NCBI RefSeq assembly: GCF_013177435.1
Contig: NZ_CP053627.1
Location: 960,001 to 992,000, forward strand
Reading direction: 5' to 3'
From: Xylella taiwanensis
Lineage (GTDB): Bacteria; Pseudomonadota; Gammaproteobacteria; Xanthomonadales; Xanthomonadaceae
DNA: 32,000 nt
Part shown: one piece after another, positions 1 through 32,000 of the stretch
How the letters are laid out: each line of letters starts with the position of its first letter
Position numbering within the stretch: the first letter of the stretch is position 1
Position numbers and translations under genes: made by a program
The notes under the pieces: generated by a model
Database searches by the model: none
What the model saw: the letters and a program-made list of their open reading frames with translations, nothing else
What the model was told of the DNA's origin: nothing

Positions 1-679
1 GGCTGGTGGTTCTGAGCGTGCTTCTTCGCCAACTTCGATGGGTGGTTTTTGTGCGATGAAGGCGATGTCTACCCGTAACAACGATCCAACTCGTGCTTCG
101 CGGCCGTGGGACAAGGATCGCGATGGCTTTGTGCTTGGCGACGGTGCTGGCATTCTGGTGCTAGAAGAGTATGAGTATGCTAAAGCGCGAGGTGCACGCA
201 TCTATGCTGAACTGGCTGGTTTCGGTGCCAGTTCCGATGCCTACCATATGACGATGCCGGTCGAGGATGGTGAAGGTGCGGCGCGCTGTATGCGTTTAGC
301 GATGAAGGATGCGAAGGTTACCCCGGAGCAGGTTGGCTATCTCAATGCACATGGCACCTCGACTCCTTTGGGGGATCTGGGTGAAACCAAGGCGATCAAG
401 GCGGTACTGGGTAACGATGCCTACAGAGTGATGATCAGTTCGACCAAATCAATGACCGGGCATCTGCTCGGTGCGGCCGGTGGCGTGGAAGCAATCTTCT
501 CAGTGATGGCGTTGCATACAGGCATCATTCCGCCGACGATCAATCTGGAGCATCCAGACGAAGGCTGTGACCTTGACTACGTGCCTCATGTGGCGCGTGA
601 GGCCAAGTGTGACGTAGTAATTTCAAACGGTTTTGGTTTCGGTGGTACTAATGGCACGTTAGTGTTCAAGCGTATCTAA
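1..679 (+). CDS. fabF: 3-oxoacyl-ACP synthase II (KAS II), C-terminal part; the 5' end lies outside the window
   Basis: The frame is open from nt 2. The translation (..[71 protein letters not shown]) aligns along its whole length with the C-terminal half of E. coli FabF as I remember it. Confidence 0.93.
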
Positions 680-894
680 TATTTGTCTCCGTGCCTTGCC
701 AAGTGGGGAGGGGAGCATCCCTGAGTGATGCGCCTCTTAATAGGGTGTGCTGGGGTGTTTGTCTATACTTGTTCTGGGGACGTTCCAGCGGCATTCCTCC
801 AATGGCATTGTGCGTTGTCATGTTCCGATGAAAGCAGGGAGACCTAAAATGCCTTCCCTATTCTTCGTGAATGATCTAAATCCAGCCTAGACCG

Positions 895-2253
895 ATGACG
901 TTAACTCGATTCCTGCGTACCGATCCTGATTTGTTGTCCGTGCACCGACTGGCACCAGAACGCTATCCGGCGCTGTTTGAGTCTACTGCTTCTGGTACTC
1001 AGCAGAGTCGCTGGGATTTGTTGTTGCATACTGATGGTCGTTTCTTGCGTTTGGATTCAGATTATGTGACCCGCGATGCTCAAGGCAGAGCAATGTCTGG
1101 TGACTTTTTACAGGCACTGGATTCAGCTTGGAGAGCTGAGCCAGCGTCGCGTGATACTCGTGTGGATGTGCCGCCATTTCGTGGTGGTTGGGCGTTACTG
1201 CTGGACTATGAACTGGCTGGACAGATTGAACCGGTGTTGGCACTGCCGCCGCGTACCGATGGCTTGCCCATGGCGTTAGCGTTGCGTTGTCCGGCAGCGG
1301 TATTACGTGACCGCTGCAGCGGTATTTGTTTGGTTGTCGTTGAGTTGGGGAGTGAACATTTACTGGACGTGATCGAGGCGGATTTGGCTGCTGTTGCGTT
1401 GCTGCCGCCATTGCCGGCTTGGCGATCACCAATGGCAGTGACCGAGGATGAACCGTCACACTTTATTGCCAATGCAGATCGAGTGCTGGATTATCTTCGT
1501 GCGGGCGACGTGTTCCAGGCGAATATCTCACGTCTTTGGGAGGCTCGCTTTGCCACTGCACTTGATCCGGCAGCGTTGTACATGCAGTTGCGTGCCGCCA
1601 ATCCTGCGCCGTTCTCTGGATTGTTCGTGGCTCATGGCCGGGCCGTGGTGAGTTCCTCACCAGAGCGGTTGATCTCGGTGCAGGGCGAGCGCATTCAGAC
1701 TCGTCCGATTGCTGGTACCCGGCCACGCTTTGTTGGCGATGACGATGCTGCGCGCATCCGCGAACTGGTGAACCACCCTAAGGAGCGTGCTGAGCACGTG
1801 ATGTTGATTGACTTGGAGCGCAATGATTTAGGGAAGGTGTGTGTGCCTGGTACGGTTGAGGTTGATGAGTTGATGACGGTAGAAAGTTATGCGCATGTGC
1901 ATCATATCGTTAGCAATGTGCGTGGATGGTTGCGTATCGGGAGGACCCCAGGCGAGATCATTCGCGCCGTGTTTCCGGGCGGGACCATCACTGGTTGTCC
2001 GAAGGTACGCTGCATGCAAATCATTGCTCAACTCGAACAGGTTGCCCGCCGTGCGTACACAGGCGCGTTTGGATGGCTGAATCGCGATGGTGATTTGGAT
2101 CTGAACATTTTGATCCGCACAGCAGAGGTTGACGACGTTACTGTACGGTTCCGCACCGGTGCTGGCATCGTGATCAATTCATTGCCTGAGCGTGAACTGG
2201 ATGAGACCCGTGCTAAGGCGATTGGCTTATTGCGTGCGCTGCATATGATCTGA
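895..2253 (+). CDS. pabB: Aminodeoxychorismate synthase component I (chorismate-binding enzyme family)
   Basis: 452-aa ORF with an ATG start. It carries chorismate-utilising enzyme motifs (SPERLISV, RPIAGTRPR, KERAEHVMLIDLERNDLG, FPGGTITGCPK, YTGAFGW). Its position between fabF and mltG, the pab slot of the conserved cluster, favours PabB over TrpE. Confidence 0.8.
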   Translation: MTLTRFLRTDPDLLSVHRLAPERYPALFESTASGTQQSRWDLLLHTDGRFLRLDSDYVTRDAQGRAMSGDFLQALDSAWRAEPASRDTRVDVPPFRGGWALLLDYELAGQIEPVLALPPRTDGLPMALALRCPAAVLRDRCSGICLVVVELGSEHLLDVIEADLAAVALLPPLPAWRSPMAVTEDEPSHFIANADRVLDYLRAGDVFQANISRLWEARFATALDPAALYMQLRAANPAPFSGLFVAHGRAVVSSSPERLISVQGERIQTRPIAGTRPRFVGDDDAARIRELVNHPKERAEHVMLIDLERNDLGKVCVPGTVEVDELMTVESYAHVHHIVSNVRGWLRIGRTPGEIIRAVFPGGTITGCPKVRCMQIIAQLEQVARRAYTGAFGWLNRDGDLDLNILIRTAEVDDVTVRFRTGAGIVINSLPERELDETRAKAIGLLRALHMI

Positions 2254-2315
2254 ACGTTAGTTTGGGGTGATGGTGGTACGCGCGTTATGCTGTTTGGCCT
2301 TGAAGGCTTGACGAG

Positions 2316-3413
2316 GTGGACCTGGTGGGACGCAAACGCGGATGTCTGGTCGTGCTAGTGGTGCCGATGATGTTTGTGTTGATCGTGCTACTGGGACTCA
2401 CTGCAGAGCCGGATTTAAAGCATTATGTGCCGGGCTGGAAGTATTATCAGCATTATCAACGTTTTGCGCAGACTCCGCTCAACGCGAGCGCACCCAACGT
2501 GGAAATCACACGTGGCGATTCTCTGCATGCAGTCTTGCTTAAGTTACGTGGGGCTGGGGTCCAGAGTGGTACCAACTTGGAGTGGCAACTGTTGGCCTAT
2601 CAAGTAGGCGCTGCCGGTAATCTGAAAGTTGGTGAGTACTCTTTGGTGCCAGCGGTTTCTCCACGCGATTTGTTACAACGTATGCGTCAGGGCAAGGGAG
2701 CGCATTACCGCTTCACGATCGTTGAGGGTTGGAACATTCGTCAGTTGCGAGCTGCATTGCGCCAAGCCAGCCCGTTGGCGCACGTTGCGGCCACGCTGGA
2801 TGATGCGACATTAATGGCTCAATTGGGTTTCCCAGGTGAACATCCGGAAGGTCGTTTTTTGCCTGAGACCTATTTATATCAGCGGGGAGATAGCGACTTG
2901 GACGTTTTGCGTCGTGCCCATGCCGCGATGCAAAAGGCGCTTGCCGAGACATGGGCGGAGCGTGATCCGGAGCTGGGGTTGCATACATCTGAGGAGGCGC
3001 TCATTCTTGCTTCGATCGTGGAGAAAGAAAGCGCGTTGTCCGCTGAGCGGCCGAAGATTGCTGGGGTGTTTCTCCACCGACTTGCTCGGGGAATGAGATT
3101 ACAGGCTGATTCGACGGTGATCTATGGTCTAGGTAGCGTCTACGACGGTAATATTCGCAAGCGTGATTTGAGAACCGCTACCCCATATAACACTTACGTC
3201 CACACTGGATTGACGCCGACCCCAATCTCAATGCCTGGGCGTGATGCCCTGCGGGCGGTGACGCGTCCAGCCCTGGGAGATGCACTCTATTTTGTTGCAA
3301 TTGGCGATGGGAGTGGTGCACATACTTTTTCGTCGTCACTGAAGCAGCATAACGCGGCGGTGGCGCGTTACTTACAACGGCTTCGCGAAGGCACTGCGAA
3401 GCAGCGGCAATGA
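2316..3413 (+). CDS. mltG: Endolytic murein transglycosylase MltG (YceG family)
   Basis: 365-aa ORF with a GTG start as listed. It has an N-terminal membrane anchor (LVVLVVPMMFVLIVLLGL) followed by a YceG domain with the catalytic-Glu context ASIVEKESA and YNTY..GLTPTPI. The exact start codon is uncertain. Confidence 0.85.
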   Translation: MDLVGRKRGCLVVLVVPMMFVLIVLLGLTAEPDLKHYVPGWKYYQHYQRFAQTPLNASAPNVEITRGDSLHAVLLKLRGAGVQSGTNLEWQLLAYQVGAAGNLKVGEYSLVPAVSPRDLLQRMRQGKGAHYRFTIVEGWNIRQLRAALRQASPLAHVAATLDDATLMAQLGFPGEHPEGRFLPETYLYQRGDSDLDVLRRAHAAMQKALAETWAERDPELGLHTSEEALILASIVEKESALSAERPKIAGVFLHRLARGMRLQADSTVIYGLGSVYDGNIRKRDLRTATPYNTYVHTGLTPTPISMPGRDALRAVTRPALGDALYFVAIGDGSGAHTFSSSLKQHNAAVARYLQRLREGTAKQRQ

Positions 3414-3414
3414 A

Positions 3415-4404
3415 TTGTGTGGATTGCTTAGGAAACGATGGATGATCCCGGCTTTTTCCCCCTGGCAGCAGCGTGCTTACGACAAGATGGTAGCCGCATT
3501 GGATGCTGGTCAGCTTGGACATGGCTTGTTGCTGTGTGGTCCTGAAGGATTGGGGCAACGTACAGTTGCGCTTGCTTTGGCTGACGCTGTCCTCGGCAAG
3601 GGACTGACTGCAGCAGCACGTGAGCGTTGCCGTCAATTGATTGCTGCCGATACCCATCCTGATCTCCAACTGGTCTCGTTTATTCCGACTAAGGCGGGAG
3701 ACAAGCTGCGTACCGAGATCGTGATCGAGCAGGTGCGTGAGCTCTCTGAGAAGCTGGCGTTGACTCCGCAGTACGGTCAAGTTCAAGTGGTGATCATCGA
3801 TCCGGCTGATGCGATCAACCCTGCTGCTTGTAATGCGTTGCTTAAGACGCTTGAAGAGCCGGCCTCGGGGTGCTATCTGTGGTTGATCAGTGCGCAGCCG
3901 GTACGGCTGCCAGTGACGATTCGCAGCCGTTGCCAGCGTTTAGAGTTCAAATTACCGCCACAGCACGAAGCGTTGGCCTGGCTGGTTGCACAGGGCATCA
4001 CTGAGGGGGTTGCCTTGGAAGCACTGGATGCGGCACGCGGCCATCCTGGTTTGGCCATGCAGTGGTTGCGCGATGAGGGGATGACGTTGCGCCGCGCGGT
4101 TGCTACCGGGTTGGAGATGGTGGCTAGTGGCAAAATGGGTGTGGTCGAGTTGGCGCAGCAGTGGGTTGCTGACGACAAGGCCGCACAGCGTTTGCACCAC
4201 GCGGCTGATCTGGCCTTAACGCAGGCTGCGGCTGTCTTGACCGATCCATCACGTTTGCACAAGCTGGCGATGTGGTTCGATGCAGCGAACCGTACCCGCG
4301 ATCTGCTGCGTACCACAGTCCGCGCTGATCTGGCGGTGATTGAACTTCTGTTGGCTTGGCGCACTGGGTGGGAGTGCCAAGCAGAATGTAAGGAGCATGA
4401 ATGA
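3415..4404 (+). CDS. holB: DNA polymerase III delta-prime subunit
   Basis: Shows a degenerate P-loop (LLLCGPEGLGQ), NALLKTLEEP, and the SRC motif TIRSRCQRLEF. The listed ORF starts at TTG 3415, but the ATG at 3442 (MIPAFSPWQQ) is the more likely start. The stop overlaps the pilZ ATG (ATGA at 4401-4404). Confidence 0.88.
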   Translation: MCGLLRKRWMIPAFSPWQQRAYDKMVAALDAGQLGHGLLLCGPEGLGQRTVALALADAVLGKGLTAAARERCRQLIAADTHPDLQLVSFIPTKAGDKLRTEIVIEQVRELSEKLALTPQYGQVQVVIIDPADAINPAACNALLKTLEEPASGCYLWLISAQPVRLPVTIRSRCQRLEFKLPPQHEALAWLVAQGITEGVALEALDAARGHPGLAMQWLRDEGMTLRRAVATGLEMVASGKMGVVELAQQWVADDKAAQRLHHAADLALTQAAAVLTDPSRLHKLAMWFDAANRTRDLLRTTVRADLAVIELLLAWRTGWECQAECKEHE

Positions 4405-4754
4405 GTGCAACAAGTCCGCGTCAGGGTATTCTGTCGCTGACCCTGAAAGACAGGGCGGCGCTATACAGTGCCTATATGATGTATATGAAAAACGGGGCGA
4501 TCTTCGTCCCTACGCCCAAGCGTTATTTCCTTGGGAACGAAGTGTTTTTGTTGCTGACCCTGCCTGATTCTAGCGAGCGTTTACCGGTGGCTGGTAAAGT
4601 GGTGTGGTGTACTCCAGTTGGGGCGCAAGGTAATCGCGTAGCGGGCATCGGGGTGCAACTGCCTGATGGTCAGGCAGGGAACATGGTGCGCAACCGCATC
4701 GAAACTTTGCTTGCTGGCATGTTCAACTCGGATAAGTCGACACACACCATGTGA
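4401..4754 (+). CDS. pilZ: Type IV pilus-associated PilZ protein (non-canonical PilZ domain)
   Basis: 117-aa ORF translationally coupled to holB, the same holB-pilZ arrangement as in Pseudomonas and Xanthomonas. The sequence has the PilZ fold pattern (GILSLTLKD..YMMYMKNGAIFVPT..VFLLLTLP..VAGKVVW) but no RxxxR motif at the N-terminus. Confidence 0.8.
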   Translation: MSATSPRQGILSLTLKDRAALYSAYMMYMKNGAIFVPTPKRYFLGNEVFLLLTLPDSSERLPVAGKVVWCTPVGAQGNRVAGIGVQLPDGQAGNMVRNRIETLLAGMFNSDKSTHTM

Positions 4755-4766
4755 CTGTTACTGCGC

Positions 4767-4796
4767 TTGAGATGTATCCATTGGTTTATTTATAAT
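4767..4796 (+). promoter_or_regulatory. Sigma70-like promoter for tRNA-Val
   Basis: TTGAGA (4767-4772), an 18-nt spacer, then a perfect TATAAT (4791-4796). The -10 element ends 19 nt upstream of the mature tRNA 5' end at 4816. Confidence 0.5.
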
Positions 4797-4815
4797 CAGA
4801 AGTTTAGTGTCAAGT

Positions 4816-4890
4816 GGGCGGTTAGCTCAGCGGTAGAGCATTGCCTTCACACGGCAAGGGTCGCAGGTTCGATCCCTGCATCGCCCACCA
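4816..4890 (+). tRNA. tRNA-Val (anticodon CAC), CCA encoded
   Basis: Hand-folded cloverleaf. The acceptor stem is GGGCGGT/ATCGCCC (one G-U pair), the D arm GCTC/GAGC, and the anticodon stem TTGCC/GGCAA. The anticodon loop is TT-CAC-AC, and the T arm is GCAGG-TTCGATC-CCTGC. The discriminator is A, followed by CCA. Confidence 0.92.
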
Positions 4891-4893
4891 AAT

Positions 4894-4924
4894 GAGGCTC
4901 GTAAGTAGGAAGAGAGCCTTTTTG
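4894..4924 (+). terminator. Rho-independent terminator after tRNA-Val
   Basis: Stem GAGGCTC (4894-4900) pairs with GAGCCTT (4914-4920). The loop is 13 nt and a T-run follows through 4923. Confidence 0.7.
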
Positions 4925-6169
4925 TTAAGTGCATTGCACACTAATACGGCTGTTATCGCGTTGGTGGTGATGCGGCTTTTTTAGGCATTTTCGGTGTGGA
5001 ACCGTAGCAGGCAAGTATTCAAGTTCGCTACGTTGCAAAGTGCGCTATTCCTGAGCACGTGATGCGTTGATGTCTTTGCGGTCCGCTTGATGGCAACTTG
5101 ATATAAGTTGGCAGTTATAGGCTGTGTTTGGGGCAGCCGATCATGCTGTAAGTCTTAATTCTAGGGGCCATATGGATTCTGCTAGGTCTCGGCTTCACGT
5201 GTGGAGATGAGTTTGCCTACTGGTTAATCTGTCGGCTGATTTTTATTCTCTATGTCGTTATGCCGTTTGGATTTTGGCAGCTGCATTTGTTGTTTGTATC
5301 TTTAATGTGTTGACGTACAAAGCACAATTCTGGTGCGTGGTAAGGCACCGATGGTGTGTCCTGGATGGCTTGAGAGCCTCACATTCAGCAGCGGCATCCA
5401 ACGTTGATTGCTCGGTGGTGCAATCCAGATGGCTTGCAAAGTCCTTAAGCAGCCAGACTCTTTAATCAGGTGTGACTTTACCTAAGTAGGACACTGAATG
5501 AGTGGGGTAACGCAGGCAAACGGATTAAACGCTGGACCATTCGGTACATCTCGTTGTGTTTTCCGAAGCGGTTGGTGATTGCCATGCTTGCAACGGCTGA
5601 ATCGCCGATGTTAAGGATTTTTAGCGCGGTGGGCGTGAGCAATGCCTTGAGGCGGGATCCTAACCCGACTGATACCGTTTTATCAGCACTGGCTCATAGT
5701 GATGGTGTCACCTGACAGGTGCTCATTGGCTGCTGATCGGTGATGCATAGGTGTTGGCTCCTGGTGTTGTGTGAGTGCCTGATTGGCCTTGTTACATACA
5801 TCGGGCATACACGTTGCTGAGTTGCAGGTTTGTACTTGAACAGACCTGAATATGCCGAAGCCGACAGAGAAGAAATATAGAACGATGGATTGGTCAGCGG
5901 ATAACACAGCACTCAAACTCAGAGGCTCACAGAGTTTCTCTGGCGAGACAGGCAGATCACATAGTTGTCCAGTAGTGGCGGCAAACATGGTGTCCTACGT
6001 AGCCGGTGCTCTGTTGTCATCGCTGGTTGCATTCTGTGATGACAGTGAAGGCCCTCGTTGGCATCGAAGGTTCGGAACCCGTGTCCGGAGGATATTTCCA
6101 GTTGAAACGTGACCCCCATGCGGATTGAACGAGCAAGGTTGTTTCAGCATGGTGATGCGTGCGAACGGT

Positions 6170-6847
6170 TCATCTCCCCTGTGGATTAAGCACGGTGGCT
6201 AATGCGGCCGAATGCATCCCTGGAGTATGTGGTAGGTGCCCCCAATATGGTATTGGCAGGCGTTGGCGTAGCATCACCAGGTTCTCCTCAATACGTACCA
6301 TGTGTGGGTCGATGGTGTTAGCGATCCAGCCGATGCAGCGCAGCCCGTCAGCCATGATCGCCGCTGTGCTCAGGCGCGCGTGGTTCAGGCACCCTAGACG
6401 CAGGCCGACGACCAGTACGACGGGTATATCCAGGGCGCGCACCAAGGTGGCTTGATCGAGTGTGGCGTTCAGCGGTGTGGCCCAGCCGCCCACTCCCTCG
6501 ACGACGACCACATCGGCCTGTGCGCGTAACTGGGTGAATGCAGTGCGCAGCGGTTCCAGCGCCAGAGTGATCCCAGCTTCGGTCGCGGCGATTTCAGGCG
6601 CCACTGGTGCCGGGAGTGCGTAGGGATTAATCAGATCGTAGGGTGGCGTCGGATCGCTGGCGCCTTGCAGTGCCAGTGCATCCGCGTTGCGCCAGCCTGT
6701 GGTGCTATAGGTGCAGCCACTGGCGACAGGCTTCATGCCAACCGCGCGTTGGCCACGTGTGCGCAGTGTATGCAGCAGGGTACAACTGACGAATGTTTTT
6801 CCGATACCAGTATCAGTACCGGTGACATAGATGGCGGACAGGGACAT
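6170..6847 (-). CDS. bioD: Dethiobiotin synthetase
   Basis: 225-aa ORF. The N-terminal P-loop YVTGTDTGIGKTFVS, GMKPVASG, and VVVEGVGGW match the BioD family. It stands alone, with no other bio genes beside it. Confidence 0.88.
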   Translation of the reverse strand: MSLSAIYVTGTDTGIGKTFVSCTLLHTLRTRGQRAVGMKPVASGCTYSTTGWRNADALALQGASDPTPPYDLINPYALPAPVAPEIAATEAGITLALEPLRTAFTQLRAQADVVVVEGVGGWATPLNATLDQATLVRALDIPVVLVVGLRLGCLNHARLSTAAIMADGLRCIGWIANTIDPHMVRIEENLVMLRQRLPIPYWGHLPHTPGMHSAALATVLNPQGR

Positions 6848-7067
6848 GAGGTGTGCTGAGTGAAATGGGAAAGCATCTCAGCATATCCGCAGTGACTGGC
6901 TGTGGCTTAAAGCACAGCTTTGGCCGAGCAACATGTACTGTCACCGACGCTATCAAAACCAGCAGGGATCTGGTCGTGGGGTATTCGAAATGGTCGGTGA
7001 ACTTGATACAGCAGATCAACGGCGATACATGGAAACGGCTTAACGTGGCTGAAAACATTCTGCGAGG

Positions 7068-7079
7068 TAGTTACAACAC
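7068..7079. repeat. Left terminal inverted repeat of the IS relic (TAGTTACAACAC)
   Basis: Exact reverse complement of 7914-7925 (GTGTTGTAACTA). The outermost TA could equally be a TA target duplication. Confidence 0.7.
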
Positions 7080-7913
7080 GCTGGAGGTGGCATGAACCAG
7101 GGTGTGTCGATCCTGGGTTTGAAACGGATACCAAACGGAGGCCTGCTCATACGATTGCCAGCCATCCCGCAATTGGAGCGGAGCAGATGCAGGCGATGAG
7201 CATGATATCGAGTCTCTCGCATCTGGAGCAGCTGGGGTCATCACCCTTAAGTCTTTGCAATAGGCGTTCGACCTCATGACGGCGTTTATGCATCTTGCGA
7301 TCCTATGCCCAAGGTACGATGCGCGTGCACAGCAGCGGCACGGCGGGATCAACTCCACGTCACGTGCCGGCGGGCGGACTTGCTCGCCTGCATCGGCGCG
7401 GTTCATGAGCACGTGCAACAGGTGATTCTGTAGCCAAAACCGCTGAGCAACAGCAACTTACTACTTTCCAACACATCGTGTGCTTGTCCAAGCGCTAGAG
7501 AGCAGGTAATAGCGCGCGCATGTCCGCCGTGAGGAGGTGATGCTTGGTGTTCCACCCATCATGCAATGTGCCGCTAGCCCGATGGACTGTTTGAGGAGGT
7601 GTGCCGGTGTCGTCCGGATGCATCTTCAGACTGATACTCTTTAGCGACACAGTCTGGATCTCGATCTACATGACTTGCACGTGCTGGAGTGGCTCGAAGG
7701 CTCGATCTAGGATGCCAGGCGATGCTCATTGATTCATGCGTGTGTAGATCGTTTGTCAGTGGTCGCAGCGCTTAGGCAAGTCACACCATTGGTATTGAGG
7801 AGTCGATGTGCTTCCAAGGCGGGGTACTGAGATTTTTACAGTGCGATATCACTACTTTTCTTGGCGCGTAACATCAAAGGCCAAAGCATATTTTGAGCTG
7901 CTTAAAAACTAAA

Positions 7914-7925
7914 GTGTTGTAACTA
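7914..7925. repeat. Right terminal inverted repeat of the IS relic (GTGTTGTAACTA)
   Basis: Exact reverse complement of 7068-7079. It lies just beyond the N-terminal end of the transposase remnant. Confidence 0.7.
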
Positions 7926-8555
7926 GTGTCTATATTTTTGGTGATGACCTCGGCGATTAGACAGTGAAAGATAGGTGGGAAGCTGCTGAACCTGTTGCAT
8001 CATGTCTTCGGCGTCCATCCTGCATCGGAACATTGTGCTGCCATTAGCAACCGTGTTTCTTCCTGAAAATTTTTAGCTCAGCCAGTTCCACCGCCATGCG
8101 GTGAGTCCAATCCCTAACCTGAAATGTTGAGCCATTGTGTTTCTAATAGGTTCTGTCGGTTTGGGATGGCTGAATAAAACGCCCAAAAGCACAGACCCTC
8201 ACGACTATGAGAGATGTGTGCCAGTCTAGCCGTATTGCCTTGTCGTGATGTTGATGTGCTCAGATGCAGCTTGAGATGCGCCGCTGCGTTTTTTGCTGAG
8301 CTTTCTTGAGACCTGTGTTTGTATGTGCTGCGACTGCTCTTATCTGCTGTATCGTTAGCGCCACATGGGTGGGTGTGTAGCTATCTCGACGGAGCGCAAA
8401 GAACAGTCCCTGGTTGTAGCGTTGGGACCCCTCTACACAGCGTTGCGTGCCGAAGCCACACAGGCCAGTTTGGATGCTGTCTGGCACGGGGAATAAGAGG
8501 GGAGGTGATTGCTTGCATACAAACCTTAGCCGGCTCGCAGAGGAGGTATGTCTGC

Positions 8556-9383
8556 TCAGCGTTTCGGATCAAACTCACGCGCGTAGCCGCTGTTTACGAT
8601 GACTTTTTGCAGGGCATGAGCCACTTTGATATTGCCTGCGACCAAGTGGCAGCTCTCCGGGCCTTTGTCATCCATGCGGGGTGCATCGGCGCCCTTGAAG
8701 TCACACACGTAACCTCCGGCTTCGCGTACCAATAGCATCCCCGCAGCGACGTCCCAAACCTTCACCCCAGCCTCGAAGTAGGCGTCTGTGCGGCCGCACG
8801 CGACGTAGGCCAAGTCCAGTGCGGCCGAACCAGTGCGACGGATGTCTTCAGCCTGCATCAGCAATGCATCCACGCATTTCAGTTGTGCATTGGCACGGCT
8901 GCGTTCACGTGGCGAGAAGCCAGTGTTCAGGATTGTGCCGTTCAGGTCCTTACGGTTCGCTACGCGGATGCGGCGTTCATTGAGTACGGCGCCAGCACCG
9001 CGGCTGGCGGTGAACAGTTCGTTGCGCAGTGGGTCGAAGATGACGGCGTCTGTAGGTTCACCGTTCTCGACCAATGCAATCGATACGCAGTAATGCGGGA
9101 AGCCACGCAAGTAGTTGCTCGTACCGTCCAGCGGATCAATCACCCACATGATCCGGCCATTCCCTTGTAACCCGCCTTCCTCGCCAAGGAGGCCGTACTC
9201 CGGATAAGCGCGCTTGAGTTCCTTGACAATGACCTTTTCGGCCATCGCATCCACGTCGCTGGCATAGTCCATGAGGGTTTTCTGTACGACTTGCAGCGTT
9301 TCCAGCTTATTAATGTGCCTCAATAAGACGTTGCCGGCGGAACGGGCGGCTTTGACCATGATGTTGACGGCGGGTTTCTGCAT
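8556..9383 (-). CDS. suhB: Inositol monophosphatase family protein SuhB
   Basis: 275 aa counted from the ATG at 9383 ([20 protein letters not shown]). IMPase motifs are present: [19 protein letters not shown], and [20 protein letters not shown]. The listed 414-aa ORF is an upstream read-through extension. The gene is divergent from trmJ, as in enterobacteria. Confidence 0.9.
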
Positions 9384-9502
9384 GCCTAGAGGCTCTCGTG
9401 AAGTCCAGAAGCACGGACGGTTGAAAAAGGGTGAGAACAATGCAGTGCGTTGCCAGTTGCTGAGTTTACCATGCAGGGTTGATCTTCTTTGGTGTATTGC
9501 TG

Positions 9503-10261
9503 ATGTCTGCATTCCTGCATCTCCGTTTTGTCCTTGTTGGTACTCAGCATCCGGGCAACGTCGGTGCCGCTGCCCGTGCGATGAAGACCATGGGGTTATC
9601 CCGTTTGGTGCTGGTTGCACCCGAATGCCGACTTGATGAACATGCGTACCGGCGTTCGGCGGGGGCTGAGGATGTCCTTGAAACCGCGCCGGTGCATACG
9701 GCGCTGGCCGATGCCGTCGCCGATTGCACATTTGTGCTGGGATGTACGGCGCGCGCGCGCCGCGTTGCGCTTGAGGAGCTGCGTCCAACAGTGGCGGCAT
9801 CCCGGATCTTGGCGAAAATTGACAAGGGCGGTGAAGTCGCGTTGCTGTTTGGGCGCGAGCGCACCGGACTGACCAACGAGGAGCTCCAGCTCTGCCATGC
9901 CGCGGTGCATATTCCCGCTGATCCGGCCTTCAGTTCGCTGAATTTGGCGGCAGCCGTGCAGATCTTGGCCTACGAGATGCGTTTGGCTTTTCTCGATGCG
10001 ATCTCTGCGCCAATCCACTCACTCTCAGCATTCCGGGAAGCACCCGCCAGTCACGCACACTTGGAAGGTTTGTTCGGCCAATTCAATCAAACCTTGGATG
10101 AGATCGATTTTCACAAGGGACGCGCACCGGAATCGGCCATGCGCAAGTTGCGTCGCCTGTTTGCCAAGGCCGAACTGACCGAGAAGGAAGTGAGGCTGCT
10201 TCGCGGCGTGCTCTCCGATGTCCAGCGCATCGCCATGCTAGGGCGCAAGTTCGAGACATGA
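9503..10261 (+). CDS. trmJ: tRNA (cytidine/uridine-2'-O)-methyltransferase TrmJ (SpoU/TrmH family)
   Basis: The ATG at 9503 gives [40 protein letters not shown], which closely follows the TrmJ N-terminus. The SPOUT knot region [32 protein letters not shown] is also present. Confidence 0.88.
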
Positions 10262-10510
10262 TCTGTGTCATGGCCTCGCGTGTTTCGTCAGGCGGCGTTG
10301 CTGCATTAAGGGGCAGGGGTGTTAGGGGTCGAGTGAATAAGAATGTAGGAGTCAATAGGTGCGTAGCGATGTCCAATAGATCGTTGGGGCAGTTGGGGAT
10401 CGTGCTCGATCTCATCCTCCACGACGGGCAGGATTGGGATGGCATCACTCTGCGTAATCCAGACGATGGACAGCCAACATCTGTGTGTCGAGTGGCTGCA
10501 TTGATGCCTT

Positions 10511-11539
10511 TTACAATGGGCGTTTGCTGCTGTCACCAGGGACTTCGCGTACTAAGCGTGGCACCAGATAACCCGACAGGCGCGCGGCTAACTCAGCGTG
10601 CAGTGCACGTGCACGCGCGTCCTCGACTTCGTAGTGGGCGGTGCCGGCGATGCGGTCGAGCTGGTGCAGGTAGTACGGCAATACCCCGGCGGCAAAGCTG
10701 CGTTCGCTCAATGCGGCCAGTGTATCGATGGTGTCGTTGACGCCGTGCAGCAGGACGGCTTGGTTGAGTAACTGTGTTCCGACATTGCGCAGTGCGGCTA
10801 GTGCGGCGTCCACACTGGTGTCGAATTCGTTGGCGTGGTTGGCGTGAATCACGAAGGCTACGGGCCAGGGAAGATCCCTGAGCCAATCGAGCAGTGGTGT
10901 GTCGACCCGTTCGGGAAGGACCACCGGCAGCCGGCTGTGGATGCGTAGGCGCCGCAGGTGGGGAATGCCGCGCAGCGCGTCGGTCAGCTCGGCCAGCTTG
11001 GCGGTAGACAACGACAGTGGGTCGCCGCCGGACAACACCACTTCCTCAATGGATGGATCAGCCCTGAGTAATGTTGCCGTTTCCTGCCAGCGGTTATGTG
11101 AGGCCGTGTCCTCAGCGTAGGGAAAGTGCCGCCGGAAGCAGTAGCGGCAGTGCACCGCGCAACTGCCAGTGGCGATGAGCAGGATGCGCCCTCGATATTT
11201 ATGGATGATCCCAGTTGCGCGTCTGGCGGCACTGTCGCCGACAGCATCCACACCGAAGCCGGCGATCTGGCGCTGTTCCGCGTCAATTGGCAGCACTTGG
11301 CGTAGTAGCGGATCGTTTAGGTCGCCAGGGCGCATCCGCGCCACGAACCCTCGTGGGACACGCAGCGGGAATTGGGTTGCAGCCGCCTCACTCATGCCGG
11401 CCGATGTGGGATCAAGTTCTAGCAGTGCAAGCAGCTCGCGTGGGTCGCGCACGGCCTCGCGCCATAACTGCTGCCAGCGTGGCGGCGGCAATGGACTGGC
11501 GGAGGATGGCTGTAAGGGACGAGAGGCTGCGGTTATCAT
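10511..11539 (-). CDS. epmB: EF-P beta-lysylation protein EpmB (lysine 2,3-aminomutase-like radical SAM enzyme)
   Basis: 342 aa counted from the ATG at 11539. It has the radical-SAM cluster CAVHCRYCFRR and VVLSGGDPL. It is divergent from efp. The listed 412-aa ORF is an upstream extension that runs into efp. Confidence 0.88.
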   Translation of the reverse strand: MITAASRPLQPSSASPLPPPRWQQLWREAVRDPRELLALLELDPTSAGMSEAAATQFPLRVPRGFVARMRPGDLNDPLLRQVLPIDAEQRQIAGFGVDAVGDSAARRATGIIHKYRGRILLIATGSCAVHCRYCFRRHFPYAEDTASHNRWQETATLLRADPSIEEVVLSGGDPLSLSTAKLAELTDALRGIPHLRRLRIHSRLPVVLPERVDTPLLDWLRDLPWPVAFVIHANHANEFDTSVDAALAALRNVGTQLLNQAVLLHGVNDTIDTLAALSERSFAAGVLPYYLHQLDRIAGTAHYEVEDARARALHAELAARLSGYLVPRLVREVPGDSSKRPL

Positions 11540-11641
11540 GCTGCGTTGGGAAAACCCTCGCCGTTCCCGGTGGGCTCCCGCATTGTATCCGCTCGCTTCT
11601 CCTGCCGCGGCGGTTTTTTTGTTTAATCGAGGAGCTTCAGC

Positions 11642-12208
11642 ATGGCCAGTTACGGCATGAACGATGTTAAGAACGGGATGAAGATCCTGGTCAACGCCGA
11701 ACCCGCAGTGATCACTGACACTGAATATGTGAAGCCCGGTAAGGGCCAAGCCTTTACTCGCGTGAAGTACCGTCTGATCAAGTCTGGTCGTGTACAGGAA
11801 CTCACCATGAAATCGACCGATTCACTTGAAGCAGCTGACGTTGTGGACACTGACATGCAGTATCTGTACAGCGATGGTGAGCACTGGCATTTCATGCAAC
11901 AGGAAACCTTCGAGCAAGTTCAAGCCGACAAAAACGGTATGGGCGGTGCTGAAAAATGGCTCAAAGGTGAGGAAGCGTGTGTGGTGACGCTCTGGAATGG
12001 GACTCCGATTGGGGTGCAGCCGCCAAACTTCGTCGAGCTGAAGATCATCGAAACCGATCCGGGGTTGCGTGGTGACACGTCCGGCGGCGGTGGTAAGCCG
12101 GCTACCTTAGAGACCGGTGCGGTGGTGCGTGTGCCGCTCTTCGTGAATCAAGACGAGGTGATCAGGGTCGATACCCGTTCTGGGGAGTACGTCTCGCGGG
12201 TGAAATAA
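11642..12208 (+). CDS. efp: Translation elongation factor P
   Basis: 188 aa with a GAGGAG RBS 8 nt upstream of the ATG. The modification loop VKPGKGQAF (Lys-type) is consistent with EpmA/EpmB lysylation. Confidence 0.95.
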
Positions 12209-12345
12209 CCCTGTTCCTTGGCGGCTGACTGTGTGTGGTAGCCTCCACAAAGTGCGATGTCAGCCGATATGGGATCTGCAATGGCTGGCGCTCGTTTCAC
12301 AGACATGGCTAAGTCCTCCTACATCACCCTCTGCCCCACATTGTC

Positions 12346-13689
12346 ATGACCACTGCGCATCCCCCTTCTGAACCTTGTGACTTGCTGATTGAGGCTGGCT
12401 ACGTGGTCCCGATCGAGCCACATGCCATCGTGCTAGAACAGCATGCGGTCGCGGTCCGTGATGGTGGCATCGTTGGTGTGCTGCCGATCGCTGAGGCGCG
12501 GGTACGCTTTGCTCCGTCGCGGACGGTCAGCCGCCCTGACGCCGCGTTATTGCCGGGATTGGTCAACGCGCATACTCATAATCCGATGACGCTACTGCGT
12601 GGTATGGCCGATGACCTGCCACTGATGACATGGCTGCAACAGCACATCTGGCCGGTGGAGACAGCGGTCATCGGGCCAGAGTTCGTTGGTGATGGCACCG
12701 CCCTGGCCATTGCCGAGATGCTGCGCGGCGGCACCACATGCGCGAACGAAAACTATTTTTTCCCTGATGTGCAGGCGGCAGTCTATAAACAGCACGGTTT
12801 CCGCGCCCTGGTCGGTGCGGTGATCATCGATTTCCCGACGGCCTGGGCCAACAGCGACGACGAGTACTTTGCCCGTGCGATTGAGTTGCATGACCAGTGG
12901 CGTGACGATGCATTGATCGGTACCGCGTTTGCGCCACATGCACCATATACAGTGAGCGATGCGAATTTCGAGCGGGTGCGCCTGCTGGCCGATCAGCTCG
13001 ATGTTCCCGTGCATCTGCATACTCACGAGACGGCGCAGGAGATTACCGACTCGATCAAACAATATGGCCAGCGTCCGCTGGCGCGATTGCATCGGCTTGG
13101 TGTGGTCAATGATCGCTTGATTGCGGTGCATATGACGCAGTTGACCGATGCTGAGATCCAGTTGTGCGCCACCGCCGGTGTCAGTGTGGTGCATTGTCCG
13201 GAATCCAATCTCAAACTGGCTTCCGGTTTTTGCCCGGCCTTCGCATTGCAGCGTGCCGGGGTGAACCTTGCCATTGGCACGGACGGTTGTGCCAGTAACA
13301 ATGATCTGGACATGTTCAGCGAAAATCGCATTGCAGCTCTCTTGGCGAAAGCTGTTGCTCACGATCCTACCGCGCTGGACGCGGCCACCACGTTGCGTGC
13401 GGCGACCTTGGGTGGTGCCCGCGCCCTCGGTTTCGGCGATGTGATTGGTTCGATTGAGGTTGGCAAGCAGGCCGACCTGATCTGCGTGGACCTTGCGGCG
13501 CTCGAGACTCAACCGTTGCACCACGTGCTCTCGCAGCTGGTTTACGCCGCAGGTCGTCAGCACGTCAGTGACGTGTGGATTGCCGGGCGGCCCAAATTGG
13601 TGCAGCGTGAACTCATTGACATTGATGTGGTTGGCCTGGTCGCTAAGGCGCGCCAGTGGCGCGAGCGCATCCGCGCCATCCGCGCTTGA
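12346..13689 (+). CDS. mtaD: Amidohydrolase-superfamily deaminase, 5'-methylthioadenosine/S-adenosylhomocysteine deaminase-like (TRZ/ATZ family)
   Basis: 447 aa. Metal-binding signatures are VNAHTHNPMTLLRG, HLHTHET, VHCPESNLKL, and GTDGCASNNDLDM. Substrate assignment rests on family resemblance and on adjacency to ubiG, as in Pseudomonas. Confidence 0.7.
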   Translation: MTTAHPPSEPCDLLIEAGYVVPIEPHAIVLEQHAVAVRDGGIVGVLPIAEARVRFAPSRTVSRPDAALLPGLVNAHTHNPMTLLRGMADDLPLMTWLQQHIWPVETAVIGPEFVGDGTALAIAEMLRGGTTCANENYFFPDVQAAVYKQHGFRALVGAVIIDFPTAWANSDDEYFARAIELHDQWRDDALIGTAFAPHAPYTVSDANFERVRLLADQLDVPVHLHTHETAQEITDSIKQYGQRPLARLHRLGVVNDRLIAVHMTQLTDAEIQLCATAGVSVVHCPESNLKLASGFCPAFALQRAGVNLAIGTDGCASNNDLDMFSENRIAALLAKAVAHDPTALDAATTLRAATLGGARALGFGDVIGSIEVGKQADLICVDLAALETQPLHHVLSQLVYAAGRQHVSDVWIAGRPKLVQRELIDIDVVGLVAKARQWRERIRAIRA

Positions 13690-13719
13690 ATCCTGCGTAC
13701 CGTTTCACGGAGATTCGCC

Positions 13720-14457
13720 ATGCCTTCCTCTGATGACAGCGTTTCCAAAAATTACCGCCAGAGTGAACTGGACAAGTTTGCTGCCTTTACGAGTGGTTGG
13801 TGGGATCCTGATGGACCGCAGAAGCCATTGCATGCGTTGAATCCGGTGCGTTTGGACTACATGGCGGCGCGTGTGCCGCTGTCTGGTGCCCGTGTGCTTG
13901 ATGTCGGTTGTGGCGGAGGACTGCTCAGTGAGGCGTTAGCGCGCCAAGGTGCACAGGTCACCGCGATTGACCTGGCTCCGAAACTGATCGAGGTGGCCCG
14001 GCTGCATGGTGTGGAATCGGGTGTCCAGGTGGATTATCGAATACAGGCGGTCGAGGCATTGGCGGCTGAACAGTCAGCTGAGTTTGATGCGATCGCCTGC
14101 ATGGAGATGCTTGAACATGTCCCCGATCCGCATGCAATTGTGGAGGCCTGCGCGCGCCTGTTGAAGCCTGGAGGCAGGTTCTTTCTGTCCACGATTAACC
14201 GAACCCTGGCCGCGTTCATGCTGGCCGTGGTGGGTGCTGAGTATGTAGTACGCCTGTTGCCTAAGGGCACCCATCAATACAAAGACTTCATCAGGCCGGC
14301 TGAACTGGCGGCTTGGTTGCGTCACGCTGGGCTGCATTTGGAAGATGTCAGCGGCATGCTGTACGAGCCGTGGCGCAATCGTGCACGGCTCACATCGCGT
14401 ACTGAAGTCAATTATCTTGCCTGCGCGATCCGTCCGGAGAGTCCCCATGCCGCTTAA
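13720..14457 (+). CDS. ubiG: Ubiquinone biosynthesis O-methyltransferase
   Basis: 245 aa. It shows the [22 protein letters not shown]-terminal pattern, SAM motif I ([13 protein letters not shown]), and [11 protein letters not shown]. Confidence 0.92.
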
Positions 14458-15136
14458 TGTGTTGTCCAGGACGAAGTTCCCGCGCGCGGTGTTGTTCGAT
14501 TTGGATGGCACGTTACTCGATAGCGCCCCGGACATGCTCGCGACTGCCAACGCGATGTTGGCGGCGCGTGGCCGTGCGCCGCTCAAATTAGCGCAGTTAC
14601 GTCCGGTCGTCTCCAAAGGTGCATACGCGATCATCACTGTGGCCTTCCCAGAACTGGATGCAGCAGCGCTCCAGGGGCTGGTGCCGGAGTTTCTGCAGCG
14701 CTACGAGGTACTGATTGGTAGCGCCTCGGGTCCGTTTGATGGTGTTGAGGTGATGCTGGATGCCCTGGAGCGCGCGGGGACAGTGTGGGGGATTGTCACT
14801 AACAAGGCAGAGTTTTTAGCGCGACTGATCTTGCCGTTACTGGGATGGGCCTCTCGCTGTGCCGTGCTCATCGGGGGCGATACGTTGGCGCAGCGTAAAC
14901 CGCATCCATTACCGTTGTTGACCGCCGCCGAACGTATCGGCGTGATGCCTGGGGAGTGTGTTTACGTGGGTGACGATGTGTGCGACATCCTTGCTGCACG
15001 TGCGGCGGGGATGCCATCGGTGGTTGCACTGTGGGGCTATCGGCCGCATGAAGACAACCCAAGGACTTGGCAGGCAGATGGTGTGGCTGGACAGCCACAG
15101 GTGTTGAGTCAGCCTGATGCCTGGCCCGGCACTTGA
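14447..15136 (+). CDS. HAD-superfamily phosphatase, phosphoglycolate phosphatase (Gph) / MurNAc-6-P phosphatase (MupP)-like
   Basis: The ATG at 14447 overlaps the ubiG end by 11 nt. HAD motif I is [12 protein letters not shown], motif II is GIVTNK, and motifs III/IV are KPHP..YVGDD. The position right after ubiG is that of mupP in Pseudomonas (from memory). The sequence alone does not separate Gph from MupP. Confidence 0.75.
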
Positions 15137-15139
15137 GCA

Positions 15140-15850
15140 TTGTCTGACTGTGTACCGGCGGTGAGTCGATCCAGTGCCTTGGATAGTTTCCTGGACAAGT
15201 GGTTGGACCGCTGGCCGGAGTGGTCAGTGGCTGAACTGTTTATCCCTGAACCGCAGCGGCGTCTGGTGATGGCATGGTTCACCCTGCTGCAAGAGTTCGA
15301 AGATGTCATGAATGTCGCTGGCGACCCGCTGCCAGCCGATGCCAAGCTCGCGTGGTGGCAGCAGGAACTGATTGACTGGGCTGCGCAGCGCTCGCGGCAT
15401 CCGCTCGGGCGGTTGTTGGAGCCGGTACGTGCACCCTGGGCCGTGTTAGCGGATGCGCTGCCGGCGGTGCAGGTGGCGCGCCGGCGTCCTGATTCATTTG
15501 AGCAGGCATTATTGCCATTGCAGCCGCTGGTGGAAGCCGTTGCTGCGGTGGAGGCTGTAGCGTTTGCGCGTATCGAGGGTACCGACAGACGTGCACTTGC
15601 ATTGCAATGGTTGGATGCGCGTCACCGGGCGATTGGCGCGGCCGCGGCGCCTGCAGGAGTCAGTATCGCGGCGTGGCGTGCACAACTGCTTGCGGCGTGG
15701 CCTGTTAAGCCAACACTGGTACGGCCGCACCGGATCTGGTCGCGTCTGATGCGGTTGCGGTTACATCGCCAAGTGCTTGGTCAGCACGGCAATCCATCGC
15801 CATTACAGCAACTTTGGCATAGCTGGCGTGCCGCCAGCGGTGGAGATTGA
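15140..15850 (+). CDS. Hypothetical protein, distant squalene/phytoene-synthase-like fold (non-canonical)
   Basis: 236-aa ORF with a TTG start (GTG at 15161 is possible). The pattern LVMAWFTLLQEFEDVMN..AKLAWWQQEL..RHPLGRLL resembles the N-terminal helices of the SQS/PSY family. The first Asp-rich motif is replaced by QEFED. The family call is from memory and not verified. Confidence 0.45.
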   Translation: MSDCVPAVSRSSALDSFLDKWLDRWPEWSVAELFIPEPQRRLVMAWFTLLQEFEDVMNVAGDPLPADAKLAWWQQELIDWAAQRSRHPLGRLLEPVRAPWAVLADALPAVQVARRRPDSFEQALLPLQPLVEAVAAVEAVAFARIEGTDRRALALQWLDARHRAIGAAAAPAGVSIAAWRAQLLAAWPVKPTLVRPHRIWSRLMRLRLHRQVLGQHGNPSPLQQLWHSWRAASGGD

Positions 15851-15859
15851 GGGGGGATG

Positions 15860-16343
15860 GAAGTGATTTCTTTCCTTGCCTGCGGGAATGACCCTGGCGG
15901 CGATGCTGGCCACAATGGTCGCCGAACACGGCATGGATGCAGCCATGTCTCGCTGTCTGGCGTGGTGTTCCCCCACACCGCTCAGACAGAAGCATCAGAT
16001 CTCAACGCCCTGCTGTAGCTGGCACGGCGTGACGCTGTCATTGCTAAACCTGCACGCAGACAGCGGATGTTTGCCAAGTGCGGCATGGTGAACCAACCAC
16101 TCGACACCACTGGGTACGCGGTCTGGTCCTTGCTCGCCCTGGCGCGATCTAAGTGGACAACAGGCGTGAATCACAGAGGGAGACACTGGATGCGATGATC
16201 TATGTTCGCATCGTGCTCAGGGGCAGCGGTGAGCCACGCGTGGATCAGTGCATCGTTGCGCTTGCAGAGACCCAGGATTCGCTGCAGCGCACTGGTGACT
16301 ACGTCGGTCCAAATCCGAGCAGGCACCTTCCAGCGTCACGCAT
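15860..16343 (-). pseudogene. Possible relic of metW (methionine biosynthesis protein MetW)
   Basis: An ATG overlaps the metX stop (TGATG, 16341-16345) and opens MRDAGRCLLGFGPT*. Across shifting frames there are collinear weak matches to MetW as I remember it: M-R-x-D, ARIWTD versus SRVLDLG, EHDANI versus EIDADNI, FTPVV versus FDVVV, IRC..G.AMT.S versus WRC..GRMPVS, and WGNTTPD versus WYNTPN. The evidence is weak. Confidence 0.3.
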
Positions 16344-17455
16344 CACAATGCGTCCAGAAATTCCCTCACTGGGGGGCCGAATCCCTCGACATCCACAAGG
16401 AACGCATCATGCCCCTGCGGCGAGTCAAGGCCCAGGAATGTGGCCTGCGTACCACCGCGGCGCAGCCCTTCGGCAATCTGTTTTTGCTGCTGTACTGGAA
16501 AGAGGATGTCGGTATGGGTACCGATAGCCAGGGCACGTTGGATGCGGATCATGGCGAGTCCTGCAAGGATGTCCCCATTGGCGTACTCGGCTACATCAAA
16601 CCAGTCCATCGAGCGGCTCAGGTACAGGTAGCAATTCGGGTCGAAGGTGTGCACGAAGCGGCGTGCATGGCTTTCCAGGTAGTTTTCGACTTGGAATTCC
16701 AGTCCAAAGGGATTGTCGTTGGTTTGATCCGAATCCAAGCGTACCCGGCCGAAGCGTCCGTCCCATTCCAGCGCTGAGCGGTAGGTGATTACACCGAGTT
16801 TGCGTGCCATGCGCAGCCCCGACTCTGGGTAATGGGTATCGTCGTAGTGACCACTTTTCCAATTGGGGTCCAAGCGGATCGCTTCGCGTTGCAGCGAGCG
16901 GATAGCGATCGAAAACGGTAATGCCTGCGCACTGCCGGAAATATTGATGTGACGGCGGGCGATGTCGGGATGTAACAGCAGGATGGCTAGCGCGGTCATC
17001 CCCCCCATTGAATTGCCGATCAGGCAGGCAAGCTGGTCGATGCCGAGCGCATGCACGACTTCGATGGCGGCATTGGCACCGTCTTCGATCGAAAGTTCGG
17101 GAAAGTCCAGACGATATGTAGCATTCGTGATGGGGTTGAGCGACGCAGGGCCGGTAGATCCTTTGCAACTGCCTAGCGAATTGACGCAGACCACAAACCA
17201 ACGGTCTGTGTCGATGGGTTTACCTGGACCCAGCATCGACTCCCACCACCCTGGTTCAGGGTTGCTGTTATGGCGTGCGGCATGGGCATTGGGTGACAAG
17301 CCAGTCACGATCAGCACGGCATTGGTGGCGCTGGCATTCAGCCGGCCCCATGTTTCGTAGGCGATGTGGGCGCCGTGCAGGTGTCCGCCACGCTTCATCG
17401 GGAATGGAGAGGAAAGCGCATGGAACCGGCTGCCTGGAGGGATAAATTCGGTCAT
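16343..17455 (-). CDS. metX: Homoserine O-acyltransferase (MetX; acetyl or succinyl specificity not decidable from sequence)
   Basis: 370 aa with an alpha/beta-hydrolase fold. The nucleophile elbow is LIGNSMGGMTAL. Typical MetX blocks are present: IAYETWG, HAARH..PGWWE, FVVCVNSLGSCKGSTGP, and GHDAFL. Confidence 0.9.
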   Translation of the reverse strand: MTEFIPPGSRFHALSSPFPMKRGGHLHGAHIAYETWGRLNASATNAVLIVTGLSPNAHAARHNSNPEPGWWESMLGPGKPIDTDRWFVVCVNSLGSCKGSTGPASLNPITNATYRLDFPELSIEDGANAAIEVVHALGIDQLACLIGNSMGGMTALAILLLHPDIARRHINISGSAQALPFSIAIRSLQREAIRLDPNWKSGHYDDTHYPESGLRMARKLGVITYRSALEWDGRFGRVRLDSDQTNDNPFGLEFQVENYLESHARRFVHTFDPNCYLYLSRSMDWFDVAEYANGDILAGLAMIRIQRALAIGTHTDILFPVQQQKQIAEGLRRGGTQATFLGLDSPQGHDAFLVDVEGFGPPVREFLDAL

Positions 17456-17891
17456 TGCAGAATTCTAGCCATGTGGCTACCTAAGTATTGAGTGAGGTGT
17501 GTCTCACCCAATGTGGGATGTGTGGTTGTTGTGCACCGTGGTGGTTGGGGATCCTCATATCGCCGACGGTGCACCCATGTTGCCTGACGTTTGATGTCGG
17601 AGCAGGGGGGCGAGAGGAAAGCAGCTCGAGTAAGTAAGACGTTCAGAGGGTGCTGCCTGTGCGACGAGCTGCGGCAGATTTTCCCATCGCAATGCTGGAG
17701 TGTGAGTGCCACCGGCTTTGTTGCTGGCAGAACCACTGTCACCGGAGCACACGCTAGGGTTTTGGTGTGTGGCTGAGCATGACTGTTGCGTGATAGATGG
17801 GCAGGTTCTTCTACCCGCTTTAGGTTTGAACGTGTCTGGTTTGGTATCAGGTGGATGCTGTTATCAAAGACGCTCTGTAGCGGCGTTTACT

Positions 17892-18098
17892 TTAGGGGGG
17901 CCGATCACGGCCACAGATGTTGACGAGCTGGGGGTGTGCGAAGACGGGGCACACAGCGCTGCTTTGCGGTGCAGGTGTGAAAACGTGGTTCCTTCGCATG
18001 GTATCGCGATCGTGCAGTGGTGTTGGATCACTGATCAGTGGTGCCGAAATGGCAACAGGCATGGCCGTACACCGCAGGAGTGCAAGCGTGTGTTTCAT
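17892..18098 (-). pseudogene. ccmH: ccmH relic (N-terminal part only; CXXC degraded)
   Basis: The ATG overlaps the ccmG stop (ATGA at 18095-18098), as in intact ccm operons. A signal-like N-terminus is followed by ..DPTPLHDRD..SSAVCPVFAHPQ.., where CcmH carries LRCPxCQNQS. The second Cys is replaced by Phe. A stop follows after 68 codons, and I saw no clean continuation. Confidence 0.5.
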
Positions 18099-18694
18099 GG
18101 TGCTGGATGCAATGCTGGTGCGGCGGTCGGTGAACGTTCGATGTCGGCGAGTGCCGGTAACAGCTTGTGTTCGATCATGTCCTGATTTAGAGCGCCGCTA
18201 TGATTCCAGCGCACGATGCCACGTCCATCAATTAAGAATGTTGCTGGTGCCGTGGTCACGCCCCAATCGATGGCGGTTTTTCCTTCCGCATCTGACACCA
18301 CGAGTAGATACGGATTGCCCAACTGCTCGAGCCACTGTAGTGCATCTTCCCGCCGGTCTTTCCAGTTGTAGCCGATCACACGCACGCGCTTGCTCAGTGC
18401 GAACTGAGTCAGTACCGGCTGTTCGGCGGTGCAGGCCGCACACCAACTGCCCCAGATGTGGAGCAGATAGGGGGCACCGGCCAGATCGGTGCTGCTGATT
18501 TCCATTGAGGGATCGTGCAGCAGTGGCAGTGAGAACGTTGGTGCCGATTTTCCGATCAGTGCTGAGGATACTTGGTCGCGTGCTGTATCCCAGGAGCGCA
18601 TGACGGCGAAGGTGAGCAGTGCGATCAGGATCAGCAATGCAATGGCACCGGCTAACAGGAGGGGGACGGGTAAGCGGCGGGGTGAATCAGACAT
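18095..18694 (-). CDS. ccmG: Thiol:disulfide oxidoreductase CcmG/DsbE (membrane-anchored thioredoxin fold), intact
   Basis: 199 aa that aligns end to end with E. coli DsbE from memory. Matches include the TM anchor, SALIGKSAPTF, the active site WGSWCAAC, LGNPY, and GVTTAPATFLIDGRGIVRWNHSG. There are no stops or frameshifts. Confidence 0.88.
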   Translation of the reverse strand: MSDSPRRLPVPLLLAGAIALLILIALLTFAVMRSWDTARDQVSSALIGKSAPTFSLPLLHDPSMEISSTDLAGAPYLLHIWGSWCAACTAEQPVLTQFALSKRVRVIGYNWKDRREDALQWLEQLGNPYLLVVSDAEGKTAIDWGVTTAPATFLIDGRGIVRWNHSGALNQDMIEHKLLPALADIERSPTAAPALHPAP

Positions 18695-20403
18695 GCGAGG
18701 ACTCCGGGTGATGGCGGAACCGGCGATCGGCGGCAGCGATCAGCCCACCCAGGGCATTCGTGCTGCGCCCAGCCAGATCCAGCGGACGAACGGTTTGTAG
18801 TGTGCCTGAATTACCCATGCTCCATCGCCGCGTGATGCTCCCAGAACAACGTAAACATCGCTGCGCACGGAGACCGGCTTCGGTCATGACTGGGCCACTA
18901 CCGGCATCGCGGCGTTGCTCCGTCGTCAGGGTACGTGGTGGCCGTCCGTCGCGTTGCAAGCTCAACGGCGTGCGGTCAACCAAGGAGTGTAGGCCTTGGT
19001 ATTCGAACAGAGCGTCAAAGCGCAAGGTGATGTGGCCGAGGGTGAGGGCGACTTCGCGTTGCAGGCGGCGTGTTGCAACCAACAGAGCGCCAGTGAATAT
19101 GCCGATTGTGCCAAGACCATGCCCAGCGTACTGGCGTTGGGGCGTGATCGGGTAGTGTGCCAGTGCAACCAGATGCAGCGCAGTGTCCTCAGCAGTACCC
19201 ATGCCGTTGCGGCCACGCTGAGCATGGTTTTCTAACGGTGCCGCGATGCCGGCCAGGCCTGCTGCGGCCAGTGCTAGTGCGGCCCACGGTGTTAGCAGCG
19301 CCAGTGGTTTCGAGGGTTGTTCGCGTTGCCATCGGGTTTTCAGCAACAGGTTGTTGACCAGCAGCAGCATTTTGCGTGAGACCGCTGTAAAGCGTTGCTG
19401 CACATCAATCGTGATAGGGGCCAGCTGCGGCGCACACTGTGCATACAGCAACAATGCACCGCCCAGCAATGTCACCATGAACACCAGAATAAATGCTCCA
19501 CGTACTAGGTCGGTGGTAAAGCTGTGTACCGAGGTCAACACGCCTATGTGTGCACATGTGCCGAGCAGTGCCAATGCAAATGTGGTGCTTGCCAGCAGCA
19601 GCGTCCAGTGCGTGAAGCTGCCGCGTGTGGCGGTGATCGCTGGAGAATGCATGAGTGCCACACTGACCAGCCAAGGCATGAAGCTGGCGTTTTCCACAGG
19701 ATCCCAGAATCACCAGCTTCCCCGACCGAGTGCGTAGTACACCCACCCGCTGCCAAGCGCGATGCCCCGGGGCAGCCGTTCCGATGCGATGTGGCTCCAG
19801 GGCCAGCTTCAGCGTCGCCAGGCTGGATCTATCCGCCTTTCTAGCAGCACCGCGACGGCAAACACGAATGGCACTGCGAAACCGATGTCGCCTGCATATC
19901 ACCGGGGCGGGTGCACCATCATCCCGGGATCCTGCAACAGTGGATTGAGGTCATGACCCTATGACGTGGCAGGTAGCAGACGTGCGCATGGATTGGAGGT
20001 CAATACAATCCATGTGAGGAATCAGCCAGCACGCCAAGCAGACGTGCGCTCAAGCGTTGCTGGGAGTGTGTGCGAATACAAGACAACGGTGGCGGTCCAT
20101 CATGCCAATCGCAACATCCATAACAGTAGCGATCCTTCGTGTGCATCCCCCACGGCGATATAGCGTTAGAACCTTTGGTCGCAGTGAATGGGAGTGCGCG
20201 GCGACATACTGCCCTGAGAAGTTGTTGACGAGGAACGCATGGGTGAGCGGCGTGAATACGCCGGCCACTAAACCCAGGTGAACCTAGGTTGCCGGGCGTG
20301 TGCCGTCCATCCAGTCAACGTGTCCGCGCGCTGCGCCACCCAAGGCAAGCAGTCCCTGCAGCAGAGCGAGGATCAGCAGGATCTGGCCAAATTCAGGCAG
20401 CAT
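18687..20403 (-). pseudogene. ccmF: ccmF (heme lyase/heme-handling subunit) pseudogene
   Basis: Collinear CcmF matches are MLPEFGQILLILALL (ATG at 20403), AHEGSLLLW, and [42 protein letters not shown]. Further downstream are SFTHWTLLL, HSFTTD, MTEAG, and ALGGLIAAADRRFR. In-frame stops lie at 20284-20286 (TAG), 20100-20102 (TGA) and 19710-19712 (TGA, inside the WWD motif). At least one frameshift lies between 20268 and 20160. Confidence 0.9.
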
Positions 20404-20528
20404 GCGGTGTCGTGGTGAATGGGGGTGCAGTGCGTGATTAAGGAGTGCAGCAGGCGTGCCAGCCGTTACGTCAGAGCGTGAATCTGGGGAAGCATGACTA
20501 CCACAACGCTGCGGTGGTGTGGCGCCAT

Positions 20529-20971
20529 TTAAGGCGCTGCTTCTGGGATGGGGGTGTCCAGGATGGTGTGCTGGCGCTGCGTTGTTGGCATCTTGCTGCC
20601 CACTTTCTTTGGTGTATAGGTCTCGTTGTGCTGCGCCAATATGGTTTCGGTAACAAAGACGCCTGCTATATCTGGCCGGTCGCGGTCACCGCTTGGCCTT
20701 CTTAGAAGAGGTCTGGGAGGATGGGGACATAACGCACCTGCAGGGGTGTGTTGCCAGCGGTGACGCTGCAGCGGTTTTCCAGCATACCGCAGGTGCGCTG
20801 CAATGAATCCTTTGCGACCATGCTGCCGCGCCTGAAACGTATCTGTTGGCCGGCGTCGCCACGCAATACGTCCGATGGCATGTACAGATAGGTGAGCGGG
20901 CGTTGCAGCGCCATGATGGTCAGCGTGGTTGCCGCTGCGGCCGTCAGCAGCAGCGGCGGTATGTATTTATC
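20529..20971 (-). pseudogene. ccmE: ccmE (heme chaperone) pseudogene
   Basis: The translation reads ..[72 protein letters not shown], then shifts frame to ..GVFVTETILAQHNETYTPKKV. No start codon remains; a TAG sits where the ATG is expected. A TAA at 20702-20704 replaces the Arg of LPDLFREGQ. At least one frameshift is present. Confidence 0.85.
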
Positions 20972-21143
20972 CTATGAGTGTGTTGTCGATAGCAGGCGTG
21001 TTGTGGCGCTCGCGTAGACGATGCTGTTCCATCTGGGCACGTCGCTGTGCAGTGCGTCGTTGCCGGCGTACTGCGAGCAAATCCCACAGCAGGATGAGCA
21101 CGAATACGGCATAAGCGCCGATGACATAGGGTAGGTGGGTCAT
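20967..21143 (-). CDS. ccmD: Heme exporter protein CcmD (58 aa), apparently intact
   Basis: Below the size cut-off of the ORF track. Translated by hand: MTHLPYVIGAYAVFVLILLWDLLAVRRQRRTAQRRAQMEQHRLRERHNTPAIDNTLIG*. It has a single TM helix and a basic tail typical of CcmD. Its ATG overlaps the ccmC stop (TGATG). Confidence 0.65.
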   Translation of the reverse strand: MTHLPYVIGAYAVFVLILLWDLLAVRRQRRTAQRRAQMEQHRLRERHNTPAIDNTLIG

Positions 21144-21505
21144 CACTGCGACTCCAGGCGTTCACTCGCCCAATGTTGGTTGGCATTCGAGTATAGGTTT
21201 TCGGCACGGGTGCGACTGAGCAGCGCGCCAAGGAACCAGCACGTGGTTGTTGCCAGCATCAACCACAACGTGGTCATGTTGTAAATGCTTGATGTGCCTA
21301 GCAGGCGCAGTGCCTGACCCTAGTGCAAAGGATGTGCACGGTTTCGCCTATGTACTGCTCTGGCGGCAATACGACCCTTGCCTGCCAGAGTGCGGGGGCT
21401 ATCAGTGCCAGCACAGTGAAATAGCACGATGGTGCCCAGCGGGCGGCGCACTGATCAAAGGTCGGCGGTGAGCTAAGCCGATGGAGTCCACGGACAAGGC
21501 TGCAT
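21143..21505 (-). pseudogene. ccmC: ccmC pseudogene (N- and C-terminal stubs; central part deleted)
   Basis: ATG at 21505 gives MQP, then a frameshift leads into LVRGLHRLSSPPTFDQCAARWAPSCYFTVLALIAPALWQARVVLPPEQYIGETVHIL. The last 44 codons, MTTLWLMLATTTCWFLGALLSRTRAENLYSNANQHWASERLESQ*, are in the original frame. The total is 363 nt against roughly 750 nt for intact ccmC. I could not find the WWD motif region. Confidence 0.8.
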
Positions 21506-21518
21506 CAACAACGGTTCT

Positions 21519-22213
21519 TTAACTGAGTGAGATACGGATTGCGGTGGTGGCTGTCAGTGGTGCCAGCACCACACCCAGAGCCAAGCCGGTGCCAAGGAGT
21601 AACAGCGCACTCGTACCGTCCTGGTCTTGCACGGTGGCGGTGATGCTGCCGCTACCGAACACGAGTACCGGGAGGTAAAGCGGTCAGGCCAGCAGTGCGA
21701 CGAGGATGCCAGTGCGTTGCATCGTGACGGTCAGTGCGGCGACGACAGTGCCGAGCAGGCTCAGGAGCGGCGTGCCCAATGCCAACGATGCTAGCAATAT
21801 GGGCAGTTGTTCCTGGGGTCGTCGTAGCAATGTGCCAGTCACGGGGTGATGGCGATCAGCGGTAGCACACTGGCTGTCCAGTGGCATGCCACCCGCACGG
21901 TGATCAGCCAGGTCAGTGGGACGGGTGAGAGCAGCCATTGTTCTATGGTGCTGTCCTCAACGTCGGCGCTGAACAACGTATCCAGCGACACCAAGCCTGC
22001 GAGTAGAGCAGCGATCCACAGCACTGTTGGGGCCGGGTGTGCCAGTGACTGTGGCTTTGCACCAAGGCCGAGGGCGAACAGTATCGCCATCAACAGTGCA
22101 AATAATATGGGTTGCACGGCATTGGTGCGCTGACGTCACAGCAGGCACAGTGCTCGGGTGACGATGGTAGATGAGGTGTGCCGGGTGCATAGGTCGGGGA
22201 TAGGCGCGCTCAT
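21519..22213 (-). pseudogene. ccmB: ccmB (heme exporter permease) pseudogene
   Basis: Full-length collinear match: ..IVTRALCLL*RQRTNAVQPILFALLMAILFALGLGAKPQ..LWIAALLAGLVSLDTLF..STIEQWLLSPVP.., a frameshift near 21845, then ..LASLALGTPLLSLLGTVVAALTVTMQRTGILVALLA*PLYLPVLVFG..AIRISLS*. In-frame TGA codons lie at 22136-22138 and 21684-21686. Confidence 0.88.
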
Positions 22214-22233
22214 GTGGCTTTCTCTAAGTGCTC

Positions 22234-22853
22234 TCAGTGAATCAGGTGGGTGGGCACTGGAAGTGTGGGATGAGCATCGGGTGTGGTGAGGAGTGCGCCG
22301 CCTCCGTTGTGAAGGTGTACAAAGATCATGTGGTTGACGAGGGTGATGCCATCCGGATCCAGGTGGGCGTAGGGTTCGTCTAACAGCCACAACGGTGTTG
22401 GTGATAGCCACAGTCGGGTAAGTATGAGGCGCTTTTTCTGACCGGCTGGCAGTTGCTGGATCAGTGTCTCTCCGTCGTTTGCCAGACCGACGGGGGCGAA
22501 TGCGTCATCTGGTGTCCGTGTGGGGTGGCCGCTGTGCAAGGTGCTCAGCAAGTGCAGATTTTCCAGCGCTGACAGGTCATGTTTCAGTCCTGGGAGGTGG
22601 CTCATGTAGGCGATGAAGTGGCGGCCTTCCGTAGCTGTGGTGTGTTGTCTGTTGCTCTTGATGTACCCGTGATCGCTGGGCCGGAGCCCGGCTAGGGTGG
22701 TTTTACCGATCCCGTTGATTCCCTCTGTATGACGATGGCTGCACCAGCCTTGATGTGGACATCGCGTGGGCTGAGGATGGGTGTTGCGTTGTGCGAGTCG
22801 GTCATGGGATGCGCAGCCAGCAGGGGTGGTGCGGAGGATGGTAGATCGATCAT
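22234..22853 (-). pseudogene. ccmA: ccmA (heme exporter ATPase) pseudogene
   Basis: MIDLPSSAPPLLAAHPMTDSHNATPILSPRDVHIKAGAAIVIQ is followed by a frameshift at about 22725. It resumes at the P-loop GINGIGKTTLAGL, with LPAGQKKRL where LSGGQ is expected, then Walker B LWLLDEPYAHLD and GGGALLTTP*. The length of 620 nt is not a multiple of 3. Confidence 0.85.
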
Positions 22854-23021
22854 CGGGTGGTGGGATTGAAAAACACGGGGCATGCGGTGTATCGCGGCAT
22901 GGGGATGGTATAGGGGCGGCGGCGATACGCACGGTGCGTTTTGCAGCACATGCGGCCGTACCATGATGCACATTCAGTACACTCGTCGCTCTTACATATT
23001 CCGACGAGATACGCACCCGTC

Positions 23022-24170
23022 ATGCAGATCACGACGAAGTTACCTGGTGTGGGGACTACTGTATTCAGCGTGATGTCGCAGTTGGCAGATGAGTATGGCG
23101 CGGTCAATTTAGGCCAAGGTTTTCCCGATTTTCCGGTGCCATTGCGGTTGCTGGAGGCGTTGGAGGATGCGGTACGTCAGGGACACAATCAGTACCCGCC
23201 GATGATCGGTGTGGCTGCGTTGCGTCAGGCGATCGCTGCGAAGGTGCTGCGCTGCTACGGTGCGCAGGTGGATGCTGATGTTGAAATCACGGTCACCAGT
23301 GGCGCTACCGAGGCGATTTTCAATGCGATCCATGCGGTGGTGCGGGCTGGCGATGAGGTGATTGTGCTTGATCCAGCGTATGACTGCTATGAGCCGGGGA
23401 TTGTGTTGGCGGGTGCCCGTGCGGTGCATGTGCCATTGGACGCGGTGAACTTTACGGTGGATTGGGAACGGGTGCGTGGGGCGATCACTTCAAAGACTCG
23501 GCTCTTGATCATCAACAGTCCGCATAACCCATCCGGGGCCATGTTTTCAGCCGAGGATATGCGGGCCTTGGCGGCGTTGTTGGATGGCACTGGGATTTTT
23601 CTGCTGTCCGATGAGGTTTACGAGCACATCGTGTTCGATGGGCGTTGCCATGAATCGGTGTTGCGGTGGCCGGAGTTGCGTGCGCGTGCTTGGGTGATTT
23701 CCAGTTGCGGTAAAACGTATCATTGCACCGGATGGAAGATTGGTTACGCGATTGCACCGCCGCTGCTCAGTGCAGAGTTTCGTAAAGTTCATCAATACAA
23801 CACGTTTACCAGCTTTGGCCCGGCACAGCATGCGTTTGCCGTGATGATGCGCGAGCAGCCCGGGTACGAGGAGCAGCTTGGCTTGTTCTATCAGGCGAGG
23901 CGCGATTGTTTCCGTGAGCAGTTGCTGACAACGAAGTTGACGCCGCTACCGGTGTCGGGTGGTTATTTTCAGTTGGTTGATTACGCAGCGGTCAGTGATG
24001 GGTCGGATGTGGAATTTTCGAGATGGTTGGCTGTGGAGAAAGGGGTGGTCTCGATTCCGTTATCGCCGTTTTATGAGAGTGTTCCAGCCGGTCAACGTTT
24101 GGTACGGCTGTGTTTTGCTAAACATGACATGACTTTGGCGGCGGCGGTCGAGCGGTTGCAACGGCTTTGA
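23022..24170 (+). CDS. ybdL: PLP-dependent aminotransferase, YbdL type (methionine/glutamine-oxo-acid transaminase)
   Basis: 382 aa counted from the ATG at 23022. It aligns end to end with E. coli YbdL from memory: LPGVGTTVFSVMSQLA..NLGQGFPDF, NQYPPM, NSPHNPSG, the PLP-lysine context SCGKTYHCTGWKIGY, and RLCFAKHDMTLAAAVERLQRL. Confidence 0.88.
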   Translation: MQITTKLPGVGTTVFSVMSQLADEYGAVNLGQGFPDFPVPLRLLEALEDAVRQGHNQYPPMIGVAALRQAIAAKVLRCYGAQVDADVEITVTSGATEAIFNAIHAVVRAGDEVIVLDPAYDCYEPGIVLAGARAVHVPLDAVNFTVDWERVRGAITSKTRLLIINSPHNPSGAMFSAEDMRALAALLDGTGIFLLSDEVYEHIVFDGRCHESVLRWPELRARAWVISSCGKTYHCTGWKIGYAIAPPLLSAEFRKVHQYNTFTSFGPAQHAFAVMMREQPGYEEQLGLFYQARRDCFREQLLTTKLTPLPVSGGYFQLVDYAAVSDGSDVEFSRWLAVEKGVVSIPLSPFYESVPAGQRLVRLCFAKHDMTLAAAVERLQRL

Positions 24171-24183
24171 TTGGGAGGACAGC

Positions 24184-24999
24184 ATGCAGGATTTGCGTAT
24201 CACGCTTGTCCAGGGCAATACCCGGTGGCATGACCCGGTTGGTAACCGTCGTTACTATGGTGCTCTGTTAGCTCCTCTGGCGGGCGTCACTGATGTGGCG
24301 GTGTTGCCGGAGACCTTCACCAGTGGTTTTTCTAACGATGCCATTGAGGGTGTCGAGGGGATGGATGGTCCGACGGTCGCTTGGATCCTTGAGCAGGCGG
24401 TGTCTCTGGGGGCTGTGGTGACGGGAAGTGTGCAGCTGCGTACGTCTGAGGGCGTGTTCAATCGGTTGTTATGGGCTGCTCCGGATGGAACGTTGCAGAC
24501 TTACGATAAGCGTCACCTCTTCCGCTATGCGAACGAGCAGCAGCGTTATGTTGCTGGGTGTAAGCGCTTGGTTGTGGAATGGAAGGGGTGGAGGATCAAT
24601 CCGCAGATCTGCTATGACTTGCGCTTTCCGGTGTTCTGCCGCAATCGCTATGACGTCGAGCGTGTTGGTCAGCTTGATTTTGATGTGCAACTGTTTGTTG
24701 CTAATTGGCCGGCGGTGCGGGCTGATGCTTGGAGAACTTTGCTGCGTGCCCGGGCGATCGAGAACCTGTGCTACGTCGTTGGGGTCAATCGGGTGGGGGT
24801 GGATGGTAATCAGTTGCACTATGCCGGGGACAGTGCGGTGATCGATGTTTTTGGTCAGCCGCAATTGGAGATCCACGGGCGTGAACAGGTGGTGACTACG
24901 ACAATGTCTGCACAGGTGCTGGTAGAACACCGTGCGTGTTTCCCGGCAATGCTGGATGCGGATGCATTTGCATTGGAAAGGCCCGGTGTTGATCGGTGA
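24184..24999 (+). CDS. yafV: Carbon-nitrogen hydrolase, omega-amidase (YafV/Nit2 type)
   Basis: 271 aa. The catalytic triad contexts are LPETFTSGF (Glu), YDKRHLFR (Lys) and ICYDLRFPV (Cys). The protein resembles E. coli YafV throughout. Confidence 0.88.
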   Translation: MQDLRITLVQGNTRWHDPVGNRRYYGALLAPLAGVTDVAVLPETFTSGFSNDAIEGVEGMDGPTVAWILEQAVSLGAVVTGSVQLRTSEGVFNRLLWAAPDGTLQTYDKRHLFRYANEQQRYVAGCKRLVVEWKGWRINPQICYDLRFPVFCRNRYDVERVGQLDFDVQLFVANWPAVRADAWRTLLRARAIENLCYVVGVNRVGVDGNQLHYAGDSAVIDVFGQPQLEIHGREQVVTTTMSAQVLVEHRACFPAMLDADAFALERPGVDR

Positions 25000-25088
25000 T
25001 CAATTGCTGAATGGGCACTTGTGCGTATCTCATCTCCAAGGTGGATGCGCTGTTACAGTCAGCGCCATTGTCCATTGGAATACCGATC

Positions 25089-25598
25089 ATGCATCTCAAG
25101 TATTGGGCCATGGCCGCGGCCTTGAGCGCGGTTTTATTGACGCCGCAGGCCAAAGCGGTAGAAGACATGGGTTGTAAGTTGCGCTTTAACTTGGCGGGTT
25201 GGTCGGTGTTCTATAAGACGGCGAGCGGCATTGGTACGGTGACATGCGCTAATGGCATGGTGGTTCCAGTCACGATTAGCGCTAAGGGGGGGGGGCTGAC
25301 TTTTGGTAAGTACAAGTTCATCGGTGGTAAAGGCAAGTTTTTTGGGATCTACAACATCAAGGATGTGTTCGGCACCTATGGTGGCGCAGAGGCGCATATC
25401 GGCATTGTTAAATCTGGTGGTATCCAGTTGGTGACTAAGGGGGATGCGTCGTTGTCCCTGGGCGGGACTGGTAGTGGTATTGATGTTGGTATCGGTTTTG
25501 GCAATTTCGTCATTAAACCGCGCCAATCCGTCCAAAGTAATGTTGTACGGCGTGTGCAGCCGCGCCCGTCAGTCGCGGGTTGCAAGCCGAATACCTGA
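25089..25598 (+). CDS. Secreted hypothetical protein (Gly-rich, probably beta-rich)
   Basis: ATG at 25089 gives the signal peptide MHLKYWAMAAALSAVLLTPQAKA|VED. The mature part has repeated G-x-G/FG segments. I recognise no family. It contains an in-frame G10 tract. Confidence 0.6.
   Translation: MHLKYWAMAAALSAVLLTPQAKAVEDMGCKLRFNLAGWSVFYKTASGIGTVTCANGMVVPVTISAKGGGLTFGKYKFIGGKGKFFGIYNIKDVFGTYGGAEAHIGIVKSGGIQLVTKGDASLSLGGTGSGIDVGIGFGNFVIKPRQSVQSNVVRRVQPRPSVAGCKPNT
25286..25295 (+). repeat. Homopolymeric G10 tract inside the secreted-protein CDS
   Basis: Counted directly as aag ggg ggg ggg ctg, encoding K-G-G-G-L. It is the longest homopolymer I saw in the window. Confidence 0.95.
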
Positions 25599-25973
25599 TG
25601 ATCGCGTTAGGATCACTGTCGCGTGATGATTGACGGACATGAGGGCGGAGTCGCTGTTGTTAGGTGCGGTGCGCCGCTATAGCGATTTTCCCGTGGGTGG
25701 TTTTCCTGATCGATGCGATCAATTGCCATGAGCAGCTTTAATGCCGCCCCTCCTGGGCTTACATGGTTGTCAGTGTGTTCGCACGTGTAGAGGGGCATGG
25801 TGATCAGGCAGGATGTGCAGGCGCTCCAGGTACTTTGGCTTCATTGATCCGCATTGATCTTTCGGAATGTAAAGTCATGCGGCGGTGATTGATTATGGTT
25901 TCAAGCGTTTGCAACCGAGGGGAGTGGTGGTGAATACGTGGGATGTTGCAGCGGCACTAGGAGCATTGAACGA

Positions 25974-27392
25974 TTACGGGGATCTTGGCCGCCGATTGCG
26001 GTTGTATTTGCTACCGCTGTTGTTGGGTTGGCCTACGATGCCTCCTCTCGGACCAGTGTTGCCGTAGGGGCTGAAGCTTGGAGTCGCGTGGTCGGAGGGG
26101 AAGTTAGGTGCATTGTTGGCGTATTTGTATGGGGGCTTGCGTCCTTGTTGTCCAGGAGTGTTGTAGGGGCTTGGGCTTTTTTTGTTGGAGCCGGCACCAG
26201 CGTTGCGGTGGTTACGGGGGCCGGTGCTGACACCTTCGGGGACGTACCAGCTGTGGAACGTTGCCGGGTTGCCTTCCGATAGCGAATGGTCGCCCTTGGG
26301 CTTGTAGTGTTTGAAGGGTTTTTGTGCTTGTTTGGCGGCGACTTCCCCACTGACGGTCAGCCTATCTTTGAAATGGTTCTTACCTTGGCCGCGACCTCGG
26401 TCATCACGCAGGGTGTCGAAGCGACGCAGCTCACGGCTTTCATCGGCGGTGCTGTGGTTGTTGAGGTAGGCATATCTGCTGTTGTCGTTGCGATTCACGT
26501 GCAGTGTGGATTTGGTTGAACGGCGTTGGCCGATGACCGGTTGCAAGGTGAGTGCTAACGGCATGTCTTTTTCGAGTTTCAGTTGGGTACGCAGTGCTTC
26601 CACTTGCGTCTTGGTGAGTTCGGTCGACTGGCCCCGCAGTAGTTCGCGTGGTAGGAGTACAGAACCATAACGGGTACGTTTGAGGCGGCTGACCTGGCAG
26701 CCTTGCGATTCCCAAAGCCGGCGTACTTCGCGGTTGCGGCCTTCTTTGACCACAACACGAAACCAGTCGTGTGAATCGGTGTTGCCGATTCGTTCGATAG
26801 TGTCGAATTTTGCTGTGCCGTCTTCTAGCACGACGCCGCGTGTCAATTGTTCGACCAGGTCGTCTCGCACATGTTCTTCTCCCTCGGGGGAGCGCACGCG
26901 TACGACGTATTCGCGTTCGATTTCGGATGAGGGGTGCATCATCACATTGGCGAGTTCACCGTCGGTAGTGAGCAGCAGCAGGCCAGTGGTATTGATATCC
27001 AAGCGGCCAATGGCGATCCAACGCGCACCTTTGAGTGTGGGTAGGGCTTCGAACACAGTGGGGCGTCCCTCTGGATCCTCGCGCGTGGTCACTTCGCCTT
27101 CGGGCTTGTTGTAGATCAACACGCGTGCTGGCTCGGTGAGTGCACTGGCGACGAAGCTGCGGCCGTCCAGTTCGATTTTGTCACCGTTTTTGACGGACAT
27201 GCCGATCTGTGCAATTTCGCCATTAACCTTGATCAGTCCGTTGGCGATGCGTTGTTCCAGTGCACGGCGCGAACCCAGACCAGCCTGGGCAAGAACCTTG
27301 TGGAGGCGCTCCTCCAATTTTGGTACTTCGGTGGCTGTCTCGCGTTTGAGTGAAAGTGTGTTCGATGGCGGTTTATGTGGGGTATTACTCAT
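25974..27392 (-). CDS. rluB: 23S rRNA pseudouridine synthase RluB with a long basic C-terminal extension
   Basis: The S4 domain (RLHKVLAQAGLGSRRALEQRI) and catalytic block (GRLDINTTGLLLLTTDGELAN, REYVVRV) occupy about the first 285 aa. Roughly 185 further residues are rich in K/R/N/G/P/Y. The ATG overlaps the scpB stop (ATGA at 27389-27392). Confidence 0.88.
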   Translation of the reverse strand: MSNTPHKPPSNTLSLKRETATEVPKLEERLHKVLAQAGLGSRRALEQRIANGLIKVNGEIAQIGMSVKNGDKIELDGRSFVASALTEPARVLIYNKPEGEVTTREDPEGRPTVFEALPTLKGARWIAIGRLDINTTGLLLLTTDGELANVMMHPSSEIEREYVVRVRSPEGEEHVRDDLVEQLTRGVVLEDGTAKFDTIERIGNTDSHDWFRVVVKEGRNREVRRLWESQGCQVSRLKRTRYGSVLLPRELLRGQSTELTKTQVEALRTQLKLEKDMPLALTLQPVIGQRRSTKSTLHVNRNDNSRYAYLNNHSTADESRELRRFDTLRDDRGRGQGKNHFKDRLTVSGEVAAKQAQKPFKHYKPKGDHSLSEGNPATFHSWYVPEGVSTGPRNHRNAGAGSNKKSPSPYNTPGQQGRKPPYKYANNAPNFPSDHATPSFSPYGNTGPRGGIVGQPNNSGSKYNRNRRPRSP

Positions 27393-28393
27393 GGGGTAAG
27401 GCTCCGTCCGGCGGCGTCTGTGTCGATTTCTGAATCTGAGTCAGTGTAGTGATCGGCTATAGACGTTGTCGTGATGGCGTTGTCTTCTTGTTGGTTTGGG
27501 GTTGTCACGTTGTTACCCGGTACGTCTTCGAGGGAGAAGGGGGAGGCGTTGTGGTTTTCAACGTTGGTTGTTACTAGGTCCGTTGCGATGTCTGGGGCTT
27601 CGGTATCCGCAGATGGTCGGTTGCTGGAGGTGCTATCGGTGGTAATGGTGGTCTCTATATTGGTATTCACATCTTGGGTTAATTGGGGAGAGATGTTCGG
27701 TGGGGGTGCTGTGGTGTCTGATACCGATGTGTTGTTTGTGTTGTTGTCGTTAGATTCTGCGGGAGTATCGTCCGTTTGAATCTGGCTCTGGGAGGTGTGT
27801 CGATTGTTGCTGTCTAGCGGCAATTGTGGCTCCAATTCGCCAATGTCTTTCAGATCTGCCAGTGGTGGTAGTTCGTCCAGCCGTTTAAGTCCGAAGTAAT
27901 CTAAAAATGCTTTGGTGGTACCGAACAATGCTGGCTTGCCAGGTGCGTCGCGGTGGCCGACAACGCGAATCCATTCGCGTTCTTCCAATGCATGAATGAT
28001 GTTGCTGTTGACCGCTACACCACGTACTTGCTCGATTTCGCCACGGGTGATTGGCTGGCGGTAGGCAATCAGGGCTAAGGTCTCAAGTGTGGCGCGAGAG
28101 TATTTGGTCTTGCGTTCTGTCCATAGCGGTGTGACCCAAGCATGCACGTCTGTCTTGAGTTGGAAACGGAAACCGGAGGCTACTTCCACGAGTTCCACGC
28201 TGCGTTCAGCACAGGCATTGTGTAGCAGTTCTAGGGCACGCTCGATGCTATCTGGCGGTACTGGTGTGTCGTCTGGGAATAAAGCGTGCAGTTGTGCCAG
28301 TGTGAGCGGTTGATTGCTGGCTAGCAATGCACCTTCGACGATGCGGGTGATCAACGTCAAATCCAGGTGGGTATCGGCTTCAGGGGGGGGCAT
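27389..28393 (-). CDS. scpB: Segregation and condensation protein B (SMC-ScpAB kleisin partner) with a long acidic C-terminal tail
   Basis: The ScpB core is IVEGALLASNQPLTL..GFRFQLK..LETLALIAYRQPITRGEIEQVRGV..LEEREWIRVVG. It is followed by about 145 residues rich in T/N/D/S/E. The start overlaps scpA by 14 nt. Confidence 0.88.
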   Translation of the reverse strand: MPPPEADTHLDLTLITRIVEGALLASNQPLTLAQLHALFPDDTPVPPDSIERALELLHNACAERSVELVEVASGFRFQLKTDVHAWVTPLWTERKTKYSRATLETLALIAYRQPITRGEIEQVRGVAVNSNIIHALEEREWIRVVGHRDAPGKPALFGTTKAFLDYFGLKRLDELPPLADLKDIGELEPQLPLDSNNRHTSQSQIQTDDTPAESNDNNTNNTSVSDTTAPPPNISPQLTQDVNTNIETTITTDSTSSNRPSADTEAPDIATDLVTTNVENHNASPFSLEDVPGNNVTTPNQQEDNAITTTSIADHYTDSDSEIDTDAAGRSLTP

Positions 28394-29291
28394 GGGTGGA
28401 ATGGCTGTTGTCGAACTCGCTGGAGAGCTGTAGCGGTCCGTTGGTGTGGTGATGGGCGGCCAGGGATTTCACGTAGATCGGGCCTAGCGGGGCTTCCTGG
28501 ACGATGTCCAACAGCTGTTCTTTAGCCAGTTCCAGGAGTGCCAGGAATGTCACCAGTACCCCAAGTTTGCCTTCTTCAGCGGTGAACAGTGCTGTGAAAT
28601 GGTGGAACTTACCGTCTTCCAGATGGGCCAGTATATCGCCCATGCGTTGGCGTACGCTCAGCGCTTCGCGCCGGATGGCGTGGCCGCTGAACAGTTCGGC
28701 ACGCTTGAGTACGTCGCGTAGTGCTAGCAGCAGTTCCTTCATGTTGACCGGGGGTGGTATCCGTACCGTGGTTTGGTCTGGAACAAAGGCATGTGCTGAG
28801 CTGCTGTCACGGTCCAGGCGGGGTAGAGCGTCCAGATCCTCGGCAGCTTGTTTGAAGCGTTCATATTCCTGCAAGCGACGTACCAATTCGGCACGCGGGT
28901 CCTCCCCTTCCTCGCTCTCGGCGTTGGGGGGACGTGGCAGAAGCATTCGTGATTTGATTTCGGCCAGGATGGCTGCCATGACCAGATACTCAGCGGCCAG
29001 CTCAAAGCGCAGTTCTTGCATCACGTTAATATAGTCAACGTATTGCCGGGTGATTTCGGCAACCGGAATGTCCAGGATATTTAGGTTCTGGCGGCGGATC
29101 AGATACAGTAGCAAGTCCAGTGGACCCTCGAATGCATCGAGAATGACTTCCAGTGCATCCGGGGGGATATACAGATCTTGAGGGATCTGCAGCACGGGCT
29201 GGCCATGTACCATTGCCAGCGGTATTTCCTGCTGTTGTGGTACTGGTGTCGGTGTTGGTGGATTCGCGGCTGGTGCGCGTTCTGAATTCAT
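28380..29291 (-). CDS. scpA: Segregation and condensation protein A (kleisin)
   Basis: 303 aa with the ScpA N-terminal signature FEGPLDLLLYLIRRQNLNILDIPVAEIT, plus EYLVMAA and the C-terminal winged helix VTFLALLELAK. Confidence 0.9.
   Translation of the reverse strand: MNSERAPAANPPTPTPVPQQQEIPLAMVHGQPVLQIPQDLYIPPDALEVILDAFEGPLDLLLYLIRRQNLNILDIPVAEITRQYVDYINVMQELRFELAAEYLVMAAILAEIKSRMLLPRPPNAESEEGEDPRAELVRRLQEYERFKQAAEDLDALPRLDRDSSSAHAFVPDQTTVRIPPPVNMKELLLALRDVLKRAELFSGHAIRREALSVRQRMGDILAHLEDGKFHHFTALFTAEEGKLGVLVTFLALLELAKEQLLDIVQEAPLGPIYVKSLAAHHHTNGPLQLSSEFDNSHSTHAPP
28383..28390 (-). repeat. C8 homopolymer (G8 on the plus strand) within the scpA/scpB overlap
   Basis: The minus strand reads ATG CCC CCC CCT GAA (scpB MPPPE). 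The same bases read ..CAT GCC CCC CCC TGA (scpA ..HAPP*). Confidence 0.95.
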
Positions 29292-29650
29292 CGGGTTGCT
29301 ATTGGATGTTGCAGTGGCCGGTTGCGGTTTCGATCCGGTTTATCATCATATGAGGTTTGTTGCGATCCTAGGCGGCACCGCTTGCAGCGCGCTGCTGAGA
29401 ATGCACAAACGATATATTTTCCCACCTGGAGGCAAAACAGGATTTCCTGGAATACTCCGCGCCAGCATCGCATAGCGCGTTGATCATTCGTAGGTGCCTT
29501 CTAATTCTTGGCGGGACTGGCAGAACCGCTGTCCGTGGCTGCGTATCATTGTTCCAAGAGTAATTCGCTTGCCGGTCCGGTGTCCAGCAGTGTTTGGAGC
29601 CGGAGCGTTGCAATGAATCGTCGGTTTGTTCGAAGTGCGAGGAGCATTGC

Positions 29651-29938
29651 ATGTGGTACGTGATCGGGGTTGAGGGCGGTACCGATGCTGCGAAGGCAGA
29701 GTGCCGTGTGAGGTTTGTAAATTTTCAGTGTTTGCAGGTGCTGCTTGAGCCCAAGTATTTGACGGTTGTTGGTCCGTCTCCTGCGGTCGATGTGGGCGAG
29801 TTGTGGTCAGCTGGGTTTAGTGGCAGTACGGTCATCGTCTGGTTTTCTTGGTTGTGGGAGGTCACTGCTTGTGCCGACACAGATCCTTGTGTCACGGTAG
29901 GAAGCCGAGTGTATCTGTGTGGTGAGGTGTGGCTGTGA
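29651..29938 (+). CDS. YciI-like protein, strongly diverged (possibly decaying)
   Basis: 95 aa counted from the ATG at 29651: MWYVIGVEGG..VVGPSPAVD..AGFSGSTVIVWFSW..ADTDPCVTVG.. It follows the YciI family pattern MxYVI...GP...GS.II.F.S...A..W...DPY..AG. Several conserved positions are replaced, including the RPAHL region (now RFVNF) and DPY (now DPC). It overlaps the bolA-like start by 10 nt. Confidence 0.5.
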   Translation: MWYVIGVEGGTDAAKAECRVRFVNFQCLQVLLEPKYLTVVGPSPAVDVGELWSAGFSGSTVIVWFSWLWEVTACADTDPCVTVGSRVYLCGEVWL

Positions 29939-30207
29939 ACCCGGTCGAACGGATTCAGATCGCCCTTCAAGATGCTTTTGCGCCGTCTCGGTTGGAGGTG
30001 AAAGACGAAAGCGATCGCCACATTGGTCATCCTGGTGCGCGTGATGGCCGTGGTCATTTCAGCGTTCTGATTGTCACGCCCATGTTCGCTGGAAAAACGC
30101 TGCTTGCTCGGCACCGTGCAGTTTATGCGGCGTTGGGCTCGATGATGAAGACAGATATCCACGCGCTTTCAATCGAAGCTCTGGTTGATGAAGGTGACGC
30201 ACATTGA
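29929..30207 (+). CDS. BolA family protein
   Basis: 92 aa with a GTG start. The sequence IQIALQDAFAPSRLEVKDESDRHIGHPGA..HFSVLIVTPMFAGKTLLARHRAVYAAL..DIHALSIEA fits the BolA signature. Confidence 0.8.
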   Translation: MAVNPVERIQIALQDAFAPSRLEVKDESDRHIGHPGARDGRGHFSVLIVTPMFAGKTLLARHRAVYAALGSMMKTDIHALSIEALVDEGDAH

Positions 30208-30804
30208 GCGAGTGGCGCTGGTGCTGTCCAAAGCGATTAGAGTGATTGTGGCGGTTTCAGTTTCAGGTTCAGGTTTTAGGAAAGGCAAGATGGCTATTTG
30301 CATGGGTTTTACTGTCATCTTCGAATCGATTGCAGCCATTCAATCGTATGTTGGTAAAACATTTGATAATCACCAGTAGGAAACTGACTGGTGCATAGCA
30401 TGCAATGCGTGAGGGTGTCGTTAAGTCGTTGATGTTACTTTTCTGGATTTTGTCTTGAAAAAATATGTCATTTCCTCGTTCGTTAACCTGCGTCTATGAG
30501 TTGACAACGTGCTGGAGAATATCTACCCACTCTGCAATATCGGTAATCCGGCTTTGTTTGCATGTACTTTGTCCATCTAACTTGGGAGTACCCACTGCCA
30601 AGGGGAGCGCTACCAAAGTGTCAGCATCCGTTGGCAGCCTCGCATTGTGAGGCACTTCGATAAGTACATCGTGCGTATTGTCAAGCTGTCGTTTGAGTTC
30701 GGCGTAAGGGTGATTGGGTGTGGTTGTTCCGTCCAAAAGGGGAAGACGGTTGCTACGGCTTCATTTTTTATGTGATATGTAAGCCTTACGTATTGGTGGA
30801 TTCA

Positions 30805-32000
30805 ATGAATCTGCAATTTACTTCACATTGGTTTGTTTTTCTGTTGCCAGTCGCTGGGTCGTTATTGACTTCGTGCAAACAGGAGTCCCCGTCGGCTAAG
30901 CCGCAGATCATCATGATTGAAGCTAAATTGCCGCCCCGTCCTCTCAAGCCTGATCTGCCACCGCTGTTTCTGGATATTGAGCGGCGTACCTTTCAGTTTT
31001 TTTGGGACACAACCAATGAGGTGAATGGCCTGACTCCGGATCGCTATCCGTCAAGGCCGTTTGCCAGTATCGCTTCTGTCGGTTTCGCTCTGACCGCATA
31101 CCCCATCGGGATCGAAAACGGCTGGATCAGCCGAAATCAAGCGATTGATCGTACCCTGACTACGCTGAAATTCTTACGCGATGCTCCGATGGGGCCGCAG
31201 CGTAGTGGCCGTGCTGGCTACAAGGGGTTCTTCTACCACTTCCTGGACATGCAACAGGGGCATCGCTACGACAGTTGGGTCGAGTTGTCCAGTGTGGATA
31301 CTGCATTGCTGATGATGGGAGTGTTGTTTGTCGAGTCTTATTACGATGGTGAAGATGTCCGTGAGAAGGAAATTCGTCAGATTGCCGACCGGCTATATAG
31401 GCGGGTTGATTGGCCGTATTTGCAACAGCGTAAGCCGCTGATTTCGATGGGTTGGTATCCTGAGCGTGGCTTCATCGAGCATGACTGGATGGGTTACAAC
31501 GAAGCAATGATGGTCTACTTGCTAGCGTTAGGTTCGCCGACCCATCCGTTAGAACCCGTCTCCTGGATTGAATGGACACGCACCTATAACAAGGATTGGG
31601 GGGTGTTTCAGGGGCAGGAGTATCTGGCTTTCGGCCCGTTGTTTGGACATCAGTACACTCATGTCTGGGTGGATTTTCGAGATATTCAAGACCAATACAT
31701 GCGTGAGCGCGGTATTGATTATTTCCTGAATAGCCGTCGTGCTGTGCTTGCTCACCGCGATTACGCAATCGATAACCCGATGAAGTGGAAGGATTATGGC
31801 GAAAACATTTGGGGCTTGACTGCCAGCGATGGGCCGCAAAACACCACCCAGGAATACCGCGGTGAACAGCGTCAGTTTTTCCACTACCGTAGCCGTGGTG
31901 CCGGCCTGTTTGAATTCTTTGACGACGGTACGATTGCGCCAACCGCTGTGGTGGCTTCGGTTGTGTTCGCTCCTGAAGTGGTGATCCCAGCCACGCTGGA
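30805..32000 (+). CDS. Lipoprotein of the glucoamylase-like family (PF10091-like; GH144 endo-beta-1,2-glucanase-like); the 3' end lies outside the window
   Basis: Not in the ORF track because it runs off the window. From ATG 30805 it reads MNLQFTSHWFVFLLPVAGSLLTSC (a lipobox), then FFWDTTNEVNGLTPDRYPS..ASIASVGFALTAYPIGIENGWISR..YKGFFYHFLDM..SSVDTALLMMG... It is open to nt 32000. The family assignment is from memory of Xanthomonas and Bacteroidetes homologues. Confidence 0.7.
   Translation, partial: MNLQFTSHWFVFLLPVAGSLLTSCKQESPSAKPQIIMIEAKLPPRPLKPDLPPLFLDIERRTFQFFWDTTNEVNGLTPDRYPSRPFASIASVGFALTAYPIGIENGWISRNQAIDRTLTTLKFLRDAPMGPQRSGRAGYKGFFYHFLDMQQGHRYDSWVELSSVDTALLMMGVLFVESYYDGEDVREKEIRQIADRLYRRVDWPYLQQRKPLISMGWYPERGFIEHDWMGYNEAMMVYLLALGSPTHPLEPVSWIEWTRTYNKDWGVFQGQEYLAFGPLFGHQYTHVWVDFRDIQDQYMRERGIDYFLNSRRAVLAHRDYAIDNPMKWKDYGENIWGLTASDGPQNTTQEYRGEQRQFFHYRSRGAGLFEFFDDGTIAPTAVVASVVFAPEVVIPATL

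Follow-up and report, generated by a model that had tools for sequence, protein, structure and literature searches.

The System I cytochrome c maturation (ccm) operon of Xylella taiwanensis, a pear pathogen with a reduced genome of 2.8 Mb, has seven of its nine genes reduced to pseudogenes or deleted, whereas ccmD is open and ccmG is constrained. The explanation that best covers the observations overall, and which we regard as likely, is that the operon decayed on the X. taiwanensis branch, that ccmG was retained, that System I holo-cytochromes c were lost, and that the ccmF remnant holds a candidate leader for ccmG. The locus lies in a window of 32,000 nt of the X. taiwanensis chromosome, the whole stretch of DNA that was analyzed, where remnants of ccmA-B-C-D-E-F-G-H lie collinearly on the minus strand, with traces of ccmI, between ybdL/yafV and metX. 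The searchable literature gave no account of X. taiwanensis having lost ccm or cytochrome c, and the main text of the genome paper (PMC8176220) mentions neither ccm nor cytochromes.

The identity of the remnants was established by family models and translated searches. Open reading frame fragments on the minus strand matched Pfam/NCBIfam models of CcmA, CcmB, CcmD, CcmE, CcmF and DsbE/CcmG, and tblastn with CcmA-I of S. maltophilia gave collinear matches from 22835 down to 17950, with changes of frame within A, B, E, F and H, and no match to CcmI in the window. Combined, the matches to CcmA, B, C, D, E, F, G and H follow the canonical order of System I, as represented by CcmABCDEFGH of E. coli and CcmA-I of Rhodobacter, in agreement with the first-pass annotation. 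The coupled junctions reported there were also present: ccmC meets ccmD at TGATG, ccmF overlaps ccmG by 8 nt, and ATGA links ccmG to ccmH. Ancestrally the operon comprised nine genes, ccmA-I, rather than eight. The flanking genes, described as clean, are indeed intact: metX (16343..17455, minus strand) downstream, and a ybdL-like aminotransferase gene with yafV (23022..24999, plus strand) divergently upstream, the latter two with omega values of 0.11 and 0.12. A simple scan of 17400-23200 found no sigma-70-like promoter, an Rfam scan gave nothing at the operon (its sole match in the window was a tRNA elsewhere), and a search for a pglA remnant found none. Elsewhere, the window holds a gene-poor stretch at 4890-8560, which gave no match by phage similarity.

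Intact ccmABCDEFGHI operons occupy the same chromosomal place in X. fastidiosa (Temecula1-type and 9a5c) and X. rufipogonis. Like the remnants, they adjoin ybdL/yafV, and in X. fastidiosa also metX, and they share gene order, overlapping junctions and 75-79% DNA identity with the window. Collinear homology by tblastn at an orthologous locus, together with this identity and the shared flanks, establishes descent from an ancestral ccm operon. All nine genes are intact and under purifying selection in these relatives; the window, by contrast, has seven of them destroyed, with little left of ccmI. Other Lysobacteraceae likewise have the operon intact and selected. CcmF was also free of stops in all 74 of the other Lysobacteraceae/Xylella loci, and is likewise intact in X. 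albilineans.

Lesions were mapped by threading the window on the intact operons of X. rufipogonis and X. fastidiosa, which revealed a total of about 30 stops, frameshifts and deletions. Every lesion listed in the first-pass annotation was located where it had been placed: a frameshift by the ccmA P-loop (ca. 22725), two TGA codons and a frameshift in ccmB, a ccmC of about half length, loss of the start codon, a TAA and a frameshift in ccmE, a TAG, two TGA and at least one frameshift in ccmF, and a ccmH of 68 codons that has lost its CXXC. Lesions absent from that annotation are marked below as new. The ccmA pseudogene (22210..22853; this and all following ccm features are on the minus strand) retains its start ATG at 22853, but its frame is broken ahead of Walker A and B by a +2 frameshift at ca. 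22726, immediately 5' of Walker A (GINGIGKT), and an in-frame deletion of 12 bp follows at ca. 22697, past Walker A (new). In ccmB (21519..22213), TGA codons stand at 22138-22136 (codon 26) and 21686-21684 (codon 177), with a -1 frameshift at ca. 21837. The short length of ccmC (21143..21500) is explained by a 376-bp deletion that takes codons ca. 60-185 including the WWD heme-handling motif; the stretch containing WGTFWDWDPRLT in X. rufipogonis CcmC lies inside this deletion, and the WWD domain is thus missing. Its start codon is gone through a 22-bp deletion and a TAG is present at 21322-21320 (both new). The ccmE pseudogene (20529..20970) shows ATG changed to ATA at the start, TAA at 20704-20702, a -1 frameshift at ca. 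20664 and a 22-bp deletion at ca. 20950 (new), all 5' of the heme-binding His (AQHNETY), so that CcmE is not translated through this residue.

The ccmF pseudogene (18687..20403) has TAG at 20286-20284, TGA at 20102-20100 and 19712-19710, and seven stops in frame -1 within 20168-19710, a range that takes in both TGA codons (new as a set; one of the stops is in the WWD motif). It also has twelve indels (new), with +1, +1 and -13 changes and frameshifts that compensate in two pairs (-8/-7 and -8/-1), and a 153-bp deletion (new). Its first 240 codons contain eight stops, one within the WWD motif (W*FWDPVEN), and the remnant scores 119 bits with the NCBIfam CcmF/NrfE model against a cut-off of 569, far from a WWD heme lyase of ca. 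645 amino acids. At the downstream end, the ccmH remnant (17892..18098) is an ORF of 68 codons with a +2 insertion at ca. 17999 and a 239-bp deletion that begins within the LRCxxC thiol motif (both new). The last traces of ccmI occupy 17842..17912, about 575 of 645 bp (ca. 90%) having been deleted (new). Neither the CcmH thiol motif nor CcmI is preserved.

Selection was estimated with three taxa and approximate methods (parsimony, Nei-Gojobori). On the X. taiwanensis branch the dead genes showed omega values of 0.40-0.67 (ccmA, 0.67; ccmB, 0.40; ccmC, 0.42; ccmE, 0.56; ccmF, 0.65) versus 0.11-0.17 for flanking genes, and their substitutions were distributed over the three codon positions as 137/129/155 (chi-square P = 0.28 versus uniform); ccmA alone gave 19/16/22 and ccmF 57/62/56. 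In X. fastidiosa and X. rufipogonis, omega of ccmA-G was about 0.12-0.39. Evolution of the dead genes was thus close to neutral along the X. taiwanensis branch, and the decay is old, the substitutions being nearly even across codon positions. The decay first proposed for the lineage was real, but it was confined to X. taiwanensis, the sister species having intact operons under purifying selection. The loss of ccm function can be assigned to a single branch, later than the divergence from X. rufipogonis, and would have lasted for about half, or more, of the period that followed. Gene ccmD (20967..21143) is an intact 58-codon ORF matching the Pfam/NCBIfam CcmD models. It is probably open by chance, since its evolution looks unconstrained (omega 0.49; X. 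taiwanensis-specific substitutions 1/7/3 by codon position); at the local lesion density about one in three 177-bp stretches would stay unhit by our estimate.

By contrast with the pseudogenes, ccmG (dsbE; 18095..18694) is intact, its 199 codons encoding a thioredoxin-like protein that is anchored in the membrane, faces the periplasm and has WCAAC as its active site. The motifs WGSWCAAC and TAPATF are present, and the protein scores 150.5 bits with TIGR00385 (cut-off 123.15), as compared to 153.9 and 147.6 for intact relatives. The 29 substitutions on the X. taiwanensis branch fall as 10/0/19 by codon position, a share of second-position changes distinct from that of the pseudogenes (Fisher P = 6e-5), and omega was 0.12, on par with the flanking genes. 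CcmG accumulated 6 amino-acid changes in X. taiwanensis versus 17 in X. rufipogonis and 15 in X. fastidiosa, and 46 of the 47 columns conserved in at least 95% of 63 Lysobacteraceae relatives were kept, V80I being the sole change. A functional shift at the glutamate of 'APETF' (A151) was considered and rejected, as this position also varies in other relatives and is not specific to X. taiwanensis. As judged from these substitution patterns, ccmG is a live gene under normal purifying selection. The earlier view that the operon survives only as a wreck thus held for the seven destroyed genes but not for ccmG. In its canonical role CcmG/DsbE takes electrons from DsbD and, through CcmH, reduces apocytochrome c. 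This partner, CcmH, is destroyed in X. taiwanensis, and CcmG would have to act as a thiol reductant of the periplasm in some role that does not involve cytochrome c.

Compared to a working System I, the window lacks the WWD motifs of CcmC and CcmF, the CcmE frame and the CcmH CXXC, and CcmA is frameshifted. With CcmA, B, C, E, F, H and I destroyed, those motifs included, System I cannot work in X. taiwanensis. Without a heme-delivery module (CcmABC, CcmE) or a heme lyase (CcmFHI), no System I holo-cytochromes c would be made, so the bc1/c-type branch, already without a cytochrome c oxidase in the genus, should be inactive, and respiration would then use quinol oxidase alone. Loss of all c-type cytochromes in X. 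taiwanensis is plausible by analogy with X. fastidiosa, since this species respires via cytochrome bo3 and is itself devoid of any cytochrome c oxidase (PMC7112962), yet retains petB and azurin (PMC3036931). No CXXCH cytochrome was found in any Xylella locus fetched. A different outcome would follow if another maturation system, e.g. an acquired System II (CcsBA), made c-type cytochromes, rendering System I redundant and leaving CcmG as an apocytochrome thioreductase. This would account for the conservation of the thioredoxin component alone; the CcmG relatives ResA/CcsX and H. pylori HP0377 serve System II (PMC4491210, PMC5909903), and X. taiwanensis CcmG shows similarity to the NCBIfam ResA model. 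HP0377 in particular resembles CcmG: it belongs to the CcmG/DsbE family, is a CXXC thioredoxin anchored in the membrane and exposed to the periplasm, and operates without a System I heme lyase, although it acts in cytochrome c maturation via System II, with an additional isomerase activity shown experimentally (PMC4491210, PMC5909903). However, no such system was present within the window or any Xylella locus fetched, a gain is less likely than a loss in a reduced 2.8-Mb genome, and in X. fastidiosa there is no cytochrome c oxidase for c-type cytochromes to supply (PMC7112962), which makes this alternative improbable.

Still less probable is that the whole operon is dead and that ccmG, like ccmD, has merely escaped lesions so far. 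It does lie amid pseudogenes, neither of its known partners, CcmH and CcmF, has survived, and ccmD exemplifies a short ORF surviving by chance. However, at about 6-7 lesions per kb the chance that a gene of 600 bp stays unhit is only ca. 0.02 by our estimate, and chance escape does not fit the absence of second-position changes (0 of 29), the 6 amino-acid changes, the omega of 0.12 or the retention of all but one of the family-conserved columns. Finally, that the lesions are sequencing or assembly errors, or mutations of one strain in laboratory culture, is effectively refuted and of negligible probability: noisy assemblies of the species exist, such as a Logan read-assembly contig (L091) with four extra single-base deletions here, but two independent complete assemblies (CP087686.1 and CP011800.1) show no difference over this region, an identical CcmG protein occurs on 32 contigs, deletions of 153, 239, 376 and ca. 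575 bp are beyond base-calling error, the codon-position pattern is that of long neutral evolution, and neighbouring genes are clean. Contig L091 was also considered as a closer strain for dating and rejected, being the same sequence with the four deletions, read as noise; a second Logan contig (L092) runs away from the operon.

In the 3' third of ccmF no stop occurs from 19712 to the native ccmF stop, leaving an ORF of 336 codons (ccmF', 18687..19697) whose stop overlaps the ccmG ATG by 8 nt. The frameshifts of ccmF' cancel each other out. The protein sequence of ccmF' is scrambled, neutral and partly outside the ancestral frame, with substitutions in ccmF codons 241-646 distributed as 35/33/37. 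In post hoc neutral simulations the probability of at least 340 open codons up to the native stop was 0.004-0.018, ca. 0.02 under conservative assumptions and 0.04 when any open frame anywhere in ccmF was counted. Because its stop overlaps the ccmG start, ccmF' may be a retained coupling or anti-polarity leader, which would stay open so that ccmG remains translated or is shielded from polarity. The full proposal, that CcmG is kept for a cytochrome-c-independent periplasmic redox job and that the 3' third of ccmF is kept open purely as a translated leader, is offered tentatively, as we hold it to be rather doubtful in this complete form.

Host-restricted bacteria such as Mycobacterium leprae are known for pseudogene-rich reductive evolution. 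As in such decay, the ccm genes of X. taiwanensis eroded in place under neutral drift, by stops, frameshifts and deletions and with gene order kept; unlike it, a single gene, ccmG, is still normally constrained within the decaying operon. The case is one of ordinary reductive evolution with one useful twist. The loss of ccm sets X. taiwanensis clearly apart in its metabolism from the two other Xylella species, and the respiratory chain of X. taiwanensis should be reduced even beyond that of X. fastidiosa, which is itself limited, because System I c-type cytochromes should not be made. This is relevant to culture conditions, to oxygen physiology in the xylem and to metabolic models. X. taiwanensis also provides a natural experiment on the role of CcmG without the cytochrome c maturation machinery and, if the leader proposal is true, a pseudogene fragment, the 3' third of ccmF, would have been reused as an expression element.

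On the minus strand of the window, open reading frame fragments matched Pfam and NCBIfam models of CcmA, CcmB, CcmD, CcmE, CcmF and DsbE/CcmG, and tblastn searches with intact S. maltophilia proteins gave collinear matches running from 22835 to 17950, with frame switches within ccmA, ccmB, ccmE, ccmF and ccmH. CcmC was matched only at residues 3–50 and 186–244, and the CcmI query found no match in the window. These matches support the collinear series of ccm remnants proposed in the first-pass annotation, whose gene junctions were also found as described: TGATG between ccmC and ccmD, an 8-nt overlap of the native ccmF stop with the ATG of ccmG, and ATGA between ccmG and ccmH. To map the lesions, the region was aligned to the X. 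fastidiosa and X. rufipogonis operons, which are intact, and threaded on their reading frames. All the stops, frameshifts and truncations already noted in ccmA, ccmB, ccmC, ccmE, ccmF and ccmH were recovered at the same positions, and others were added. ccmA carries a 12-bp deletion 3' of the Walker A motif, and ccmE a 22-bp deletion. ccmC has lost its start codon to a 22-bp deletion and its WWD motif to a 376-bp deletion, and contains a TAG at 21322–21320. ccmF shows seven frame −1 stops within 153 codons (20168–19710), one of them within the WWD motif, together with twelve indels and a 153-bp deletion. ccmH has a +2 insertion and a 239-bp deletion beginning within LRCxxC, and about 575 of the 645 bp of ccmI are lost. 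In total, roughly 30 disabling events were counted across the operon.

Sequencing or assembly error was excluded as the source of the lesions, because two complete assemblies are identical here, the deletions are large and the substitutions show long neutral evolution. The window is 100% identical to CP087686.1 across 20.6 kb and differs from CP011800.1 at one position, ~25295, which is not in the ccm operon; CcmG (199 aa), MetX and YafV have identical sequences in X. taiwanensis genomes. The difference at ~25295, a 1-base indel, is the only one separating the two complete genomes of X. taiwanensis across 20.6 kb; it falls in a 169-aa ORF (25089–25598) that is called as a gene in CP087686.1 and uncalled in CP011800.1. 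Compared with the window, a contig assembled from reads of this species (Logan SRR11805344) lacks single bases at four positions, 18880, 18473, 17899 and 17610, and these deletions break ccmG and metX into two ORFs apiece. These were taken as assembly noise; fragment calls on such contigs can mimic pseudogenes.

In X. fastidiosa (a Temecula1-type genome and 9a5c), ccmABCDEFGHI is intact and lies between ybdL/yafV and metX. All nine genes are likewise intact, and adjoin ybdL/yafV, in X. rufipogonis, a recently described wild-rice Xylella that is sister to X. taiwanensis (PMC12542735). ccmF is free of stops in all 74 other ccmF-containing Lysobacteraceae/Xylella loci, and CcmF is full-length in X. 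albilineans, a xylem pathogen with a reduced genome. The lineage in which System I, the Ccm cytochrome c maturation pathway, has decayed is thus X. taiwanensis and does not extend to X. rufipogonis or X. fastidiosa. The intact operons of these relatives place the loss on the X. taiwanensis branch, later than its split from X. rufipogonis.

Selection was analyzed with three taxa (X. taiwanensis, X. rufipogonis and X. fastidiosa), branch omega values being derived from Nei–Gojobori distances by three-point decomposition. In ccmA, B, C, E, F and H, substitutions unique to the X. taiwanensis branch were distributed over codon positions 1/2/3 as 137/129/155, not distinguishable from uniform (P = 0.28); on the X. 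rufipogonis branch the same genes gave 99/52/159. The X. taiwanensis-branch omega was 0.40–0.67 for the pseudogenes and 0.11–0.17 for ybdL, yafV and the adjacent 169-aa ORF, and the same ccm genes had values of 0.12–0.39 on the X. rufipogonis and X. fastidiosa branches. A simple mixture estimate put the constraint-free share of the X. taiwanensis branch at about a quarter to 60%, and the flat codon-position profile suggests that the operon has been free of constraint for half or more of it.

The description of the operon as a wreck is apt for the lesion-bearing genes but not for ccmG (18095–18694), which is intact. Its omega of 0.12 equals that of the flanking genes, and its X. taiwanensis-specific substitutions are distributed as 10/0/19, the probability of zero second-position changes among 29 neutral substitutions being 8e-6 (Fisher P = 6e-5 against the pseudogenes). 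CcmG has undergone 6 amino-acid changes in X. taiwanensis, versus 17 in X. rufipogonis and 15 in X. fastidiosa. Its score on the DsbE model TIGR00385 is 150.5 bits (cut-off 123), on a par with orthologues from intact operons; the WCxxC site and membrane anchor are retained, as are 46 of the 47 columns conserved at ≥95% among 63 relatives. These results indicate that ccmG is a single gene selectively retained within a decayed operon. The ccmD ORF, too, is uninterrupted, and its substitutions (1/7/3), omega of 0.49 and length of 177 bp are consistent with chance survival.

Upstream of ccmG, the ccmF remnant is open in frame −1 for 341 codons from the stop at 19712–19710 to the native stop, and contains an ORF of 336 codons starting at GTG 19697 (18687–19697). 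This stretch does not encode a conserved protein: its substitutions are distributed as 35/33/37, 51 codons are missing and two segments are out of the ancestral frame, each between compensating deletions (−8/−7 and −8/−1). In neutral simulations, the inferred ancestral sequence was mutated according to the substitution spectrum seen in the data and given indels of the sizes found, at random positions. A frame open for ≥340 codons up to the native stop arose in 0.4% of runs, or in 1–1.8% when only 40–60% of substitutions were taken as neutral, and an equally long open stretch anywhere in ccmF in 3.8%. The result is suggestive, the statistic being post hoc; the open stretch fits selection to keep translation running as far as the ccmG start, and it is possibly an expression leader of ccmG. 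ccmG has its own GGAG seven bases 5' of its ATG, and a scan of the whole ccm region detected no sigma-70-like promoter.

The surroundings are made up of housekeeping genes (fabF, pabB, mltG, holB, pilZ, tRNA-Val, bioD, suhB, efp, metX, ybdL, yafV, rluB and scpAB). Two gene-poor stretches of lower G+C (~0.49–0.52), at 4900–6170 and 6850–8550, flank bioD directly after tRNA-Val (4816–4890). They contained no ORF above 115 aa, no Rfam match, no phage similarity and no Pfam match among the ORFs tried, and could be decayed genes or the remnant of an old island. In X. fastidiosa, metX is followed closely on its 3' side by pglA, which encodes a polygalacturonase (GH28, 544 aa; locus L083, 11434–13068). 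pglA is wholly absent from the window, with no remnant by tblastn, and ~2.6 kb of X. fastidiosa corresponds to ~0.5 kb here (15857–16343); the polygalacturonase PD1485 is on a published list of genes absent from X. taiwanensis (PMC8176220). CcmI is ~200–219 aa in X. fastidiosa and X. rufipogonis (L083 8807–9466 and L086 8766–9410; L089 2180–2824) versus 329 aa in S. maltophilia, with 32–36% identity, and is followed in both species by a separate short ORF (88–99 aa); its C-terminal part may have been truncated as early as the Xylella ancestor. Beyond ccmI, X. rufipogonis has an endonuclease/exonuclease/phosphatase-family gene and a DsbA-like gene instead of metX (L089 1–2100), so the locus is rearranged at this end compared with X. 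fastidiosa and X. taiwanensis. A 2,060-bp segment with yafV and the ybdL-like aminotransferase gene (L085 891–2950, compared with L086) is missing from AE003849.1, the original 9a5c record, and is present in CP009790.1, which encodes an identical MetX, as well as in further X. fastidiosa genomes; its absence reflects either a true deletion or a gap in the assembly of 2000.

Because CcmABC, CcmE and CcmFHI are gone, heme cannot be attached covalently through System I. Multifunctional CcmG-family proteins exist, e.g. HP0377 of H. pylori (PMC4491210, PMC5909903), and replacement of System I by another maturation system, with CcmG as its thioreductase, is given a low probability. X. fastidiosa is reported to lack a cytochrome c oxidase and to respire via a cytochrome bo3 quinol oxidase (PMC7112962), so that the c-type branch is already peripheral in the genus; petB (XF0909) and azurin (XF0557) are still present there (PMC3036931). 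Given this peripheral position, complete abandonment of the c-type branch in X. taiwanensis is plausible. Decay of an operon in place is a well-known kind of event in host-restricted bacteria. No description of ccm decay in X. taiwanensis was found in the searchable literature: the genome paper, which counted 132 pseudogenes, discussed virulence genes only (PMC8176220), and a subsequent KEGG-based study comparing Xylella species is silent on it (PMC12542735). What is added here is the placement of the loss on a single branch, one gene selectively kept within the wreck, and a predicted respiratory difference among Xylella species.
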